A stretch of DNA of 64,000 bases from Longimicrobiales bacterium (GTDB lineage: Bacteria; Gemmatimonadota; Gemmatimonadetes; Longimicrobiales; RSA9), in assembly GCA_036381255.1 (NCBI GenBank), contig DASVDG010000114.1, positions 12,326-76,325 of the forward strand, written 5' to 3'. Below, piece by piece: positions 1-64,000 of the stretch. The position numbers were made by a program, and so were the translations under genes. How positions within the stretch are numbered: position 1 is the first letter of the stretch; every line of letters starts with the position of its first letter. The notes under the pieces are model-generated. The model had not been told where the DNA came from. It saw only the letters and a program-made list of their open reading frames with translations, and ran no database searches.

Positions 1-451
1 TGGCGATCCCGTCGACCGAGCCCACGCCGCCGACCGTCGGCGCGGGCGAGAGGCCGCTGTAGATCCCGATCGACGCATCCACGTTGAGGCTCGGCACGAA
101 GATGCCGATGTCGTCCGTGTCGCCGGCGTCGAGGACGGGCGGCAGATCCGCGAAGACGCCGGTCGCGCGCCCCGCGACGCTGAAGCGCGGGAGCGCGCCG
201 AGCCGCATGCCGAGCGTGCTGGCCGTCCCCGGCACCGGGTTGCCGCCCGTCGCCGCGAGGCCGATGACCGGCTGCGCGATCTCGATCGCCTGCGCCACCA
301 GGTTGCAGAACTGGCGCGCCTCGCTGCCGGCCGTTGCCGTCGCCTGAGCGCAGCGCCGCGCCAACGCTTCCTCCTGGGCCGCCGCCACGCCGGGCCCGAA
401 CAACAGCAGCGCCGCCGCGCACGCGGCCGCGAGCTTCGTCTGTCGCCCCAT
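1..451 (-). CDS. hypothetical secreted protein, N-terminal part (3' end lies outside the window)
   Basis: Not in the ORF track because no stop lies in the window. ATG at 449-451 (minus) is preceded by AAGGAGGGGG. N-terminus MGRQTKLAAACAAALLLFGPGVAAAQ looks like a signal peptide. No in-frame stop down to nt 2. G/C-ending codons throughout. Confidence 0.5.
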   Translation of the reverse strand, partial: MGRQTKLAAACAAALLLFGPGVAAAQEEALARRCAQATATAGSEARQFCNLVAQAIEIAQPVIGLAATGGNPVPGTASTLGMRLGALPRFSVAGRATGVFADLPPVLDAGDTDDIGIFVPSLNVDASIGIYSGLSPAPTVGGVGSVDGIA

Positions 452-471
452 CGCCCCCTCCTTGCGCATCC

Positions 472-1533
472 TCAGAGCAGCGTCACGCGACGCTCCCCGT
501 TCTCGACCACGCCGGCCACCCAGGCGTCCTCGCCCTCGGCCCGGAGCCGCTCGACGGCGTCCGTGACCTGCTCCGGCGGGACGACGAGCACCATCCCCAC
601 GCCCATGTTGAACGTGTGGGCCATCTCGTCCTCGGACACGCCGCCGTGACGCATGATCGACTCGAACTCGGGCGGCATCATCCACGTCGAGCGCTGGATG
701 CGGGCCTCGAGACCGTCGGGGATCACACGGGCGAGGTTCTCGGGGATCCCGCCGCCGGTGATGTGCGCCAGTGCATGAACCTTGCCGGCCTCGACCAGCG
801 GCAGCACCGGCTTCAGATAGCTGCGGTGCACGCGGAGCAGCACGTCGGCGATGGATTCGCCGAGGTCGGGGAACTCGTCGTCGATGCCGAGGCCGAGGCG
901 GTCGAACAGCAGGCGCCGCACCAGCGAGTAGCCGTTCGTGTGGAACCCGTTCGACGCCAGGGCGACGAGCGCGTCGCCGGCCTTCACGCGGTGCTTGCCC
1001 GGCCGCCGCTCCTCCTCGACCACGCCCACGATGAACCCGGCCAGGTCGTACTCGCCGGGGGCGTAGAAGTCCGGCATCTCGGCGGTCTCGCCGCCGAGCA
1101 GCGCGCAGCCGTTCTCGCGGCACCCCGCGGCCACGCCGGCCACGAGCTGCTCGGTCACGCCCGCCTCCAGTCGGCCCATCCCGATGTAGTCGAGGAAGAA
1201 GAGCGGGCGCGCGCCCTCGACCAGGATGTCGTCGACGCAGTGGTTGACCAGGTCGCGGCCGACGGTGTCGTGCCGGCCGGCCATCATCGCGACCTTGAGC
1301 TTCGTCCCGACGCCGTCGGCGCTGGCCACGAGCGCGGGCTTCTCGAGCCCGCCGGGCATGCGGAACATGCCGCCGAACGCGCCCGGCTCGGAGATCACGC
1401 CCGGGATCTCCGTCGAACGCACCAGCTCGGCGATCCGGCTCTTCGCCCGCGCCGCGGCGTCGCGGTCGACGCCGGCCTCGCGGTAGCTCAGCCCCGCCGT
1501 GCCGGCGGCCTTCGTCGGCTCAGGCATGGGCAC
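472..1533 (-). CDS. purM: phosphoribosylformylglycinamidine cyclo-ligase (AIR synthetase)
   Basis: 353 aa. N-terminus LSYREAGVD and the full-length pattern (GGFGGMF-like, DGVGTK, ALLGGETAEMP, AHITGGG) are typical of PurM. Confidence 0.9.
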   Translation of the reverse strand: MPMPEPTKAAGTAGLSYREAGVDRDAAARAKSRIAELVRSTEIPGVISEPGAFGGMFRMPGGLEKPALVASADGVGTKLKVAMMAGRHDTVGRDLVNHCVDDILVEGARPLFFLDYIGMGRLEAGVTEQLVAGVAAGCRENGCALLGGETAEMPDFYAPGEYDLAGFIVGVVEEERRPGKHRVKAGDALVALASNGFHTNGYSLVRRLLFDRLGLGIDDEFPDLGESIADVLLRVHRSYLKPVLPLVEAGKVHALAHITGGGIPENLARVIPDGLEARIQRSTWMMPPEFESIMRHGGVSEDEMAHTFNMGVGMVLVVPPEQVTDAVERLRAEGEDAWVAGVVENGERRVTLL

Positions 1534-2449
1534 CCGCCGTCCAGGGGTGTTCGAACGCCGTCATCTCACGGAACGCGCCGACGCGCTCGTGAACGGCCGT
1601 GAGGCGCAGGTCCACCAGCCGCTCCACGCTGAACCGTTCGACGGCGAACGAGCCCAGCGCCGAACCGTAGACCATCGCCCGCCGCAGCTCTTCCGGATCC
1701 GTCGAGCCCGTCTGGGCCAGGTACCCGAGGAACCCGCCGGCGAAGGAGTCGCCCGCGCCCGTCGGATCGAAGATCTCCTCCAGCGGGTAGCCCGGGGTGA
1801 AGAAGACCATGTCGGGCGTGAAGAGCATGGCGCCGTGCTCGCCCTTCTTGATCACGACGAAGCGCGGCCCGCGCTCCTGCACCCAGCGCGCGGCGCGGAC
1901 CAGGTTGTAGTCGCCCGAAAGCGCGCGGATCTCCGCGTCGTTGATCAGCAGCACATCGACGCGCCCGAGCAGGTGGACCAGCGCGTCCTTCTTCGACTCG
2001 ATCCAGTAGTTCATCGTGTCGCACGCCACGACCTTCGGCGCGCGGACCTGGTCGAGCACGTCCATCTGGAGCTCGGGGTCGATGTTCGCCAGGAACACCC
2101 ACTCGGCGTCGCGGAACGCATCCGGGATCTCCGGCCGGAACTCGGCGAAGACGCCGAGCCGCGTCTCGCGCGTCACGGCCGTGTTCAGGTCGTAGTCGTA
2201 GGAGCCGGCCCAGCGGAAGCTCTCGCCCGGCGCCCGGACGAGCCCGGCCAGGTCGACGCCGCGATCCGCCAGGAAACGCAGCTTCTCGGTCGGGAAGTCG
2301 TCGCCGACCACGCCCACGAGCTGCACGGGGTGGAACAGCGACGCCGCGGCGCCGAAGAAGACCGCCGATCCGCCGAGCGCCTCCGATGTGCGTCCGAACG
2401 GCGTCTCCACCGAGTCCAGCGCCACACTCCCTACCACCAGCAAGCTCAT
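1520..2449 (-). CDS. PfkB-family carbohydrate/nucleoside kinase
   Basis: Real start MSLLVVGSVALD at 2449 (ATG, 4-nt ATGA overlap with the argS stop). The 619-aa track ORF is an over-extension. C-terminal DPTGAGDSFAGGFLGYL is the PfkB signature. Confidence 0.8.
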   Translation of the reverse strand: MSLLVVGSVALDSVETPFGRTSEALGGSAVFFGAAASLFHPVQLVGVVGDDFPTEKLRFLADRGVDLAGLVRAPGESFRWAGSYDYDLNTAVTRETRLGVFAEFRPEIPDAFRDAEWVFLANIDPELQMDVLDQVRAPKVVACDTMNYWIESKKDALVHLLGRVDVLLINDAEIRALSGDYNLVRAARWVQERGPRFVVIKKGEHGAMLFTPDMVFFTPGYPLEEIFDPTGAGDSFAGGFLGYLAQTGSTDPEELRRAMVYGSALGSFAVERFSVERLVDLRLTAVHERVGAFREMTAFEHPWTAGAHA

Positions 2450-4131
2450 TCGCCGTCCTCCCGTTCCATGCGTTCCGGCGCCGTCAGCCCGAGCAGCTCG
2501 AGACCGTTGCGGAGTACGATGGCCACGCCGCGGGTCAGGACCAGCCGCGCCGCGCGGAGCGCCGGGTCGTCGACCAGGACCGCGAGCTCCGGGTTCCGGC
2601 TCGGGTTCCCGGCGTGGTACCACGAGTTGACCATTCCCGCCGTCGTCTCCAGGTAGTCGCACAGCAGATGGGGTGCCCGGGCTTCCGCCGCGCGCTCCAC
2701 CACCTCCGGGAAGAGCCAGAGCTGCTTGATCAGCGACTGCTCCGTCTCGTCGACCAGCAGGCCGAGATCGGCCGCGGCCGGTTCCAGCGACTCCGGCTCG
2801 ATGCCGGCCTTGCGCAGGATGCTCTTCATCCGCGCGTGCGCGTACTGGACCTTGTAGACCGGGTTCTTCTCCGAGTGGTCCAGCGCCAGGTCGAGGTCGA
2901 AGACCATCTGCGCGTCCGGGCTGCGCATGAGGAAGAAGTACCGCGCGACGTCCACGCCGGTCTCCTCGAAGAGGTCGCGCAGCGTCACGATCTCGCCGGC
3001 GCGCTTGCTCAGCCGCACCTCCTTGCCGCCCCGCAGGATCCGGACGATCTGCACGATCTCGATCTCGAGGAAGTCCGGCAGGCCGAGCGCCGCGAGCGCC
3101 GCCTGCATCCGCGGCACGTAGCCGTGGTGGTCGGCGCCCCAGACGTCGATCGCGCGGTCGAAGCCGCGGCGCGCCTTCTCCCGGTGGTAGGCGATGTCCG
3201 GCGTGAAGTACGTGAACGTGCCGTCGCTCTTGACCAGGACGCGGTCCTTGTCGTCGCCGAACGTCGTCGTCCGCAGCCAGACGGCGCCCTCCTCCTCGTA
3301 CGTCAGCCCGCGCTCGCCGAGCTCTCGCAGCGTGTCCTCGATCCGGTGCTCCGCGTAGACGCGGCTCTCCGGGTACCACTCATCGAAGACCACCCGGAAC
3401 TCCCGGAGGTCACGCTCCTGCTCCTCGCGGAGCCGACGCACCGCCCAGTCCCGCAGCCAGCGGTGCCGGGTGTCGGCATCCATCGCGCGCAGCGCGTCGC
3501 CGGCTTCCGCCTCCGCTTCGGCCGCCAGGTCGACGAGGTACTCGCCCATGTAGCCGCCTTCGGGCAGCTCGGCGTCTTCGCCCTGCCGCTGGCGCCAGCG
3601 CGCTTCCAGCGACTGCGCGAGCCGGTCGATCTGGACGCCCGCGTCGTTGATGTAGAACTCGCGGGCGACGTCGTGGCCGGTCCATTCGAGCAGGCTCGCG
3701 ATCGCGTCGCCGATCGCCGCGCCGCGGCCGTGGGCGACGTGCAGCGGCCCGGTCGGATTCGCCGACACGAACTCCACCTGCACGCGCCGCCCCTCGCCGC
3801 CCGCGCTCCGGCCGAACCGCCGGTCGGCCTCCACGATCTCGGCCAGCTGCGACTGGAAGACCGTGTCCGCGAAGCGGAAGTTGATGAACCCCGGGCCCGC
3901 GATCTCGACCGCGGCGAGCCCGGCCTGGGACAGGTCCAGCCGCTCGACGATCGCCTCGGCCACCGCGCGCGGCGGACGGCCGAGGCGCCCGGCCAGCGCG
4001 AGCGCGACGTTCGTCGCCAGGTCGCCGTGCTCCGGGTTGCGCGGCCGCTCCAGCCGCACCTCGACGCCCGGGCCGGCCAGCTCCGAGACGACGGCCTCGA
4101 TCTGTTCCTTCAGTCGTTCTGCCGGCATCAT
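2446..4131 (-). CDS. argS: arginine--tRNA ligase
   Basis: Start reassigned to MMPAERLKEQ (4131), giving an ATGA overlap with the upstream zinc-ribbon gene stop. Class I HIGH-like motif (ANPTGPLHVAHGRG) and a C-terminal anticodon-binding domain. Confidence 0.9.
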   Translation of the reverse strand: MMPAERLKEQIEAVVSELAGPGVEVRLERPRNPEHGDLATNVALALAGRLGRPPRAVAEAIVERLDLSQAGLAAVEIAGPGFINFRFADTVFQSQLAEIVEADRRFGRSAGGEGRRVQVEFVSANPTGPLHVAHGRGAAIGDAIASLLEWTGHDVAREFYINDAGVQIDRLAQSLEARWRQRQGEDAELPEGGYMGEYLVDLAAEAEAEAGDALRAMDADTRHRWLRDWAVRRLREEQERDLREFRVVFDEWYPESRVYAEHRIEDTLRELGERGLTYEEEGAVWLRTTTFGDDKDRVLVKSDGTFTYFTPDIAYHREKARRGFDRAIDVWGADHHGYVPRMQAALAALGLPDFLEIEIVQIVRILRGGKEVRLSKRAGEIVTLRDLFEETGVDVARYFFLMRSPDAQMVFDLDLALDHSEKNPVYKVQYAHARMKSILRKAGIEPESLEPAAADLGLLVDETEQSLIKQLWLFPEVVERAAEARAPHLLCDYLETTAGMVNSWYHAGNPSRNPELAVLVDDPALRAARLVLTRGVAIVLRNGLELLGLTAPERMEREDGE

Positions 4132-4409
4132 TCCGTCGTCGAACCCGAGCCGCCGCCCGACTTCGACTCGCTCTTCCCCGAACCCTTGCTGCCGCCGGAC
4201 TTGTCCGCCTCGGCCGCCTTCTTGTAACTGTCGCTCCGGTAGTCCGTGATGTAGAAGCCGGACCCCTTGAACAGCAGGCCGGCGCCCGCCGAGAGCTGCC
4301 GTTCCGCCTCGGCGCCGCACTCCGGACACGTCGCGACCGGCGGGTCGCTCATTCGCTGGAATTCCTCGAAATCATGCCCCTTCGGGCAACGGTACTCGTA
4401 CGTCGGCAT
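4128..4409 (-). CDS. FmdB-family zinc-ribbon protein
   Basis: MPTYEYRCPKGHDFEEFQRMSD...CPECG (CxxC...CxxC) followed by a Gly/Ser/Lys-rich tail. Start ATG at 4409. Confidence 0.75.
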   Translation of the reverse strand: MPTYEYRCPKGHDFEEFQRMSDPPVATCPECGAEAERQLSAGAGLLFKGSGFYITDYRSDSYKKAAEADKSGGSKGSGKSESKSGGGSGSTTE

Positions 4410-4463
4410 CCTACACCTCGCACCATCACGATTCCACATCGTTTCGACAACACCGGGGGCCGA

Positions 4464-6098
4464 TCACACCCCCGTCGCCCGGTATACCCCCCACTCGGCG
4501 CGAAGGACGTCGCTGATCTCGCCGAGCGTGGCCATCGCCTTCACCGCGTCGATGATCGGCGGCATCAGGTTGTCGGTGCCGCGGGCGGCAACGCCGATCG
4601 CCTCGAGCGCGCGCCGGACCGCGGCCTCGTCGCGGCCGCGCCGGACTTCCGCGAGCTTCTGCTTCTGCCGCGCCTCGAGCGCCGGGAAATCCGGCTGTTC
4701 GATCCGCGGCGGCCCTTCCTCGGTGCGGTACGCGTTCACCCCGACGATCGTCCGGTCGCCGCGCTCCACCGAGAGCTGGTGCTCGTACGCCGACCGGTGG
4801 ATCTCCTCCTGGAAGAACGCGATCGCACGCGCCGCGCCGCCCAGCTCGTCGACCTTGTTCAGGTACGCCCGCGCCTTCTCCTCCAGCGCGTCCGTCAGCG
4901 CCTCGACGTAGTAGCTCCCGCCCAGCGGATCGATCGTCTCGCTCACGCCCGATTCGGCCGCCAGGATCTGCTGCGTCCGCAGCGCGAGCCGCGCCGACTC
5001 CTCCGTCGGCAGCGCCAGCGCCTCGTCGTACGCGTTCGTGTGGAGCGACTGCGTCCCGCCGAGCACCGCCGCCAGCGCCTGGACCGTGACGCGGACCACG
5101 TTGTTCAGCGGCTGCTGCGCGGTCAGCGTCACGCCGCCCGTCTGCGTGTGGAAGCGGAGCCGGCACGAATCCTCGGACGCCGCGTACCGCTCGCGCATCA
5201 GTCGCGCCCAGAGCCGCCGCGCCGCGCGGAACTTCGCGACCTCCTCGAACAGGTCGTTGTGCGACGCGAAGAAGAACGACAGCCGCGGCGCGAACGCATC
5301 CACCTCGAGTCCCCGGTCGACCGCCCGCGCCACGTACTCCAGCGCGTTCGCGAACGTGAACGCGATCTCCTGCGCCGCCGTCGAGCCCGCCTCACGGATG
5401 TGGTAGCCGCTGATCGAGATCGTGTTCCAGCGCGGGACCTCCTCCGCGCAGAACGCGAAGATGTCCGTGACCAGCCGGAGGCTCGGCTCGACCGGGTAGA
5501 TGTACGTCCCCCGCGCGATGTACTCCTTCAGCACGTCGTTCTGCACCGTGCCGGCGATCTTGCTCCGCGGCACGCCGCGCTCGTCGGCGAGCGCGATGTA
5601 GAAGGCGAGGAGGATCGCGGCGGTGGAGTTGATGGTCATCGACACCGAGACGCGGTCCAGCGGGATCCCGTCGAAGAGGGCGCGCACGTCCTCCAGCGTG
5701 TCGATCGCCACGCCGACGCGCCCGACCTCGCCCTCGGCCATCGCCGCGTCCGAGTCGTACCCCATCTGCGTCGGCAGGTCGAACGCGACGCTGAGCCCCG
5801 TCTGGCCGTGGTCGAGCAGGTACCGGTAGCGCCGGTTCGTCTCCTCCGCCGTGCCGAACCCCGCGTACTGCCGCATCGTCCAGAGCCGGCCCCGGTACAT
5901 CGTCGGGTAGACCCCGCGGGTGAACGGGAACTCGCCCGGGTAGCCGAGGTCCGCCGCGTAGTCGACGTCCACGTCGGACGGGTCGTACACCCGCTCGACC
6001 TCGACGCCGCTCGTCGTCTCGAAGCGGTCGCGCCGCTCCGCGTGCTTCGCCAGCACCGGCGCGGCCGTTTCCCGTGCCCAGCGCTCCTTGTCCGCCAT
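4464..6098 (-). CDS. methylmalonyl-CoA mutase family, catalytic (N-terminal) chain without a B12-binding domain
   Basis: 544 aa with [39 protein letters not shown] and [13 protein letters not shown], the conserved MCM barrel motifs. It ends before any DxHxxG B12 domain. Confidence 0.85.
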
Positions 6099-6120
6099 CG
6101 CGACTCCTCTCGACCGCGCC

Positions 6121-6624
6121 CTAGCCCTCGAACTCGACCAGGACCGCGCCCTTCTCCACCGCCTGGCCCTGCTCCACGAGCACCCGGGCGACGACGCCTT
6201 CCGCCTCGGCCTGCAGCTCGTTCTCCATCTTCATCGCCTCGATGATCACGATCCCCTGCCCGGGGCGGACCGACTGGCCGGCCTCGACCTCGACCCGCAC
6301 GACGAGCCCCGGCATCGGCGCGCGCACCGGCTTCGGCCCCTGCGCGCCCTTGACGCCGCCGGTCATCGCACGGATCGCACGCGTCCGCTCGTCGACGACC
6401 TCGACCGCGTAACGCTGTCCATCCAGGTGCAGGTCCCAGGCGCCCCGCGCCTCGCCCTTGCCGGCCACCAGCCCGAACGACCGGCCGTCCGCCAGCAGGT
6501 GCCGGACCGGCGTCCCGGGCAGCGACTCGAGCTCCGCCGCCACCGGGCGGCCGTCCACCGTGGCCGTGCCCGCCGAGAGGTCCACCTCGAACGTCCGCTC
6601 GCCGATCGTCACGTAGTATCGCAT
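6121..6624 (-). CDS. biotin carboxyl carrier / biotinyl-domain protein
   Basis: Start MRYYVTIG at 6624. C-terminal lipoyl/biotinyl fold with EAMKMENE (biotinyl-Lys motif AMKM). The 520-aa track ORF is an over-extension. Confidence 0.8.
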
Positions 6625-7904
6625 GCCAACTCCACCACCGTTTCGACGTGCGCGGTCTGCGGGAACAGGTCTAAGCACCGCACCGACCGCGTCCGGTACA
6701 CCGGCGCGAGCCGCGCCAGGTCCCGCGCCAGCGTCGCCGGGTCGCAGCTCACGTAGATCAGCCGCGCCGGCGGCCGCGCGCGCAGCACCTCCGGCACCGC
6801 GGGATGCAGCCCCGTCCGCGGCGGGTTCAGGATCGCCAGCTCCGCCGGGAGCGCGTCGGCCAGCTTCTCCTCCACCGCGCCCGCCACGAATTCCGCGCCC
6901 TCCGGCGCCGCGGCCCGCGCCTCCCGCACCGCGTGCGCGTCGAGCTCGATCCCGACGACGCGCGCGCCGGCGCGCGCCAGCCGCCGCGCGTGCAACCCGA
7001 CGCCGCAGTAGGCGTCGACGACGCGCAGCCCCGCAACGTCCCCGGCCCGCTCCAGCACATGCGCCTCGAGCCGCGCCGCCGCGCCCCGGTTCACCTGGAG
7101 GAACATCGCGCCGCTGAGCTCCAGCTCCTCGTCGGCCCAGACCTCCGGCACCGTCTCCCGCCCCGCCAGCAGCACCGGCCCCGCCGCGCCCGCCGGCCGG
7201 TGCCAGACCGCGGCCAGCCCGGCGACGCGCTCGAGCAGCTCGGTCGCGCGCCCCGGCGCGTACCCTCCCTCGACCAGCAGCGCGACGGCGCCCGCCGCCG
7301 TGCCGCGCAGCGTCAGGCGCAGCTCGCGCCCGGACGGGAGCCGGCTCGCGTCGTCGCCCCACGCCGCGCGCAGCCGCCCCCACACCTCCGCGACCGCCGG
7401 CTCGGGCAGCAGGCACGCCTGCGTAATGTCCACGACCCGCCCCGGCCGGCCCACCTCGTGGAACCCCGCCACCACCCGCCCGCCGCCGAGCCGCCGCAGC
7501 GTGAACGACACCCGGTTGCGGTACCGGAACTCCTCCGGCGACGCCACGACCGCCGGCACCTCCGCCTCGACGCCGCCGATCCGCCGCAGCGCGTCCGCGA
7601 CGATCTCCCGCTTCACGCGAAGCTGTGCCGCGTACGTCAGGTGCTCGACCGTGCACCCGCCGCAGCGCGCGTAGTGCGGGCACGGCGCCTCACGGCGGTC
7701 CGGACCCGGGCGCAGCACGCGCAGCAGCTCGGCGCGCGCCCAGCGCCGCTTCTCCTCGACCACCCGCACGACCGCCCGGTCGCCGGGCGCGGTCCGGTGC
7801 ACGAACACCGCACGCCCGTCCGGGAGCCGGCCGACGCCCGCGCCGCCCGTCGCGATCCCCGTGATCTCGACCTCGACGCCGCCCGCCCTCCCGCGCTCGC
7901 CCAT
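6609..7904 (-). CDS. 23S rRNA (uracil-5-)-methyltransferase RumA/RlmD-like (TRAM + SAM methyltransferase)
   Basis: Start MGERGRAGGVEVEITGIATGGAGVGRL at 7904. Cys cluster CPHYARCGGC, SAM motif VVDAYCGVGL, and C-terminal YVSCDPATLARD...DLFPQTAHVE. Confidence 0.8.
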   Translation of the reverse strand: MGERGRAGGVEVEITGIATGGAGVGRLPDGRAVFVHRTAPGDRAVVRVVEEKRRWARAELLRVLRPGPDRREAPCPHYARCGGCTVEHLTYAAQLRVKREIVADALRRIGGVEAEVPAVVASPEEFRYRNRVSFTLRRLGGGRVVAGFHEVGRPGRVVDITQACLLPEPAVAEVWGRLRAAWGDDASRLPSGRELRLTLRGTAAGAVALLVEGGYAPGRATELLERVAGLAAVWHRPAGAAGPVLLAGRETVPEVWADEELELSGAMFLQVNRGAAARLEAHVLERAGDVAGLRVVDAYCGVGLHARRLARAGARVVGIELDAHAVREARAAAPEGAEFVAGAVEEKLADALPAELAILNPPRTGLHPAVPEVLRARPPARLIYVSCDPATLARDLARLAPVYRTRSVRCLDLFPQTAHVETVVELACDTT

Positions 7905-8005
7905 CGCTTGCCTCGGATCGCTTTCACGGCCGGCTCGCCCGAACCGGCGCGGCGCACAAGATAGCCGCCGCACGCGTCGCCAGAAAGGTGCCGGAATACG
8001 GCCGC

Positions 8006-9499
8006 CTACCGCCGCCAGCCCCGCTCCCGCCAACCGCTTCCGGCGCCGGCGCCGGCCGTCGCGATCCGCCCCACCGCCCGCCGCTGCCGCTCCTCGTTCT
8101 CGAGCAGCGCCGCCGCCAGCGCCGCGGCACGCAGCGCCTCCTCGTCCGCAGCGGCCTCCAGCAGCGCCGGGTGCTTGTCGAGGTAGCGGATGTCCAGGCG
8201 GCCCGCCCGGAAATCCGGCTCCTCCATGACTCGCTGGTGGAACGGCGCGCTCGTCTCGACGCCGACGATGCGAAGCTCCGCGAGCGCGCGGCGCATCCGA
8301 TCGATCGCCGCCTCCCGGTCCGCGCCGTGGACGATCAGCTTGCCGAGCAGCGGGTCGTAGAACAGCGACACCTCGAAGCCCTCCGCGATCCCGCCGTCCC
8401 AGCGCACGCCCGGCCCCGCCGGGAGTTGGAACGACTCGATCCGCCCGGTAGACGGCAGGAACCCGTTCCGCGCGTCCTCGCTCGTGATCCGGCACTCGAT
8501 CGCGTGCCCCGTGAGCCGCACGTCCCCCTGCGCGTACGGCAGGCGCTCGCCCGCCGCGATCCGGATCTGCCACTGCACCAGGTCGATCCCCGTCACGAGC
8601 TCCGTGACCGGGTGCTCGACCTGGATCCGCGTGTTCATCTCCAGGAAGTAGAATTCGCCGTCCTGGTACAGGAACTCGATCGTCCCCGCGTTGCGGTAGT
8701 CGACGGCGCGCGCGGCCGCCACCGCGGCTTCGCCCATCCGCTCCCGCAGCTCCGGCGTCAGCGCCGGCGACGGCGCCTCCTCCACCATCTTCTGGTGCCG
8801 CCGCTGGATCGAGCACTCCCGCTCACCCAGGTACAGCGTCGTCCCGTACCCGTCCGCCAGCACCTGGATCTCGATGTGCCGCGGCCCGACCAGGTACTTC
8901 TCGATGTACACGGACGGATCCCCGAACGCCGCCTGCGCCTCCCGCGCCGCCGCTTCGTACGCACGGGCCAGCTCGTCCGGCGAGTCGACGACCCGCATCC
9001 CCTTCCCGCCGCCGCCCGCCGCCGCCTTCAGCAGCACCGGGTACCCGATCTCCTCCGCCCGCACCACCGCCTCCGCCGCGTCCGCCAGCGGCTCCGCCGT
9101 CCCCGGCACCACCGGCACGCCCGCCGCCATCATCCGCCGCCGCGCCTCGGTCTTGTCGCCCATCGCCGTGATCGCCGCCGGCGACGGCCCGACGAACACG
9201 AGCCCCGCGTCCTCGACCGCCTGCGCGAAGTGCGCCCGCTCCGCCAGGAAGCCGTACCCCGGATGGATCGCCTCCGCGCCCGCACGCTTCGCCACCTCGA
9301 TCAGCTTCTCCGCCCGCAGGTAGCTCTCCGACGACGCCGCCGGACCGATCGGGTACGCCTCGTCCGCCTCGAGCACGTGCGGCGCGAGCCGGTCCGCCTC
9401 CGAGTACACGGCGACGGACTTCACGCCCAGCTCGCGGCACGCCCGGATGACGCGCAGCGCGATCTCGCCGCGGTTGGCAATCAGGAGTTTGGTGAACAT
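8006..9499 (-). CDS. accC: biotin carboxylase subunit of acetyl/propionyl-CoA carboxylase
   Basis: 497 aa. MFTKLLIANRGEIALRVIRACRELG, GYPVLLKAAAGGGGKGMR and EMNTRIQVEHPVTE are classical AccC motifs. Confidence 0.9.
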   Translation of the reverse strand: MFTKLLIANRGEIALRVIRACRELGVKSVAVYSEADRLAPHVLEADEAYPIGPAASSESYLRAEKLIEVAKRAGAEAIHPGYGFLAERAHFAQAVEDAGLVFVGPSPAAITAMGDKTEARRRMMAAGVPVVPGTAEPLADAAEAVVRAEEIGYPVLLKAAAGGGGKGMRVVDSPDELARAYEAAAREAQAAFGDPSVYIEKYLVGPRHIEIQVLADGYGTTLYLGERECSIQRRHQKMVEEAPSPALTPELRERMGEAAVAAARAVDYRNAGTIEFLYQDGEFYFLEMNTRIQVEHPVTELVTGIDLVQWQIRIAAGERLPYAQGDVRLTGHAIECRITSEDARNGFLPSTGRIESFQLPAGPGVRWDGGIAEGFEVSLFYDPLLGKLIVHGADREAAIDRMRRALAELRIVGVETSAPFHQRVMEEPDFRAGRLDIRYLDKHPALLEAAADEEALRAAALAAALLENEERQRRAVGRIATAGAGAGSGWRERGWRR

Positions 9500-9541
9500 C
9501 AGTGGTCAGTTGTCAGTGGTCAGTTGTCAGTTGCCAGTTGT
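9500..9541. repeat. tandem heptamer array, 6 units (plus strand: CAGTGGT CAGTTGT CAGTGGT CAGTTGT CAGTTGC CAGTTGT)
   Basis: Read directly. The array begins at the nucleotide next to the accC ATG (9497-9499). Confidence 0.95.
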
Positions 9542-9602
9542 CGGCGTTCTGTGTTCGGCAGCCGGAGGTTCCGCTCGGCGTTGAGACATTTCGAGTCGGA
9601 GT

Positions 9603-9977
9603 TCAGCTCTTCTTTTCTCGCGAAGCGAGAGTGCTGCGCAGGCCGTTGAGCATTCGTCCGATTTCCGCCGTTTGCTCCAGGAGCGAGTGGATCCGCGCGC
9701 TTTCGACGTAGCCCAGGCGCTCCGCTAGTTGGACATGCGTTTCTACCTCCGCGAGGGAGTCGTAGGCGATGGAAAGAAATCGCGCGAATTCTCTTCTACG
9801 CCGCCGGCCCTGTCCTTCCGCGATGTTCGCCGGAACGGATACGGCCGCCCGTCGGAGTTGCAACGCCAGCCCGTACAGCTCGTGCTTCGGGAAGCGCTCG
9901 GCCAACCGGTGGCACTCCACGACCATGTCCCTTGCCCTCTGCCAGACTGCCAGATCGCGATAGCTCCGAATCGGCAC
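9603..9977 (-). CDS. four-helix-bundle protein (23S rRNA intervening-sequence protein family)
   Basis: PIRSYRDLAVWQRARDMVVECHRLAERFPKHELYGLALQLRRAAVSVPANIAEGQGRRRRREF..SIAYDSLAEVETHV matches the family hallmark. Preferred start is GTG 9977 with GGAGG 6 nt upstream (track start 10046). Many A/T-ending codons, unlike the neighbouring genes. Confidence 0.8.
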   Translation of the reverse strand: MPIRSYRDLAVWQRARDMVVECHRLAERFPKHELYGLALQLRRAAVSVPANIAEGQGRRRRREFARFLSIAYDSLAEVETHVQLAERLGYVESARIHSLLEQTAEIGRMLNGLRSTLASREKKS

Positions 9978-10047
9978 CCATCGCCTCCCCCGCCAAGGCA
10001 CCGGATGGATCAGCCCCTTCCCGAATCCACATCCCGGCCGCGACACC

Positions 10048-10075
10048 GACGACTGACGACTGACGACTGACGACC
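10048..10075. repeat. tandem heptamer array, 4 units (plus strand: GACGACT x3, GACGACC); minus strand reads AGTCGTC
   Basis: Read directly. It lies 8 nt from the stop (10084) of the carboxyltransferase gene and is inverted relative to the 9500-9541 array. Confidence 0.9.
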
Positions 10076-10083
10076 GAATCCCC

Positions 10084-11634
<1,551 letters not shown>

Positions 11635-11635
11635 G

Positions 11636-12853
11636 TCAACGATCCCTCCACCCTCCGTCGGGTGCCGGCGGCGCGCCGTCGTCCGGCCACGGCACCGGCG
11701 TGAGCTCCCCCTGTTCGTACGTCACCACGAACGGGCGCCGCACCACGCGCCCCCGCTCCACCATCAGCACGCCGGTCGCACCGCGCAGCCCGCCGATCGC
11801 CCGGATCGCCTCGGCGAGGTCGCCCCGCCCGGCGGCGACCGAATCCAGCCCCGCCAGGAGCAGCCGCATCGCGTCGTAGCCGAGCGCCGGGTACGGGTCC
11901 CGGAGCGAGCGGCGGTACGCCTGCTCGTAGCGGGCGACGAAGTCGTCCCACCCGACCGCGTCGCTCGACGGCGGCAGCGGCGTGGCGGCGACGACGCCGT
12001 CGAGGTACCGCGCCGCGACCTGCCTGCGCACCGACTCGGCCGTCCAGCCGTCGCCGCCGAGCACGTGCACTCCCGCGCCGGCCAGGCCGTAGTACGTGAT
12101 CTGCGGCGCGATCTGGTGCACGTCGCGCTCCGGCACCGGCAGGAAGACCGCCTGCGGCGCCGCCGCGGCGATCGCCTTCAGGTGCGTCGCGAACGTCGTC
12201 GTGCCGCTGTCGTACGGCACCTCGGCGACGATCCGCCCACCCTCCTCCAGCAGCGCGGCCGCGAACGCCCGCGCCTGCCGCCGGTACGCTGCCGTGCGCG
12301 GATACAACAGCCCGACCCGGAGCCACCCCCGGCTCGCGGCGTAGCGCCCGAGCGTCTCGGCGCCCAGCGCGTCCGGCGCGTTCATGGCGTAAGCGTTCTC
12401 CGCCGCGGCCGCCTCGGAACCGAGCGGATGGACCAGCACCAGGCCGTCCGACGCCCGCGCGCGCACGGCGGCATCGGCCGCTCCCGGGAGCACCGGGCCG
12501 ATCACTGCGACCGCGCCCCGTCGCTCCAGCTCCCGCACCGCGGCCGCCGCCCGCTCCGGGTCGCCGGCGCCGTCGACCACCTCCAGCATCACCGGTGATC
12601 CGCCGGACGCCTCCCGCTCCCGGACCGCCAGCTCCACGCCTTCCAGCACCAGCGCGCCGTATCGCTCCAGGTACGCCGACCCGCTCCGGGGCAGGACCAC
12701 GCCCACCCGCACGGGCCCACCCGTCCGCGCCGCGCCCGCCGCCGAACCGGGATGCGGCGCGTCATCGGCCGCGCGCCCCGTCCCGGCGGCGCACCCGGCC
12801 GCCACCACGACCGCCGCTACGCCACCGATCCGCTGAACTGCTCTCTTCACCAT
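11636..12853 (-). CDS. periplasmic-binding-protein type 1 (LivK-like) lipoprotein
   Basis: Start [24 protein letters not shown] (lipobox-like) at 12853. Overall pattern resembles branched-chain amino-acid-type solute-binding proteins. Stop is 1 nt from the pccB start. Confidence 0.6.
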
Positions 12854-13009
12854 CCGCCGTGACACCCTTCGAAATCCTCCGTCACGGCGGCCGTCACCGT
12901 CGCCGCCGCGCACAGACCGTTAACATAGCCCAATCCGCGGATTTTCGCACGCCGGCGCGAGTTCCGTCGCGAAGCCGCGCGCCGTCGGCGTCACGACCGG
13001 TCGCTGCAC

Positions 13010-13041
13010 AAAAAAAGACGGGCCCCGCGCAGGGGCCCGTC
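13010..13041 (-). terminator. rho-independent terminator of rpsA
   Basis: Minus strand: GACGGGCCCC-TGCGC-GGGGCCCGTC followed by TTTTTTT, 30 nt after the rpsA stop. Confidence 0.85.
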
Positions 13042-13070
13042 CTTGCTTCCAACACCGCGGTCGGCGCCGA

Positions 13071-15038
13071 TCAGGCCTCTTCCTCCGTGGCCTCGCCCTC
13101 GCCGGCCGCGGCCTCCTCCGCCGCTTCGGGCGCCTCGGCCGCCGCCTCCTCGGCGGGCTCCGCCTCGGTCGCCTCCGCCGGCGCGAGCTCGGCCGCCGGC
13201 GTCTCGGCCGTGATCGCCGATTCCGGCGCCGCGGCCTGCGCCTCGACCTGCTCCTCCGTCGGCCGGACCTCGGCGTCCGTCGCCGGCACCGTGCCCTCCG
13301 GCGTCGCGCCGCCCTCGAGCTCCGGCACGGCGATCACGGTCAGCACGATCCGCCGGTTCACCGCATCCGACTCGATGACCCGGAGCTCCAGCTCCTGGCC
13401 CTCGCGGAAGTGGTCCGCCGGGTCCTTGATGTTCTCGACCCCGAGCTGGCTGATCGGGACGAAGCCCTCGACGTCGCCGCCCAGGTCGACGACCACGCCC
13501 TCGTCGAGCAGCCGCACGATCGTGCCGCGCGACTCCACACCCGGCGCGTACTGATCGACCAGACGCGTCCACGGATCGTCCTCGGTCTGCTTGAGGCCCA
13601 GCGAGATCCGCTTGTTCTCCGCGTCCACGCCCAGCACCACGACCTCGACGTCGTCGCCCTTGCGCAGCACCTCCGACGGGTGCTGCACCCGCTTCGTCCA
13701 GCTCAGGTCCGAGATGTGGATCAGGCCGTCGATCCCCGGCTCGATCTCGACGAACGCGCCGAACGACGTCAGGTTCCGCACCTTCCCCGTCACCCGCGTA
13801 CCCACCGGGTACTTCACCGGCAGCGCGAGCCACGGATCCTCCTCGATCTGCTTCATCCCGAGCGAGATCTTCTCCTCGTCCCGGTCGACCTTCAGCACGA
13901 CCGCCTCGATCTCGTCGCCGATCGCGACCAGCTTCGAGGGGTGCTTCACGTTGCGCGTCCAGCTCATCTCGCTGATGTGGACGAGCCCCTCGACGCCCTT
14001 CTCCAGCTCGACGAACGCGCCGTAGTTCGTGATCGAGACCACCTTCCCGCGCACCCGCGCGCCGACCGGGTACTTCCGCTCGACATCCTTCCACGGGTAC
14101 GGCAGGAGCTGCTTCAGCCCCAGCGAGATCCGCTCGCGGTCCCAGTCGATGTCCAGGACCTTCACGTCCATCTCCTGGCCGATCTCCACGATCTCCGAGG
14201 GATGGCCGACGCGGCCCCAGCTCATGTCCGTGATGTGCAGCAGGCCGTCCAGCCCGCCCAGGTCGATGAACGCGCCGAAGTCCGTCACGTTCTTGACCAC
14301 GCCCTTCCGGACCTGGCCGACCAGCAGCTCCTTGACCAGCTGCTCGCGCTTCGTCTCCCGCTCCTGCTCCAGGATCACCCGGCGGCTCACCACGATGTTG
14401 CGACGCCGCTTGTTCAGCTTGATGATCTTGAAGTCGTACGTCTGACCGAGCAGGTCCTCCACGTTCGGGACCCGACGCAGCGCGATCTGCGACCCCGGCA
14501 GGAACGCGTCCACGCCCATCAGGTCCACCGTCACGCCGCCCTTGATCTTCCGGACCAGCGTGCCCGGCACCTTGTCGTCGTTCTCGTACGCGGTCTTGAT
14601 CTTCTCCCAGACGCGCAGGAAGTCCGCCTTCTTCTTCGACAGGACGACGACGCCCTCCTCATCCTCGAGGTTCTCGAGGAAGACGTCGACCTCGTCCCCG
14701 GGCTTCAGCGCCTCGGGGTTCTTGAACTCGTCCTTCGTGACCGCGCCTTCGCTCTTGAAGCCGACGTCCAGGATGACCGCGTTGTCCGTCACGCGCAGCA
14801 CCCGCGCCTTGACGATCTCGCCTTCCTCGACGTTCGTGAGCGTCTCTTCGTACATCTGGAGCATCGCCTCGTACTCCTCGGGCGAATACTCCTCATCCCA
14901 CAGGTCCGCACGCACGCCGATGTCGCGCGCCTGCTCCGCGACCTGCGCCGTCGTCAGCTGGGCGCCGCCGGCCGCAGTCTCCTGCGCCGCCGCCTCGACG
15001 TTCTGCTGTTCTTCGTTCTGATCCGGGCGATCCGCCAT
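13071..15038 (-). CDS. rpsA: 30S ribosomal protein S1
   Basis: Start MADRPDQNEE at 15038 (the 873-aa track ORF is an over-extension). Six S1 domains (repeated G.V..V..FGAFV.L..G..GL.HIS) and an acidic Ala/Glu-rich C-terminal tail. Confidence 0.92.
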   Translation of the reverse strand: MADRPDQNEEQQNVEAAAQETAAGGAQLTTAQVAEQARDIGVRADLWDEEYSPEEYEAMLQMYEETLTNVEEGEIVKARVLRVTDNAVILDVGFKSEGAVTKDEFKNPEALKPGDEVDVFLENLEDEEGVVVLSKKKADFLRVWEKIKTAYENDDKVPGTLVRKIKGGVTVDLMGVDAFLPGSQIALRRVPNVEDLLGQTYDFKIIKLNKRRRNIVVSRRVILEQERETKREQLVKELLVGQVRKGVVKNVTDFGAFIDLGGLDGLLHITDMSWGRVGHPSEIVEIGQEMDVKVLDIDWDRERISLGLKQLLPYPWKDVERKYPVGARVRGKVVSITNYGAFVELEKGVEGLVHISEMSWTRNVKHPSKLVAIGDEIEAVVLKVDRDEEKISLGMKQIEEDPWLALPVKYPVGTRVTGKVRNLTSFGAFVEIEPGIDGLIHISDLSWTKRVQHPSEVLRKGDDVEVVVLGVDAENKRISLGLKQTEDDPWTRLVDQYAPGVESRGTIVRLLDEGVVVDLGGDVEGFVPISQLGVENIKDPADHFREGQELELRVIESDAVNRRIVLTVIAVPELEGGATPEGTVPATDAEVRPTEEQVEAQAAAPESAITAETPAAELAPAEATEAEPAEEAAAEAPEAAEEAAAGEGEATEEEA

Positions 15039-15946
15039 GGCCTCTCGGGTGCCTCCGCCTGTCTCGCGTCGGGCCGGGCGGCCACGCGAGGTTGATGGTG
15101 AACATGAAAGGAGAGACGCGCCGCGCCTCTCCGCACCGGGCGCCCACGCATGCGCGATGGACGCCGAGTCCTTGATTTTACCGGAATTTGGCGGAAAGGT
15201 CAACCCCCCGCGGGACGGAAACGCAGACGCGACGAGGCCCGGCACAAGCCCGACCGCGGCGCGCCACCGCCGCGAGCGCCGCTGCGTCGCGCACCCCTCC
15301 GGCAACGGATAACGTGCGACCATCGACACGCCGTCCGCGTTCCGGTACGACGCGTACGCGAACCGGGGCCCGAACATGCGGACCGCCACGCCGCGCTGGG
15401 CCGCGGCGTCGTACTCGCTCGAGACCGCATCCGGGGGCGGCACAAGGCGGATCACCCGCTCGAGCGCGCCGCCGATCACGTCGATCACCACCCAGGTGAG
15501 GGACGTGCCGTCCTGCCAGTCCGGCGGGTGGACGCCGCTGAGGAAGAGGCAGCGCCCCGCGCCGCGGCGATGGCGGGGAACGTGTCTGCGACGAGCTCGC
15601 GCAGGTTGTTCTCGACCTGAAATTGGACCTCTCGCCGGACGCGGGCGGCACACGGCGGTTCGTGGGATCCGCGCCGGGTCCCGAACTCGCACCGCCTAAT
15701 GGGCGCGCCCCGACCCGCCGGGCGCGTACCGGACCCATTTCAGATCCGGTCGAATGTAGGCGCCCGCGTGGTGGAAACGTCGCACGCGTCCCTGTCTGGA
15801 TCGGCCGGTGTCGACTTTCCTGACCGTATACGCGGCAAACCCCACACGCGTCCGTGCCTGGCTGGCGATCCGTGCGGACTTGACCTAAATATCCCGGTCA
15901 ATCGAGCACGCACGCCTGAGACGGCCGTTGCGTGCTACGTTCACCC

Positions 15947-16118
15947 CACCGAGCGGGGCCCGCACCATCCAGCCCCTGCACGATACAGCACATCCGCACC
16001 GACAAGCGGGGCCCGCACCATCCCGCGCACCCCGCACCGACAAGCGGGGCCGACACCGTCCAGCACGCCCCTTGCGAGCCAGCACGCCCTGAACCGACGA
16101 GTGGGCCCGGCCCCCTCC
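15947..16118. repeat. degenerate dispersed repeat family, about 27 nt, 3 good copies plus 1 weak copy
   Basis: 15947-15970 CACCGAGCGGGGCCCGCACCATCC. 15997-16023 CACCGACAAGCGGGGCCCGCACCATCC. 16035-16061 CACCGACAAGCGGGGCCGACACCGTCC. 16092-16118 AACCGACGAGTGGGCCCGGCCCCCTCC. Start-to-start spacing is 50, 38 and 57 nt. Confidence 0.8.
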
Positions 16119-16305
16119 CGCACGCCCCGCACGGGCTACCGTGCCCCGCACCGGGCGCACCCCCGCACCGCACGCCAGTACGCGGACGGGGGGACTCGGG
16201 CACCCGTCGTCACGGGAGTCATGCGGCGGCACGGACGTAGCGCTCGGAATCGGGATCGTTCCTGGCTCGGCTGTTCGGCATGGCCATTGGGATCCGAAAC
16301 CGCGC

Positions 16306-17016
16306 TCAGTCCCTGGAGCTCCGCCCGTCCCGCCCCTTCCGCCCGTGCCGTCCCTCTCGCTCCTCCGCCAGCCGCACGATGCGCTCGACCTGCTCGTCGA
16401 ACGTGAGCGAGGTCGTGTCGACCGGGACGGCGTCGTCGGCCATGCGGAGCGGCGCGACCTCGCGCTCGGTGTCCATGCGGTCGCGGGCGTGGAGACGCGC
16501 GATCTCGGCGGCGAGCGTCTCGTCGTCGGGGTCGACGACGCCGTTCTCGGCGAGGCGGCGGCGAGCGCGGATCGCGACGTCGGCGGAGAGGAAGATCTTG
16601 AGCTCCGCCTCTGGGAAGACGACCGTGCCGATGTCGCGGCCATCGGCGACGAGGTCGACGCCGCGGGCGGCCTCGCGCAGGCGCCCGAGCAGCCATTCGC
16701 GGACCGCGGGGACGCGCGCCATGCGGGACACGTGGGCGTTGACCTCGGGCGAGCGGATCTCGCGGGTCACGTCTTCGCCGCCGACGCGGAGGCGGAACGT
16801 TTCATCCGCGGGCTCGGCGTGGACGTCGAAGGCGTCGAGCTCGGCCCGCGACAGGTCGTCCCAGCGCTCGACCGGCGCGCCGGCGCGCAGCGCGGCGTAC
16901 GTCAACGCGCGGTAGAACGCGCCCGAATCCAGGTGGCGGAAGCCGAGGCGGCGGGCGACGGCGCGCGCGGTGGTGCTCTTGCCGGAGCCGGCCGGTCCGT
17001 CGATCGCGATGATCAT
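16306..17016 (-). CDS. cmk: cytidylate kinase
   Basis: Start MIIAIDGPAGSGKSTTARAVA (P-loop) at 17016, with an ATGA overlap on the aroA stop. The 626-aa track ORF is an over-extension. Confidence 0.9.
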   Translation of the reverse strand: MIIAIDGPAGSGKSTTARAVARRLGFRHLDSGAFYRALTYAALRAGAPVERWDDLSRAELDAFDVHAEPADETFRLRVGGEDVTREIRSPEVNAHVSRMARVPAVREWLLGRLREAARGVDLVADGRDIGTVVFPEAELKIFLSADVAIRARRRLAENGVVDPDDETLAAEIARLHARDRMDTEREVAPLRMADDAVPVDTTSLTFDEQVERIVRLAEEREGRHGRKGRDGRSSRD

Positions 17017-18332
17017 CGGGCCAGCGCCGCCGCGGCGGTCCGGAGCGTGTCCCAGAAGGCGGGATAGCTGATCCGGACGACGTCGAGGTCGTCGACCTCG
17101 ATCGCGTTGCCGGGGAGCGCACCCAGGACGCCGAACGCCATGGCGATGCGGTGGTCGTCGAACGCGCGCACGCGGCCGGAGAGCGGTGCGTCGGTCCCCC
17201 GCACGACCAGCCCGTCCGGCAGCTCTTCGGCCTCGACGCCGACGGCGCGCAGGTTCTCCGCCAGCGCCCGCAGGCGGTCGGACTCCTTCACGCGCAGCTC
17301 GCCCGCGCCGGTGATCGTCGTCTCGCCTTCCGCGCGGGCGGCGAGGATGGCGAGGACGGGGATCTCGTCGATCATCGCCGGGACCTCGGCCGCGTCGACG
17401 CGGGTCGCGCGCAGCTCCGCGGCGCTGGCGATGACGTCGGAGACCGGCTCCTCGCAGACGTCGCAGGAGTCGAGCAGCTCGACCTCGGCGCCCATGCGAC
17501 GGAGCGCGTCGAGCAGCCCGGTCCGCGTGGGGTTCACGCCCACGCCCGGGATGCGCACCGCGCCCCGCGGCGCGAGCACGCCCAGCGCGATGAAGAACGC
17601 GGCGGAGGAGAAGTCGCCCGGGACCGTGCAGTCGAGCGGTGCCAGGAGCTCGGGGGGGCGAAGCCGGACAGCCGGCGGCGCACCCGGCTCGTGCTCGGCG
17701 ACGATCTCGGCGCCCATCGCGCGCAGCATGCGCTCCGTGTGGTCCCGAGAGAGGAACGGCTCGGTCACGCGGACCGGGACCCCGGCCGCCGTGCCGGCCA
17801 GGAGCAGCGCGCTCTTCACCTGCGCGCTCGCCTTCGGGCTCGCGTAGTCGATGGGGCGCAGCGCGCCGCCCGTCACGCGGATCGGCAGGCGGTCCGGCTC
17901 GCCGAGCTCCTCGTAGCGCGCGCCCATCGTCGTGAGCGGCCCGGTGACCCGGCGCATCGGCCGGGATCGGAGCGAGGCGTCCCCGGTCAGCGTGGCGCTG
18001 AACGGGTAGCCGGACAGGAGGCCCAGCAGCAGCCGCGCGGTCGTGCCGCTGTTCCCGCAGTCGATCGGCTCCCCGGGCTCCGACGGTGCACGCAGCCCGC
18101 GCCCGGTCACGGCGACCGTGCCGCCGTCCGCCGGGAGGTCGGGCGCGGCCAGCCCCAGCGCCCGCAGCGCCCGGACCGTCGACCACGGGTCCTCCCCGGG
18201 GAGCAGCCCGCGCAGCAGGCTGGTCCCTCGCGCCACGGCGGACAGGATCAGCGCCCGATGCGTGATCGACTTGTCGCCAGGGACCCGGACCTCGACCTGC
18301 GGCCCGGCCGCGTCGCGGTTTCGCTCAGCCAC
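17013..18332 (-). CDS. aroA: 3-phosphoshikimate 1-carboxyvinyltransferase (EPSP synthase)
   Basis: 439 aa. VPGDKSITHRALIL, GNSGTTARLL and RVKESDR motifs. GTG start. Confidence 0.9.
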   Translation of the reverse strand: MAERNRDAAGPQVEVRVPGDKSITHRALILSAVARGTSLLRGLLPGEDPWSTVRALRALGLAAPDLPADGGTVAVTGRGLRAPSEPGEPIDCGNSGTTARLLLGLLSGYPFSATLTGDASLRSRPMRRVTGPLTTMGARYEELGEPDRLPIRVTGGALRPIDYASPKASAQVKSALLLAGTAAGVPVRVTEPFLSRDHTERMLRAMGAEIVAEHEPGAPPAVRLRPPELLAPLDCTVPGDFSSAAFFIALGVLAPRGAVRIPGVGVNPTRTGLLDALRRMGAEVELLDSCDVCEEPVSDVIASAAELRATRVDAAEVPAMIDEIPVLAILAARAEGETTITGAGELRVKESDRLRALAENLRAVGVEAEELPDGLVVRGTDAPLSGRVRAFDDHRIAMAFGVLGALPGNAIEVDDLDVVRISYPAFWDTLRTAAAALAR

Positions 18333-18338
18333 CGTCGT

Positions 18339-19259
18339 TCACTCCCCGTCCGTGCGGTAGGGCACTTCGATCTCCATCCCGTCGTTCGCCACGACCGCGC
18401 GCGGAAACGCCTCGCGCGCCTCGCGTTCCAGCGTGCGCGGATCCTCCGAGTACCGCGACGAGATGTGCGTCAGCACGAGCCGCAGGGCGCCCGCACGACG
18501 CGCGACCTCCGCCGCCTCCCGCGCCGTCGAATGGTTCGTCGCACGCGCGCGCTCCGCCTCGTCATCGGCGAAGGTGGCGTCGTGGATCAGCAGGTCCGCG
18601 CCGCGAGCGGCCTCGACCGTCCGCCGGCACGGCCGCGTGTCGCCCGTGTACACCACGGTCCGCCCGGGCCGCGGCGGCCCGACCACGTCCTCCGGCCGGA
18701 TCACACGCCCGTCGACCTCGACCGCCTCCCCCCGGTGCAGCCTGCCGAAGAGCGGACCCTCCGGCACGCCCAGCTCCCGCGCGCGCTCCGGGTGGAACCG
18801 ACCCAACCGGTCGTGCTCGACCAGGGCGTAGCCGAGCGAGCGCCCGCCGTGCTGCGTGCGGTAGGCGACGATGTCGTACTCCTCGCGCGCGACCCTGTCC
18901 CCCGGCTCCAGCTCGCGGATCTCGATCCGGAACGGCACCCGCTCCACGCCGAGATTGACCGCGTCGTGCAGGATCTGCCGGCTCCCGGGCGGACCCCACA
19001 GCGTCATCGGTTCCTCGCGCCCCTGGAGACCCAGCGTCCGCAGCAGCCCGATCACGCCCAGGAAATGGTCCGCGTGCATGTGGCTGAAGAAGATGTCGCC
19101 GATGCCGAAGCCCGTCTGGTAGCGCATCATCTGACGCTGCGTCCCCTCGCCGCAGTCGAAGAGGAGCAGCTCGCCGTGCCGCGCCAGCAGGATGGCGCTC
19201 ACGTTCCGCCCGACGGTCGGCCGGCTCGCGGCCGTGCCCAGAAATGTGACGCGAATCAT
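18339..19259 (-). CDS. rnz: ribonuclease Z
   Basis: 306 aa. FLGT..S.P...RN, LFDCGEGTQ and the metallo-beta-lactamase motif SHMHADHFLG. Confidence 0.88.
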   Translation of the reverse strand: MIRVTFLGTAASRPTVGRNVSAILLARHGELLLFDCGEGTQRQMMRYQTGFGIGDIFFSHMHADHFLGVIGLLRTLGLQGREEPMTLWGPPGSRQILHDAVNLGVERVPFRIEIRELEPGDRVAREEYDIVAYRTQHGGRSLGYALVEHDRLGRFHPERARELGVPEGPLFGRLHRGEAVEVDGRVIRPEDVVGPPRPGRTVVYTGDTRPCRRTVEAARGADLLIHDATFADDEAERARATNHSTAREAAEVARRAGALRLVLTHISSRYSEDPRTLEREAREAFPRAVVANDGMEIEVPYRTDGE

Positions 19260-19618
19260 CTCACCGCCGATCCCGCGCCGGCCGCGCGCCCGCGCCGGAG
19301 GCGCGGCAGGATCCAGAGCGACGCGTACGTCGCGTACGCCGGCGCCGACGACGGCAGCAGCCAGACGGGGAGCGCGAGCAGCGCCGTCCAGAGCGCGAGC
19401 TCCGCCGCAGACCGCCCCCGGGCGCGTCGCGCCCGCGCCGCCGCTCCGCTCGCCTCCTCCATCCCCGTCAGGTCTCCCCGGTGCGCCCGCGTCCGCGCGA
19501 CCTCGCCCGCGACGTACGCCTCGACGCCGCCGCGCAGCACGCCGACCGCGCTCCGCAACCAGCGCACGCTCGCGGCGGCCACGCCGAGGATCGCGAGGAT
19601 GTGTAGGGGAAGCTCCAT
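19256..19618 (-). CDS. hypothetical small membrane protein
   Basis: ATG at 19618. 120 aa with a hydrophobic segment at each end. G/C-ending codons. Stop overlaps the rnz start (ATGA). No family recognised. Confidence 0.45.
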   Translation of the reverse strand: MELPLHILAILGVAAASVRWLRSAVGVLRGGVEAYVAGEVARTRAHRGDLTGMEEASGAAARARRARGRSAAELALWTALLALPVWLLPSSAPAYATYASLWILPRLRRGRAAGAGSAVR

Positions 19619-19628
19619 GAAGCCACTA

Positions 19629-19711
19629 TGCCGGGGGCGGGACTCGAACCCGCATGCCGTTGGGGCGAGCGATTTTAAGTCGCCTGCGTCTACCAATTCC
19701 GCCACCCCGGC
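19629..19711 (-). tRNA. tRNA-Leu (anticodon UAA)
   Basis: Minus strand GCCGGGGTGGCGGAATTGGTAGACGCAGGCGACTTAAAATCGC...GGGTTCGAGTCCCGCCCCCGGCA: 7-bp acceptor stem, anticodon loop CT-TAA-AA, long variable arm, canonical T-loop. No encoded CCA. Confidence 0.9.
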
Positions 19712-19746
19712 CCATCCCCGTAATCTACCGGATCCGCCGCCGCGGC

Positions 19747-20412
19747 TCAACCGCGCACCGCGGCCCGCAGCGCCGCGATGTTCTCCGCCACCGACCCCTC
19801 GCCGCCGTACACCGCCGCCCCGGCGACGAGGACGCTCGCGCCCGCGTCGACGACGTCCCCGGCCGTGTCCGGCCCGATCCCGCCGTCGACCTCGAGCTCG
19901 ACTCCCCACAGGTGCCGCTCCTGGAGGATGGCGCGCAGCCGGCCGACCTTCTCGGTGCTCGTCGGGATGTACCGCTGCCCGCCGAAACCGGGGTTCACCG
20001 TCATGACGAGCACCAGGTCGACGTACGGGAGGATCTCCTCCAGCATCCCCACCGGCGTCGCGGGGTTGATCGACACGCCGGGGCGCATCCCCAGCTCGCG
20101 GATCCGTTCCACGGTGCGGTGCAGGTGCGTGCACGCCTCCTGGTGTACCGTGAGCACGTCCGCGCCGGCGTCGGCGAACGCCTCGAGGTAGCGCTCCGGC
20201 GCCTCGATCATGAGGTGCACGTCCAGCGGCAGTGCGGTCGCGCGGCGCAGCGCCTTCACGACCGGCGGGCCGATCGTCAGGTTCGGGACGAAGTGCCCGT
20301 CCATGACGTCGACGTGGATCCAGTCCGCGCCGCCGGCCTCGGCCTGCGCCACGGCATCGCCGAGGCGTGCGAAATCCGCGGACAGGATGCTGGGCGCGAT
20401 CTTGACGCTCAC
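19747..20412 (-). CDS. rpe: ribulose-phosphate 3-epimerase
   Basis: 221 aa. IAPSILSADF, HVDVMDGHFVPN and VMTVNPGFGGQ motifs. GTG start overlapping the rpiA stop (GTGA). Confidence 0.9.
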   Translation of the reverse strand: MSVKIAPSILSADFARLGDAVAQAEAGGADWIHVDVMDGHFVPNLTIGPPVVKALRRATALPLDVHLMIEAPERYLEAFADAGADVLTVHQEACTHLHRTVERIRELGMRPGVSINPATPVGMLEEILPYVDLVLVMTVNPGFGGQRYIPTSTEKVGRLRAILQERHLWGVELEVDGGIGPDTAGDVVDAGASVLVAGAAVYGGEGSVAENIAALRAAVRG

Positions 20413-21110
20413 ACCCCCTCCGCCGCCAGCACCCGCACCCCGGCCTCGCCGCCGACGACGACCACGTCCGCCAGGCCCAGGAACAGCCCGGTCTCGACGA
20501 CGCCGACCCGCTGCCGGATCTCCCGCTCGATCCGATCCGGTTCCAGGATCCCGTCCTCGAACGCGCAGTCCAGCAGGTAGTGGCCGCTGTCCGTGGTGAA
20601 CGGGTTCCCCTCCGGCCCGCGCCGCAGCTTCGGCTGCGCGCCGAGCAGGTCCAGGTACGCCAGGTGCGTCGTCCAGCCGAACGGCACGACCTCGACGGGC
20701 AGCGGCGCCCGCTCGCCCAGCCGCTCGACCAGCTTGCCCTCGTCCACGACGACGATCATCCGGTCCGACGCGGTGGCCACGATCTTCTCCCAGAGCAGCG
20801 CGCCGCCGAGCCCCTTGATCAGGTTCAGCTCGGGGCTGACCTCGTCCGCGCCGTCGATCGTCAGGTCGAGCCGTGGCTCCTCGTCGAGGCTCGTCAGCGG
20901 GATCCCCAGCTCCCGCGCGAGCCGGCTCGTCTCCCGCGACGTCGGCACGCCGACGATCCGCTGGAGCTCGCCCGCCCCGCGCCGCTCCGCCAGCACCTCG
21001 AGCACGTGCCGGGCGGTCGAGCCCGTACCGAGGCCCAGCACCATGCCGTCCTCGACGAATTCGACTGCCCGCTCCGCCGCCTGTCGCTTCTGCCGTTCGC
21101 GCTCGCTCAC
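20409..21110 (-). CDS. rpiA: ribose-5-phosphate isomerase A
   Basis: GLGTGST and DGADEV...LIKGLGGALLWEK motifs. Preferred start is GTG 21110 (GGAGG 7 nt upstream); the track start at 21146 is also GTG. Confidence 0.85.
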   Translation of the reverse strand: MSERERQKRQAAERAVEFVEDGMVLGLGTGSTARHVLEVLAERRGAGELQRIVGVPTSRETSRLARELGIPLTSLDEEPRLDLTIDGADEVSPELNLIKGLGGALLWEKIVATASDRMIVVVDEGKLVERLGERAPLPVEVVPFGWTTHLAYLDLLGAQPKLRRGPEGNPFTTDSGHYLLDCAFEDGILEPDRIEREIRQRVGVVETGLFLGLADVVVVGGEAGVRVLAAEGV

Positions 21111-21177
21111 TTCACCGCCTCCAGTGGGGGCGCGGCCGCCGGCCACGGTGTGCCGGCGGCCGCGTTCGCCCGCGCGC

Positions 21178-22107
21178 TCAGACCGGGAACCGGCGCAGCA
21201 GATCCCGGATCCGCTCCGTGATCGCCAGCGCCTCGTCCATCGGCCGCTGCCACAGGTTGCGGCCGAAGATCAGCCCGGTCGCGCCCTGGTCCATCGCCAG
21301 CCGCGCCTTGTCGAGCAGGTCCTCGTCGCTGATCTTGCTGCCGCCGCTGAAGAGGACCATCGAGTTGCCGGCCGACTCGACGACGCGCCGCACCCCCTCC
21401 TCGTAGCTCCATTCCAACTCGTTGTACGGCTTCGGCTGCTGCGCGTCCTTGTCGCTCTTCTTCGGCACGTTCAGCTTGATCACGTCGGCGCCGAGCTCGT
21501 GCGCCAGCCGCGACGCGTAGTCCACGGCGTAGAGCGAGTCGCGGCCGCCCTTCTTCTCGACCGCCGCACCGCGCGGGTACGCCCACACGACGATCGGCAT
21601 CCCGTACTTCTCGCACTGCTCGCGCACCTTCAGGAACTGGAGGAAATCGTCGTCCTGCCGCGGCGAGCCGACGTAGAGCGTGTAGCCGATCGCGTCCGCG
21701 CCGAGCGCGACCGCGTCCTCGACCGTCGACGTGAGCGGCGAGAACGCCTCGTCGCTGCTCGGGATGTTCGTCCGGCCGTTGATCTTCAGGATGAGCGGGA
21801 CACGCCCCGCGTACTTCTCCATGTACCGCGCGGCCAGCCCCCAGTGGCACGCAATGGCGTTGTAGCCGCCCTCGGCGGCGAGGCGCCACTGGAAGTCCGG
21901 ATCCTTCGCGGCCGGATTCTCGAAGAAGTCGACCGGACCATGCTCGATCCCCTGGTCGATCGGGAGGACCATCAGCGTCCCGTTCCCCACGCCGTGCTCG
22001 TACAGCAGCCGGTGCAGACGCACCCGCTTCCCGAGCGGCAGGTCCAGGTCCGCGAGCCTGGGCCGCACGCTCTTTCCCGCCTCCGTCGCCGTCGCGTTCG
22101 GGGTCAT
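21178..22107 (-). CDS. class I fructose-bisphosphate aldolase, DhnA/FbaB (DeoC/LacD) type
   Basis: Start MTPNATATE at 22107 (GGAGGGG upstream). VLPIDQGIEHGP, ILKINGRTN and VIKLNVPK (Schiff-base Lys region) resemble archaeal-type class I aldolases. Confidence 0.7.
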   Translation of the reverse strand: MTPNATATEAGKSVRPRLADLDLPLGKRVRLHRLLYEHGVGNGTLMVLPIDQGIEHGPVDFFENPAAKDPDFQWRLAAEGGYNAIACHWGLAARYMEKYAGRVPLILKINGRTNIPSSDEAFSPLTSTVEDAVALGADAIGYTLYVGSPRQDDDFLQFLKVREQCEKYGMPIVVWAYPRGAAVEKKGGRDSLYAVDYASRLAHELGADVIKLNVPKKSDKDAQQPKPYNELEWSYEEGVRRVVESAGNSMVLFSGGSKISDEDLLDKARLAMDQGATGLIFGRNLWQRPMDEALAITERIRDLLRRFPV

Positions 22108-22132
22108 GCATCCCCTCCGTGGTTGGAAGTGC

Positions 22133-23119
22133 TCATCGGGTTCCTTTCGCGGCATCGCCGCGCCGCTCGAGCGTCCGTCGCACGGCGGCACAGATGTCAT
22201 CGGCCGTCAGGCCGTATTTCTTCAGAAGCGCGGCCGGATCGCCACTCTCGGCGTAGCGGTCGTCCAGCCCGACGAACTCCATCGGCACCGGGTGACTGCG
22301 GCACACCGCCTGGGCGACCCGCGCGCCGAGCCCGCCGTGGATCAGGTGCTCCTCCGCCGTCACGATCGCGCCCGTCTCCAGCGCGGCTCGGCGCACCGCT
22401 TCCTCGTCCAGCGGCTTCACCGTGGCCATGTCGAGCACGCGGGTCTCGATCCCCTCCTTCCGCAGCCGCTCGTGCGCGACGATCGCGGCGCCGACCATCA
22501 GCCCGTTCGCAATGATCGTCGCGTCCCCGCCCCCGCGCACCTGCGTCGCGCGGCCGAACGCGAAATCCTGGGGCACGCCGTCGTAGATCCGCGGCGCCTT
22601 CGGCCGGCCCGTCCGGATGTAGACCGGGCCGTCGTGCCGGTACGCCGCCTCGACCGCCGCCCACGTCTGGTACTCGTCCGACGGGACGCAGACTACGAAG
22701 TCCGGCAGGCTGCACGCCAGCGCCACGTCCTCGACCGACTGCTGGCTCGCGCCGTCCTCGCCCGGCGAGATCCCGCCGTGGCTCCCCACCACCTTCACGT
22801 TCAGCCGCGGGTACGCCACCGCCATCCTCAGCTGGTCGAACCCCTTCAGGATCACGAAGCACGCGAAGCTCGAGATGAACGGGACCTTGCCGCAGCTCGC
22901 CAGGCCGCCGGCCATCCCGACCAGGTTCGCCTCCTGGATCCCCACGTTCAGGAAACGCTCCGGGTACTCCTCGCCGAAGTACGCGCTCTTCGTGCTCTTC
23001 GCCAGGTCCGCGTCGAGCACCACGATCTCCTCGTGGCGCGCGCCCAGCGCCCGCAGCGCCTCGCCGTACGCGTCGCGCGTCGCCTTGCCGAGCGTCAGCC
23101 CCTCGTAGAGCTCTTTCAT
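22133..23119 (-). CDS. transketolase, C-terminal (pyrimidine-binding) subunit
   Basis: Start MKELYEGLTLGKATRDAYG at 23119, with an ATGA overlap on the N-terminal subunit stop. FLNVGIQEANLVGMAGGLA and SHGGISPGEDGASQQS motifs. Confidence 0.85.
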   Translation of the reverse strand: MKELYEGLTLGKATRDAYGEALRALGARHEEIVVLDADLAKSTKSAYFGEEYPERFLNVGIQEANLVGMAGGLASCGKVPFISSFACFVILKGFDQLRMAVAYPRLNVKVVGSHGGISPGEDGASQQSVEDVALACSLPDFVVCVPSDEYQTWAAVEAAYRHDGPVYIRTGRPKAPRIYDGVPQDFAFGRATQVRGGGDATIIANGLMVGAAIVAHERLRKEGIETRVLDMATVKPLDEEAVRRAALETGAIVTAEEHLIHGGLGARVAQAVCRSHPVPMEFVGLDDRYAESGDPAALLKKYGLTADDICAAVRRTLERRGDAAKGTR

Positions 23120-24027
23120 CGCCCCGCCTCCTTCTCCTCGGCCGCCTCCCGCTCGATCGAGTGCTCGGCCCGGGGCAGCGCGTCCTCCAGCTCGCCCAGC
23201 GCCCGCGCCAGCTCCTCCTCGCTCGGCGCCACGCCGTGGTACGCGTTCTCCCCCTCCATGAAGCTCACGCCCTTCCCCTTCACCGTGTGCGCGATCACGC
23301 ACGCGGGCCCGCGCTGCGCCGTCGCCCACTCGAGCCCGTCCACCACCTGCCCCAGGTCGTGGCCGTCGATCTCCCGCACGTGCCACCCCATCGCGCGCCA
23401 CTTGTCCGCTAGCGGCTCCAGCTCCATGATCTCCGAGATCGCGCCGTCGAGCTGGTACTTGTTGTAGTCGATGATCGCCACCAGGTTGTCCGGCTTCTGG
23501 AACCCCGCGGCCATCGCCGCTTCCCAGACCTGCCCCTCCTGGCACTCGCCGTCCCCGAGCAGGACGTAGACCCGGAAATCCTTCCGATCCATCCGCGCGG
23601 CCAGCGCCATCCCGAGCCCGATCGACAGCCCCTGTCCCAGCGACCCCGTCGAGGCCTCGATCCCGGGCGTCGCGCCCAGGACCGGGTGCCCCTGGAGCCG
23701 GCTGTCGATCTTGCGCAGCGTCACCAGCTCCTCGACCGGGAAATACCCCGCCTCCGCGAGCGCCGCGTACTGGACCGGCACGCCGTGCCCCTTCGACAGG
23801 ATGAACCGGTCCCGCTCCGCCCATTCGGGCCGCGCCGGATCGTATCGCAGGAACCCACCGAAATACAGCGCGGTCACGATCTCGACCGCCGACAGCGAGC
23901 CGCCCGGATGCCCGCTCCTCGCCTCCGCAAGCATGGTCACGATGTGCCGGCGGATCCGCGTGGCCATGTCCCGCAGCTCGGGCAGGTCCATGCGCCGCTC
24001 TCCGCGGCTCGGCGCAGCTTCTCCCAT
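23116..24027 (-). CDS. transketolase, N-terminal (thiamine-diphosphate-binding) subunit
   Basis: 303 aa. GHPGGSLS, SKGHG and LLGDGECQEGQVWEA (TPP-binding GDG motif). Confidence 0.85.
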   Translation of the reverse strand: MGEAAPSRGERRMDLPELRDMATRIRRHIVTMLAEARSGHPGGSLSAVEIVTALYFGGFLRYDPARPEWAERDRFILSKGHGVPVQYAALAEAGYFPVEELVTLRKIDSRLQGHPVLGATPGIEASTGSLGQGLSIGLGMALAARMDRKDFRVYVLLGDGECQEGQVWEAAMAAGFQKPDNLVAIIDYNKYQLDGAISEIMELEPLADKWRAMGWHVREIDGHDLGQVVDGLEWATAQRGPACVIAHTVKGKGVSFMEGENAYHGVAPSEEELARALGELEDALPRAEHSIEREAAEEKEAGR

Positions 24028-24098
24028 ACGTCCTCTGGTTCGGGTCGCACCCCTGATTCACGCAGCCCGGAAAGGTAATGGCCGGACGCGTTTCGCGC

Positions 24099-24132
24099 AA
24101 AAAAAAGTGCCCGGCCCTGCCGGGCCGGGCAC
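24099..24132 (-). terminator. rho-independent terminator after the OM protein gene
   Basis: Minus strand: GTGCCCGGCCC-GGCA-GGGCCGGGCAC followed by TTTTTTTT. Confidence 0.85.
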
Positions 24133-24157
24133 CTGCCCCACCACGCAGGCCGGATCG

Positions 24158-25519
24158 TCAGCCGCGCACCTTGCGCACCTCCTCGACCCGCCGCACCGGC
24201 TGGAACACGCACCCCACCGGCTGGAGCGGCACGTAGAGGATCTCGATGTCCTGGAAGTCCTCGCGCAGGTCGGCCTCCTCTTCCAGGATGTCCTCGAGGT
24301 CGTCCTCGCCTGCGGCCTCGCGGCGTTCCTCGAGCTCCTCACGCACGTCCTGCACCTCGTCGGCGTCGGCGTAGACCGGCAGGCCGTTCACCGTGCCGAG
24401 GAACGCCAGATCATCGGGCTCGATCACGCGGCCGCCGCCGTAGGTCACGAATTCGGTCGTCGTCCCGTTCACGGTCAGCGTGAGCGGCTCGCCGGCCACG
24501 AACCAGTCGGCTTCCTCCACCACGACGACGCGCTCCTCGACCACCTGCCCGAGCGGCACCCGCCGTCCGTTCATCGTCACGAGCGTGTCCCCGGTGCTCG
24601 GCACGTAGATCGCCTGGACCTCGGCGATCCCGCCCGGCAGCGACGGGTCGATCACGCACACGGTGATCACCTCCTCGGCGGGCGGCGGCGGCGGCGCCGG
24701 CGGCGCGACGATGGCGACCTCTTCCGGCCTCTCGAGGCCGAACAGGAAGTGCAGGCCGAGCTGGCCGTACAGCTCGTGGATCACGTTGCCGACGTCGTCA
24801 TCCTCTTCATCGTCGATGATGATGATGTCGTCGTCGACGTCCACGTCGACGAAGCCGAGGCGGCGGACCGGCGTGTCCCAGATCCGGTCGCCGACCTCGG
24901 CACGCAGCGCGAATCGCCGCGCGAGACGGATGTCCGTCCCGAGCCCGACCAGCCCCATGAGCTTGGTGTCGTCTTCGAGCAGGAACGCCTCGTCGTCCAC
25001 GATGAACACGGTGCCTTCCTCGCCGTCGAAGTTGTTGAACGCCGGATCGATGAACTTGGCGCCCAACCCCAACGCGAGGTACGGGAGGAACTCCGTGCCC
25101 TCCCAGTCCTCGTTCGGCGAGCCGAACCGGAACAGGAGGTCGCCCGACGCGCTCCACAGGTTCACGTCCTCGATCTCGGCCACCAGGTCGCCATCGATGT
25201 CGCCATCGATGTCGCCGTCGATGCCGTCCTCGATGTCGAACGGGCGCTCCGTGTACGTGCCGTTCGCCCGGATCCCGAGCCCGCCGATCCCGAACAGCCT
25301 GCTGCCGAGCCAGTACGTCAGCTGCGCGCCGACCAGCCAGCCCGCATCGAACTGCGCCTCGCCATCCCCCGGCAGGTGGTCCTCGTCCAGCGAGTTGCTG
25401 TACCACGACCCCCCGCCGTTGACGCCGATGTCCCATCGGTAGTCCTGGGCGTGAGCCGGCAGGGCGGTGGCCAGAGCCACGGCGCCCGCCGCCAGTGCCG
25501 TAAATCCCGTACGTCTCAT
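24158..25519 (-). CDS. outer-membrane beta-barrel protein with poly-acidic loops, a Pro-rich linker and an unrecognised C-terminal domain
   Basis: Start MRRTGFTALAAGAVALATALPAHAQ (signal peptide) at 25519, with GGGAGAG upstream. Alternating aromatic/Gly beta-strand pattern ending ...LGLHFLFG, then APPAPPPPPA, then about 150 aa of unknown fold with an acidic tail. Confidence 0.65.
   Translation of the reverse strand: MRRTGFTALAAGAVALATALPAHAQDYRWDIGVNGGGSWYSNSLDEDHLPGDGEAQFDAGWLVGAQLTYWLGSRLFGIGGLGIRANGTYTERPFDIEDGIDGDIDGDIDGDLVAEIEDVNLWSASGDLLFRFGSPNEDWEGTEFLPYLALGLGAKFIDPAFNNFDGEEGTVFIVDDEAFLLEDDTKLMGLVGLGTDIRLARRFALRAEVGDRIWDTPVRRLGFVDVDVDDDIIIIDDEEDDDVGNVIHELYGQLGLHFLFGLERPEEVAIVAPPAPPPPPAEEVITVCVIDPSLPGGIAEVQAIYVPSTGDTLVTMNGRRVPLGQVVEERVVVVEEADWFVAGEPLTLTVNGTTTEFVTYGGGRVIEPDDLAFLGTVNGLPVYADADEVQDVREELEERREAAGEDDLEDILEEEADLREDFQDIEILYVPLQPVGCVFQPVRRVEEVRKVRG
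25187..25234. repeat. in-frame 12-nt tandem repeat (GTCGCCATCGAT x2, GTCGCCGTCGAT, GCCGTCCTCGAT) encoding DGIDGDIDGDIDGD
   Basis: Read directly. Lies inside the OM protein gene. Confidence 0.9.
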
Positions 25520-25838
25520 GTCCTGCTCTCCCTTGCTGCAGGTCCGCGTCTCTCGGGCGGGCCCGTGCGGTTCGTCGCGGCGCGGGACGACCGCGCCGTC
25601 GGCACGAACCCGCTGCCGACTCCGCCGTTGCACGTTTCGCACCAATTCACATGTTTCGCTCGGCCGGCGAAGCGGCGGTGTGTCCCGGATCTGCACGAAA
25701 CGAAACAGCCCGACGCCGTACCAGGCCGGGCGCGTCATGTGTGCAATTCCTATTCCGATGGGAGTGGGGGCGGCTGGCGCGACGCCCGGGGTCGAACCGC
25801 CGCGCCCGACGGGCGCGGCGGTCGGCGGGCCGGTGCGG

Positions 25839-26519
25839 TCAGCCGTCCATCATGCGCAGCGGGCGCGACGCCGCCGAATTCGCGGCGGCCGCGTCGCTCC
25901 CGACCGCCCGTGCGTGGCGGTCGGGGATGAGGCGCTCGTTGAGGCGGGTGAGCGTGAAGTAGTAGACGACCTCGCCGATCCCTTCGCGGACGTCGAGCGC
26001 CTCCAGATACAGCTCGACGGCTTCGGTGAACGGGAGCTCCTCGTCGAGGATCTCGACGAAGTGCAGGGCGTTGTCGACATGTGCGCCGAGCAGGGCGACC
26101 TCGGTGCGGGCCGCTTCGAGCTCGATCCAGCGGCGGAGCTTCTCGTTGATGCGGCCGCGCAGTCTCTGGCGCAGGTTGCCGAAGAGGCCGAACCGGGCGC
26201 GGCCCAGCTCGGCGGCGGCATCGGCTTCGGCCATGCGTTCGGGCCAGGTCTTCCGGTGCGTGCCGTCCTCGCCGAGTATGGCGAGGGCGCGGGTGGTGAT
26301 GATGCGGGTTTCGTCGTCCGAGAGCCGGAGCAGCCGCGTGTAGATGTCGAGCGCGTCGTCGAACGGGACCTGGTCGCCGACGAGCTCGATCAGCTCGAGG
26401 GCGTGTTCGACGTGTGTTCCCAGCAGGCGCTCCTGGGCGACGGCGATGGCCAGGTCGACGCGGCGGCGGACGGGTTGTGAGATGCCCTTCGAAGCGAACG
26501 GAGTCTTCACGGAAGCCAC
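25839..26519 (-). CDS. hypothetical helical protein with an internal duplication (paralog of 34536-35135)
   Basis: 226 aa. Repeat LLGTHVEHAL..VPFDDALDIY versus LLGAHVDNAL..LPFTEAVELY. About one-third identity by eye to the ORF at 34536-35135. G/C-ending codons. Confidence 0.6.
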   Translation of the reverse strand: MASVKTPFASKGISQPVRRRVDLAIAVAQERLLGTHVEHALELIELVGDQVPFDDALDIYTRLLRLSDDETRIITTRALAILGEDGTHRKTWPERMAEADAAAELGRARFGLFGNLRQRLRGRINEKLRRWIELEAARTEVALLGAHVDNALHFVEILDEELPFTEAVELYLEALDVREGIGEVVYYFTLTRLNERLIPDRHARAVGSDAAAANSAASRPLRMMDG

Positions 26520-26592
26520 TCCAGCGATAGCGAGCCAAGCGGGCGTGGGAACCCGGTCACGGACGGTGCAAAATCCATTCCCCGCAGGCCGT

Positions 26593-27024
26593 TCAGCGCC
26601 TGCGCCCGCGGCGGGCTCCGAAGCCGGGGAGCCGTCGCTGGCGGATGCGTTCTTCGCCGGTGACGTAGTCGGGTCCGTAGCCGAAGCGGTCGCCGAGGTG
26701 GTAGTCGTAGGTGTGCTCGGGGCCGTAGGGGACCGGTGCGCGCCCGTACCGGCCGAGCTCGCCGGGGCCGCTGTAGCCGCGCCCCGCGAGCGGGAACGGG
26801 CGCCGCCGGTCGGGACGGGGGAGCGGCGCCCGGGGCGCAGCGCCCCGGCGGTACGCCTCCCGGCCGGCGCGTTCGCGGCCGTAGCCCGCGCCGCCGTACG
26901 CCTCCCGGCCGTACTCCCGGCCGTACGCTTCGCGGCCGTAGCCCTGGGGTTCGGCTAGGGAGCGACGGACGATGCGGCGGTGCACCCGCCGCGGACGCGG
27001 TTCGTACCCGATGTCGTAACGCAT
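26593..27024 (-). CDS. hypothetical Arg/Gly/Tyr/Pro-rich low-complexity protein
   Basis: 143 aa. ATG 27024 with AGGAGAG upstream. GREAYGREYGREAYGGAGYGRE repeats. N-terminus MRYDIGYEPRPR resembles the start of the BON protein at 34473. Confidence 0.5.
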   Translation of the reverse strand: MRYDIGYEPRPRRVHRRIVRRSLAEPQGYGREAYGREYGREAYGGAGYGRERAGREAYRRGAAPRAPLPRPDRRRPFPLAGRGYSGPGELGRYGRAPVPYGPEHTYDYHLGDRFGYGPDYVTGEERIRQRRLPGFGARRGRRR

Positions 27025-27120
27025 GGCGGCTCTCCTGACCTCCGGTTTCGGCGGGGGTGTTCCGTCCGCCGGGAGGCGGCAAAGCGCGTGCCGGATCAGG
27101 AGAGGGTGGTGCGCGCCGGA

Positions 27121-28647
27121 TCAGGTGAGCGTGGCGCGGGCCTCCGTGATCTGACGGACGACGGCGGCTCGCCCCGTCCCGCCCGGCAGCGACCGGGCCT
27201 CGACGGAGCGCTCCGCGTCGAGCGATCGTCCCAGCCCGGAGGCGAGCGCCGGGTGCGCAGCGGCCCAGACGTCCGCGGGCAGGTCGAAGATCGAGCCGCC
27301 CTCGAGCTCCGCGGCGCGGATCAGCTTTCCGGCCACGCCGTGCGCCTCGCGGAACGGCACGCCGGCCCGGACGAGCTCGTCCGCCAGGTCGGTGGCGAGT
27401 AGCGTGGGGTCGTCCGCGGCGCAGGCCAGCGCCGATTCGTGGAAGCGCAGCCCGGCGACGGTGTCGCGCGTGGCCGGGAGTAGCAGCGCGAGCGCATCGA
27501 ACGCACCGAACAGCAGCGTCTTGTCCTCCTGGAGGTCCTTCTGGTACCCGGAAGGCAGCCCTTTGAGCAGCGCCAGTGCGGCGGCGACGTCGCCGGAGAG
27601 GCGGGCGGCCTTGCCGCGCGCGAGCTCGAGTCCGTCCGGGTTGCGCTTCTGCGGCATGAGGCTCGAGCCCGTGGTCATCGACTCCGGCAGCTCGAGGTAG
27701 CCGAACTCGTCCGTCGAGTAGAGGATCAGGTCCTCGGCGAGGCGCGAGAGGTGCGCGCCGATCATCGCCGCGACGAAGACGAGCTCGCAGACCCAGTCGC
27801 GGTCGCCGATCGCGTCGATCGAGTTCGGCGACATCGCCCGGAACCCCAGCAGCTCCTTCAGCAGCGTGCGGTCGACGGGGAACCCCGAGCCCGCGATCGC
27901 GCCGGAGCCGAGCGGCAGGACGCCCACGCGCTCGAGCGCACCGGCCAGCCGGCCGATGTCCCGCTCGATCGCCCAGAAGTGCGAGAGGAGCCAGTGCGCC
28001 ACGCGCACCGGCTGCCCGCGGCGGAGGTGCGTGTACGCGGGGATCAGGAGGTCGACGGTCGCTTCGGCCTGCTCGAGGAGCGCCCGCTGGAGCCCGCGCA
28101 GGTCGTCCTTCAGCCGCGCGCCCGCGCGCAGCGCCCAGAGCCGCGTGTCCGTCGCGACCTGGTCGTTGCGCGAGCGGCCCGTGTGCAGCTTCCCGGCGAC
28201 ATCGCCCACCTCCTCGTACAGCAGCCGCTCGACGAGCGTGTGGATGTCCTCGTCCGCCGCGCCCTCGGCCGCGCCCGACGCGATCCGCGCCGCGACCCGG
28301 ACCAGGCCCCGGTCCAGCGACTCCGCCTCGCCCGCATCGAGCACGCCGGCGCCCTGCAGCGCCTGGACCCACGCGCGGCTCGCCTCGATGTCCTCCCGCC
28401 ACAGGCGGCGATCCACGGGGAGGCTGCGGTTCAGCTCCTCGAGCGACGGCGCGGGTCCGCCGCCGAACCGGCCCCCCCACAGCCGGTGGCCGCCCGCGGA
28501 CCCGGCGGCCCGCCCCGACATCGACGCCTCGGCGCCCGGGTTGCCGGCGCCGCCCGCGTTTCGGCCGCCGCCCGCGACGTCGTTCCGGCTCGCGCCGGCC
28601 GTGCCGGTCGGGCCCGTCCGACGGCCCGTGCCGCTCGCCCGGCTCAT
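27121..28647 (-). CDS. argH: argininosuccinate lyase
   Basis: [18 protein letters not shown] and [12 protein letters not shown] motifs. Start 28647 is chosen for its ATGA overlap with the argG stop and G/C-ending codons. Alternative ATG at 28521 is 42 codons shorter. The 1170-aa track ORF is an over-extension. Confidence 0.88.
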
Positions 28648-29969
28648 GACCGCCCCCCGACCGCGGCGGTGAGCGCCGACGCCTCCTCGGCCGGCGCGCC
28701 CCCGGCGTGCGTCGAAGGAGCGCCGGCCCCGGCGCGGACCGCCGTGCCCGCGTCCGCCGGCGCGCGCGAGGCCCGCTCGCGCCGCTCGGCCTCGGCACGG
28801 ACCGGCAGTCCGAACAGGCGGATGAAGCCGGCGGCGTCGGCCTGGTCGTAGGCGCCCGCGTCGTCGCCGAACGAGGCCAGCACCTCGTCGTAGAGCGCCT
28901 GTTCGCTCCACCGCCCGACGACCGTCGCGCTCCCCTTGTAGAGCTTGAGCCGGACGGTGCCCGTGACGCGCTCCTGCGTCCGGTCCACCAGTGCGTCGAG
29001 CGCTTCGCGCTCCGTCGTCCACCAGCGCCCTTCGTAGACCAGGTCCGCGTATCGCCCGGCGAGCTGGTCCTTCAGCGCGAGCGTGCGCCGGTCGAGCACC
29101 AGCTGCTCGAGCTCCTGATGCGCGGTCAGCAGGAGCGTGCCGCCGGGCGTCTCGTACACGCCGCGGGATTTCATCCCGACCAGGCGGTCCTCCAGGATGT
29201 CGGCGCGGCCGACGCCGTGCTCGCCGCCGATCGCGTTCAGCCGCTCGAGCAGCGCGACCGGCTCGAGCGCCTCGCCGTCCACGCTCACCGGGTACCCCGC
29301 CTCGAAGCCGATCTCGACGTAGAGCGGCCGGTCCGGCGCGTCCTCCGGCGACGTCGTCATCAGGAACAGGTCGGCCGGCGGCTCGAACGCCGGGTCCTCC
29401 AGTGGGCCGCCCTCGTGCGAGATGTGCCAGAGGTTCCGGTCCCGCGAGTAGATCTTCTCCTTCGACGCGGTCACCTCGACCCCCCGCGCCGCCGCGTACG
29501 CCAGCGCGTCCTCGCGCGACCGGATCGACCACTCCCGCCACGGCGCGATCACGCGCAGCCCCGGCGCGAACGCCTGGTAGCTCAGCTCGAAGCGCACCTG
29601 GTCGTTCCCCTTGCCGGTGCACCCGTGTGCGACGGCGTGCGCGCCGATCGACAGCGCGAGCTCCGCCTGCCGGCGCGCGATCAGCGGCCGGGCCATCGCC
29701 GTGCCGAGCAGGTACTTCCGGGCATAGACCGCGCCGGCACGGAGCGTCGGGAAGATCGCCTCCCGGACGAACGCCTCGCGCAGGTCCTCGACCACGCACG
29801 TGAGCGCGCCCTGGCGCCGCGCCCGCGCCTCGAGGCCGTCCAGCTCGCCCCCCTGCCCCACGTCGGCGGCCATGCACACCACCTCGGCCCCGTAGTTCTC
29901 CCGCAGCCACGGGACGATGATCGACGTGTCCAGCCCGCCCGAATACGCCAGCACGACGGTGAACGACAT
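28644..29969 (-). CDS. argG: argininosuccinate synthase
   Basis: Start [16 protein letters not shown] at 29969 (GGAGG 7 nt upstream). Full-length ArgG pattern plus a roughly 40-aa Ala-rich C-terminal tail. Confidence 0.9.
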
Positions 29970-29990
29970 GCCTGCCTCCATGGTCTCGAT

Positions 29991-30551
29991 TCAGTCTTCC
30001 AGGTCGCGTACGACCGTCGCCTTCATGCACGCGGCCCGGTCGATCCCCTCGTCCCGGTCCGCCGCGATCTTCTCCGGCACGTCCGTCATCGGGACGGTCC
30101 GGAACCCGAGCCGGTGGAAGAATGGCTCCTGCAGCGTCATCGCGAAGACGCGGCGAATGCCGAAGCCGCGCGCCTCCTCCACCAGCGCTTCCACGATCCG
30201 GCGCCCCACCCGCCGCCCCCGACAGTCCTCGGCCACCGCCAGCGCGGCGACCTCGGCGAGCTCCGGCGAATACAGGCGCAGCGCGCCGCACCCCACGATC
30301 CGTCCGCCGTCCGCGGCCACCAGGAACTCGCGGACGTGCCGGTAGAGCACGCCGACCGGCCTCGGCAGGACCAGCCCGAGGCGGGCGTAGGCGTCGAGCA
30401 GCTCCGAGAGCTGCACGACGTCCGCGAGGCGCGCGCGCCGCAACTCGAGCTCCGGGCCCGGCACGACCCCGGCCCGCGCCGTCTCGAGCGGCAGCACGAC
30501 CGCGTCCGCCTCCGGTGCCGCGGGGCCGGCCCAGCTCGCGGCCCGGCTCAT
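29991..30551 (-). CDS. GNAT acetyltransferase resembling the stand-alone (short) N-acetylglutamate synthase domain
   Basis: Start MSRAASWAG at 30551 (ATGA overlap with the argD stop). GCGALRLY...AEVAALAV..D.RGRRVGRRIVEALVEEAR and FF.RLGF are GNAT A/B motifs similar to the ArgA C-terminal domain. Position inside the arg operon. Confidence 0.65.
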   Translation of the reverse strand: MSRAASWAGPAAPEADAVVLPLETARAGVVPGPELELRRARLADVVQLSELLDAYARLGLVLPRPVGVLYRHVREFLVAADGGRIVGCGALRLYSPELAEVAALAVAEDCRGRRVGRRIVEALVEEARGFGIRRVFAMTLQEPFFHRLGFRTVPMTDVPEKIAADRDEGIDRAACMKATVVRDLED

Positions 30552-31708
30552 CCGAGCGCCTCCAACAGCACCGAGAGCCCTTCCTCGAGCTCGGCCGCAT
30601 CGATCGTGAGCGGCGGCAGCAGCCGAACCACACGCTCGCCCGCCGTCAAGACGAGCAGGCCGCGCTCCATCGCCGCGGCGACGACCGGCGCCGCCGCGCC
30701 CTCCAGCTCGATCCCCCACATCAGGCCGCGGCCCCGGACGGCCATCACGCCGCCCCGCCCCACCCGCGGCTCCAGCACCTCGCGCACGCGCTCGCCGCGT
30801 GCGCGCACCGCCTCCAGGAACGCCGGCTCGGCGATCCGCCGCACCACCGCCAGCGCCACCGCGCTCACCAGCGGCCCACCGCCGAACGTCGTCGCGTGGT
30901 CGCCCGGGCGGATCGCGTCCGCCACCCGGCCGGCCAGCAGCACCGCCCCCATCGGCAGCCCGCCGGCGAGCGGCTTCGCGAGCGTCAGGAGGTCCGGCTC
31001 GACGCCCGCCGCCTCGTGCGCGAACAGGTGCCCCGTCCGCCCGAGCCCGCACTGCACCTCGTCGAAGATCAGCGCCGCGCCCGCCTCGTCCGCGAGCGCC
31101 CGCAACCGCCGCAGGTACGCCGCATCCAGCGGGCGCACGCCGCCCTCCCCCTGCACCGGCTCCACGATCACCGCGGCCGTCGACTCCGGCCGGATCGCCT
31201 CCCGCGCGGCGGCCTCGTCGCCCGGCTCCACGAACCGCACGCCGGGCATCAGCGGAGTGAACGGCTCGCGATACGCCGGCCGGTCCGTCGCCGCGAGCGA
31301 GCCGAAGAGCCGGCCGTGGAACGAGCCGTGGACCGCCACCACCTCGTGCTTCCCCGCTCCGCCCCGCTCCCGCGCCCACCGCCGCGCGAACTTGAACGCC
31401 GCCTCGTTCGCCTCCGCGCCCGAGTTGCAGAAGAACACGCGCTCCGCGAACGACCGCGCGACGAGCTCCGCCGCCAGCGCCTCCGCCGGCAACGTGCGGA
31501 ACAGGTTCGACGCGTGGATCAGCCCGCTCGCCAGCGCATCGCCGATCGCGCGCTCGATCGTCGCATCGGCGTAGCCCAGCGCATTGACGCCGATCCCGCT
31601 CGTGAAGTCGAGGTACGCCTTCCCGTCATCGCCGAGGAGCCGGCTCCCCCGCCCCCCGACGAACACCGGACCCGCGGGGCGGTACACCCCCAGAAGCGGA
31701 CTGCTCAT
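30548..31708 (-). CDS. argD: acetylornithine aminotransferase
   Basis: Start MSSPLLGVYRP at 31708 (ATGA overlap with the argB stop). FCNSGAEANEAAFK, DEVQCGLGRTG and TLAKPLAGGLP (PLP Lys) motifs. Confidence 0.88.
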   Translation of the reverse strand: MSSPLLGVYRPAGPVFVGGRGSRLLGDDGKAYLDFTSGIGVNALGYADATIERAIGDALASGLIHASNLFRTLPAEALAAELVARSFAERVFFCNSGAEANEAAFKFARRWARERGGAGKHEVVAVHGSFHGRLFGSLAATDRPAYREPFTPLMPGVRFVEPGDEAAAREAIRPESTAAVIVEPVQGEGGVRPLDAAYLRRLRALADEAGAALIFDEVQCGLGRTGHLFAHEAAGVEPDLLTLAKPLAGGLPMGAVLLAGRVADAIRPGDHATTFGGGPLVSAVALAVVRRIAEPAFLEAVRARGERVREVLEPRVGRGGVMAVRGRGLMWGIELEGAAAPVVAAAMERGLLVLTAGERVVRLLPPLTIDAAELEEGLSVLLEALG

Positions 31709-32487
31709 ACCGCCAGCTCCCCCGGCATCCCCGCCGCGCCCGCCGTCCGCCCCAGCCACGTCCCCACCCGCGAGTCCGCCAGCGCCTCGACCGGCCCGAT
31801 CCGGACCGCGGTCACCCCCGACCGAAGCGCGCGCAGCCCCGCCTTCAGCTTCACCGCCATCCCGTCCCGCGCGACGCCGCACGACAGCAACACCGCCGCT
31901 TCCGCCGCGTCCAGCGTCGCCCGCTCCTTCGTCCCGTCGTGCACCCCGGCGACATCCGTGACGAACAGCAGCTCGATCGCGCCCAGCGCCACGGCGACCG
32001 CCGTCGCCACGTCATCCGCGTTCACGTTCAACGCACCGCCGTCCGTCCCCCGCGAGATCGGCGAGATCACCGGCACCACCCCGAGCGCGAGCAGCCGGCG
32101 CAGCAGCTCGCCGCGCACCCGGACGTTTTCGCCGACCCGCCCGAGAGCGCCGTTCGCCGCCGGCTCCGCGACCACCAGCCCACCATCCTCGCCCGACACC
32201 CCCAGCGCATCCACGCCCGCGCCCACGAGCCGGCGCACCAGCCGCTTGTTCAGCCGCCCCGACAGCACCATCGACGCCACGTCCAGCACTTCCGGCGTCG
32301 TCACCCGCAGACCGCTCGCACGCTCGACCGGGACACCGAGCCGCCCACAGAGCTCGTCCACCTCCGGGCCGCCGCCGTGCACCACGACCAACCCATCGCC
32401 CGCCCGCGCGGCCAGCTCGCCGAATCGGGCCAGCCAGTCGGGCTCGCCCAGCACGCGCCCGCCGACCTTCACCACACGCACCTTCAT
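31705..32487 (-). CDS. argB: acetylglutamate kinase
   Basis: Start MKVRVVKVGG at 32487 (ATGA overlap with the argC stop). VVVHGGGPEV and LNVNADDVA motifs. Confidence 0.85.
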   Translation of the reverse strand: MKVRVVKVGGRVLGEPDWLARFGELAARAGDGLVVVHGGGPEVDELCGRLGVPVERASGLRVTTPEVLDVASMVLSGRLNKRLVRRLVGAGVDALGVSGEDGGLVVAEPAANGALGRVGENVRVRGELLRRLLALGVVPVISPISRGTDGGALNVNADDVATAVAVALGAIELLFVTDVAGVHDGTKERATLDAAEAAVLLSCGVARDGMAVKLKAGLRALRSGVTAVRIGPVEALADSRVGTWLGRTAGAAGMPGELAV

Positions 32488-33446
32488 CGCGGCAGCCCCT
32501 CCGTCTCCTCGATGCCGAGCATCAGATTCGCGTTCTGTACCGCCTGCCCCGCCGCGCCCTTCACCAGGTTGTCCAGCGCCGCCACCACCAGCAGCGTCGG
32601 CGGATCCACATCCACCTCCGCCAACCCCACCACCACCACGTTCCGCTGCACCGCATCCGTCAACGACGGCAGCGATCCGTCCGCCCTCACCTCGACGAAA
32701 GGCTCCGTCGCGTACGCGTCCATCCACAGCTCCAGCGCCGCTTCGCGACTCGACCGTTCCTTCAACGGGACGTAGATCGTCTCCAGGATGCCGCGCCGAA
32801 CCGGCAGCAGATGCGGTGTGAAGATCAACAGCGCCGCGCTCCCCAGCCGCTCGAATCCACGCCTCAGCTCCGGCACGTGGCGGTGCCCGTTCCCCACCCC
32901 GTACGCCCGGTAGTCCTCCGCTACCTCCGCGAACAGCAGCTCCCGACGCGGCGACCGACCCGCGCCCGTCACGCCCGACGCCGCATCGATCACCACCGGG
33001 CGAGACCGGTCGACCAGTCCGTGCCGGAGCGCCGGCCCCAGCGCCACCAGCGCACCCGTCGGGTAGCAGCCCGGGTTCGCCACCAGCGCCGCTCCCCGCA
33101 CCTCCTCCCGCCACAGCTCCGGCAGCCCGTACACCGCCCCGCCTTCGCCACTGCGCAGGTCGCCGGACAGGTCCACCACCCGCGCGCCCGCCTCCCGCGC
33201 CCGCAACGCCCAGGCGCCGGACCGGCCCGTCGGCAGGCAGCAGAACACCAGCTCCACCCCGCCCAGCTCCGCCTCTTCCGCTCCGATGTACCGCCCGCCG
33301 CCCCCCGGAATCGGCGCGCCCGCCTCGGACTCCGAGGTCGCGAACGTCAGCCGCAGCCGGGGGTGCCGCTGGATGAGCGCCACCAGCTCGCGCCCCGCGT
33401 ATCCGCTCGCGCCGATCACGCCGGCGCGAATCTGCGTTTCATTCAT
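32484..33446 (-). CDS. argC: N-acetyl-gamma-glutamyl-phosphate reductase
   Basis: MNETQIRAGVIGASGYAG, NPGCYPT (catalytic Cys). Start 33446 is preferred over 33467 because 33447-33468 is an AT-rich ARG-box palindrome. Confidence 0.85.
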   Translation of the reverse strand: MNETQIRAGVIGASGYAGRELVALIQRHPRLRLTFATSESEAGAPIPGGGGRYIGAEEAELGGVELVFCCLPTGRSGAWALRAREAGARVVDLSGDLRSGEGGAVYGLPELWREEVRGAALVANPGCYPTGALVALGPALRHGLVDRSRPVVIDAASGVTGAGRSPRRELLFAEVAEDYRAYGVGNGHRHVPELRRGFERLGSAALLIFTPHLLPVRRGILETIYVPLKERSSREAALELWMDAYATEPFVEVRADGSLPSLTDAVQRNVVVVGLAEVDVDPPTLLVVAALDNLVKGAAGQAVQNANLMLGIEETEGLPR

Positions 33447-33450
33447 GGTC

Positions 33451-33468
33451 GATGAATAAATATTCATG
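33451..33468. promoter_or_regulatory. ARG box (ArgR operator), canonical type
   Basis: gaTGAATAAATATTCAtg: perfect TGAAT-N4-ATTCA palindrome, an AT-rich island in a 70% GC context, directly upstream of argC. A weak half-box (ATTCA at 33441-33445) sits at the canonical 3-bp box spacing. Confidence 0.75.
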
Positions 33469-33502
33469 CTGCCGCCGTGTCAAGGGCCGATGCGTGCGAT
33501 CG

Positions 33503-33518
33503 GTGCATGACAATGCAC
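33503..33518. promoter_or_regulatory. second operator-like palindrome GTGCAT-GACA-ATGCAC (TGCAT-N4-ATGCA ARG-box variant)
   Basis: Perfect 6+6 inverted repeat with the same 5-4-5 geometry as the ARG box, 36 nt upstream of it. TGCAT/ATGCA half-sites are, to my recollection, the form used in high-GC actinomycetes. Confidence 0.45.
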
Positions 33519-33600
33519 GGGTGGCGGTCGGTGAGGGCCGACGACGCGCCGGGCAGAGACGGGTCGGCGCCGCCCGCTCGGCCGCGCCGACCCGGCTCGA

Positions 33601-34065
33601 TCAGGGCTCGCCGGCGATGCCGGCGATCTCCTCGAGGCGCTGCTGGACGGTGGGGAGGTGCGCGGGATCGCGGAGGATGAGGAGAATGGTATCGTCGCCG
33701 GCAAGGGTGCCGAGGACCTCGGGCCACTCCTCCCAGTCGATGGCGATGGCGACGGGCTGTGCCCCGCCGGTGAGGGTCTTGACGAGGAGGAGGTTGCCCG
33801 TGCCTTCAGCGCTGACGAAGAGCGTGGGGAGCAGCCGGCCGAGGGGCGGTGTCTGGTCCCAGGCCTCGGGCGGGAGGGTGTAGTGCATCCCGCCTTCGGC
33901 GTCGGGGACCTTGACGAGGCGGAGCTCGCGGATGTCGCGGGACAGGGTGGCCTGCGTGACGTCCAGGCCGCGTTCCGCGAGGAGCTCGCGCAGGTGCTCC
34001 TGGCTGGTGACCCGGTGTTCGCGGACGATTTCGAGGATCGCCGCGTGTCGCTGTCTCTTGTTCAT
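33601..34065 (-). CDS. argR: arginine repressor
   Basis: 154 aa. MNKRQRHAAILEIV..H.V.SQE.L...L...G..VTQATLSRDI.EL winged-helix domain, then a C-terminal oligomerisation domain with GTLAGDDTILL. Confidence 0.9.
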   Translation of the reverse strand: MNKRQRHAAILEIVREHRVTSQEHLRELLAERGLDVTQATLSRDIRELRLVKVPDAEGGMHYTLPPEAWDQTPPLGRLLPTLFVSAEGTGNLLLVKTLTGGAQPVAIAIDWEEWPEVLGTLAGDDTILLILRDPAHLPTVQQRLEEIAGIAGEP

Positions 34066-34098
34066 GGAGGGGAGGATGCCGCCGGGGGCGGGGCGGCG

Positions 34099-34473
34099 TC
34101 AAGATTCGACTTCGAGTCGGTTCTTCAGGTCGCGCACGCCGGGCACGCCCTTCGCGTCCCGGAGCGCGCGGGGGATTTCGGCCGGATCGGGGAGCATGCC
34201 GGTCAGGGTGACGACGCCGTCATCGACCTCGACCAGGATCCGGTCGGCGTCGATCCAGGTGTCCTGGAACAGGGCCTGCTCGACGTCCGCGCGGATCCAG
34301 TGGTCGGGTCGCCGGCGGCGCAACAGGCGGCCGCGGTACGGCCCCTGTCCCGGCTGCGGCGGGGGCGGCTCGCGCCGGCGGCCGGTCCGCTTTTCGCGGG
34401 GCTCCCGCATCCCCGGACCGAACCCGAACTCGTACGGCCGGGCCGGCCCGTAGCCGATGTCCTCGCGGGTCAC
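34099..34473 (-). CDS. BON-domain protein with a G/Y/P/R-rich N-terminal region
   Basis: C-terminus RADVEQALFQDTWIDADRILVEVDDGVVTLTGMLPDPAEIPRALRDAKGVPGVRDLKNRLEV is a BON domain. The start at GTG 34473 (TREDIGYGPARP) is inferred from similarity to MRYDIGYEPRPR of the ORF at 27024. An internal ATG (MREPREK) is an alternative. No SD seen. Confidence 0.6.
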   Translation of the reverse strand: MTREDIGYGPARPYEFGFGPGMREPREKRTGRRREPPPPQPGQGPYRGRLLRRRRPDHWIRADVEQALFQDTWIDADRILVEVDDGVVTLTGMLPDPAEIPRALRDAKGVPGVRDLKNRLEVES

Positions 34474-34535
34474 GAGGGAGGAGTCGGGTCGGCCACGGCT
34501 CGGCCTCTCCCGCTGCTCGTCGCGCCCGCGCCGCC

Positions 34536-35135
34536 TCACGCCGCCTGTCCGTCCGCGGCCTCGGGCGCTCGCGGCGCCGGGCGTTCCAGTTGCCCCATCG
34601 AAGCCACCGCCTCGTGGAAGATGCGCTCGCGCCAGCCCTGGCCGATCTCGAGGGCGTCGATGTAGACCTGGACGGCTTCGGCGGGCTCGACCTCGGTCTT
34701 CAGCTCGTCCACCAGCAGCGATGCGCCGTGGAGATACGCACCCTTGATCTTGTCGCGCGCGCGCCCGGCGGCGCGGTCGACACGCAGCCGCAGCGATTCG
34801 GCCCGCCGCCCCCTGAGCCGCCGGGCGATGCCCTGGACGAGCCCCCACACGCCGTTGCTGAGGTCGAACATCGGCGCACCGACCTCCGGCTCCTCGGCCA
34901 GGCTCGCCAGCGCCTGGACCGCCACGGCCTCGCGGATGCGATCCGGCGTGCCGGTCAGCCGGAAGAAGATCTCCAGGCCGCGCTCGTACGCGACCTCCTC
35001 CCGCGTCACCCGGAGAAAGTCCCGCGCCGCCTCCGCGTGCGCCTCGATCAAGCGCTCCTCGGCCGTCGCCAGGGCGAGCGTCAACCGGCGGCGTTGGACG
35101 GGCGATCTCTGCAACGAGTGCCAGGCCGGGCCCAT
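34536..35135 (-). CDS. hypothetical helical protein (paralog of 25839-26519)
   Basis: Start MGPAWHSLQRSPVQRRRLTLALATAEERL at 35135. 199 aa. Ungapped by-eye alignment to the 226-aa paralog gives 24/67 and 26/84 identities in two blocks. Confidence 0.6.
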   Translation of the reverse strand: MGPAWHSLQRSPVQRRRLTLALATAEERLIEAHAEAARDFLRVTREEVAYERGLEIFFRLTGTPDRIREAVAVQALASLAEEPEVGAPMFDLSNGVWGLVQGIARRLRGRRAESLRLRVDRAAGRARDKIKGAYLHGASLLVDELKTEVEPAEAVQVYIDALEIGQGWRERIFHEAVASMGQLERPAPRAPEAADGQAA

Positions 35136-35202
35136 GATCACCTCGTGGATCCGAATTCCAGGGAGCCGTTGACTCAGCCCTCCCCTGCTGCAAGGCGCAT
35201 GC

Positions 35203-35255
35203 ACAAAGGGCGGCGGCCCCGGCTCCCCCGCGTGCGCGAGCCGGGGCCGCCGCCC
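35203..35255 (-). terminator. strong hairpin terminator after the secreted-protein gene
   Basis: Minus strand: GGGCGGCGGCCCCGGCTC - 12-nt loop - GAGCCGGGGCCGCCGCCC, followed by TTTGTG. 18-bp perfect stem. Confidence 0.7.
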
Positions 35256-35277
35256 GACGCCACTCGACCGCCGCGCC

Positions 35278-35898
35278 TCAGGAACCGCCGAAGAGCAACA
35301 CCGCGTCGACCCGGCCGTCCCCGTCGAGGTCCGTGAGCTCCGCGAGCGGACGGTCCCCCGACCGGACCTGGAGCACGTCCCCGCCGTATCCGCCGGCACG
35401 CAGCCAGCGCCCCTGGAGCGGACCACCGCCGCTTCGCCGACCGGCCTCGCTCAGCCGGCCGAACACCACGTCGCCCAGGATGTCGATCAGCGTCCCGCGC
35501 CCCAGCGACGCCTCCCGGCGCCCCACATCCCCGAACACGATGTCGCCCCAGCCGACGCGCCGCCACACGTCGTACCGGCCGAACCCCTTCTCCGCGCACC
35601 ACCGGCGCCCGTGCACCGGATGCCCCTCCCCGTTCCGGCAAAACTTCGGCCCACGGCCGCCCCGGTCCCCCCGGCGCCGGTCGTCCCAACGCCCATCCCG
35701 GTCGCCCCCCGGCCACGGCAGCACCACCGCGCCGCGCGCCGTCCGGATCCGCTCGCCCGCCGCCACCGACGGCAGCGCCCACTCCCACCACCCATCGCCC
35801 CGCGGCGCCTGCGCCGACGCGTCCACCGGAACCGCCAGCCCGAGCCCCGCCACGGCGATCCCCAGCAGCACCTTCTTCATGCTCACCTGCCTGCTCAT
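35278..35898 (-). CDS. hypothetical secreted protein
   Basis: MSRQVSMKKVLLGIAVAGLGLAVPVDASAQ signal peptide (start 35898 or 35880). Cys pair in FCRNGEGHPVHGRRWCAEKGFG. C-terminal DLDGDGRVD Ca-binding-like loop. Confidence 0.6.
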   Translation of the reverse strand: MSRQVSMKKVLLGIAVAGLGLAVPVDASAQAPRGDGWWEWALPSVAAGERIRTARGAVVLPWPGGDRDGRWDDRRRGDRGGRGPKFCRNGEGHPVHGRRWCAEKGFGRYDVWRRVGWGDIVFGDVGRREASLGRGTLIDILGDVVFGRLSEAGRRSGGGPLQGRWLRAGGYGGDVLQVRSGDRPLAELTDLDGDGRVDAVLLFGGS

Positions 35899-36131
35899 AC
35901 GTGCACCTCTCGCCGCCTCCTACACGGATGCGGACGTTTCCGATCCATTTTCCGTCACCTCGCCGACGTGCGCCGACGGGCAGCGCCGCTGGACGGCGCA
36001 TGCGCCGGCACGGATCGTGTTCCGGCGCTCCCGATGGCCCGCCCGCGGCGGCCGGCCGCGCTCCCGGAACGCGGCATGCGCTGTACCGTCGTCGGCGGCG
36101 GCGGGTACGGCATCGAAAGAGGGGGCGTCGC

Positions 36132-37031
36132 GTGGATCCGTTCACTCTCCGATCGATCGTCGCGGGGACCGATCTCAGCGAGCGGTCCGACGACGCGCTG
36201 CGTGCCGCGGCGGCGATCGCGGAGCTGACCGACGCCGCGTTGCACGTGCTGCACGCGTACGAGCTCGAGGCGGTCCGGGGCGGGCCGGGCGGCGCGCCGG
36301 CGACGTTCCCGGAGCGGGTCACGGAAGCGGAGCGTGCGCTGGAGGACCAGGTTCGTCGGGTCGTCCCCGGGTCGTTGCGGGTCGCGAGCCAGCGCGTGGA
36401 GGTGTACCTGCCGTACAAGGCGATCCTGGAGGAGGCGCAGCGGGTGTCGGCGGACCTGATCGTGCTGGGCCGGCACCGGGGCGGCGAGCCGCGGGCGATC
36501 CTGGGGACCACGGCCGATCACGTGGTCCGGGAGTCGACGGTACCGTGTCTCGTGGTGCCGGGCGCGCTGCGGCTTCCGCTGCGGGCCGTGCTCGTCCCGC
36601 TGGATCCGTCGAAGCCGGCCCCCGGCGTGGCGCGGCTCGCGCTGTCGTGGGCCTCGGCGCTGGGCGCCGGCGCGGCCTCGCGGCCGGGCACGGAGGTGCA
36701 CATGACCATGGTCCTGCCCGAGTCGATGGCGCTGGCGCCCGGGTTGGAGGACACGGTGCGCGCGGCCGTCGAGGAGGAGCTCGCGACGGCCGCCGGCCCC
36801 GGCGCCTTCCCCGCCGGCGTCGGCGTTCGTTGGGTCTCGCTCCGCAACGATTCGCCGGCGCGCGGGATCCTGCGTTACGCGGAGGAGGTCGACGCGGACC
36901 TCGTGGTCATGGGCACGAGCGCGCCCGGCGCCGTGCGTCGGGCGATCCTGGGGAGCGTCGCATCGGCGGTCGCGAAGAGCGCCCGCGCTCCGGTGCTCCT
37001 CGTGCCGCTGGGGCAGGTGCAGGGCGCGTGA
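36132..37031 (+). CDS. tandem universal stress protein (two UspA domains)
   Basis: GTG 36132 with AAGAGGGGG upstream. Two copies of the Usp pattern (...DLIVLGRHRGGEPRAILGTTADHVVRESTVPCLVVP and ...DLVVMGTSAPGAVRRAILGSVASAVAKSARAPVLLVP). The first 77 codons of the track ORF are rejected. Confidence 0.8.
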   Translation: MDPFTLRSIVAGTDLSERSDDALRAAAAIAELTDAALHVLHAYELEAVRGGPGGAPATFPERVTEAERALEDQVRRVVPGSLRVASQRVEVYLPYKAILEEAQRVSADLIVLGRHRGGEPRAILGTTADHVVRESTVPCLVVPGALRLPLRAVLVPLDPSKPAPGVARLALSWASALGAGAASRPGTEVHMTMVLPESMALAPGLEDTVRAAVEEELATAAGPGAFPAGVGVRWVSLRNDSPARGILRYAEEVDADLVVMGTSAPGAVRRAILGSVASAVAKSARAPVLLVPLGQVQGA

Positions 37032-37136
37032 GGGGGTGCGAGCGTTGGCCGACCCGACGAGTGGCTCAGCACACGTGCGGCGCGGGCGGGGGTACCCGGG
37101 CGGTCGCGGGGACCGGCCGCCGGGGTTGAAGACGAT

Positions 37137-37178
37137 GAAGGCGGAGCCCCCGACTTCGCGCCGAGGGGCTCCGCCTTC
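37137..37178 (+). terminator. hairpin downstream of usp (bidirectional candidate, no strong U-tract)
   Basis: GAAGGCGGAGCCCC - 14-nt loop - GGGGCTCCGCCTTC. Confidence 0.5.
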
Positions 37179-37226
37179 ATTCCCACCGTCATGCCCACGC
37201 GCAGATCGCGACGGGCAAAACCCCAG

Positions 37227-37298
37227 AGGCCCCGGGCGGATTCGAACCGCCGAATAGAGGTTTTGCAGACCTCCGCCTTACCACTTGGCTACGGGGCC
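37227..37298 (-). tRNA. tRNA-Cys (anticodon GCA)
   Basis: Minus strand GGCCCCGTAGCCAAGTGGTAAGGCGGAGGTCTGCAAAACCTC...GGTTCGAATCCGCCCGGGGCCT: acceptor stem pairs, anticodon loop CT-GCA-AA. No encoded CCA. Confidence 0.9.
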
Positions 37299-37303
37299 AA
37301 AGA

Positions 37304-37326
37304 AAAGGCGAGTCGAACTCGCCTTT
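37304..37326 (-). other. spacer hairpin between tRNA-Gly and tRNA-Cys
   Basis: AAAGGCGAG-TCGAA-CTCGCCTTT. On the minus strand it is followed by TTCTTT. Confidence 0.6.
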
Positions 37327-37330
37327 CCAG

Positions 37331-37403
37331 AGCGGGAAACCGGACTCGAACCGGCGACCTTCTGCATGGCAAGCAGACGCTCTACCAACTGAGCTATTCC
37401 CGC
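37331..37403 (-). tRNA. tRNA-Gly (anticodon GCC)
   Basis: Minus strand GCGGGAATAGCTCAGTTGGTAGAGCGTCTGCTTGCCATGCAGAAGGTCGCCGGTTCGAGTCCGGTTTCCCGCT: anticodon loop TT-GCC-AT. No encoded CCA. Confidence 0.9.
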
Positions 37404-37442
37404 GTTCCGGAGACTGAATTTTAACGATTTCTCGACCCCGAG

Positions 37443-39959
37443 TCAACCGTTGGGCGTCCCACGCGAGGTGGAGGCACCGCCCGCCCTCGAGCCGTCGAGG
37501 ACCGCGCGGACCTTGCGTCCGAGCGCCTCCGGCGAGAACGGCTTCTGAAGGAACGACATCCCCTCGTCCAGCACGCCGTGGTGCACGATGGCGTCGTCGG
37601 TATAGCCGGACATGTAGAGGACGCGGAGTTCGTCGCGCGTCGAGGCGAGCTGCTCGGCGAGCTGTCGTCCGCCGGCGCCGGGCATGACGACGTCGGTGAT
37701 GAGCAGCTCGATCGGGCCAGAGTGCGCGGCGCTGATCGCGAGCGCGGCCTCGCCGGACTCGGCCTCCAGGACGGAGTAGCCGAGGGAGGCGAGCGCTTCG
37801 CGCACGAGCTTGCGAACGACGGCATCGTCCTCCACGAGGAGGACCGTCTCGGTGCCGCGGGGGGTGTCCTCCTCGGCGACGTCGCTCCCGATGCCGACGG
37901 CGTTCCGTTCGACCTCGGGGAAGAAGACCTTGAAGGTCGTGCCGGCGCCCGGCTCGCTGTAGGTCTGGATGCTGCCGCCGCACTGGGTGACGATCCCGTA
38001 GACCGTCGACAGCCCGAGACCGGTGCCCTTGCCCGCCTCCTTCGTGGTGAAGAACGGCTCGAAGATCTGGGCCTGCACCTCCGGGCTCATCCCGATGCCG
38101 TTGTCGCTGACGGCCAGCATGACGTAGCGACCCGGTTGGAGGTCGGCGTGGGAGTGGGCGTAGTCGTCCCCGAGTGTGACCCGCTTGGTCTCCACGAGGA
38201 TCTCGCCCCCGCCGGGCATTGCGTCGCGCGCGTTCACCACGAGGTTGATCACCACCTGTTCGATCTGGCTGGGGTCCGCGAGCACGGCGCCGATCGACTC
38301 GTCGAGGGCGAGCTGCAGCATGACCTCCTCGGTGATCAGCCGGCGAAGCATGTTGGCCAGGTTGCGGATCACGTCGTTCAGGTCCAGGTGGCGCGGGTTC
38401 ACGACCTGTTTGCGGCTGAAGGCGAGGAGCTGGCGCGTGAGCGCGGCGCCGCGATGGCCGGCCGTCTGGATCTCCTCGACCATCTCCCGCAGCCGGGCGT
38501 CGTCGCCGACCTCGCCGAGGAGGAAGGAGGCGTAGCCCTGGACCGTGAGGAGGATGTTGTTGAAGTCGTGGGCCACGCCCCCGGCCAGGCGCCCGACCGC
38601 CTCCAGCTTCTGCGCGTGTCGGAACTGCTCCTCGAGCCGCTTCCGGTCCGTGATGTCGGAGAGCATGGCGACGCCGCCGGTCACGCGCCCGTCGGCGTCG
38701 CGGAGCGGGCCCGCGGCGATGGCCACCTGGATCCGGCGGCCGTCGCGCCGGCGCCGTTCCGCCTCCACGAGCGAGATCGACTCGCCGGCGAAGATGCGCT
38801 CCAGGAGGTCGCGGCTTTGCTCGGCTTCTTCCGGCGGGACGAACGGCAGCGGTTGACCCAGGACCTCCTCCGCCGACCAGCCGAAGATTCGTTCGGCCGC
38901 GGCGTTCCAGCGGGTGATGCGGCCCTCCCGGTCCATGGCGAAGGTCGCGACCGGAGCGGTTTCGAACAGCGTCTCGAGGAACGCGATCGCTTCGCGCAGC
39001 GCCTCCTCCGCCGCGTGGCGCTCGGTCACGTCGCGGAGCACCGCCAGCCCGAGCGCCTCTTCGTCGACCGGCGTGAGGGAGAGCGAGACCGTGCACCAGA
39101 CGACATCGCCGTCGCCGGTCCTGAAGCGCAGGTCCTCGAGCCGGGAGCGCCGGCCTTGCGCGAGCCGGTCGAGCGCCTCCTGGAGCTGGGCGGCGTCCTC
39201 CGGCGCGGCCAGTGCGACGAGCGACTCCCCCGTCAACGCCGCGTCGTTCCGCCCCAGGATCGCGCTGGCGCTGGCGTTCGCCTCCACGATCCGGCCGCGC
39301 GCGTCGAGGACCAGGATCGCGTCGTGCGCGTGGTGCATCAGCGCGCGGTACTTCTCCTCGGAGAGGCGCGCCTCGCGCTCCATCCGCCGTGCGTACGCCT
39401 CCAGTTGCGCGTGGGCGTCCGCGAGATCGTCCTGGCTCCGGCGCAGCGCCTTGTTCGTCCGCACCATGTCCTCGATGCTCGACAGCAGCAGGTCGACGAT
39501 CTGCTCGCGGTCGGACGTGATCGAGAGCGTGCGGTCCAGGAACCGGATCGTCACGCCGAGGCTGGTCTTCGACCCCTGCCGGAGCGCCCGGTTGTCGAGC
39601 ACGTGCCGGATGCGCGCCAGGAGCGGCCCCGCCTCGTACGGCTTCGTGATGTAGTTGTCCGCGCCGCACTCCAGCCCCTTGACGATGTCCATCGGGTCGG
39701 CCAGCGACGTGAGCAGCACGACGGGGATCCCGCCCAGCTCCGGCCGCGCCTTGATGCGGCGACACAACTCGTACCCATCGATGCCGGGCATCAGGACGTC
39801 GGTCAGGATCAGATCCGGCGGCGCTTCCGTCTCGAGCATGCGAAGCGCTTCCTCGCCCGATGTGGCGACCCCCGTCTCGTAGCCGGCATCCGTCAGTAGC
39901 GAGCGGAGCTCCTCGGCCTGCGTCGCGCTGTCCTCGATGACCAGGATCCGAATGCTCAT
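37443..39959 (-). CDS. hybrid sensor histidine kinase (REC - coiled coil - 2 PAS - HisKA - HATPase - REC)
   Basis: Start [11 protein letters not shown] at 39959 (ATGA overlap with the cheB stop). N-terminal receiver ([14 protein letters not shown]), H-box [13 protein letters not shown] boxes ([15 protein letters not shown]), C-terminal receiver ([14 protein letters not shown]). Confidence 0.88.
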
Positions 39960-41035
39960 CCGTTCAACCTCCCGAAGCGGTCGACCAGCGTGGCTACGAT
40001 GGCGTCGATCGGCAGGACGGCATCCACGACCCCGGACCGCACCGCCTCGCCCGCCATGCCGTATACGACGGAAGATTCCCGGTCTTGCGCCAGGACCATC
40101 CCGCCGCCGTCGCGGACCGCGCGCAGCCCCTGGACGCCGTCGCGCCCCATCCCGGTCAGCACGACGGCGGTCGCGGCGGCGCCGTAGACCTCGGCGACGG
40201 ATTCGAAGAGCGCGGTCGCCGAGGGACGGAACCCATCGATCGGCGGGCCGTCGTCGAGGACCACGCGGCCGCCGGCGCTCACGCGCAGGTGGCGGTCCTC
40301 CGGGGCGAGGTGGACCACGCCGGGCGCGAGCCGTCGGCCGTTCTCCGCGATCGTCACCGGCAGCGCGCTCGCCGCGGCGATGAACGATTCGAGGGGGCGA
40401 ATGAAGCCCCGGGCCATGTGCTGTACCACGGCGACCGGGACCGGCAGATCCGCGGGGAGCGCCCCCAGCAGCCGTCGCAGCGCCGTCGGGCCGCCGGTCG
40501 ACGCCGCCACGGCGACGATCCCCGCCCGTGCGGGCCGCGGCGGCGGCTCCGATCGCGTCGGCACCGGCGCGGCCGACGCCGACGCCGTCGCGTGCGCGGG
40601 AACGGGCCCGGCCAACGCGCCGCGCCGCCGCACGACCTTCACGTCCGCGAGCGCCCGCGTCAGCTCCAGGAGCTGACGCCGGTCGTCCTCGAATCGCGGG
40701 CTCGCGGGATCGTCCGGTTTGGCGATCACCATGAGCGCGCCGGCGTGCATGGCGGCGAGCGACCGCTCGGCCGCATCGCGGCTCGCGCTCGATGTCACGA
40801 TCAGGATCGGCGTCGGCCGCCGGGCCATGATGCGACGGGTCGCCTCCAGCCCGTCCATCTCCGGCATGTGGACGTCCATCACGATGATGTCCGGCGTGAG
40901 GCGGAGCGTGAGCTCCAGCGCCTCGACGCCCGTCCGCGCCTCGCCCACGACGACGAGCGCCGGGTCGCTCGCCAGAACGGTGACGAGGAGGTGTCGGCAC
41001 GTCGCCGAATCGTCGACTACCAGGACGCGCGTCAC
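39956..41035 (-). CDS. cheB: chemotaxis response regulator protein-glutamate methylesterase
   Basis: GTG 41035 (VTRVLVVDDS), 4 nt after the cheA stop. Receiver plus methylesterase domain (AASTGGP, HMA.GF, VLTGMGRDG). Confidence 0.85.
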   Translation of the reverse strand: MTRVLVVDDSATCRHLLVTVLASDPALVVVGEARTGVEALELTLRLTPDIIVMDVHMPEMDGLEATRRIMARRPTPILIVTSSASRDAAERSLAAMHAGALMVIAKPDDPASPRFEDDRRQLLELTRALADVKVVRRRGALAGPVPAHATASASAAPVPTRSEPPPRPARAGIVAVAASTGGPTALRRLLGALPADLPVPVAVVQHMARGFIRPLESFIAAASALPVTIAENGRRLAPGVVHLAPEDRHLRVSAGGRVVLDDGPPIDGFRPSATALFESVAEVYGAAATAVVLTGMGRDGVQGLRAVRDGGGMVLAQDRESSVVYGMAGEAVRSGVVDAVLPIDAIVATLVDRFGRLNG

Positions 41036-41039
41036 GGCA

Positions 41040-43259
41040 TCACCGTTCGGCGAGGATGTCGCGAATCGTGGCCAGGAACTCCGCCCGTTCGAAGCCGGAC
41101 TTGCCCAGGTACGCGTCGGCGCCGGCCTCGAGTCCGCGCCGTCGCTGCTCCGGCGCCTCCAGCGCCGTGACCAGCACGACGGGGAGCGCGGCGAGCCGAT
41201 CGTCCGCGCGGATCGCCCGGCAGAGCGCGAAGCCGTCCATGCGCGGCATCTCGACGTCCGCGACGACGAGGTCGAACGCCTCGCCGCGGAGCCGCCGCAG
41301 CGCCTCGTCGCCATCGGCCGCGGCGACCACGTCGTACCCCGCGGTCTGGAGGATGCCGACCTCGAGCGTGCGTGCGGTGATCGAGTCGTCGACCACGAGG
41401 ATGCGGCGTCGCGCCCGCGCCGGCATCGCCCCGCCTTCCAGCAGCGCGTCGTCCCCCGCTGCGGCCCGTTCGAGTCCTCGCGCCGCGACCCGCGACGCGT
41501 CCAGCACCAGGGCGATCCGGTTCGTGCCCAGCACGGCGCAGCCGGTCGCCAGCCCCCGGGCGCGCCGCCCCAACGGGCGCACGGCCAGCGTGTCGTCGCC
41601 TTCGACGCGGTCCACCGCCAGCGCGATGCGAGCGCCGGGCACGGCGACGATCACCGCGTGGCTCGATGCCGCGGCGGGATCGCCGAAGCCCGGGCCCAGG
41701 ACGGCGGCGAGCGGGACCACGGGCACGAGGCCATCGGGCGCCGGCACCATGGTCCGCCCGCCGCTGCGCCGCAGATCGGCCGGCCGGATCCGGATCACGC
41801 GTTCGATGGCGTCGAGCGGGAGGGCCACAGACCGCCCGCCCACCTCCACCTGCAGCGCCCGCACGGTGGCCAGGCTGACCGGGCAGTCCAGCAGGAACGT
41901 CGTGCCCGCGCCGCTCTGCCAGCGCACGTCGACCCGGCCGCCGACGCGTTCCATCGCGGCGCGGACGGCGTCCAGGCCGACGCCGCGCCCCGAAATGGCC
42001 GTCGCCTCCGGCGCGGTGGACAGCCCGCCGCGAAAAAGCGCGCGGACCTGGTCTTCCTCAGCGTCCGGGATCTCGACGCCGCGGCGCGCGAGCTGCCGCT
42101 GGATCGCGGCCATGTCGAGGCCTCGGCCGTCGTCGATCACCGCCACCTCGATGCGCTCGCCGCGAATCGTCGCCGCGACCCGCACGGTCCCGACGCCGTC
42201 CTTCCCCGCCCGCTCCCGCTCCGCCTTCGGCTCGATGCCGTGGTCCACCGCGTTGCGCACCAGGTGCAGCAGTGCCTCGCGGATCGCGTCGAGCACGCCA
42301 CGGTCCGCCTCGACCTCGTTGCCGCCGATCTCCAGCCGGACCTCCTTGTCCGCTCCGGCGGCGAGGTCACGGACGGTCCGCGGCAGCGCCGCGCAGGCGT
42401 CTCTGAACGGCCGCATGCGCAGTCGCCGCACGCCGTCCGTGATGTCGTCCGCCGCGCGGGATACGCCGCGCGCGTCGCGTCGCGTTTCCGCCGTCAGTCG
42501 GTCGGCCGCGGCGAGGAGCGCGCGCAACTGCCCGTCCACGCCGGCCACCGAGCGCGCCACTTCGGCGGGCACGTCCGCCTTCGCCAGCGCGGCGCGCACG
42601 CGGGGCGCCTGTCGCCGCCAGTCCGCCGCCCAACGGGCGGACAGCTCTCGCAGCTCCTCGATCGCACGCGCGTGCTCGGCCACCCGGCTGCGGGCCGCGA
42701 GCAGGCGGCCGCCGGCCGCCGCGAGGCGGTCCAGCCGCTCGACCGGGACCCGTACGGCGAGGGCTTCGCCGCCCGGACGTGGGGCTTCGGGCGACTCCTC
42801 CGCGCCCACCCGCTGGACGTCGACCGCGCCCTGCGCCATCGCGGCCGCCGCGTCGGAGCCCGCCGCGTCGGCCGGAGTGCGCCGGAACGCCGCGGTCAGC
42901 CTCGCCAGCGCCGCCGAATCGACGGCGCCCGCCTTGCGGAGCGCCTTCCCCGCCGTCTCGATCGCATCGACCGCCGCGAAGTGGAGCGGCATCTGCGACG
43001 GGTCGAGCGCCGCCCGGCCTTCACGGAGCTCGACCAGCACCTCCTCCCACGCGTGGCAGAGCGCTTCGAGCGGCCGCACGCCCGCGGCCCGGGCCGCGCC
43101 CTTCAGCGTGTGTACGCTCCGGAACAGCGAGCGCAGCCGCTCGCCGTCGCCCGGCGCCTTCTCGAGCGCCAGGAGATCGGCGTTCATGGACCCGACGTGC
43201 TCCTCGATCTCTCCGGTGAAGAGCCGGAGGAGCCGGCCGCTCAGGTCCTCCCGGTTCAT
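41040..43259 (-). CDS. cheA: chemotaxis histidine kinase CheA with a C-terminal receiver domain
   Basis: 739 aa. HPt ([15 protein letters not shown]), HATPase ([19 protein letters not shown]), CheW-like domain, receiver (ILVVDDS...[14 protein letters not shown]). Confidence 0.88.
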
Positions 43260-44752
43260 CTCCGCCCGCGCAGCGGCCGCACGCCCGTCCGCTCGCCGCC
43301 GACCAACTCGAGCAGACGCCCGCCCAGCTCGTTCAGATCCTCCGCCGCGCGTTCGGCCTGCCGCACCGAAGCCAGGTTCTGCTGCGTGGCCTCCTCGATC
43401 CCGCTGATCGCCTCCCGGATCTGGCCCATCCCCGCGGCCTGTTGCCCCGCGGATGCCACGATCTGGGCGGCGCTGCGCGAGGCCTCCGCGAGCGCGTCCG
43501 CCAGCGCCCCGATCGTCTCGCCCGCCTCCGTGACCTGCGCCACGCCCGCGGCGACGCGTTTGGTCCCCTCCTCCGTCGTCATCACCGCCGCGCCCGTCGC
43601 CCGCTGAATCTCGCCGAGGATCTCCCGCACCCGGACCGTGGCCTTGCGCGATTGATCGGCCAGTTCGCGCACCTCGCTCGCGACCACCGCGAAGCCCCGC
43701 CCGTGCTCGCCCGCCCGCGCCGCCTCGATCGCCGCGTTCAACGCGAGCAGATGCGTCTGCTCCGCGATGTCGTCGACCGTCGCGATGATGTCGCCGATCG
43801 CGTGCGCCTGCTGCGCCAGCTCCAGGATGCTGTCCGCGATCGACTGGACCCGGTCGCTCAGCTCGCCCATCGTCGCGACCGACGATTCGACCGCCGCACG
43901 ACCCGCCTCGCCCACGCGGAACGCGTTCTGGGCCGATTCCGCCACCGCCTTCGCCCGCTGCGCCGCCTGCTCCGCCGTCTGCGCCACCTCCTCGACCGTG
44001 GCGACGGTATCGCTCACCGCGGTCGACGACTGGCTCGCCGCCGAAGCCTGCTGGGCCGTCGCCGCCAGGATCTCCGCCGCGCTCGACGCGATCACCGCCG
44101 CCGACTCCCGCAGCGGATCGTTCACCGCCCGCGTCAGGTAACGCGCCCCCGCGTAGCCGGCCAGCAGCGCCAGCAAGCCGCCGCCCAGCAGCAGGAGCTG
44201 CATCCGCTTCGCTTCGGCGTTCGCCTGCGCCGTGATCTCCCGGGTGCGGCGTTCCGCCGTCTGGATGCCGCGAGCCACCGTCCGGCCGAGGCTCGCGCCG
44301 ACGTCGATCGAGCGCCGGGTCGCATCGATCATCTCATTGCCGCGGCCCCCGGCCCGCGCCGCGATCGCCGCCCGCGAGACCTCGTCCCACTCCTCCAGAA
44401 GGCTCAGTGCCTCCTCCCACAGCGCCCGCGATTCCACGGACCGGGCGGAGTCCCGGAGTTGCCGGAGCTGTCGCCGCGCCACTTCCACCGCGGCGTCCCG
44501 CTGCTTGAGGTCCTCATCCTCCCGTTCGATCAGGTACCGGAGGAACGCCTCGGCTGCGGTACGGACGCTACCCTCCGCCGCGAACGCCGGCGCCAGCACC
44601 TCCCGCTCGTGCGCGAGCGCCTCGTTCTTCCCGGCGGTCGCGCCCCGCAGCGCCACGATCCCCGTCGCCGTCACACCGACCAGCAGCACCAGCCCCAGCG
44701 CGAAGCCCGCGACGATCCGACGCTTGATCGTCCAGAATGTGGCTCTTGTCAT
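43256..44752 (-). CDS. methyl-accepting chemotaxis protein
   Basis: 498 aa. Two TM segments flanking a roughly 150-aa helical sensor region. Signature [37 protein letters not shown]. Confidence 0.88.
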
Positions 44753-45297
44753 GTCACCCGATGTTCGAGGTCCCTCCCGTCGACGACGACCACCCCATCA
44801 TCGACGAGGCCGAGGATCCGTTCGGCTGCGCCTTCCGGCGGCGGCCGCACGCCGTCCGGCCCGTCCAGCGCGTAGCGCCGGACGCCGATCAGCTCGTCGG
44901 CGGCGATGCCGACGCGCTCGCGCCCGCCCACCACGACGACCCATTCGCCGGGCGCCCCCGTGATGCGATCGAGGCCGAGCAGCGCCCCGAGGTCGATCAC
45001 GTCGATCAGCTCGCCCCGGTGCAGCGTGACCCCGATGATCGGACCCTCCGCGCCCGGGAGCGGCGCCACCTCCGCCGGCCGGGCCACGGCGGTCAACCAG
45101 CGTAGCGCCATGGCGTAGACTTCGCGTCCGGCCCGGAACAGCAGGAACTCCTCGTCGTCGGCCCGCTCGGCGACGGCCGGCGCCGCCGCGAGCGCCCGCG
45201 CGCGCGCCTCCAGCACCCGCCGCGCCTCGTCCGAGCTCCGCGACGCTTCCTGCACTCGCACCGCCCCGCGCCGCTCCGTCCCGCGCCCCCTGCCCAC
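44749..45297 (-). CDS. cheW: CheW-like coupling protein
   Basis: GTG 45297 with GGAGGGGG upstream, 1 nt after the cheR stop. CheW domain ([15 protein letters not shown]...[15 protein letters not shown]). Confidence 0.7.
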
Positions 45298-45298
45298 G

Positions 45299-46684
45299 TC
45301 ACCCCCTCCGCGCCGCGAGCTGAGCGAGACGCGCCCGCACGAGCGCCAGCAGCTGACCGGTCGTCGCCCCACCGCCGAGGTCGGGCCTCCCGTCCGACGG
45401 CTGCCCGGACAGCAGCCGCTCGGCCGCCCGGAACGCCGGGGCCGCCGCCCCGGCGGCGCCGGCCCGCAACAGCGCCTCGCCGTGCGCGAGGTGCGCGACC
45501 GCGAGCGTCCGGTCGACGTAAAGCGCTCGCCGCGCGGCGGCTCGCGCGCCTTCGATGTCGCCGCCGTCGAGCAGGAGCATGGCGTGAAGACAGTGCAGAG
45601 GGGCCGACATTGGGGTGCGCGCCACCGCCTCCGCACAGAGAGACCGTGCCGTCGCCGTGTCTCCCGCGCGGAGCCGCGCCTGGATCGCCGGCAGCGGATC
45701 CGCGTCCCGGCCTCCCGCGGCCGCGCCCGCTGCGCTCCCCGACGGGGCGGCCGCCGCCCCGGACGACGCCGCGCCCCCGGCCGGCGCCCGGTCGGACGAC
45801 GGCCCGGGGTCGCCGCACGGCGACGCCGCCGCGGCGGCCGACCGCGTCCGCGCGCCCCGCGTCGCCCGACGACGGTACGCGACGCCCCACGGCATGCGCA
45901 CCGGCTCGAGTCCGGCGATCCGGGGGAGCGCCGGGTCCGCGCCGCCGGTCAGGAGCCAGCCGCCGTCGACCAGGTAGAGCGCGAACCGCCGCGCGACCCG
46001 CTCGAGGTGCTCCGCCGCGAAGTACAGCAGCACGTTGCGGCAGAGGATCACGTCCATGCCGCCCGGTACGAGATCCGGCGCGCTCCAACGATCGTCGACC
46101 AGGTTCAGGCGGCGGAACCGGACCATCGCACGGATCTGCGGACGCGGCCGGCAGCGACCGCGGCCGGCCTCGAAGAACGCCCGCACCTTCGACGCCTCGG
46201 GCTCGCGCAACGACCACGGCCCGTACTCCGCCCGCCGCGCCCGCTCCAGCGCGGCGCCCGAGATGTCCGTGCCGAGCACCCGCGCCCGGCGATGGAACCC
46301 GGCCCGCGCAGCCGCGATCGCCAGCGAGTACGCCTCCTCGCCGCTGGCGCACCCCGCGCTCCACAACCGCACCGGGCCCTCGTTCGGCGAGTCGCCGGTC
46401 TGCCGCCCGGCCAGCAGCTCCGTGACGAAATCCAGTTGCTCGGGCTCGCGGTACACGTACGTCTCGCGGATGACCACCCGCTCCACGAGCGACTCGAGGG
46501 CGGCGACGTCGCCCTTCAGCCGGCGCAGGTAGACCTCCGGCCGCTCCGCGCCGCACCGCCGCATCTCCTCCGCGACGGCCGCGTCCAGGCCGCGACTCCA
46601 GAAGCGCGCGGGGTCGAGCCCCGCGTAGCGCCGCAGCAGTGTCGCAACGCCCTGGCGCGACGCCGCGCCGTCCACCTCGCTCAC
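45299..46684 (-). CDS. cheR: chemotaxis protein methyltransferase CheR with a C-terminal TPR-like extension
   Basis: GTG 46684 overlapping the upstream cheW stop (GTGA). RLWSAGCASGEEAYSLAI and DVILCRNVLLYF SAM-methyltransferase motifs. Ala-rich linker, then a helical repeat tail. Confidence 0.8.
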   Translation of the reverse strand: MSEVDGAASRQGVATLLRRYAGLDPARFWSRGLDAAVAEEMRRCGAERPEVYLRRLKGDVAALESLVERVVIRETYVYREPEQLDFVTELLAGRQTGDSPNEGPVRLWSAGCASGEEAYSLAIAAARAGFHRRARVLGTDISGAALERARRAEYGPWSLREPEASKVRAFFEAGRGRCRPRPQIRAMVRFRRLNLVDDRWSAPDLVPGGMDVILCRNVLLYFAAEHLERVARRFALYLVDGGWLLTGGADPALPRIAGLEPVRMPWGVAYRRRATRGARTRSAAAAASPCGDPGPSSDRAPAGGAASSGAAAAPSGSAAGAAAGGRDADPLPAIQARLRAGDTATARSLCAEAVARTPMSAPLHCLHAMLLLDGGDIEGARAAARRALYVDRTLAVAHLAHGEALLRAGAAGAAAPAFRAAERLLSGQPSDGRPDLGGGATTGQLLALVRARLAQLAARRG

Positions 46685-47142
46685 CGCTCCGCCGCCCGCG
46701 CCGCGAGCGCCGCATCCAGCGCCTCGGCCTCCGCGGCTTCCAGGAACGCGTCCGGGTCGTGGATCACGATCAGCCCCTCCTCGAGCGATGCCACGCCCGC
46801 GATCGGGCCCGAGCCCGCCATCACCTCGTCCGATGCGGCCACCGCGCCCGCGTCCACGGTCGCCAGCCAAAGCGCCCGGTCGACCCGGAATGCGACGTCC
46901 CGCCCCGACGCGCGCGCCAGGATCACGTGCTCCGACGGGTCGACCGGACGCGCCGGGAGGCCGAACCGCCACCGCAGGTCGAAGACGGGGACCGCCCGGC
47001 CGCGAACGCCGATGATGCCCTCGACCGCGCGCGGCGCGCCCGGCAGCGCCTCGACCCACACCGCGCGCACCACCTCCCGGACGCAGGCCGACGGCAGGCC
47101 GAAAACCCGGCCGGCCAGCTCGAACGCGAGCAGCTTCAGCAT
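46681..47142 (-). CDS. cheW: CheW-like coupling protein
   Basis: 153 aa. MLKLLAFELAGRVFGLP...GIIGVRGRAVPVFDLR is a typical CheW pattern. Confidence 0.8.
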   Translation of the reverse strand: MLKLLAFELAGRVFGLPSACVREVVRAVWVEALPGAPRAVEGIIGVRGRAVPVFDLRWRFGLPARPVDPSEHVILARASGRDVAFRVDRALWLATVDAGAVAASDEVMAGSGPIAGVASLEEGLIVIHDPDAFLEAAEAEALDAALAARAAER

Positions 47143-47462
47143 CAGGCGGCCGTCCGCATCACGTCGGAGCCGGTGCCGAACTCCTCCGTGTCTCCGGTCA
47201 TGACCACGATCGGCTCTAGCGGGAGCCGCGCCAGCAGCGTGCGCAGAAATTCCGTATCGGACGACCCGGGGAGATGGACGTCGGTCGGGACGAGCTCGTA
47301 GACCTCGTTCCCAGCCGCCATTGCGATCAGGACCTTCTCCACGCAGGCCGGGTCGTTCACGTGGTGTCCCAGTCCCCGGAGGTGCTGGACGATCACGCTT
47401 CGGGGGCGCGGGTCATCTTCGATGACCGGGACGCGACGCGGCGATGGGATCGGCGTGGGCAC
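47142..47462 (-). CDS. short CheY-like receiver-domain protein (C-terminally abbreviated)
   Basis: VPVIEDDP...YELVPTDVHLPGSSDTEF...EPIVVMTGD follows beta1-beta4 of a receiver. Preferred start is GTG 47462 (GAGGAGGA 4 nt upstream); the track start at 47522 is TTG. Stop overlaps the cheW ATG by 1 nt. Confidence 0.55.
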   Translation of the reverse strand: MPTPIPSPRRVPVIEDDPRPRSVIVQHLRGLGHHVNDPACVEKVLIAMAAGNEVYELVPTDVHLPGSSDTEFLRTLLARLPLEPIVVMTGDTEEFGTGSDVMRTAA

Positions 47463-47556
47463 CTGATCCTCCTCGAGGGCTGCCGGCGCGTACACGTCGG
47501 GCACGCGATCCGCCGTCGGCAATCAGGGTCGCAAGGCGAGTGATTCGCTGACGTGG

Positions 47557-47586
47557 ATGGTAGCATTTCCAGGCGCGACGCGTCAA
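47557..47586 (-). promoter_or_regulatory. candidate sigma-70-type promoter for the che-like operon
   Basis: Minus strand TTGACG - 18 nt - TACCAT, located between glgA and the receiver gene. Confidence 0.4.
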
Positions 47587-47642
47587 CGGACTCGACCGCG
47601 ACGGGGCTTCGCGCCCGACCCGCACGGCGCCCGGATGCAAGG

Positions 47643-49046
47643 TCAGCCGCGCCGGCCGGCGGCCTCCGCGTACAGCGCCTCGTACAGCGCGGCGGAGCGC
47701 CGCCACGAGCGGTCCAGCATCATGCAGCGCCGCCGCAGGGCGTCCCACCCCGGCGCCCGCCAGGCGGCGCAGGCGCGTTCGACGGCCGCCACGAGCGATT
47801 CGGGCGCCGGCGTCCGAAAGGCGTAGCCGGTCACGCCATCCTCGACGGTGTCGACCAACCCGCCCGTGTGCCGCACGACGGGCGGCGTGCCGTACCGCTG
47901 CGCGATCATCTGGCCGAGGCCGCACGGCTCGAAGAGCGATGGCATGAGGAAGAAATCGGCGCCGGCGTACATTCGCCGCGCGAGGCGGTCGTCGAAGCGG
48001 AAGAAAGCGGCGAGGCGGCGCGGGTGCGCGGCGACCGCATCCGAGAGCACCCGCTCGTAGCGCGCCTCTCCATCGCCGAGCACGGCCAGGCGCACCCCCC
48101 GGCGGAGCAGCTCCGGCAGCGCGGCGAGGACGAGGTCGATCCCCTTCTGGTGGACCAGCCGGGTGACCATGACGAAGAGCGGGCCGCGCCCGTCCAACCC
48201 CAGCTCGTGGAGCAGTTCCTCGCGGTTGCGCTCCTTGTGCCGGACGTGCTCCGCGTCGTATCGGGCCGGGATCGCGGCATCGCTCGCCGGGTTCCAGAGC
48301 TGCGGGTCGATCCCGTTCAGGATCCCGTGCAGATCGCGGCTCCGGTGTCGGAGCAGCCCGTCGAATCCGGCGCCGTACTCCGGCGTCTGGATCTCTTCCG
48401 CGTAGCGCGGCGACACCGTGTTGAGCCGGTCGCTCAACGCGAGGCCGGCTTTCAGGAAGGAGGCCGAGCCGTAGAACTCCACGCCCCGGTCGACGCGGAA
48501 GAACTCCCACGGGATCCCGACCTCCGGCAGCAGCGCCGGCGGGAAGTTCCCCTGGTACGCGAGGTTGTGGATCGTGAAGACGGTCGGCGCGCCGATGCCG
48601 TCGAGCTGGCCGTACACGGGGACCAGCCCGGTCGGCCAGTCGTTGAGGTGCACAACGTCGGCGCCCCACGCGCGCGCACGCTCGGCGACCGCGCGACCGA
48701 AGAACGCGAACCGGCGCCCCGCCGCGGCGCGGTCGAAGCGGGTCGCCCCGTACGGATCCCGGACGTCGAAGAAGTACGGCTGGTCGACGAACAGCGTCGG
48801 CGCCCCCGCCTGCGGGCGGTGCTCCAGGTAGCGCACGGCCATGTCCCCGCCCGGCCATGGGAGCCGATGAACGCCGACGACCTCGACCGGCGGCGGGGAT
48901 TCCCGGAGCATGCGATAGTACGGGTGCACGATCAGCACGTCGTGCCCCCGGTCCGCAAGCGCGTCCGGCAGCGCGCGGGCGACGTCCGCGAGCCCGCCCG
49001 TCTTCCAGAACGGGACCGCTTCGGACGTGGCGAACAGGATCCTCAC
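47643..49046 (-). CDS. glgA: glycogen synthase
   Basis: 467 aa, GTG start. RILFATSEAVPFWKTGGLADV (KTGGL motif). GT5 pattern throughout. Confidence 0.9.
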   Translation of the reverse strand: MRILFATSEAVPFWKTGGLADVARALPDALADRGHDVLIVHPYYRMLRESPPPVEVVGVHRLPWPGGDMAVRYLEHRPQAGAPTLFVDQPYFFDVRDPYGATRFDRAAAGRRFAFFGRAVAERARAWGADVVHLNDWPTGLVPVYGQLDGIGAPTVFTIHNLAYQGNFPPALLPEVGIPWEFFRVDRGVEFYGSASFLKAGLALSDRLNTVSPRYAEEIQTPEYGAGFDGLLRHRSRDLHGILNGIDPQLWNPASDAAIPARYDAEHVRHKERNREELLHELGLDGRGPLFVMVTRLVHQKGIDLVLAALPELLRRGVRLAVLGDGEARYERVLSDAVAAHPRRLAAFFRFDDRLARRMYAGADFFLMPSLFEPCGLGQMIAQRYGTPPVVRHTGGLVDTVEDGVTGYAFRTPAPESLVAAVERACAAWRAPGWDALRRRCMMLDRSWRRSAALYEALYAEAAGRRG

Positions 49047-49050
49047 CCGA

Positions 49051-49335
49051 TCAGTAGCTTCCCGTGGACAGGTGCCGGTTTCCGCTCACGCGCTCCTCGA
49101 GGACCAGCTCGCCGCCATCCGGGACCTGCTCCCCGATCGGGTGGTCGAGGTACAGCCCGTGTCCGGGCCGGTCCTCGCCCCGCCGCTTCAGGTGCCAGTG
49201 CCGCTTGTCGTCCGGGTCGATCCCGAAGTGGTACAGGCTGCGCAGAAGGAGCTGGTCCGCCCGCTCGTCGCCCGGTACGGCCGCGTGGTACACATCGGCC
49301 TCGTAGCGTACCGTCACCTTCAATGGCCTCGCCAT
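49051..49335 (-). CDS. hypothetical small protein, possibly a beta-grasp (ubiquitin-like) fold
   Basis: ATG 49335 with GAGGGAGG upstream. 94 aa. G/C-ending codons. Stop is 4 nt from the glgA start. Alternating-strand pattern LKVTVRYE...GLYLDHPIGEQVPDGGELVLEE. Confidence 0.55.
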   Translation of the reverse strand: MARPLKVTVRYEADVYHAAVPGDERADQLLLRSLYHFGIDPDDKRHWHLKRRGEDRPGHGLYLDHPIGEQVPDGGELVLEERVSGNRHLSTGSY

Positions 49336-49457
49336 GCCGCCTCCCTCTCGCTCGATCCCACGGGCGGGGGGTGCAAGCTCCACGCCTCGAGCGCGCGGGG
49401 CGCCCCGGTTCGGCCCCCGCCCACGCGACCTTGCCGACCACCTCCGGCGGCCTCCCT

Positions 49458-51371
49458 TCACGCCGCAAGCGCGCGCCAGATCGTCCATGCCAGGAACCCC
49501 GCCAGCGCTGCGTGGTGCCGTTCCGCGACCGGCGCGCCGGTATCCGGGTCGTACCAGCCGCAGGCGAGTCCGCCGTCCAGGCGGAGCGCCGCCAGTCGTG
49601 CGCGCGCCTCGTCGCGTCGGGGGCCGAGCAGATCCGCGCACGTCCCGGCCAGGCTCACCCACCCCGGATGACGCCGAGAGGCCAGCCCCGGGTGCTCCCG
49701 GTCCCCCAGCCAGAGCGGATTGCGATCGGATCGCAGCAGCTCCATCGTGTTGAGCCAGATCGGGTCGTCCGCGTCGCAGAAGCCGAGCTCCGGCAGCAGC
49801 GCGAGACTCGCTTCCGGGTCGTCGTACACCGCCGCCTCGCCCGCGAGGTCGGTGGACCACGCCAGGACGCGCAGCCCGTCGATCTCCGCGGTGCAATGCT
49901 GCCAGATCGCGGACTCCACTTCCTCGGCCGCGCCTCCGAAGTTCCTCGCGCCCCGCTCCCCCTCCGCCGCGCCGCCGTACCGGCCGAGCGCCACGCAGAG
50001 CGCGCGCACCAGTGCGTTGTCGTACGTCACGTACGGGTGTGCCGCCGGCTCCCCGGACGCCAGCGCCTCCGTCGACGCCAGCATCACTTCCGGGTGCAGC
50101 CGGTCCAACAGCAGGTCGTCCAGCTCCTCCAGCACCTGCGCGACGATCGGCTCCTCCAGCACGCCCTCGTCCTGTGTCGCCTCGATGTACCGATCCAGCG
50201 CCACCGCGTACGCGCAGAAGTGAGCGAGCACGAACTCCGGCGCCAGGACGGTGCCGTCCAGGTAGTGACCCCGGGCGCCCGGTCGATGGGAGTACTGCTC
50301 GAACGCGCGCAACAGCGCCTCCCGCGCCGTCGCCGGGTCGGCGAGCTGGAGCGCCGGCAGGCTCCACAGCAGCGCATCCCGTTCGCGAAACACCGCCGTG
50401 GTCCCGCACAGCGGCGACCGCGAGACCAGTGGGTACAGCCGGTCGTCGTCCACCGCGCGGCCGACGGCGTAGAACACGTTGAACAGCAGGTTACGATTGA
50501 ACGGCCCGGCCAGCGCCGCATCCCGGATCGGCCGCACCATCTGCGAGAGGTGCAGCCGACCCAGTCGCAGCAGCTCGGCCGCGCCGATCCGCCTCAGCGA
50601 CTCCGCGCGCGCCAGCGCGCCGTCCCGCTCCACCGCCACGGCCAGGAAGAACGACGCCGCGGCGCGCTTCCCGGCCGCGACGGTGAGCGTGCGCGCGATC
50701 CGCACGCACACCGGACGACCGTTCGGGACCTCCACCTCGCCCCCACCCATCCGCCCGATCCCCGGCTCCGCCGGCTCCGCCGGCGCCGCCTCGCACCTCA
50801 CGGCCCCGCCCGACGCCGTCACCGCCAGCGCCGCGAGCCCCGGCTCGCCGCCCATCTCGAGCACGAGTCCGCGCCCGCCCGCGCCCACCACCACCCGGTT
50901 CGCCGCCGTGAGCGGCCGGCTCGTCTCGATCGTCCGCAGCGACCACCGCCACGTTCCGGCAAGCCCGACCTCCAACGTGCGGTCGCGCCCCGTCCGGTTC
51001 TCGACCTCCAGCGTGTAGACCGCGCCGGGGAGCAGCAGCTCCCCGCCGCCCGGCGCACACAACGTCCCCCGCACCTCCAGCCCGGGCTCCACCTCCGCCC
51101 GGAACCGCGGGATCCATCGGTCGAGCCGCTCCCACGCCAGACCGTGCGGCTCGAGGACGCGCCCGTCCTCCCGGACCTCGGGGACGAGCACGCCGCCCCC
51201 CGTTTCGGCCCCCGGCGCGCGCTCCGCCGCCCACTCCAACAACCCCAGCGCGCCCCGGTGCAGCACGTTCAGTCGATGGATCCCCCCGTCCCGCGGCGAT
51301 ATCGCCGGGATCGCGATGTAATGGTTCCCCGTGACCTCCCAATCCACCGCCCCGGCCGCCACTTCCGCCAT
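49458..51371 (-). CDS. GH125-like (DUF1237) (alpha/alpha)6-barrel glycoside hydrolase family protein with a roughly 200-aa N-terminal extension
   Basis: ATG 51371 with GGAGGGGG upstream. 637 aa. C-terminal YDDPEASLALLPELGF..DDPIWLNTMELLRS..NPLW resembles my recollection of the GH125 motif DDANVPSLLSLPYLGY..DP.Y.NTR.F.LS..NP.YF. The 842-aa track ORF is an over-extension. Confidence 0.45.
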   Translation of the reverse strand: MAEVAAGAVDWEVTGNHYIAIPAISPRDGGIHRLNVLHRGALGLLEWAAERAPGAETGGGVLVPEVREDGRVLEPHGLAWERLDRWIPRFRAEVEPGLEVRGTLCAPGGGELLLPGAVYTLEVENRTGRDRTLEVGLAGTWRWSLRTIETSRPLTAANRVVVGAGGRGLVLEMGGEPGLAALAVTASGGAVRCEAAPAEPAEPGIGRMGGGEVEVPNGRPVCVRIARTLTVAAGKRAAASFFLAVAVERDGALARAESLRRIGAAELLRLGRLHLSQMVRPIRDAALAGPFNRNLLFNVFYAVGRAVDDDRLYPLVSRSPLCGTTAVFRERDALLWSLPALQLADPATAREALLRAFEQYSHRPGARGHYLDGTVLAPEFVLAHFCAYAVALDRYIEATQDEGVLEEPIVAQVLEELDDLLLDRLHPEVMLASTEALASGEPAAHPYVTYDNALVRALCVALGRYGGAAEGERGARNFGGAAEEVESAIWQHCTAEIDGLRVLAWSTDLAGEAAVYDDPEASLALLPELGFCDADDPIWLNTMELLRSDRNPLWLGDREHPGLASRRHPGWVSLAGTCADLLGPRRDEARARLAALRLDGGLACGWYDPDTGAPVAERHHAALAGFLAWTIWRALAA

Positions 51372-51505
51372 CGTCGCCCCCTCCGTCCTGACCCGCTCCC
51401 GACCCGCGCTCCGGTCGACCGGCGAAGTATGGCCGGCACCGCCGCCGCGCGTCAATCGGGGCGCCCTGCCGTGCGCTGCCGGAGCCCCGGTGGCGCGGCA
51501 TTTCC

Positions 51506-51535
51506 TTGACGCCGCCTTCGTCCAGGCTCTATATT
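51506..51535 (+). promoter_or_regulatory. candidate sigma-70-type promoter of the TonB-dependent receptor gene
   Basis: TTGACG - 18 nt - TATATT, about 200 nt upstream of the ATG. Confidence 0.5.
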
Positions 51536-51738
51536 GGCCCTCGACATCAGCCTTTCGAACGTCCGTTCGGATGGCGATTTCCGCTGACGGCGGCGGGACA
51601 ACCGGCTGTTGGCCCGCGCCGCTCTCCCCAAACACACGGTAAAGAGGCTCGCGCGGGCGACGCTGCCCGCGTCGAATGCGACCCGCCCGGCGCGGCCGGG
51701 CGGGTCCACGTCGCACCCTGATCAGATGAGGGAACTTC

Positions 51739-54573
51739 ATGGGCGTCAAAATCCGGACATGCCTCCCGGCCGTCCTTGGCCTGGCGCTGCTCGGCGCGGG
51801 GCCGGCATGGGCACAGACAGGCTCCATCACGGGCCGCGTGACGGATGCCGAGACGGGCGCGCCGCTGGCGGGTGCCCAGGTCGAAGCGGTCGCGGGCGGC
51901 CAGGTCGCGGCGAGCGGCCTGTCGGATGAGAACGGCCAGTACCGCCTGACCGACCTCCAGGCGGGAACGTACTCGATCGTCGTCACGCTCGTCGGCTACG
52001 GCACCCGGCAGGTCGACGGCGTGCGGGTCGTGGCCGGCGGCACGAGCATGCAGGCCGTTGCGCTGACGGCGGCCGCGTTCGAGCTGAACCCGATCATCGT
52101 CTCGGCCTCGAAGCGGCAGGAGAAGGTGCTGGACGCGCCGGCCTCCGTCGCCGTCGTCGACTCACGCACCGTCGAGGAACGGCCCGTCACGACGCCCGTC
52201 GACCACCTGCGCTCGGTGCCCGGCGTCGACATCGCCACGCACGGCGTCCAGTCGACCACCGTCGTCGCCCGCGGCTTCAACAACATCTTCTCGGGCTCGC
52301 TGCATGCGCTGACGGACAACCGCATCGCGGGCGTGCCCTCGCTGCGCGTGAACGTGCTCCACTTCATCCCGTCGACGAACGAGGACGTCGAGCGGATGGA
52401 GGTCGTGCTCGGCCCCGGCGCCGCGCTCTACGGCCCGAACACGGCCGACGGCGTGCTGCACATCATCACGAAGTCGCCGCTCGACGAGCAGGGCACGAGC
52501 GTCTCCATCGCCGGTGGCACGCAGAGCGTGCTCAACGGCTCGTTCCGCACCGCCCAGCTCCTGGGCGACGACTTCGGCATCAAGCTGTCGGGCCAGTTCT
52601 TCCAGGCCGAAGAGTGGCCCTACGTGGATCCGGTCGAGCAGGCGGAGCGCGAGAAGTTCGACAACGACACCGGCTTCTTCCGCCAGGACCTCATGAACGC
52701 GACCGGGATCGACCTGGCGGAGGCGAATCGCCGGATCGCGCTCATCGGCAATCGCGACTACGACGTTCAGCGGTTCGGCGCCGACCTGCGCGCCGACTGG
52801 CGCGTCAACGACGACCTCACCACCATCCTCGCCGCCGGCTTCACCAACGTCGGCAGCGGGATCGAGCTGACCGGCCTCGGCGCGGCGCAGGCCAAGGACT
52901 GGACGTACAGCTACGTGCAGGCGCGCGCCACGTGGGGCCGCTTCTTTGCCCAGGCGTACGCGAACATGAGCGACGCCGGCGAGACCTACCTCCTGCGCAA
53001 CGGCGCGCCGATCACGGACCGCTCGAAGCTTTACGTCGCCCAGCTCCAGCACGGCCTCTCGCTCGGCGACCGCCAGGACCTCACCTACGGCCTCGACTTC
53101 CTGTACACGAACCCGGTCACCGAGCGGTCGATCAACGGCGGCTACGAGGACGACGACGAGACGACCGAGTTCGGCGCGTACCTCCAGTCGGAGACGTCGC
53201 TGACCGACCAGCTCGAACTGGTCCTCGCCGGCCGTCTCGACACCCACTCGGCGCTCCCCGAGGCGATCTTCTCGCCCCGCGCCGCGCTGGTCTTCCAGCC
53301 GACCGAGACGCACGCGTTCCGCCTGACTTACAACCGCGCGTTCTCGACGCCCAGCTCGCTGAACCAGTTCCTGGACCTCGGCAGCGCGATCCCGAACGAG
53401 GACCTCGCCCGACTCGGCTACAGCCTGCGCGTCCAGGGGACGGGCGCGGACGGCTTCTCGTTCGTCGGGCCCGATGGGCTGTACCGGATGCGGTCGCCGT
53501 TCAACGTGCTCGCGGGCGGATCCAACGCCGAGCTGCTCACGGTGAACGCCGCCACGGCGTTCAACCGCGCGATCCAGGCGCTGGCCTACCAGGCGGCGCT
53601 GGCCGGGACGCCGCTGGACCCGAACCTGGTCGCGTTCCTCTCCGGCCTGACGCCGACCGACGATCAGATCCCGCTGGCGTACCTGGACGTGAACAACGTC
53701 GCGGCGGGGCCGCAGCCGCTCTCGGAGCTCCAGCTCACGGACCTCGACCCGATCCGCGAGTCCACTTCGACTACGATCGAGGCGGGGTACAAGGGCGTAC
53801 TCGGCGACCGGCTCCTGCTTGCCGCGGACCTCTGGTATTCGCGCATGGAGGACATGGTCACCCCGCTCACGATCCAGACGCCGCTCATCCTGCTGGACGG
53901 CGCGAGCACTGCGGCGTACCTCGTGCCGCAGCTCACGCAGTTCTTCATGGCGGCGGGCATGTCGGAGGCAGAGGCTCAGGCCCAGGCCGCGGCCGTCGCG
54001 GGCCAGATCACGCCGACGCTGGCCAGCATCCCGGTCGGCGTCATCTCGTCGGACGACATCCACGCCAACGGGGCGCAGCTCCTGACCACGTACATCAACG
54101 TGGATGATGCGTTCGACGTCTACGGCCTCGACCTCGCGGCCACGATGCTGATCGCGGACGAGTGGTCACTCAGCGGCACGCTCTCGCTGGTCAACGAAAA
54201 CCTGTTCGAAACCGACCGCGGCGAGGAGGTCACGCTGAACGCGCCGAAGACGAAGGGCACCATCTCGGTGGCGTACCGGGGCGCGTCGAACGGCCTGAAC
54301 GCCGAGCTGCGTGCGCGCTACAACGATTCGTTCCCGGTGCGCTCCGGCGTCTACAACGGCACGCAGTGCCTCGGCGAATCGGCGGAGTCCGGTGCCGAGC
54401 CCTGCGTCGATTCCTCCACGCTGCTCGACGTCGTCCTCGGCTACGATCTGCCGTTCCAGGGCGCCTCGCTCCAGCTCAGCGTCCAGAACCTGCTGGACGA
54501 GGACTACCGGAGCTTCCCCGGCACCCCGACGATCGGCCGGATGGCGCTCCTTCAGTTGAAGTACGAGTTCTAG
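51739..54573 (+). CDS. TonB-dependent receptor with an N-terminal carboxypeptidase-regulatory-like domain
   Basis: 944 aa. Signal peptide ...GPAWAQ, GSITGRVTD.ETG.PL.GA.V (CarboxypepD_reg), plug (VEVVLGPGAALYGPNTADGVLHIITK), long beta-barrel ending ...LQLKYEF. Confidence 0.88.
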   Translation: MGVKIRTCLPAVLGLALLGAGPAWAQTGSITGRVTDAETGAPLAGAQVEAVAGGQVAASGLSDENGQYRLTDLQAGTYSIVVTLVGYGTRQVDGVRVVAGGTSMQAVALTAAAFELNPIIVSASKRQEKVLDAPASVAVVDSRTVEERPVTTPVDHLRSVPGVDIATHGVQSTTVVARGFNNIFSGSLHALTDNRIAGVPSLRVNVLHFIPSTNEDVERMEVVLGPGAALYGPNTADGVLHIITKSPLDEQGTSVSIAGGTQSVLNGSFRTAQLLGDDFGIKLSGQFFQAEEWPYVDPVEQAEREKFDNDTGFFRQDLMNATGIDLAEANRRIALIGNRDYDVQRFGADLRADWRVNDDLTTILAAGFTNVGSGIELTGLGAAQAKDWTYSYVQARATWGRFFAQAYANMSDAGETYLLRNGAPITDRSKLYVAQLQHGLSLGDRQDLTYGLDFLYTNPVTERSINGGYEDDDETTEFGAYLQSETSLTDQLELVLAGRLDTHSALPEAIFSPRAALVFQPTETHAFRLTYNRAFSTPSSLNQFLDLGSAIPNEDLARLGYSLRVQGTGADGFSFVGPDGLYRMRSPFNVLAGGSNAELLTVNAATAFNRAIQALAYQAALAGTPLDPNLVAFLSGLTPTDDQIPLAYLDVNNVAAGPQPLSELQLTDLDPIRESTSTTIEAGYKGVLGDRLLLAADLWYSRMEDMVTPLTIQTPLILLDGASTAAYLVPQLTQFFMAAGMSEAEAQAQAAAVAGQITPTLASIPVGVISSDDIHANGAQLLTTYINVDDAFDVYGLDLAATMLIADEWSLSGTLSLVNENLFETDRGEEVTLNAPKTKGTISVAYRGASNGLNAELRARYNDSFPVRSGVYNGTQCLGESAESGAEPCVDSSTLLDVVLGYDLPFQGASLQLSVQNLLDEDYRSFPGTPTIGRMALLQLKYEF

Positions 54574-54606
54574 GCCAGGTCTTGGATCGACCGGAAGCGT
54601 GCCGGA

Positions 54607-54628
54607 GCGCCGGGGGTCTCCCCGGCGC
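54607..54628 (+). terminator. hairpin after the TonB receptor gene
   Basis: GCGCCGGGG-GTCT-CCCCGGCGC. No U-tract. Confidence 0.4.
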
Positions 54629-54642
54629 ACGCCCGGCAAACG

Positions 54643-54677
54643 GAAGCGGCGCGGTGGACGTACCACCGCGCCGCTTC
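54643..54677 (-). terminator. hairpin after recN (convergent gene pair)
   Basis: GAAGCGGCGCGGTGG-ACGTA-CCACCGCGCCGCTTC, a 15-bp stem. On the minus strand it is followed by CGTTTG. Confidence 0.55.
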
Positions 54678-54699
54678 GTCATCCGGGTCGCGGGCCTCG

Positions 54700-56367
54700 C
54701 TACCGCGCCGCGACGCCCAGCAGCTCGCGCGCGTGCTCGAGGCTGGTCGGACTCTCCGGATCGCCGCCGAGCATGCGGGCGAGCTCCCGGACGCGATCGC
54801 CGTCCAGCAGCTCGGTCACCGTGGTGATCGCCACGCCGTCGCGCTCGCCCTTTTCCACGCGCAGATGGTGGTCCGCGCGGCACGCGATCTGGGCCAGGTG
54901 CGTGATCACGAAGACCTGGTGGTGATCGGCGACCTGCCGGAGCTTCTCCCCCACCTTGTGCCCCACCTGCCCGCCGATCCCCGTGTCGATCTCGTCGAAG
55001 ACGAGGGACGGCACACGGTCGAGCCGCGCGAGGATCGTCTTGAGCGCGAGCATGATCCGCGACAGCTCGCCGCCGGACGCCACGCGCGCCAGCGGCCGCG
55101 GCTCGAAGCCGGCGTTGAGGGCGACGCGGAACTCGACGGCCTCGGCGCCGTCCGCCGCGATCTCGTCGAGCGGATCGAGCGCGACCTCGAACCGGCCGCC
55201 CGGCAGCCCGAGCTCCGGCAGGATCGCGTCGACCTCGGCCGAGAGCCGGTCTGCGGCCTCGCGGCGCAACGCCGTCAGGCGCGCCGCGAGCGATTCCAGC
55301 GCGTCACGCGCCGCGGCCTCCGCCTTCTCCAGCTCCCGCCGCTCGAGGCCGCCGCTGTCGATCAGCTCCAGCTCCTCGCGGGCGCGGCGGCCCGTCTCGA
55401 TCACGTCGGCGAGCGTCGGGCCGTACTTCGTCTTGAGGCGGAAGATCAGGTCCTGGCGCCGCCGGATCTCGTCGAGGCGGACCGGGTCGTGCTCGACCAT
55501 CGCGGCGTATTCGCCCATGCGGCGCCCGAGCTCCTCGACGTTGTAGTACGCGCTCTCCAGCAGCTCGCCGGCGTCCCGCTGCGACGGGTCGATGCGGAGC
55601 AGGTGGTCGAGCACGCGTCGCAATTCGCCGAGCGTCGAGGTGACCGAGTCCTCGGCCGCGTACAGCGCCTGGTGCAGCCGCCCCGAGAGGCGCGCCAGAT
55701 CCTCGGCGTGCTCGAGGCGGTTCGCCTCCTCGTCGAGCTGCTCCTCCTCGTCCGGCTTGAGCTTCGCCTTCTCGATCTCCTCCGCCTGGAACCGCAGGAA
55801 ATCCGCGCGCTGCTCGACCTCGCGACGGCGCCGGTCCAGCTCGGCGAGCGCCCGCCGCGCGTCGCTGAGCCGCGCGTGCGCCGCGCGAACCCCGCCCGCC
55901 AGGTCCGTCGCCCCGGCGAACGCATCCAGGATCGCCCGCTGCTCTTCCGGGCGCACCAGCGTCTGGTGCTCGTGCTGGCCGTGCAGGTCGATGAGCCGGC
56001 GGCCGAGCTCGCCGAGGAACGCCGCCGTCGCGGCCGAGCCGTTGACCCACGCCCGGTTCCGCCCCTCCGCCGCCACCTCCCGCCGCAGGATGGCCAGCCC
56101 GTCCTCGGCCTCCAGCCCCTGCGCCCGGAGCAGCTCGAGCACCTCCGGCCGGTCGGCCACGTCGAAGACGCCCTCGATCGTCGCCCGGTCCGCGCCGGCG
56201 CGCACGTACTCCGCCGATGCCCGCTCACCGAGCAGCAGCGAAAGCGCGCCGACGATGATCGACTTCCCCGCGCCGGTCTCGCCCGTGAGCACGTTCAGCC
56301 CCGGCTCGAGCCGCACGGCGAGACTGTCGATCACCGCGTAGTTCTGGATCCGCAACTCGATCAGCAT
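54700..56367 (-). CDS. recN: DNA repair protein RecN
   Basis: Start MLIELRIQNYAVID at 56367. Walker A LTGETGAGKS, long coiled coil, and C-terminal ASGGELSRIMLALK / LVFDEIDTGIGG. Confidence 0.9.
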   Translation of the reverse strand: MLIELRIQNYAVIDSLAVRLEPGLNVLTGETGAGKSIIVGALSLLLGERASAEYVRAGADRATIEGVFDVADRPEVLELLRAQGLEAEDGLAILRREVAAEGRNRAWVNGSAATAAFLGELGRRLIDLHGQHEHQTLVRPEEQRAILDAFAGATDLAGGVRAAHARLSDARRALAELDRRRREVEQRADFLRFQAEEIEKAKLKPDEEEQLDEEANRLEHAEDLARLSGRLHQALYAAEDSVTSTLGELRRVLDHLLRIDPSQRDAGELLESAYYNVEELGRRMGEYAAMVEHDPVRLDEIRRRQDLIFRLKTKYGPTLADVIETGRRAREELELIDSGGLERRELEKAEAAARDALESLAARLTALRREAADRLSAEVDAILPELGLPGGRFEVALDPLDEIAADGAEAVEFRVALNAGFEPRPLARVASGGELSRIMLALKTILARLDRVPSLVFDEIDTGIGGQVGHKVGEKLRQVADHHQVFVITHLAQIACRADHHLRVEKGERDGVAITTVTELLDGDRVRELARMLGGDPESPTSLEHARELLGVAAR

Positions 56368-56427
56368 GGCCTGAGTATACCCGCCCGGGATCGGGCGGTT
56401 CAATAGGAGTCCGGGGCGGGATCCGGC

Positions 56428-57315
56428 TCAGGCGCTCCCGGCCCGGCCGATCCCCCAATGCAGCTTCCGGCGCAGCGTGGAGAAGAAGCTCTGCCCGGGA
56501 AGCCGGACCAGCGGGACCTCCGCCGCGCCCCGGCGGACGACGACGCGGTCGCCGGGGCGCAGCGTCCCGCCCTCCTGCCCGTCGATCGTGAGGATGATCT
56601 CCTCGCTCGGCGTGAGGACCTCGACCGTGATCTCGGTCGAGGCCGGGACGACCAGCGGGCGCACCGCCAGCGTGTGGGGGCAGATCGGGGTCGCGAGGAT
56701 GCAGTCGACCGACGGCACCACGATCGGGCCGCCGGCCGAAAGCGAGTACGCCGTCGAACCCGTCGGCGTGGAGAGGATGACGCCGTCGGCGCTGTAGTTG
56801 CCCACGACCTCCCGCTCCTCGCCGACCGAGACCGCCAGCCGGACGACCCGCGCGAAGCCGCCCTTGTGCAGGACGGCATCGTTCAGTGCGATGTACGACG
56901 CGCCGACCGTCGCGCCGTCGTGGACGACGCGCGTCTCGAGCGTGAAGCGGCGGTCCAGCCAGTAGTCGCCGGCGAGGACCCGTTCCAGCGCCGTCCGCAG
57001 CTCGTCCGGGGCGACCGAGGTCAGGAAGCCGAGATACCCCAGGTTCACGCCGAGCACCGGCGTGTGGTGGGGCGCCACGAGGCGCGCGCCGCGCAGCAGC
57101 GTGCCGTCGCCGCCCAACGTGAGCATCAGGTCGACGCCGTCGGCGCGGAACACACCCGCCTCGGGCACCAGCGGACGGACCGGGTCTTCCGCGAAGATCT
57201 CGAGTCCGTACGCCGCGGCGAAGTCCGACACGGTCTCGAGCGCCGCTTCGAGGCCGTCGTACCCCACGTGGCCGACGACGGCGATGCGACGGAAGCGCCG
57301 GTCGTCGGCGGACAT
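56428..57315 (-). CDS. nadK: NAD+ kinase
   Basis: LTLGGDGTLLRG (GGDG motif), GVNLGYLGFL and TPTGSTAYSLSAGGPIV. ATG 57315 (or GTG 57318) overlaps the dxs stop. Confidence 0.88.
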   Translation of the reverse strand: MSADDRRFRRIAVVGHVGYDGLEAALETVSDFAAAYGLEIFAEDPVRPLVPEAGVFRADGVDLMLTLGGDGTLLRGARLVAPHHTPVLGVNLGYLGFLTSVAPDELRTALERVLAGDYWLDRRFTLETRVVHDGATVGASYIALNDAVLHKGGFARVVRLAVSVGEEREVVGNYSADGVILSTPTGSTAYSLSAGGPIVVPSVDCILATPICPHTLAVRPLVVPASTEITVEVLTPSEEIILTIDGQEGGTLRPGDRVVVRRGAAEVPLVRLPGQSFFSTLRRKLHWGIGRAGSA

Positions 57316-59216
57316 CACGCCGTCTCGCGCACCGCCGACAGCTCGGCCCGCGCCGCCAGCGCCTCCGCCCGCGCCGCGATCCCCTCGGGCGTGAGGCCGA
57401 GCTCCTCCAACTGCTCCTTACGGCTCGCGTGGTCGATCAGCCGGTCGGGGACGCCCATCACGTCCACGCGCGGCACGACCCGCTCCGGCTCGCGTTCGCC
57501 GAGGACCCGCGCGATCATCGCGCCGAAGCCGTTGACGACCGTACCCTCCTCGACGGTCAGGACGGCCGCATGCCGCTCCGCCACCCAGTCCAGCGTTGCC
57601 TGGTCGATCGGCTTGAGGAACCGGCAGTTGACCACCGTCGCATCGAACCCCGCGGCTTCCAGCCGCCGCGCCGCCTCGAGCGCCGGCAGCACCATCGTGC
57701 CGACCGCCAGGATCGCGAGCCCGCGCCCGCGCCGCAGCACCTCCCAGGTGCCGTACTCCACCGGCGGGATCTCGCCGAGCGCCGGGACCGCCGCCGGCAC
57801 GTTGTCCCGCGGGTAGCGCAGCGAGAACGGGCCGACGTCCTGCTCGACGCCGAGCCGGAGCAGCGCGAGCATCTCCGCCCCGTCCTTCGGCGCCGTGACC
57901 GTCATCCCCGGCACCGCGAGCAGGTACGCGATGTCGTACAGCCCCATGTGCGTCGGGCCGTCGTTCCCGACCAGCCCGGCCCGGTCCATGGCGAAGACGA
58001 CCGGCAGGCCCTGGAGCGCGACGTCGTGGATGATCGAGTCGTACGCACGCTGGAGGAACGTCGAGTAGATCGCGACGACCGGGCGGATCCCCTCCGTGGC
58101 CAGCCCGGCCGCGAACGTCACCGCATGCCCCTCCGCGATGCCGACGTCGAAGAATCGCTCCGGATACGCCTCGCCGAACGCCGCCGTCCCCGTGCCACCC
58201 GGCATCGCCGCGGTGATGGCCGCCACCTCCGGCCGGCTCGCGCCCAGCTCGGTCAGCCCCTGGCCGAACACCTTCGTGTACGCCGGTAGGCCGGCCTTCT
58301 TCGCCATCTGCCCGCTCAGCTTGTCGAACGGCGATGCGCCGTGCCACGTCACCGGGTTCTCCTCGGCCAGCGCGAACCCCTTCCCCTTGCGCGTGATCAC
58401 GTGCACCAGGCGCGGGCCCGTCATCGTCCGGACGCTGTTGAACGTGTCCAGCAGCGCGTCCAGGTCGTGGCCGTCGACCGGGCCGAAGTACCGGAACCCG
58501 AGCTCCTCGAAGAGCGTGCCGGGAACCAGCAGGTTCTTCACGCTCTCCTCGACCTTGATCGCCAGGTCCTCGAACGCCGGCGCACGGTGCAACAGCCCCT
58601 TCAGCTCGTTGCGCACCCGGTTGTACAGCCGGTTCGTCGTGATCCGCGTCAGGTACTTGTGGATCGCGCCCACGTTCGGCGCGATCGACATCTCGTTGTC
58701 GTTCAGCACGACGACGAGGTCCCGGTCGATGTGGCCGGCGTTGTTCAGCGCCTCGTACGCCAGTCCGCACGTCATCGCGCCATCGCCGATCACCGCGACT
58801 ACGTCGTAGTCCTCGCGGTTCAGGTCGCGCGCCGTCGCGATCCCGAGCGCGGCCGAGATCGATGTCGCCGCGTGGCCCGCGCCGAAGACGTCGTACTCCG
58901 ACTCGTCCCGCTTCAGGAAGCCCGAGATCCCGCCCTTCTGCTTGATCGTCGGGAACCGGTCGTTGCGCCCCGTCAGGATCTTGTGCGGATACCCCTGGTG
59001 ACCGACGTCCCAGATCAGCTTGTCCCGCGGCGTGTCGAAGGCGTAGTGCAACGCGATGGTCAGCTCGACCACACCCAGCCCCGGCGCGAAGTGGCCGCCG
59101 ACCCGGCTGATCACGTCGACCATCCGCTCACGCACGTCCTGCGCGAGCTCTGCCAGCTCCGCGCGAGACAGCCCGCGAAGGTCTTCCGGTGTGTTGATCC
59201 GATCGAGAAGCGACAC
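57315..59216 (-). CDS. dxs: 1-deoxy-D-xylulose-5-phosphate synthase
   Basis: 633 aa. GTG start with AAAGGAGG upstream. GGHFAPGLGVVELT, GDGAMTCG and DRAGLVGNDGPTHMG motifs. Confidence 0.92.
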   Translation of the reverse strand: MSLLDRINTPEDLRGLSRAELAELAQDVRERMVDVISRVGGHFAPGLGVVELTIALHYAFDTPRDKLIWDVGHQGYPHKILTGRNDRFPTIKQKGGISGFLKRDESEYDVFGAGHAATSISAALGIATARDLNREDYDVVAVIGDGAMTCGLAYEALNNAGHIDRDLVVVLNDNEMSIAPNVGAIHKYLTRITTNRLYNRVRNELKGLLHRAPAFEDLAIKVEESVKNLLVPGTLFEELGFRYFGPVDGHDLDALLDTFNSVRTMTGPRLVHVITRKGKGFALAEENPVTWHGASPFDKLSGQMAKKAGLPAYTKVFGQGLTELGASRPEVAAITAAMPGGTGTAAFGEAYPERFFDVGIAEGHAVTFAAGLATEGIRPVVAIYSTFLQRAYDSIIHDVALQGLPVVFAMDRAGLVGNDGPTHMGLYDIAYLLAVPGMTVTAPKDGAEMLALLRLGVEQDVGPFSLRYPRDNVPAAVPALGEIPPVEYGTWEVLRRGRGLAILAVGTMVLPALEAARRLEAAGFDATVVNCRFLKPIDQATLDWVAERHAAVLTVEEGTVVNGFGAMIARVLGEREPERVVPRVDVMGVPDRLIDHASRKEQLEELGLTPEGIAARAEALAARAELSAVRETA

Positions 59217-59226
59217 CTGTCCTCCT

Positions 59227-59676
59227 TTAGGGGTGCAGCACCAGTGCCAGGGCGATGCCGTACGCCGTCCCCGTGAACACTTCCAGCGGCGTGTGCCCGA
59301 GGAGCTCGATCAGCCGCTCGCCCCCGATCACGTGGTGCGCCTTGAGGTCGTCGATCATTCGATTGAGGATCCGCGCCTGACGGCCCGCCGCCCGCCGGAT
59401 CCCCGCAGCGTCGTACATTACGATGAGAGAGAAGAACGCCGCAACGCCGAACACCGGCGAGCGCCAGCCCTCCTCGAGTCCGACGGCCGTCGCCAGCGCC
59501 GCCACCGATGCCGCATGGCTCGACGGCATGCCGCCGGTCCCGGTCAGACGCTGGAAGTCGATGCGACGCTGCACGATCAGCGTGCTCGTGAACTTGATGA
59601 GCTGAACCGTCGCCAGGGCGAGGACCGCAAGCACGAGGGGCGGATTCAGCGCGACGAGCGGTTGGAGCGTGCTCAC
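59227..59676 (-). CDS. divergent PAP2 / DUF212-family membrane protein
   Basis: GTG 59676 overlapping the ispA stop (GTGA). GGMPSSHAASVAALATAVG...IVMYDAAGIRR...GHTPLEV are the family hallmarks. Confidence 0.7.
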   Translation of the reverse strand: MSTLQPLVALNPPLVLAVLALATVQLIKFTSTLIVQRRIDFQRLTGTGGMPSSHAASVAALATAVGLEEGWRSPVFGVAAFFSLIVMYDAAGIRRAAGRQARILNRMIDDLKAHHVIGGERLIELLGHTPLEVFTGTAYGIALALVLHP

Positions 59677-60611
59677 CGGTCCCGCTCCACCGCGTAGCGC
59701 GCCAGCGCCTCCAGCGCCGGCGAGTCGATCCCCACCGCCCGCAGCGCCGCGACGGCGGCATCGGCCTCTTCCCGCGCCCGCCGCCGGGCGCCGTCCACGC
59801 CGAGCAGCGCCGGATACGTCGCCTTGGCCAGCGCCTCGTCGCGCCCGGCCGTCTTGCCCAGCGCGGCCGTGCTCCCCGTCACGTCCAGCACGTCGTCCGC
59901 GATCTGGAAGGCGAGGCCGAGGCGACGGCCGTAGGCGCCGAGCCCCTCGACGATCGCATCGTCCGCACCCGCCGCCACGCCGCCCATCCGCGGTGCGGCG
60001 GCCAGGAGTGCACCCGTCTTCCGGTCGTGGATCGCCGTGAGCGCCTCGATCGGGACGGTGCGCCCCTCCGCCTCCAGGTCCAGGAGCTGACCGCCGACCA
60101 TCCCGCCGCCGCCGGCCGCGGCGAGCAGCTCGCGCACGAGCCGCATCCGCACTTCGGGCGGCAGGCCGAGCCGAACGCCGCCCTGCTCGACGGCGCGCGC
60201 CGCGAGCGGGATCAGCGCGGCGCCGGCGACGACCGCCGCCACTTCGCCGAACTCGCGGTGCGTCGTCGGCCGGCCGCGCCGGAGATCGTCGTCGTCCATG
60301 CACGGCAGGTCGTCGTGCACCAGCGAGTACGTGTGGATCAGCTCGATCGCGCACGCGACGTCGTACACGCCGTCGGGCGCCGCGCCCGCATCGCCCGCCG
60401 CGCCGCCCCGCGCCGCGCGGTACGCGGCCACGCAGAGCACCGGACGCAGCCGCTTGCCGCCGGCGTCGAGCGCGTACCGGACCGGCTCGGCCACGGAGGC
60501 CGGGGCGCCGTCCAGCAGCGCGTCCAGCAGCCGCGCGCGCGCCGCCTCGATCGCCGACCGTTCCCGCTCCAGGTAAGCTGCAAGGGTGAAAACCGGCTGT
60601 GCTACGGACAT
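59673..60611 (-). CDS. ispA: (2E,6E)-farnesyl/geranylgeranyl diphosphate synthase
   Basis: First and second Asp-rich motifs LVHDDLPCMDDDDLRRG and FQIADDVLD. ATG 60611 (GTG 60614 possible) overlaps the xseB stop. Confidence 0.88.
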   Translation of the reverse strand: MSVAQPVFTLAAYLERERSAIEAARARLLDALLDGAPASVAEPVRYALDAGGKRLRPVLCVAAYRAARGGAAGDAGAAPDGVYDVACAIELIHTYSLVHDDLPCMDDDDLRRGRPTTHREFGEVAAVVAGAALIPLAARAVEQGGVRLGLPPEVRMRLVRELLAAAGGGGMVGGQLLDLEAEGRTVPIEALTAIHDRKTGALLAAAPRMGGVAAGADDAIVEGLGAYGRRLGLAFQIADDVLDVTGSTAALGKTAGRDEALAKATYPALLGVDGARRRAREEADAAVAALRAVGIDSPALEALARYAVERDR

Positions 60612-60865
60612 CACTCCTCGACGCGCTCCCCCGACTCCGCGACGGCGCCGCCCGGCGACTCGGCCGTGCCGTCGTCGATCAGGTGCTCGATCCGCAGCTC
60701 CGTCCGGCGGATCAGCTCCTGTGCCGCCCGCAGGTGGCCGATGCCCTCCTCGAACAGCCCGAGCGCCTCCTCGAGCTCGAGGTCCTCGCGCTCCAGCGCG
60801 GCGACGATCGTCTCCAGCCGGACGAGCCGCGCCTCCAGTCCGATCTTCCGCTCGCCTTCAGTCAT
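60611..60865 (-). CDS. xseB: exodeoxyribonuclease VII small subunit
   Basis: Start [25 protein letters not shown]....L.LEEAL.LFEEG at 60865. 84 aa. 8-nt overlap with xseA. Confidence 0.8.
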   Translation of the reverse strand: MTEGERKIGLEARLVRLETIVAALEREDLELEEALGLFEEGIGHLRAAQELIRRTELRIEHLIDDGTAESPGGAVAESGERVEE

Positions 60866-62102
60866 CTCGCCCCTTCGCGTCCGCCTCTTCCTCCACACCA
60901 TCGACGCGGCAGATCACGCGGCCGTCCACGACGCGCAGCCGGAACCGGCCGCCCGCCTCGAACTCCGCCGCCCGCCGCAGCACGCGGCCGTCATCGGCCT
61001 GCGGTACCGCGTACCCCCGGCGCAACGCCGCGAGCGGCGACAGCGCCTCCAGCTTGCCCGCGGCCTGGAGCAGCCGCTCCCGCTTCCGGCGCGACGCTTC
61101 CCGGACCGCCCGCACCAGCCCCGTGCGCAGAAGCATCAGCTCGCCGCGGCGCTCCGCCACGAGCTGCCGCAGCGCCGCGGGCATCCGCTCGCCGAGGTCC
61201 GCCAGGTGGCGCGCAAGCGCTCGCCCATCCGGCACCGCCGTCTCGGCCGCCGCCGAGGGTGTCGGCGCGCGCGCATCCGCCACCAGGTCGGCGATCGTCA
61301 CGTCCACCTCGTGGCCGACGCCGCTGATCACCGGGATCGGGCATTCGGAGATCGCCCGCGCGACGGCCTCCTCGTTGAACGCCCAGAGGTCCTCGACCGA
61401 GCCACCACCCCGCGCGACGATGACCACGTCCGCTCCGCCGTGCCGCGCGACGCGCTCGATCGCGCGCGCCACGTCCTCCGCCGCGCCGTCGCCCTGCACC
61501 TTCGCAGGCGAGACGACGACGCGGGTCCACGGCGCGCGCCGCTCGATCACGTGCAGGATGTCGTGCAGCGCCGCGCCGACCGGCGAGGTCACCACGGCGA
61601 CCGTCGCAGGCGAGCGAGGCAGCGACCGCTTCCGCTCCGGCGCGAGCAGCCCCTCGGCCTCCAGCCGGGCGCGCAGCTTCTCGAACGCCAGCCGCCACAG
61701 CCCGCCGGCGCCCTCGGCCTCCAGCTCGCGGACCACGAGCTGATAGTCGCCGCGCCGCTCGTACAGCGTGAGCGTCCCGAGGACGCGCACCTCCGTCCCC
61801 TCGTCGGGATCCGTCGGCAGGCGCTGCGCGTCGGACCGGAACATCACGCAGCGGAGCTGCGCCTCCGCGTCCCGGAGCGAGAAGTAGCAGTGCCCCGACG
61901 TGTGCCGTTTCCACCCGCTCACCTCGCCCGCCACCCATAGCGGAGGAAACGCGCCCTCCAGGAACTCCCGGACGAGCGCGTTCACTGCGGACACCGTGTA
62001 GGCCTGCCCGGATCCCGGGCCCGCGACGGCGACGCCCCTGGCGCCGGGACCGCCGGCGCCCGCGATCCCGAAGTCCGCCGCGGAGAAGAGATCGCGTCTC
62101 AT
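60858..62102 (-). CDS. xseA: exodeoxyribonuclease VII large subunit
   Basis: 414 aa. OB-fold N-terminus ([16 protein letters not shown]...[18 protein letters not shown]), [20 protein letters not shown] overlap with the folD stop. Confidence 0.88.
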
Positions 62103-63004
62103 CCGCCGCCCGGCTCCGAGCCGGCGGCGAGCCGCCGCGCCGCCTCGAGCGTGTTCCGCAGCAGGATCGTCCGGGTCATCGGTCCGACGCCGCCCGGGAC
62201 CGGCGAGATCGCCTCGGCGACCTCGGCCACCTCATCGTATGCGACGTCGCCGACCAGGCGATAGCCGCGCTCCGTCTCCGGCGCGTCCACGCGGTTCACG
62301 CCCACGTCGATCACGACCGCGCCGGGCTTCACCATGTCGGCGCGGATCAGTTCGGGCACGCCCACCGCGGCGACCAGGATGTCCGCCTCGCGCGTGACGG
62401 CGCCCAGATCGGGCGTCCGGCTGTGCGCCACCGTCACCGTGGCATCGCCGCCTCGACCCCGGCGCAGCAGCAGGAGCGCCAGCGGCTTGCCCACGATGTT
62501 CGACCGCCCGACCACCACGACTCGCCTGCCCGACGGGTCGTAGCCGCTGCGCAGCAGCATCTCGACCACGCCGGCCGGCGTGCACGGCGCCAGGACGTCG
62601 CGGTCTCCGATCGCGAGCCGGCCCACGTTCGTCGGGTGGAACCCGTCCACGTCCTTGCGCGGGTCGATCGCACGGATGACCCGGTCCTCGTCGATCCCCT
62701 TCGGCAGGGGGAGCTGCACGAGCACGCCGTGGATCGCCGGGTCCGCGTTCAGCCCGTCCACCACGCCGAGCAGCTCCGCCTCCGGCGTGTCCTCCGGCAG
62801 CGTGATCTGTCGCGAATGGAATCCGACCCGCTCCGCGTCCCGGTTCTTCATCCGGACGTAGACCTCGCTCGCCGGGTCGGTCCCGACCAGCACCGTCGCC
62901 AGTCCGGGCGGGTACCCGGTGGTGTCGCGGAACGCCGCCGCTCCCTCGGCCACCTCCGCGCGGATCGCCGCGGCGATCGCGTTGCCATCGATGATCTTCG
63001 CCAT
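62099..63004 (-). CDS. folD: bifunctional methylenetetrahydrofolate dehydrogenase/cyclohydrolase
   Basis: Start [12 protein letters not shown] at 63004 (GAGGGGAGG upstream). [20 protein letters not shown] and [15 protein letters not shown] motifs. Confidence 0.9.
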
Positions 63005-63012
63005 GCCTCCCC

Positions 63013-64000
63013 TCAGCGGGCGAAGTCGACGGCCCGCGTCTCCCGGATCACGACCACCTTGATCTGACCCGGATATTGGAGCTCCTCCTCGAGCCGGCGC
63101 GCGATCTGCTCGCTCATGTCCGCCATCTCCGCGTCGTCCACGCGCTCCGGGTCGACCATCACCCGCACCTCGCGGCCCGCCTGGATCGCGAAGCACCGCT
63201 CCACGCCGGCGAAGCCCTGCGCGATCTCTTCCAGCTTCTCCAGCCGCTTCACGTACGTCTCGAGCATCTCCCGCCGTGCGCCGGGGCGCGCGCCGCTGAT
63301 CGCGTCCGCCGCCGTCACCAGAAACGTCTCCGGGTAGCGGTGCGGCTCCTCGTCATGGTGTGCCTTGATCGCGTTCAGCACGGGATCCGGCTCGTTGTAC
63401 TTCTTGCAGAGGTTCCACCCCAGCTCGACGTGCGTCCCCTCGTGCTCGTGCGTGAGGCCCTTGCCGATGTCGTGCAGCAACCCCATCCGCTTCGCCATCT
63501 GCGAGTCCAGCCCCATCTCGGCCGCCATGTTCCCGGCCAGGATCGCGACCTCCTTCGAGTGCTGGAGCTGGTTCTGACCGTACGACGTACGGAACTTCAA
63601 CCGGCCGAGCACCTTGACGATCTCCGGGTGCACGCCGTGGATCCCGAGTTCGTACAGCACCTCCTCGGCCGTCTGGATGATCGAGTCCTCGACCTCCTTG
63701 CGGCTCTTCTCGACCACTTCCTCGATGCGGCCGGGGTGGATCCGCCCATCGGCCACCAGCTTCTCGAGACTCAGGCGAGCCGTCTCGCGCCGGATCGGGT
63801 CGAAACCCGACAGGATCACTGCTTCCGGCGTGTCGTCGATGATGACGTCGATCCCCGTCGCCTGCTCGAACGCCCGGATGTTGCGCCCTTCCCGACCGAT
63901 GATCCGGCCCTTCATCTCGTCCGACGGCAGGCTCACCACGGAGACCGTCGTCTCCGCCGTCTGGTCCGCCGACATCCGCTGGATCGCGAGCGCGATGATG
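63013..64000 (-). CDS. rny: ribonuclease Y, C-terminal two-thirds (5' end outside the window)
   Basis: KH domain ([22 protein letters not shown]) and HD domain (LLHDIGK...). Frame stays open past the track M at 63975 to the window edge (...[13 protein letters not shown]). Confidence 0.9.

Follow-up and report, generated by a model that had tools for sequence, protein, structure and literature searches.

What is a small gene bracketed by arrays of heptamers doing between two genes of the pccB-accC operon of a Longimicrobiales bacterium? In the stretch of 64,000 nucleotides that was analysed here (the window), a 584-nt insert separates pccB from accC, and all of these genes lie on the minus strand. 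We consider it probable that the element is a guest cassette of the intervening-sequence (IVS) type, which resides in an mRNA and is looped out of it by its own stem. A preliminary description of the DNA had placed the insert between the TAG of the carboxyltransferase gene and the ATG of accC. It had also reported inverted heptamer arrays at the two ends and, inside, an ORF of 124 aa with atypical codons, its own GGAGG and membership in the rRNA-IVS-protein family. The position of the insert and each of these features were confirmed, and the coordinates are collected in Table 1.

Table 1. Features of the pccB-accC junction in the window
Feature	Coordinates	Strand	Evidence or content
pccB-like acyl-CoA carboxyltransferase, upstream host gene	10084..11634	-	PF01039, E = 1e-204; stop TAG 10086-10084
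Isolated GGGATTC unit beyond the main array	10076..10082	-	Junction alignment and sequence
5' arm, heptamer array	10041..10075	-	GGTCGTC AGTCGTC AGTCGTC AGTCGTC GGTGTCG
Shine-Dalgarno GGAGG	9984..9988	-	6 nt upstream of the guest GTG, from sequence
Guest gene, 124 aa, four-helix-bundle protein (S23p / 23S-rRNA-IVS-protein / Avd-like), intact	9603..9977	-	GTG 9977 to TGA 9603
Spacer, 60 nt, guest-gene stop to 3' arm	9543..9602	-	Sequence
3' arm, heptamer array	9500..9542	-	GACAACT GGCAACT GACAACT GACCACT GACAACT GACCACT G
Terminal stem, 3' strand (predicted)	9491..9528	-	Pairs with 10042-10075; includes accC start codon 9499-9497
accC biotin carboxylase, downstream host gene	8006..9499	-	TIGR00514, 644 bits (cut-off 626)

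The pccB product of the window was 100% identical to a database protein (P0121) named 'acyl-CoA carboxylase subunit beta [Longimicrobiales bacterium]', and the other neighbours encode a TRAM methyltransferase and a binding protein. As read from the sequence, the TAG of pccB is followed by 8 nt (a G and one GGGATTC unit) and then by the 5' arm, which begins at 10075. At the other end of the insert the ATG of accC immediately adjoins the 3' arm and has no Shine-Dalgarno sequence. The guest gene is co-oriented with the operon and carries its own ribosome-binding site. No promoter-like or terminator-like site was detected in the window cassette, Rfam gave no match in 9400-10200, and no rRNA was found in the 64-kb window.

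The guest protein matched PF05635 with 131.4 bits (cut-off 33.8) over profile positions 1-106 of 106, TIGR02436 with 129.9 bits (cut-off 24) and NF008911 with 138.9 bits (cut-off 137). Its match to the family HMM covered positions 2-123 (E = 1e-62), and the comparison with PDB 2GSC gave E = 1e-24. An AF2 model with a pLDDT of 91.4 showed four helices and superposed on 2GSC with TM 0.83-0.90 and an rmsd of 1.3 A, and on 2RLD with TM 0.78-0.90. These two closest structures contain five chains each, and 2GSC is a homopentamer according to the paper on the Coxiella IVS (PMC4990558). The guest protein is a four-helix bundle of the S23p/Avd-like type and, by analogy with these structures, probably forms pentamers. 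The family is large, with more than 7,800 clusters matching the window protein at E <= 1e-10 in a search limited to 8,000 candidates. The dN/dS values of 0.05-0.08 between close pairs of family proteins point to strong purifying selection and to a protein that is functional elsewhere. The GC3 of the guest ORF was 0.74, compared with 0.98 for pccB and 0.96 for accC, and the local GC content was 58-64% at the insert compared with 70-80% nearby.

Both ends of the insert were recognised as tandem repeats by TRF. The right array (10048-10074) had a period of 7, 3.9 copies and 100% matches, and consists of three GACGACT units and one GACGACC. The left array (9499-9542) had the same period, 6.3 copies and a score of 67; it consists of six units of CAGTGGT or CAGTTGT with one CAGTTGC variant. 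The upstream array has the unit AGTCGTC, and the downstream array, when reverse-complemented, has AGT(G/T)GTC. No other AT-containing array of period 7 in the 64 kb exceeded 3.3 copies. The motif AGTNGTCAGTNGTC, with no more than one mismatch, gave 8 matches, every one of them in the two arrays, where 0.11 were expected; none of 100 shuffles reached this number. The 3' arm contains five TGA triplets spaced 7 nt apart, by which all three frames are closed, and the last TGA overlaps the ATG of accC (TGATG). The lone GGGATTC unit beyond the main array corresponds to the AGGATTC/GGGATTC heptamer of the cassette that occupies the same site in the relatives L084-L086.

In the MFE fold the two arrays formed a stem of about 31 bp with a mean pair probability of 0.72, and the cassette was closed by the same stem in the centroid fold. 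The duplex energy of the stem was -49.7 kcal/mol, compared with -22.3 +/- 4.8 in 500 shuffles (minimum -38.9). The preliminary description had expected only 3+3 bp per heptamer. The folds did not agree with this expectation: 6 bp of every 7 were paired in the arms, with a single 1x1 mismatch per heptamer. In the predicted fold 9 nt separate the pccB stop codon from the base of the stem, in which the AUG of accC is buried by pairing.

Comparison with related genomes demonstrated that the junction exists in both filled and empty form. Twelve more distant relatives (L089, L090, L097, L100, L106, L117, L135, L138, L140, L145, L147 and L152) had an empty pccB-accC junction with a gap of -1 to 21 nt. 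A cassette occupied this junction in close relatives, in which the C-terminal 204 aa of pccB were 91-95% identical. Between lineages the cassette was 61-63% identical and its flanks 82-89%. The sister cassettes have decayed, that of L082 being without the NIAEG region and that of L084 frameshifted. Both of them are also closed by terminal stems, with the heptamers GGGTCTT and AGGATTC, respectively, in place of the AGTCGTC of the window. Such differing yet self-complementary heptamers at one junction indicate covariation at the level of the array, although separate insertion events, rather than covarying descent from one insertion, could also account for the three cassettes at this site. In some lineages the same junction holds a different cassette, in others a hairpin or a single array. 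The guest cassette is an insertion, and a foreign and dispensable one, because its GC3 departs from that of its neighbours, its sister copies are dead and it is less conserved than the flanks. The discrete foreign cassette proposed in the preliminary description is thus supported by the empty sites, the atypical GC3 and the decayed copies at the same junction.

The architecture was not restricted to the window. Our sample comprised 83 homologous genes from 80 loci in about 20 phyla. A period-7 array was found within 250 nt of 68 of the 83 homologues, and on both sides of 49. In 44 of the 83 the upstream unit was the reverse complement of the downstream unit with no more than one mismatch, where about 5 were expected with shuffled partners; only 2 of 342 control ORFs had such a pair. 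The preliminary description had proposed testing whether such arrays flank other four-helix-bundle genes. They did when the search started from the protein, while the reverse association, from array to gene, was weak. The arms were 90% Watson-Crick paired over 11-41 nt (mostly 20-40), with a median length of 31 nt and a median array copy number of 4.4. The consensus of the units was AG(G/T)NNNN, with A in 75%, G in 90% and K in 91%, followed by four variable bases, and the polarity of the arms was fixed, AGK being read inward from both ends. The commonest count of in-phase RGK triplets per arm was five (20/48 and 19/48 arms). Octamer versions of the arrays exist, and G-tracts, which are absent from the window units, are present in many other cassettes. 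Protein similarity tracked heptamer similarity (Spearman -0.29; Mantel test, 0 of 2000 permutations), a signal that may be confounded by host phylogeny, and similar combinations of protein and heptamer were found in different phyla.

The position relative to the neighbouring genes was also similar throughout the class. A same-strand ORF ended at the 5' arm in 35 of 48 cassettes (median gap -1 nt), and one started shortly past the 3' arm in 38 of 48, in 31 of these 38 within 0-20 nt; an opposite-strand ORF abutted the cassette in only 3 of 48. A stop triplet was present in the units of 53 of 96 3' arms, compared with 13.7 +/- 3.2 for shuffled units. The closing of all frames holds in the window but was rejected as a general feature, since among 48 real 3' arms all three frames are closed in only 14 and no frame in 17. 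Conserved rRNA motifs were absent from all 80 homologous loci fetched. Judged by its layout, the window cassette belongs to a pan-bacterial class with this architecture.

Arrays and array hairpins without the gene were much commoner than cassettes. No four-helix-bundle gene was found near any of 146 AGGNNTC-type arrays in 1.14 Mb of viral contigs, so that the arrays are not diagnostic of the gene, and arrays were also plentiful in contigs with no such gene nearby (0/129). The enrichment at the genome level was weak, with 8.7 arrays per 100 kb away from the gene compared with 4.2 in pccB loci. Heptamer hairpins that lack the gene and lie at operon junctions seem to be related to the cassette class, and they often carry the same heptamer as the local cassette. 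As arrays and hairpins without the gene are so much commoner, the stem may be there for reasons other than the guest gene.

The closest parallel is found in the IVSs of 23S rRNA. Those of Coxiella burnetii (helix 45), Leptospira and Brucella carry a gene of the same protein family (S23p, PF05635) in their loop. In Coxiella the IVS is 428-444 nt long, contains an S23p ORF and has a 28-bp terminal stem, which RNase III cuts in the middle; its 5' arm contains three to four GACAGAT heptamers, with the cleavage site at the first repeat (PMC4990558). The cassettes of our sample measure about 420-660 nt. In the Coxiella IVS and in the window cassette alike, terminal inverted repeats close the element with a stem of about 28-31 bp, and the element is sense-oriented inside the host transcript. 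The ORF decays in some lineages of both IVSs and cassettes. The hosts differ, being a hairpin loop of 23S rRNA in the one case and, in the other, an mRNA at the stop/start junction of two protein genes. A true 23S IVS, in helix 9, 25 or 45, was rejected as an identity for the window element, which sits between pccB and accC. In the open-access literature that we searched we found no statement that heptamers are a general feature of IVSs, the Coxiella paper being the only one to note them. The likeness to rRNA IVSs drawn in the preliminary description therefore gains support from the shared protein family, the similar size, the closing stem and the heptamers in the Coxiella stem.

The mechanism that we propose for this IVS-type cassette follows the same lines. 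In the operon transcript the inverted AG(G/T)NNNN arrays would pair to form an imperfect stem of about 31 bp, and the guest gene would be looped out. A ribosome terminating at pccB would melt the base of the stem and thereby unmask the start codon of accC, and we infer that the translational coupling of the uninterrupted junction would in this way be preserved. The stem would also be long enough to serve as a substrate of RNase III. Such excision is established for rRNA IVSs; by analogy, cleavage in the window transcript would release the guest mRNA. The stem may thus function in coupling or in processing. An RNA stem needs neither a 7-nt period nor AG(G/T) triplets, so that some other cause must impose them, either a protein or the mechanism that generates the arrays.

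Heptamer repeats between genes have been described as cyanobacterial STRR, as GGGNATC in Xanthomonas and Nostoc (PMC4692102) and as TAACTGA in Beggiatoaceae and cyanobacteria (PMC4679880). They are, like those of the window, tandem 7-mers with about four units favoured, located between co-directional genes, and they also form convergent pairs, 70-75 of them in Xanthomonas. The TAACTGA arrays are described there as ending 1 nt before start codons without a Shine-Dalgarno sequence, like the (C/A)AACTGA-type 3' arm at the accC ATG. A GGGAATC array lies at the start of XCC0516, a crystallised member of the protein family. Both papers regard the repeats as forming G-quadruplexes or as possible regulators of translation and make no link to four-helix-bundle, S23 or intervening-sequence proteins, and the open-access literature that we searched yielded none between heptamer arrays and this gene family in general. 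Two other classes of repeat were rejected for the window. G-quadruplex repeats consist of at least four G-tracts of at least three G, whereas AGTCGTC and GACAACT have no G-tracts, and the window units are contiguous 7-mers without spacers, whereas CRISPR repeats of 23-50 nt alternate with unique spacers.

The arrays might instead act at the level of DNA, as terminal inverted repeats or cruciform ends for transposition, recombination or template switching, with the gene-less hairpins as MITE-like derivatives and the RNA stem as a by-product. We regard this as possible but rather unlikely; it is compatible with the IVS-type cassette, since it concerns the way in which the cassette may spread and not its function in the transcript. 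The mismatches of the arms are symmetric on the sense strand (36 G:U and 38 A:C), and hence there is no sign of selection on the sense RNA rather than of upkeep at the DNA level. The foreign GC3, the varied occupants of one junction and the heptamers shared between gene-less hairpins and local cassettes are in line with mobility, and the survival of the GGGATTC unit outside the window array suggests nesting or replacement. The correlation of protein and heptamer, with similar combinations across phyla, has been counted on the same side, but it may be an artefact of host phylogeny. MITEs and REP/BIME elements resemble the cassettes in being short, in having inverted ends at gene junctions, in being transcribed within operons and in having gene-carrying and gene-less versions. 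Unlike them, the cassettes end in tandem arrays whose unit sequence varies by copy; no transposase, including the RAYT/TnpA_REP type, or recombinase was found inside or next to them, and no target-site duplication was recognisable when filled and empty sites were compared. Near-identical copies were not seen, and the heptamers varied even between copies in one genome (L016/L031; two copies in L080), which makes a single end-recognising enzyme unlikely. No member of the family was found in 50,697 phage records, and among 72,556 plasmids just 30, mostly cyanobacterial, carried one. It is highly improbable that ordinary heptamer microsatellites or G-quadruplex repeats merely accumulated in the intergenic DNA beside the gene. 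Heptamer arrays are indeed widespread without the gene and have been described as G-quadruplex-forming or possibly regulatory in PMC4692102 and PMC4679880, but coincidence is contradicted by the excess of reverse-complementary pairs over both controls and by the fixed polarity of the arms. Since G-tracts are missing from the window heptamers AGTCGTC and AGTKGTC, G-quadruplex formation cannot be the general principle.

Slightly less likely than a role in DNA mobility, in our estimation, is that the arrays are binding sites of the encoded protein, which would act through them on its own expression, on the downstream gene or on the stem. Each protomer of a pentameric ring could contact a single AG(G/T) triplet in single-stranded RNA or DNA, or the protein could attach to the imperfect stem in the way that Avd attaches to its stem-loop. 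Spaced NAG triplets are read by both TRAP and HutP; for HutP they are UAG triplets with 4 nt between them, which gives a period of 7 nt. The conserved triplet followed by four variable bases, the preference for five triplets per arm, the purifying selection on the protein and its covariation with the heptamer would all suit such binding. So would the five chains of 2GSC and 2RLD, the former a homopentamer in PMC4990558. In a study of Avd, a homologue with the same four-helix-bundle fold as the window protein, the five protomers of the pentamer contact one RNA stem-loop, with flipped-out bases in the crevices between protomers (bioRxiv 10.1101/2023.10.23.563531). Avd is there seen to bind structured RNA that adjoins its own gene, with a long-range duplex bracketing the template segment. 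Against binding, the arms have outlived the gene in L082 and L084, arrays abound in contigs with no gene nearby, a 30-bp stem of 7-mers would equally give a count of five, and octamer versions exist. We also give very little credence to the view that the element is a remnant or component of a diversity-generating retroelement in which the protein works as Avd with a reverse transcriptase. The fold does match bAvd (4DWL and 8UB7) with TM 0.77-0.89, but at 11-14% identity, and the weak matches to PF22296 (26.6 bits) and NF033474 (36.2 bits) lie below the cut-offs of 40 and 80. The neighbours are pccB and accC, no reverse transcriptase lies within 3 kb, no TR/VR pair is present, and a cassette of only 584 nt leaves no room for template and variable repeats.

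A wider reading, which we put forward as speculation, is that the pentameric four-helix-bundle proteins and the intergenic heptamer arrays (STRR, GGGNATC, TAACTGA and others) form one ancient pan-bacterial system. In such a system each protomer of the ring would recognise one of five AG(G/T) triplets that follow one another at 7-nt spacing in RNA or ssDNA. The autonomous form would be represented by the cassette, and its non-autonomous or trans-acting targets by the gene-less arrays and hairpins at operon junctions, which are far more numerous. ORF-bearing rRNA IVSs would then be the same element in rRNA, and the Avd of diversity-generating retroelements would be a domesticated branch.

The findings also bear on annotation, since start codons have been called within arrays, for example in P0001 and in cas4 of pANA02, and the reported 'CRISPR association' of the family may partly reflect insertion of cassettes into cas operons. 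RNase III processing, translational coupling across the looped-out insert and the interaction of the protein with its own arms can now be tested. The picture suggested by the window locus and its 80 relatives is of a small gene that moves along with self-complementary heptamer arms and lands precisely at the stop/start junctions of operons. Three puzzles, namely the function of the S23p family, the origin of ORF-bearing rRNA IVSs and the meaning of intergenic heptamer repeats, may perhaps be one.

The pccB-like carboxyltransferase gene and accC of the window are separated by 584 nt, in a region where all genes lie on the minus strand, and this interval contains a single family-matching ORF. 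This guest ORF encodes a four-helix-bundle (4HB) protein matching PF05635 with 131 bits (cut-off 33.8) and TIGR02436 with 130 bits (cut-off 24), both over the full model length. The foreign composition that the preliminary description had proposed was borne out: GC3 was 0.74 for the guest ORF versus 0.98 for pccB and 0.96 for accC, and the cassette (guest gene plus 5' and 3' heptamer arms) had a local GC content of 58–64% versus 70–80% in nearby DNA. The stretch 9300–10300 yielded no promoter-like or terminator-like site and no Rfam match. By their names, the closest database proteins belong to a Longimicrobiales (Gemmatimonadota) metagenome-assembled genome. The guest start codon given in the table fitted the family model (positions 2–123) better than did GTG 10046, the codon on the inner margin of the 5' array from which P0001 (147 aa), a database protein 99% identical to that of the window, begins (region 9975–10046). 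The deposited start of P0001 is probably too far upstream.

Features at the pccB–accC junction of the window
Feature	Position	Strand	Details
pccB-like carboxyltransferase gene	11634-10084	minus	stop TAG at 10086-10084
Period-7 array, 5' arm side	10048-10074		3.9 copies, 100% matches (TRF)
Guest 4HB ORF	GTG 9977 to TGA 9603	minus	124 aa, GGAGG 6 nt upstream
Period-7 array, 3' arm side	9499-9542		6.3 copies (TRF)
accC	ATG start at 9499	minus	

Inverted heptamer arrays had been described at the cassette ends. TRF found two period-7 arrays there, and nowhere else in the 64-kb window did an AT-containing heptamer array exceed 3.3 copies. All 8 matches to the pattern AGTNGTCAGTNGTC (0.11 expected) fell inside these two. 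In coding-strand orientation, the 5' arm reads GGTCGTC AGTCGTC AGTCGTC AGTCGTC GGTGTCG and the 3' arm GACAACT GGCAACT GACAACT GACCACT GACAACT GACCACT G, followed at once by ATG. The arms pair better than had been expected, each heptamer forming 6 base pairs with a single 1x1 mismatch. A terminal stem closed the whole cassette in the MFE and centroid folds of a 606-nt transcript alike, and in a second fold 9491–9528 paired with 10042–10075 (about 31 bp, mean pair probability 0.72). The energy of the arm–arm duplex was -49.7 kcal/mol versus -22.3 ± 4.8 in 500 shuffles, the best of which reached -38.9. The base of the predicted stem includes the accC start codon (9499–9497) in paired form, and its first pair (10075) lies 9 nt from the pccB stop (10084). 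All three frames are closed in the 3' arm because of five TGA triplets at 7-nt spacing, the last of which overlaps the accC ATG (TGATG).

For comparison we used 80 metagenome loci retrieved via the C-terminal part of pccB and 6 loci found by exact-match search with two close homologues of pccB. In 12 loci of more distant relatives (67–79% identity) the site was empty, with accC directly after pccB at a gap of -1 to 21 nt. This agrees with the discrete insert claimed for the junction and, judged by comparison of these loci, the window cassette is an insertion. Two close lineages (C-terminal 204 aa of pccB 91–95% identical to the window) carried a cassette at the same junction with a dead gene, which had lost the segment holding the invariant SxPxNIAEG motif in L081–L083 and was frameshifted in L084–L086. 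Their cassettes were only 61–63% identical to that of the window, versus 82–89% for flanking DNA. The arm heptamers were GGGTCTT/AAGACCC in L082, AGGATTC/GAATCCT in L084 and AGTCGTC/GACRACT in the window, and a terminal stem was predicted in each version despite the change on both arms. A single GGGATTC unit of the L084 type, kept in the window outside its own array, suggests cassette nesting or replacement, or else fast concerted array turnover. In unrelated lineages (L096, L099, L102, L105, L120/L123, L134 and L139) gene-less heptamer/octamer hairpins or single arrays occupied the same junction, which has the look of a site where such elements repeatedly land or grow. In L096, L099, L102, L105 and L139 the hairpin or array lies just 3' of the pccB stop codon; in some of the gene-less junction elements the first unit includes the stop codon.

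It had also been asked whether heptamer arrays flank other 4HB genes. We sampled 80 genome loci with 83 genes (encoded proteins 40–62% identical) from Planctomycetota, Acidobacteriota, Chloroflexota, Cyanobacteriota, Proteobacteria, Bacteroidota, Nitrospirota, Patescibacteria and other phyla; none of these loci had an rRNA context. Of the period-7 rows reported by TRF, 132 lay no more than 300 nt from the gene (77 kb in all), versus 93 in the other 488 kb. At least one array was present within 250 nt of 68 of the 83 genes, and on both sides of 49. In 44 of these 49 the upstream and downstream units were reverse complements of each other, allowing one mismatch (exact in 30), versus about 5 expected with shuffled partners. 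Such inverted pairs, found at 44 of 83 genes, flanked only 2 of 342 control ORFs from the same loci. The arms showed 90% Watson–Crick complementarity across 11–41 nt, mostly 20–40, with medians of 4.4 copies and 31 nt. Read inward from both ends, the unit was A (75%) G (90%) G/T (91%) and then four variable bases, and arms most often had 5 in-phase triplets. A same-strand ORF ended at the 5' arm in 35 of 48 cassettes (median gap -1 nt) and began shortly past the 3' arm in 38 (0–20 nt in 31 of these); only 3 had an opposite-strand neighbour. In close protein pairs, with dN/dS of 0.05–0.08, the 4HB protein is by this measure under strong purifying selection. Heptamer similarity tracked protein similarity (Spearman -0.29; 0 of 2000 permutations gave a value as extreme). 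Gene and arms therefore tend to be passed on together, although part of this correlation may come from host phylogeny.

The arms varied in several respects. Octamer units occurred in a few copies, so the period is not strictly fixed. We observed 8-nt units in L287 (Gemmatirosa kalamazoonensis plasmid 1, 1035–1579), L044, L064 and L070, for example GAGGGCAG/CTGCCCTC as the upstream hairpin and CTCCTGCC downstream. In nested or doubled arms (L006 3892–4487, L021 118–179, L033 1855–2360) each side of the gene bore an array plus an inverted array, which looks as if a gene-less hairpin had been combined with a cassette. In the 5' arms of L008, L011, L016 and L028, built of different heptamers, the third unit begins with G, not A, and has one or two further changes (e.g. 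AGGTGTC AGGTGTC GGGTGCC AGGTGTC), which hints at position-specific structure within arrays.

Arrays also occurred without the gene. Beyond 300 nt from the gene, the homologue loci held another 88 heptamer arrays, and several of them lay in close inverted pairs that enclosed no gene. Viral-contig loci contained 429 heptamer arrays, with 92 inverted pairs (40 with loops of 4–60 nt), and no 4HB gene was found near the 146 AGGNNTC arrays in 1.14 Mb of these contigs. The family appeared in 0 of 50,697 phage records and on 30 of 72,556 plasmids. The gene is therefore nearly always accompanied by arrays and arrays are mostly without the gene; the association from array to gene is weak. Some viral-classed IMG/VR contigs (L167–L286) were extremely heptamer-rich (the above 429 arrays in 1.14 Mb), without a 4HB gene in the fetched stretch, and their longest runs reached 17 alternating AGGGGTC/AGGACTC units (e.g. 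L265 4460–4581).

Heptamer arrays have been reported in other settings. The 23S rRNA intervening sequence (IVS) of Coxiella, 428–444 nt with an S23p ORF inside, has a 28-bp terminal stem cut mid-stem by RNase III and GACAGAT heptamers in its 5' arm (PMC4990558). In Beggiatoaceae, MacGregor described TAACTGA arrays whose ends lie 1 nt ahead of start codons that have no Shine-Dalgarno sequence (PMC4679880), a placement resembling that of the window 3' arm. Rehm et al. read the GGGNATC arrays of Xanthomonas and Nostoc (four units preferred, 70–75 convergent pairs) as G-quadruplex formers, and their supplementary table (file 2) lists one such array where XCC0516 starts, beside accB (PMC4692102). 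At the Xanthomonas campestris XCC0516/XCC0517 locus, XCC0516 (crystallised, PDB 2GSC) adjoins the biotin carboxyl carrier gene bccP, and its start as annotated is overlapped by a GGGAATC x4 array; PMC4692102 leaves this unremarked, and its text does not mention the 4HB protein family. At XCC0516, too, the host of such a cassette is a carboxylase operon, the second such case. In the open-access literature we found no paper linking heptamer arrays to the 4HB gene family in general. Zhang et al. noted 23S_rRNA_IVP genes within cas operons (PMC3936711). In Anabaena sp. 90 pANA02 (L288, 835–1677) a 4HB cassette separates cas6 from cas4 in a type I-D cas operon, with some 300 nt of (AGGTGAC/AGGGAAC)n array upstream and a CTGTCAC x4.3 array downstream, inside the annotated 5' end of cas4, whose start is probably annotated too far upstream. 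The published CRISPR association of 23S_rRNA_IVP genes may partly reflect such operon-junction insertions.

No sense-RNA signature was found in the arm mismatches, and the 7-nt period and conserved AG(G/T) need an explanation other than stem function. One candidate source is binding by the 4HB protein as a pentamer. The closest solved structure by sequence search was XCC0516 (2GSC, five chains, E = 1e-24), a homopentameric toroid (PMC4990558), and the AF2 model of the guest protein (four helices, pLDDT 91) superposed on it with TM 0.83–0.90, and also on 2RLD. It likewise superposed on the pentamer of Avd, the accessory protein of the Bordetella phage diversity-generating retroelement (DGR), with TM 0.77–0.89 at 11–14% identity. 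In the DGR ribonucleoprotein one RNA stem-loop makes contact with each of the five Avd protomers, and crevices between protomers hold flipped-out bases (bioRxiv 10.1101/2023.10.23.563531). The guest protein itself was rejected as a DGR Avd: model scores fell below the cut-offs and no reverse transcriptase lies nearby. The other candidate is a DNA-level mechanism writing both arms.

For the window element as a whole, the best-supported reading is an IVS-type guest cassette residing in the transcript, with its own arms looping it out. From the predicted stem we infer that the upstream stop codon and downstream start codon would be held together, that the start codon would be hidden until a terminating ribosome opened the stem base, and that the stem, owing to its length, would be a plausible RNase III substrate.

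Follow-up and report, generated by a model that had tools for sequence, protein, structure and literature searches.

An undescribed helical protein family beside arginine genes in Gemmatimonadota, with putative sigma-54-type promoter motifs

Why should an arginine biosynthesis operon lie between two genes for related helical proteins, each with a small gene beside it? A sequence-only reading of this window, the whole stretch of 64,000 nucleotides analysed here, had proposed that a helical protein and a small partner with a shared N-terminal peptide were duplicated as a unit and subsequently diverged. All of the genes concerned are on the minus strand. The operon proper comprises argC, argB, argD, a GNAT N-acetyltransferase gene, argG and argH (27121..33446), and downstream of argH are smallA (26593..27024; 143 aa) and helA (25839..26510; 223 aa). 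At the other end, helB (34536..35135; 199 aa) is the first gene of a helB-BON-argR string, followed by smallB (34099..34473; 124 aa), which encodes a BON domain protein, and by argR (33601..34065), 33 nt downstream of smallB. What helA and helB flank is the series argR-argC-argB-argD-GNAT-argG-argH, and the order of helical and small gene is inverted between the two ends, as had been noted. The four open reading frames were rightly placed and have the codon-position signature of coding sequence, with GC3 of 0.88-0.92 (0.88 in smallA, 0.90 in helA) and GC2 of 0.44-0.63, whereas overlapping frames reach a GC3 of only 0.67-0.80. One boundary is probably different: the helA frame is real, but a start at 26519 is 9 nt too far upstream, and the GTG at 26510 is likelier since the database entry and the orthologs begin MKTPFASK.

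The arginine genes themselves are conventional. NCBIfam equivalog scores exceed the cut-off for argH, argG, argD, argB and argC, while argR scores 137 bits against TIGR01529 argR_whole (cut-off 130) and matches both the N- and C-terminal Arg_repressor domains in Pfam. The argC promoter carries an ARG box, the perfect palindrome TGAATAAATATTCA (33453..33466, plus strand), just downstream of a TTGACA hexamer; this is the sole match in the window even when three mismatches are allowed, and it is also kept upstream of argC in two related loci (L005 and L009). With its argR gene and the perfect ARG box in front of argC, this is a classical arg cluster. Unlike the genes of such operons, however, the helical and small genes apparently have their own promoters, and a search allowing up to three mismatches found no ARG box near any helical gene; they are therefore neighbours of the ArgR regulon, not demonstrated members. 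Upstream of helB is a 206-aa frame, ORF206 (35278..35898, minus strand), with a signal-peptide-like N-terminus and no match in Pfam, a homolog of which precedes helB in L004 and helA in L026 and L027. The universal stress protein gene reported next door does encode a protein with two Usp stretches.

The relationship between the two helical proteins is secure (BLASTP E=2e-21, 31% identity over 181 aa), although their alignment contains 11 gap positions and is not gap-free as first described. Each falls in a separate deep clade of a larger, multi-paralog family, and helA and helB are true paralogs. The internal duplication that had been seen by eye is borne out by comparison of the N- and C-terminal halves of helA, both directly (E=8e-12, 29% over 87 aa) and profile against profile (hhalign probability 97.9%, E=5e-13). 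An AlphaFold2 model of helA (pLDDT 82.8, pTM 0.70) contains seven helices, at residues 15-50, 53-63, 68-84, 92-106, 114-157, 164-175 and 179-197, which form two matching sets. Members of the family are cytoplasmic, all-alpha proteins of about 200-230 aa, each a tandem duplication of a unit in which a helix of 36-44 residues is followed by a TPR-like helical hairpin.

An exhaustive search recovered at least 373 representatives at 50% identity; a word-indexed search returned 634 homologs of helA, annotated as hypothetical and all from Gemmatimonadota, and 20 of helB. Every named family member comes from Gemmatimonadota or Longimicrobiales, and one source names a single member 'TPR repeat protein'. 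Neither Pfam nor NCBIfam gives a match at threshold, and Foldseek finds no fold neighbour (the best E-values being 1.6 against PDB and 0.35 against BFVD), so that the original impression of an unrecognised family holds: these helical proteins form a family that is undescribed and has been seen to date in Gemmatimonadota only. Its nearest likeness is to TPR proteins (Pfam clan CL0020), which are similarly all-alpha with helix-turn-helix hairpins. The weak, sub-threshold TPR_7 signal is present in 22 of 41 members, the family profile resembles consensus TPR proteins and the TPR region of OGT (E=1e-4 over ~57 residues), and the family's EAVELYLEALEV motif can be aligned with AIEYYQKALELDP of the TPR consensus. 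Unlike TPR proteins, the family has a single TPR-like hairpin per unit, each behind its 36-44-residue helix, and two such units where TPR proteins stack at least three repeats of 34 residues; its scores are all below Pfam thresholds and Foldseek finds no TPR structure.

The small partners have no such demonstrable relationship to one another. SmallA, a lineage-restricted protein, is strongly basic (pI 11.0) and rich in Arg, Gly, Tyr and Pro, and AlphaFold2 predicts it to be fully disordered (pLDDT 51, no secondary structure); its 13 homologs share 26 invariant columns and a conserved C-terminal linear motif, PDRRxPFPxxGxGYxGPGExxRYGxAPVPYGPEHTYDYHxGDRYGYGPDF. SmallB alone carries a BON domain, as was proposed (PF04972, 58 bits against a cut-off of 27, E=1.2e-15), and its family profile matches OsmY (8rjx, E=8.5e-17). 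It has one clear BON domain in common with OsmY and DolP/YraP, but differs from them in that this is a single copy with no signal peptide or lipobox, preceded by a disordered N-terminal tail holding an invariant peptide, REDIGYGPARPYE; given also a score of 32 bits, far from the 174 that the OsmY equivalog model requires, smallB is a cytoplasmic relative and not an OsmY/DolP ortholog. Similarity between the two proteins is not significant by BLASTP (E=0.2-0.5), by hhalign of the two families (probability 1.1%, E=0.049) or against composition-preserving shuffles (P=0.07). The 'DIGY' peptide said to be shared by their N-termini is in part a chance resemblance peculiar to this genome; in the smallA orthologs the sequence is MRYDxWYExR, with the I and the G both unconserved, and the BON family reads [ML][TS]REDIGYGPARPYE.

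As the neighbouring small genes are unrelated, the locus is not a duplicated two-gene module. Paralogy of the helical genes would suit duplication as a unit, and so would the Arg/Gly/Tyr/Pro-rich composition of both small proteins, the YGPxxxY[DE]...[FY]G[YF]GP-like stretch they have in common, and the fact that neither small family was seen in any locus away from a helical gene. Once composition is controlled, however, their similarity is at chance level, and the deep separation of the helA and helB clades and the opposite gene order likewise argue against such an event. Furthermore, each small gene occurs in only part of its own helical clade, the BON gene is interchangeable with one for a membrane protein, and smallA has a promoter motif of its own where smallB has none. 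We consider this model already largely refuted and very improbable.

Nor did comparison of related loci sustain the conserved pairing noted earlier. Of 23 related helA loci, 7 have smallA as well; wherever the surroundings of a smallA homolog could be seen, it adjoins helA, and in L002 the two remain together although the gene upstream is a thiolase and not argH. A BON gene follows helB in five of nine related loci, a membrane protein gene takes its place in three and one has nothing. Two features of the helical genes are steadier than the small partners: the -24/-12 promoter-like motif that precedes them and their adjacency to arginine genes. In 17/23 loci helA follows argH directly, with a gap of 75-320 nt where smallA is absent, and argR is downstream of helB in all eight related loci that reach far enough, whatever the middle gene, so that helB heads a helB-X-argR string in which X is variable and happens here to be BON. 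A third helical clade adjoins speA, the biosynthetic arginine decarboxylase gene, in 3/3 contigs with differing flanks otherwise. On the other side of helA, a homolog of OMP526 follows directly in 11 of 23 loci; this gene (24158..25519, minus strand, with a likely start of MRRTGF at 25519) encodes an outer-membrane beta-barrel with acidic repeats and a C-terminal domain (PF13505 OMP_b-brl, E=2.5e-8).

The promoter-like motifs were located by scanning the window with a strict pattern, GG[CA]A[CT][GA]N4TTGC[ACT], which has only three matches in 64 kb against 0.13 expected, all of them intergenic and preceding smallA, helA and OMP526. The first, GGCACGCGCTTTGCC (27078..27092, minus strand), is canonical and lies between argH and smallA, with GGCAC-N5-TTGC at the same place in six of seven related smallA loci. 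The second, GGAATGGATTTTGCA (26567..26581, minus strand), is 56 nt upstream of the helA start, and its GG and TTGCA are invariant in 23/23 helA loci while the flanking bases vary. OMP526 is the third gene with a motif of its own, GGAATAGGAATTGCA (25742..25756, minus strand), overlapping a terminator-like hairpin after helA (25728-25706); the motif also precedes OMP526 homologs (L001, L002, L008, L011-L013, L022 and L024-L027). Upstream of helB is a variant, TGCATGCGCCTTGCA (35189..35203, minus strand), in which T replaces the first G of the GG doublet, and the form [T/A]GCA[C/T]G-N4-TTGC[A/C] is kept in all eight helB loci with upstream DNA. Each of the two paralogs in the distant locus L031, and the single paralog in L039, also has the motif upstream; it is absent from the speA-linked clade and from L032 and L038. 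Measured against the consensus sigma-54 (RpoN) promoter, TGGCACG-N4-TTGCW, these elements have the GG and GC doublets at the exact 10-nt spacing, an invariant TTGCA, a position 55-100 nt upstream of start codons, and conservation across orthologs while flanks drift. They depart from it in helA, where GGAAYG replaces GGCACG (A for the first C), and in helB, where [T/A]GCAYG lacks the first G. We regard them as putatively sigma-54-type, by consensus and conservation only; no rpoN or activator gene occurs in the 0.5 Mb examined.

That three helical clades each lie beside a different arginine gene (argH, argR and speA), with the frequencies given above, might indicate that the family is an accessory or regulator of arginine or nitrogen metabolism, modulating ArgR or an arginine enzyme for example, with the small genes being incidental. 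In other bacteria, nitrogen and arginine catabolic genes are often under sigma-54 control, and the motifs would be consistent with such a role. However, helA and helB flank one operon and so do not represent two independent arginine associations, the data come from one phylum in which gene order may simply be inherited, and the association was noticed after the fact. In L002, L022 and L024-L027, moreover, helA keeps OMP526 and not argH, and other members occupy unrelated contexts (L031, L032, L038 and L039), among them an amidohydrolase gene in L031, an MFS transporter gene in L032, and an ATP-grasp gene with ferrochelatase in L038. With the lack of a nearby ARG box also counting against it, we judge this explanation conceivable but unlikely.

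Those differing neighbours could suggest that the helical proteins are general effectors or feedback regulators of a sigma-54 regulon, with no specific tie to small or arginine genes and a synteny that is simply inherited. The analogy would be with PspA, a helical stress protein under sigma-54 control, which is about 220 aa long and binds the enhancer-binding activator of its own gene. The helical proteins resemble PspA/IM30 in size and in an all-helical architecture with long helices, and a conserved -24/-12-type motif precedes most genes of the family as well as the neighbouring outer-membrane protein gene. Yet this is analogy only: PspA_IM30 (PF04012) is absent from all 41 members even at E<=1, the fold-neighbour search was empty, and none of the loci examined has a linked pspF-like activator gene or pspBC. 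Such a role seems to us improbable.

The explanation that we tentatively prefer, while granting that it may well be wrong, is that the helical proteins are enhancer-dependent, TPR-like adaptors with the small proteins as clients. TPR domains usually recognise short peptide segments in their partner proteins, and the earlier suggestion of peptide recognition is a reasonable guess in view of the consistent sub-threshold TPR signals and of a smallA predicted to be disordered yet having a strongly conserved linear motif. The client idea would be favoured by the contrast in pI between smallA and helA (11.0 against 5.5), by the invariant columns that smallA retains despite its predicted disorder, and by the adjacency of its homologs to helA, even in L002. 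Counting against a specific partnership, smallA and smallB have no significant motif in common; and since helA lacks smallA in 16/23 related loci and helB lacks BON in 4/9, the core function must be something other than a dedicated partnership. If the -24/-12 elements act as their form implies, transcription would depend on an enhancer-binding activator, and the genes of the helical loci would be switched on by a signal, instead of being read passively from the argC promoter that ArgR represses. The helical proteins may serve as protein-protein adaptors or holders, the acidic TPR-like surface docking basic, Tyr/Gly/Pro-rich disordered segments, with smallA or the BON protein as client where present, and the gene set as a whole would be part of a stress, envelope or nitrogen response under sigma-54 control.

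The helical proteins encoded at either end of the arginine operon belong to a Gemmatimonadota family whose members are TPR-like and duplicated internally, and their genes, helA and helB, are two old paralogs that flank the operon; the small genes beside them are unrelated to each other, and each is found in only part of its clade. The genes treated here are all encoded on the minus strand. In transcription order they begin with ORF206 (35898-35278), followed by helB (35135-34536), its small neighbour smallB, which encodes a BON protein (34473-34099), argR (34065-33601), the series argC, argB, argD, a GNAT N-acetyltransferase gene, argG and argH (33446-27121), the second small gene, smallA (27024-26593), helA (26510-25839), the outer-membrane beta-barrel gene OMP526 (25519-24158) and split transketolase genes. 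The arg genes score above NCBIfam equivalog cut-offs, and Pfam identifies ArgR, the OMP_b-brl domain of OMP526, transketolase, and the USP product of a tandem-domain gene that is divergent from ORF206. The window has a GC content of 70-77%, and its best protein matches are MAGs named Longimicrobiales or Gemmatimonadota. That helA, helB, smallA and smallB might be spurious frames of a high-GC genome is ruled out by third-position composition and protein conservation: GC3 is 0.88-0.92 and GC2 0.44-0.63 in the four frames, against a GC3 of 0.67-0.80 in overlapping frames on the opposite strand, and all four have conserved homologs elsewhere. They are real genes, as the sequence-only reading had taken them to be, although its start for helA was probably misplaced; orthologs and the database entry put this at a GTG at 26510 (MKTPFASK...), 9 nt inside the frame first proposed.

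No terminator-like site was found between argH and helA; one lies 3' of helA, overlapping a -24/-12 element (a sigma-54-type motif, GG-N10-GC) that precedes OMP526, and a strong terminator follows OMP526 itself (24134-24105). The OMP526 barrel (24158-25519, minus strand) is broken by very acidic stretches, DGDIDGDIDGD and DDDIIIIDDEEDDD (pI 4.2), and the protein also has a proline-rich linker and a C-terminal domain that has no family assignment. Three tRNA genes are present, all on the minus strand, at 37227-37298, 37331-37403 and 19629-19711, the first two in tandem just past the USP gene. PADLOC anti-phage defence models gave no match among six proteins of the region.

HelA and HelB are homologous (E=2e-21, with 31% identity over 181 residues), much as had been proposed by eye, but the alignment contains 11 gap positions and is not gapless. 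The proposed internal duplication also holds, both within HelA, where the two halves align at E=8e-12, and across the family, where a profile of the N-terminal half matches that of the C-terminal half with a probability of 97.9% (E=5e-13). A word-indexed search returned 634 relatives for HelA and only 20 for HelB, annotated as 'hypothetical protein' with the exception of a single source label, 'TPR repeat protein'. When 1.84 billion cluster representatives were searched exhaustively with a profile, 373 matched at E<=1e-3 and 180 at E<=1e-10, nearly all of them 200-240 aa long, which gives the family 373 or more clusters at 50% identity. Every taxonomically named member is from Gemmatimonadota, and the family looks phylum-restricted. 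The window contains only two members; in a neighbour-joining tree of 127 sequences, helB, helA, a clade linked to speA and a further large radiation form separate deep clades, which makes helA and helB old paralogs rather than the products of a recent local duplication.

The sequence-only reading did not recognise the helical family, and profile searches bear this out: Pfam and NCBIfam gave no match at threshold, and together with PADLOC they assigned no family to any of the four proteins except the BON protein. AF2 predicts the helical parts of HelA with confidence (pLDDT 82.8, pTM 0.70), as two equivalent sets that each comprise a helix of 36-44 residues and then two short ones; the linker between the sets is of low confidence. 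HelA lacks both a signal peptide and cysteines and is mildly acidic (pI 5.5; HelB, 6.5). The only consistent signal in the family is from TPR (Pfam clan CL0020), present below threshold as TPR_7 in 22 of 41 aligned members; the best hit, to that model, reaches 17.8 bits, short of the 27.9-bit cut-off. The family profile matches the TPR region of OGT over about 57 residues (E=1e-4) and aligns EAVELYLEALEV... to 25 residues of designed consensus TPR proteins, where scores are high because one short match is summed over many identical repeats. However, a TPR domain needs at least three tandem 34-residue repeats forming a superhelix, whereas the HelA model has two long-helix-plus-hairpin units, and Foldseek placed no TPR fold or other neighbour beside it in the PDB (best E 1.6) or BFVD (0.35), with TM-scores of about 0.2. 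Membership of the PspA/IM30 family finds no support, since none of the 41 aligned members matches PF04012 at E<=1, and a ferritin-like di-iron protein, which is also a duplicated helix pair, was rejected because HelA and HelB do not keep Glu and His residues at matching positions. Among the longer family members scanned, no fusion was informative on function: the sole one, to a LOG-family domain, is probably a chimera of assembly. Many helA-clade members end in R-x-L-R-V-V-E-x-x-G after a disordered linker (alignment columns 280-310), which may serve as a tag for docking or degradation; the C-terminus of HelA in the window (25839-25900) reads RPLRMMDG, and HelB lacks the motif.

The small proteins had been read as diverged copies of one partner with a shared N-terminal peptide, and this similarity does not withstand closer comparison. 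BLASTP gives E=0.2-0.5; when alignments of 13 SmallA and 6 SmallB sequences are compared profile to profile, the probability is 1.1% (E=0.049); and the best local alignment is equalled by 7% of composition-preserving shuffles of the disordered part of SmallB (P=0.07). The shared 'DIGY' N-terminus is partly particular to the window genome, the corresponding peptide being MRYDxWYExR in SmallA orthologs and [ML][TS]REDIGYGPARPYE in the BON family. What the two have in common is a disordered composition rich in R, G, Y and P and a loose YGPxxxY[DE]...[FY]G[YF]GP pattern. SmallA has only 13 homologs, with the common N-terminus MRYDxWYE and a block of about 60 residues containing 26 invariant positions (PDRRxPFP..GYxGPGE..RYGxAPVPYGPEHTYDYHxGDRYGYGPDF); it is strongly basic (pI 11.0), its AF2 model lacks secondary structure (pLDDT 51), and its GYGREAYGREYGRE repeats are an insertion specific to the window genome. 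SmallB is a single-BON protein (PF04972, 58 bits against a gathering threshold of 27, Pfam E=1.2e-15) with a conserved disordered tail, and its family profile matches OsmY (8rjx) at E=8.5e-17. Unlike the periplasmic proteins OsmY and DolP, which carry two BON domains and a signal peptide or lipobox, SmallB has one BON stretch and no signal peptide, beginning instead with the polar N-terminus MTREDIGYGPARP, and it scores 32 bits on the OsmY equivalog model against a cut-off of 174.

The neighbourhood of the family was followed through 39 related loci, a census that is modest and biased towards Longimicrobiales because a contig scan with a single peptide pattern gave 22 of the loci; a metagenome scan for helB relatives gave at least three. 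Among 23 helA loci, not counting the window, argH lies directly upstream of helA in 17, and smallA stands between them in six of those 17; in the other 11 the gap is just 75-320 nt, with no frame comparable to smallA. Directly downstream there is an OMP526 homolog in 11 of the 23 and a transketolase gene in eight. Counting smallA anywhere at the locus raises its tally to 7/23, the seventh case (L002) having a thiolase gene, then smallA, helA and OMP526, with argH not upstream. Every smallA homolog with visible context adjoins helA. One identical HelA protein occurs on two contigs, with smallA and argH upstream on one (L001, 5500-6000) and thiolase on the other (L002, 1850-2300); at L001 the automatic gene call chose a wrong-frame 75-aa ORF instead of smallA. 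Downstream of helB, argR is present in all eight loci that reach far enough. Of nine related loci for which downstream DNA is available, five have a BON gene between helB and argR, three have instead a gene for a polytopic membrane protein that is conserved and about 170 aa long (L029, 8281-9048; L036, 1960-2481; L037, 402-1013; 71-88% mutual identity), and one (L018) has no gene in between. Each small gene thus accompanies only part of its clade, and the pairing of helical and small genes is not that of a conserved module. With the helical pair homologous and the small pair not, the view that the operon is bracketed by two diverged copies of one two-gene module is largely refuted.

ORF206 (35278-35898, minus strand) is the second neighbour to recur beside helical genes. 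Its protein is rich in G, R and W, has an N-terminus resembling a signal peptide and matches no family. The gene immediately precedes helB both in the window and at L004 (4261-4857), and homologs of it immediately precede helA in L026 (2727-3422) and L027 (7485-7886).

The main rival explanation is that the helical family is linked to arginine or nitrogen metabolism, which is suggestive: besides the clades that adjoin argH and argR, a third lies between a divergent biosynthetic arginine decarboxylase gene, speA (832 bits), and a co-directional Peptidase_M50/CBS gene on three of three contigs (L030, 3728-7754; L033, 3822-7837; L034, 3807-7877), the flanks otherwise differing and the -24/-12 motif being absent. 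However, common ancestry inside a single phylum confounds such a link, and it is contradicted by the rest of the family, whose members occupy unrelated contexts (L031, L032, L038 and L039); at L031 (3661-6646), for instance, two helical paralogs flank an amidohydrolase gene. An identical motif, GGTATGCGGATTGCC, precedes each of these paralogs, and an additional GGCACGCGCGTTGCC lies 3' of the second. Membership of the ArgR regulon requires a promoter ARG box, which the helical and small genes lack. A perfect box, TGAATAAATATTCA, lies at the argC promoter (33453-33466, in the region 33440-33500), just 3' of a TTGACA hexamer, and is conserved in L005 and L009; no second box (TGAAT-N4-ATTCA) was found in the window, and none near helA, smallA, helB or smallB even with three mismatches. 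Since the box overlaps the first in-frame ATG of argC, translation probably starts at the second (MNETQIRAGV..., 33446). The arg cluster lacks argJ, argE and argF, and the GNAT gene between argD and argG (29991-30560, minus strand), which resembles amino-acid N-acetyltransferases, may supply ArgA function.

Conserved -24/-12-type elements precede helA, helB, smallA and OMP526. A conserved DNA block was suspected because the same short peptide recurred in translations upstream of helA, and the strict pattern GG[CA]A[CT][GA]-N4-TTGC[ACT] matches the 64-kb window only three times, against 0.13 expected, each time on the minus strand and in intergenic DNA: upstream of smallA (27078-27092), helA (26567-26581) and OMP526 (25742-25756). 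When helA loci are aligned on the motif, GG and TTGCA are invariant and their spacing is fixed in 23 of 23, positions outside the block are not conserved, and the distance to the start codon is 55-100 nt. The same kind of element is found upstream of all 11 OMP526 homologs adjoining helA, of smallA in six of seven related loci, and of both L031 paralogs and the L039 paralog. Upstream of helB there is a variant, [T/A]GCA[C/T]G-N4-TTGC[A/C], in eight of eight loci with upstream DNA; in the window (35189-35203, minus strand) GC and spacing are retained, but TG stands where the strict pattern has GG. This relaxed pattern gives five window matches against 0.5 expected, four of which precede smallA, helA, OMP526 and helB.

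The consensus of sigma-54 promoters is TGGCACG-N4-TTGCW. Their GG at -24 and GC at -12, 10 nt apart, are present upstream of smallA, helA and OMP526, and the window elements likewise share with them conservation at orthologous positions. An ECF-type promoter of the GGAAC kind would have a -10 block 16-17 nt downstream, and the lack of conservation there makes that reading unlikely. Nor is the conserved block a known RNA, since Rfam found only three tRNAs in the window. Neither an RpoN box (RRTVxKYR) nor the GAFTGA activator signature occurs in the window or the 39 loci, and 10 further large window ORFs contained no activator. The literature on sigma-54 in Gemmatimonadota yielded a general survey only, which reports the factor in nearly all diderm, LPS-bearing bacteria across 842 genomes (PMC3162934).

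If these elements are sigma-54 promoters, helA, helB, smallA and OMP526 would be enhancer-dependent and signal-induced genes. The helical proteins may be protein-binding adaptors, for which SmallA, being basic, disordered, always adjacent to helA and preceded by a matching promoter of its own, would be a lineage-specific client, and the tail of the BON protein perhaps another; candidate docking peptides are REDIGYGPARPYEFGYGPG and RYGxAPVPYGPEHTYDYHLGDRYGYGPDF. A far bolder proposal, to which we attach little credence, is that Gemmatimonadota possess a private, sigma-54-driven family of TPR-like adaptors, which would place both arginine metabolism and the arginine repressor under the influence of an enhancer-dependent signal through helB-argR, argH-helA and speA-helC (helC being the speA-linked clade). 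Such adaptors would act by docking disordered basic partners, either whole proteins like SmallA or tails like that of the BON protein.

The helical family is real and undescribed, its function stands at the level of a hypothetical protein, and its regulatory signature is of interest. This analysis defines a sizeable uncharacterised family in a phylum with almost no genetics, with an anatomy based on a duplicated helix-plus-hairpin unit and a regulatory hook in the conserved -24/-12 element before three consecutive genes. Were the sigma-54 reading true, the four elements together could provide the first sigma-54 promoter consensus (GGAAYGGAANTTGCACC) for Longimicrobiales; they would also delimit a small regulon and place argR downstream of an enhancer-dependent promoter. 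Should the bolder proposal of a coupling to arginine metabolism also prove true, improbable as we consider it, arginine and polyamine metabolism would have a level of regulation so far undescribed in bacteria.
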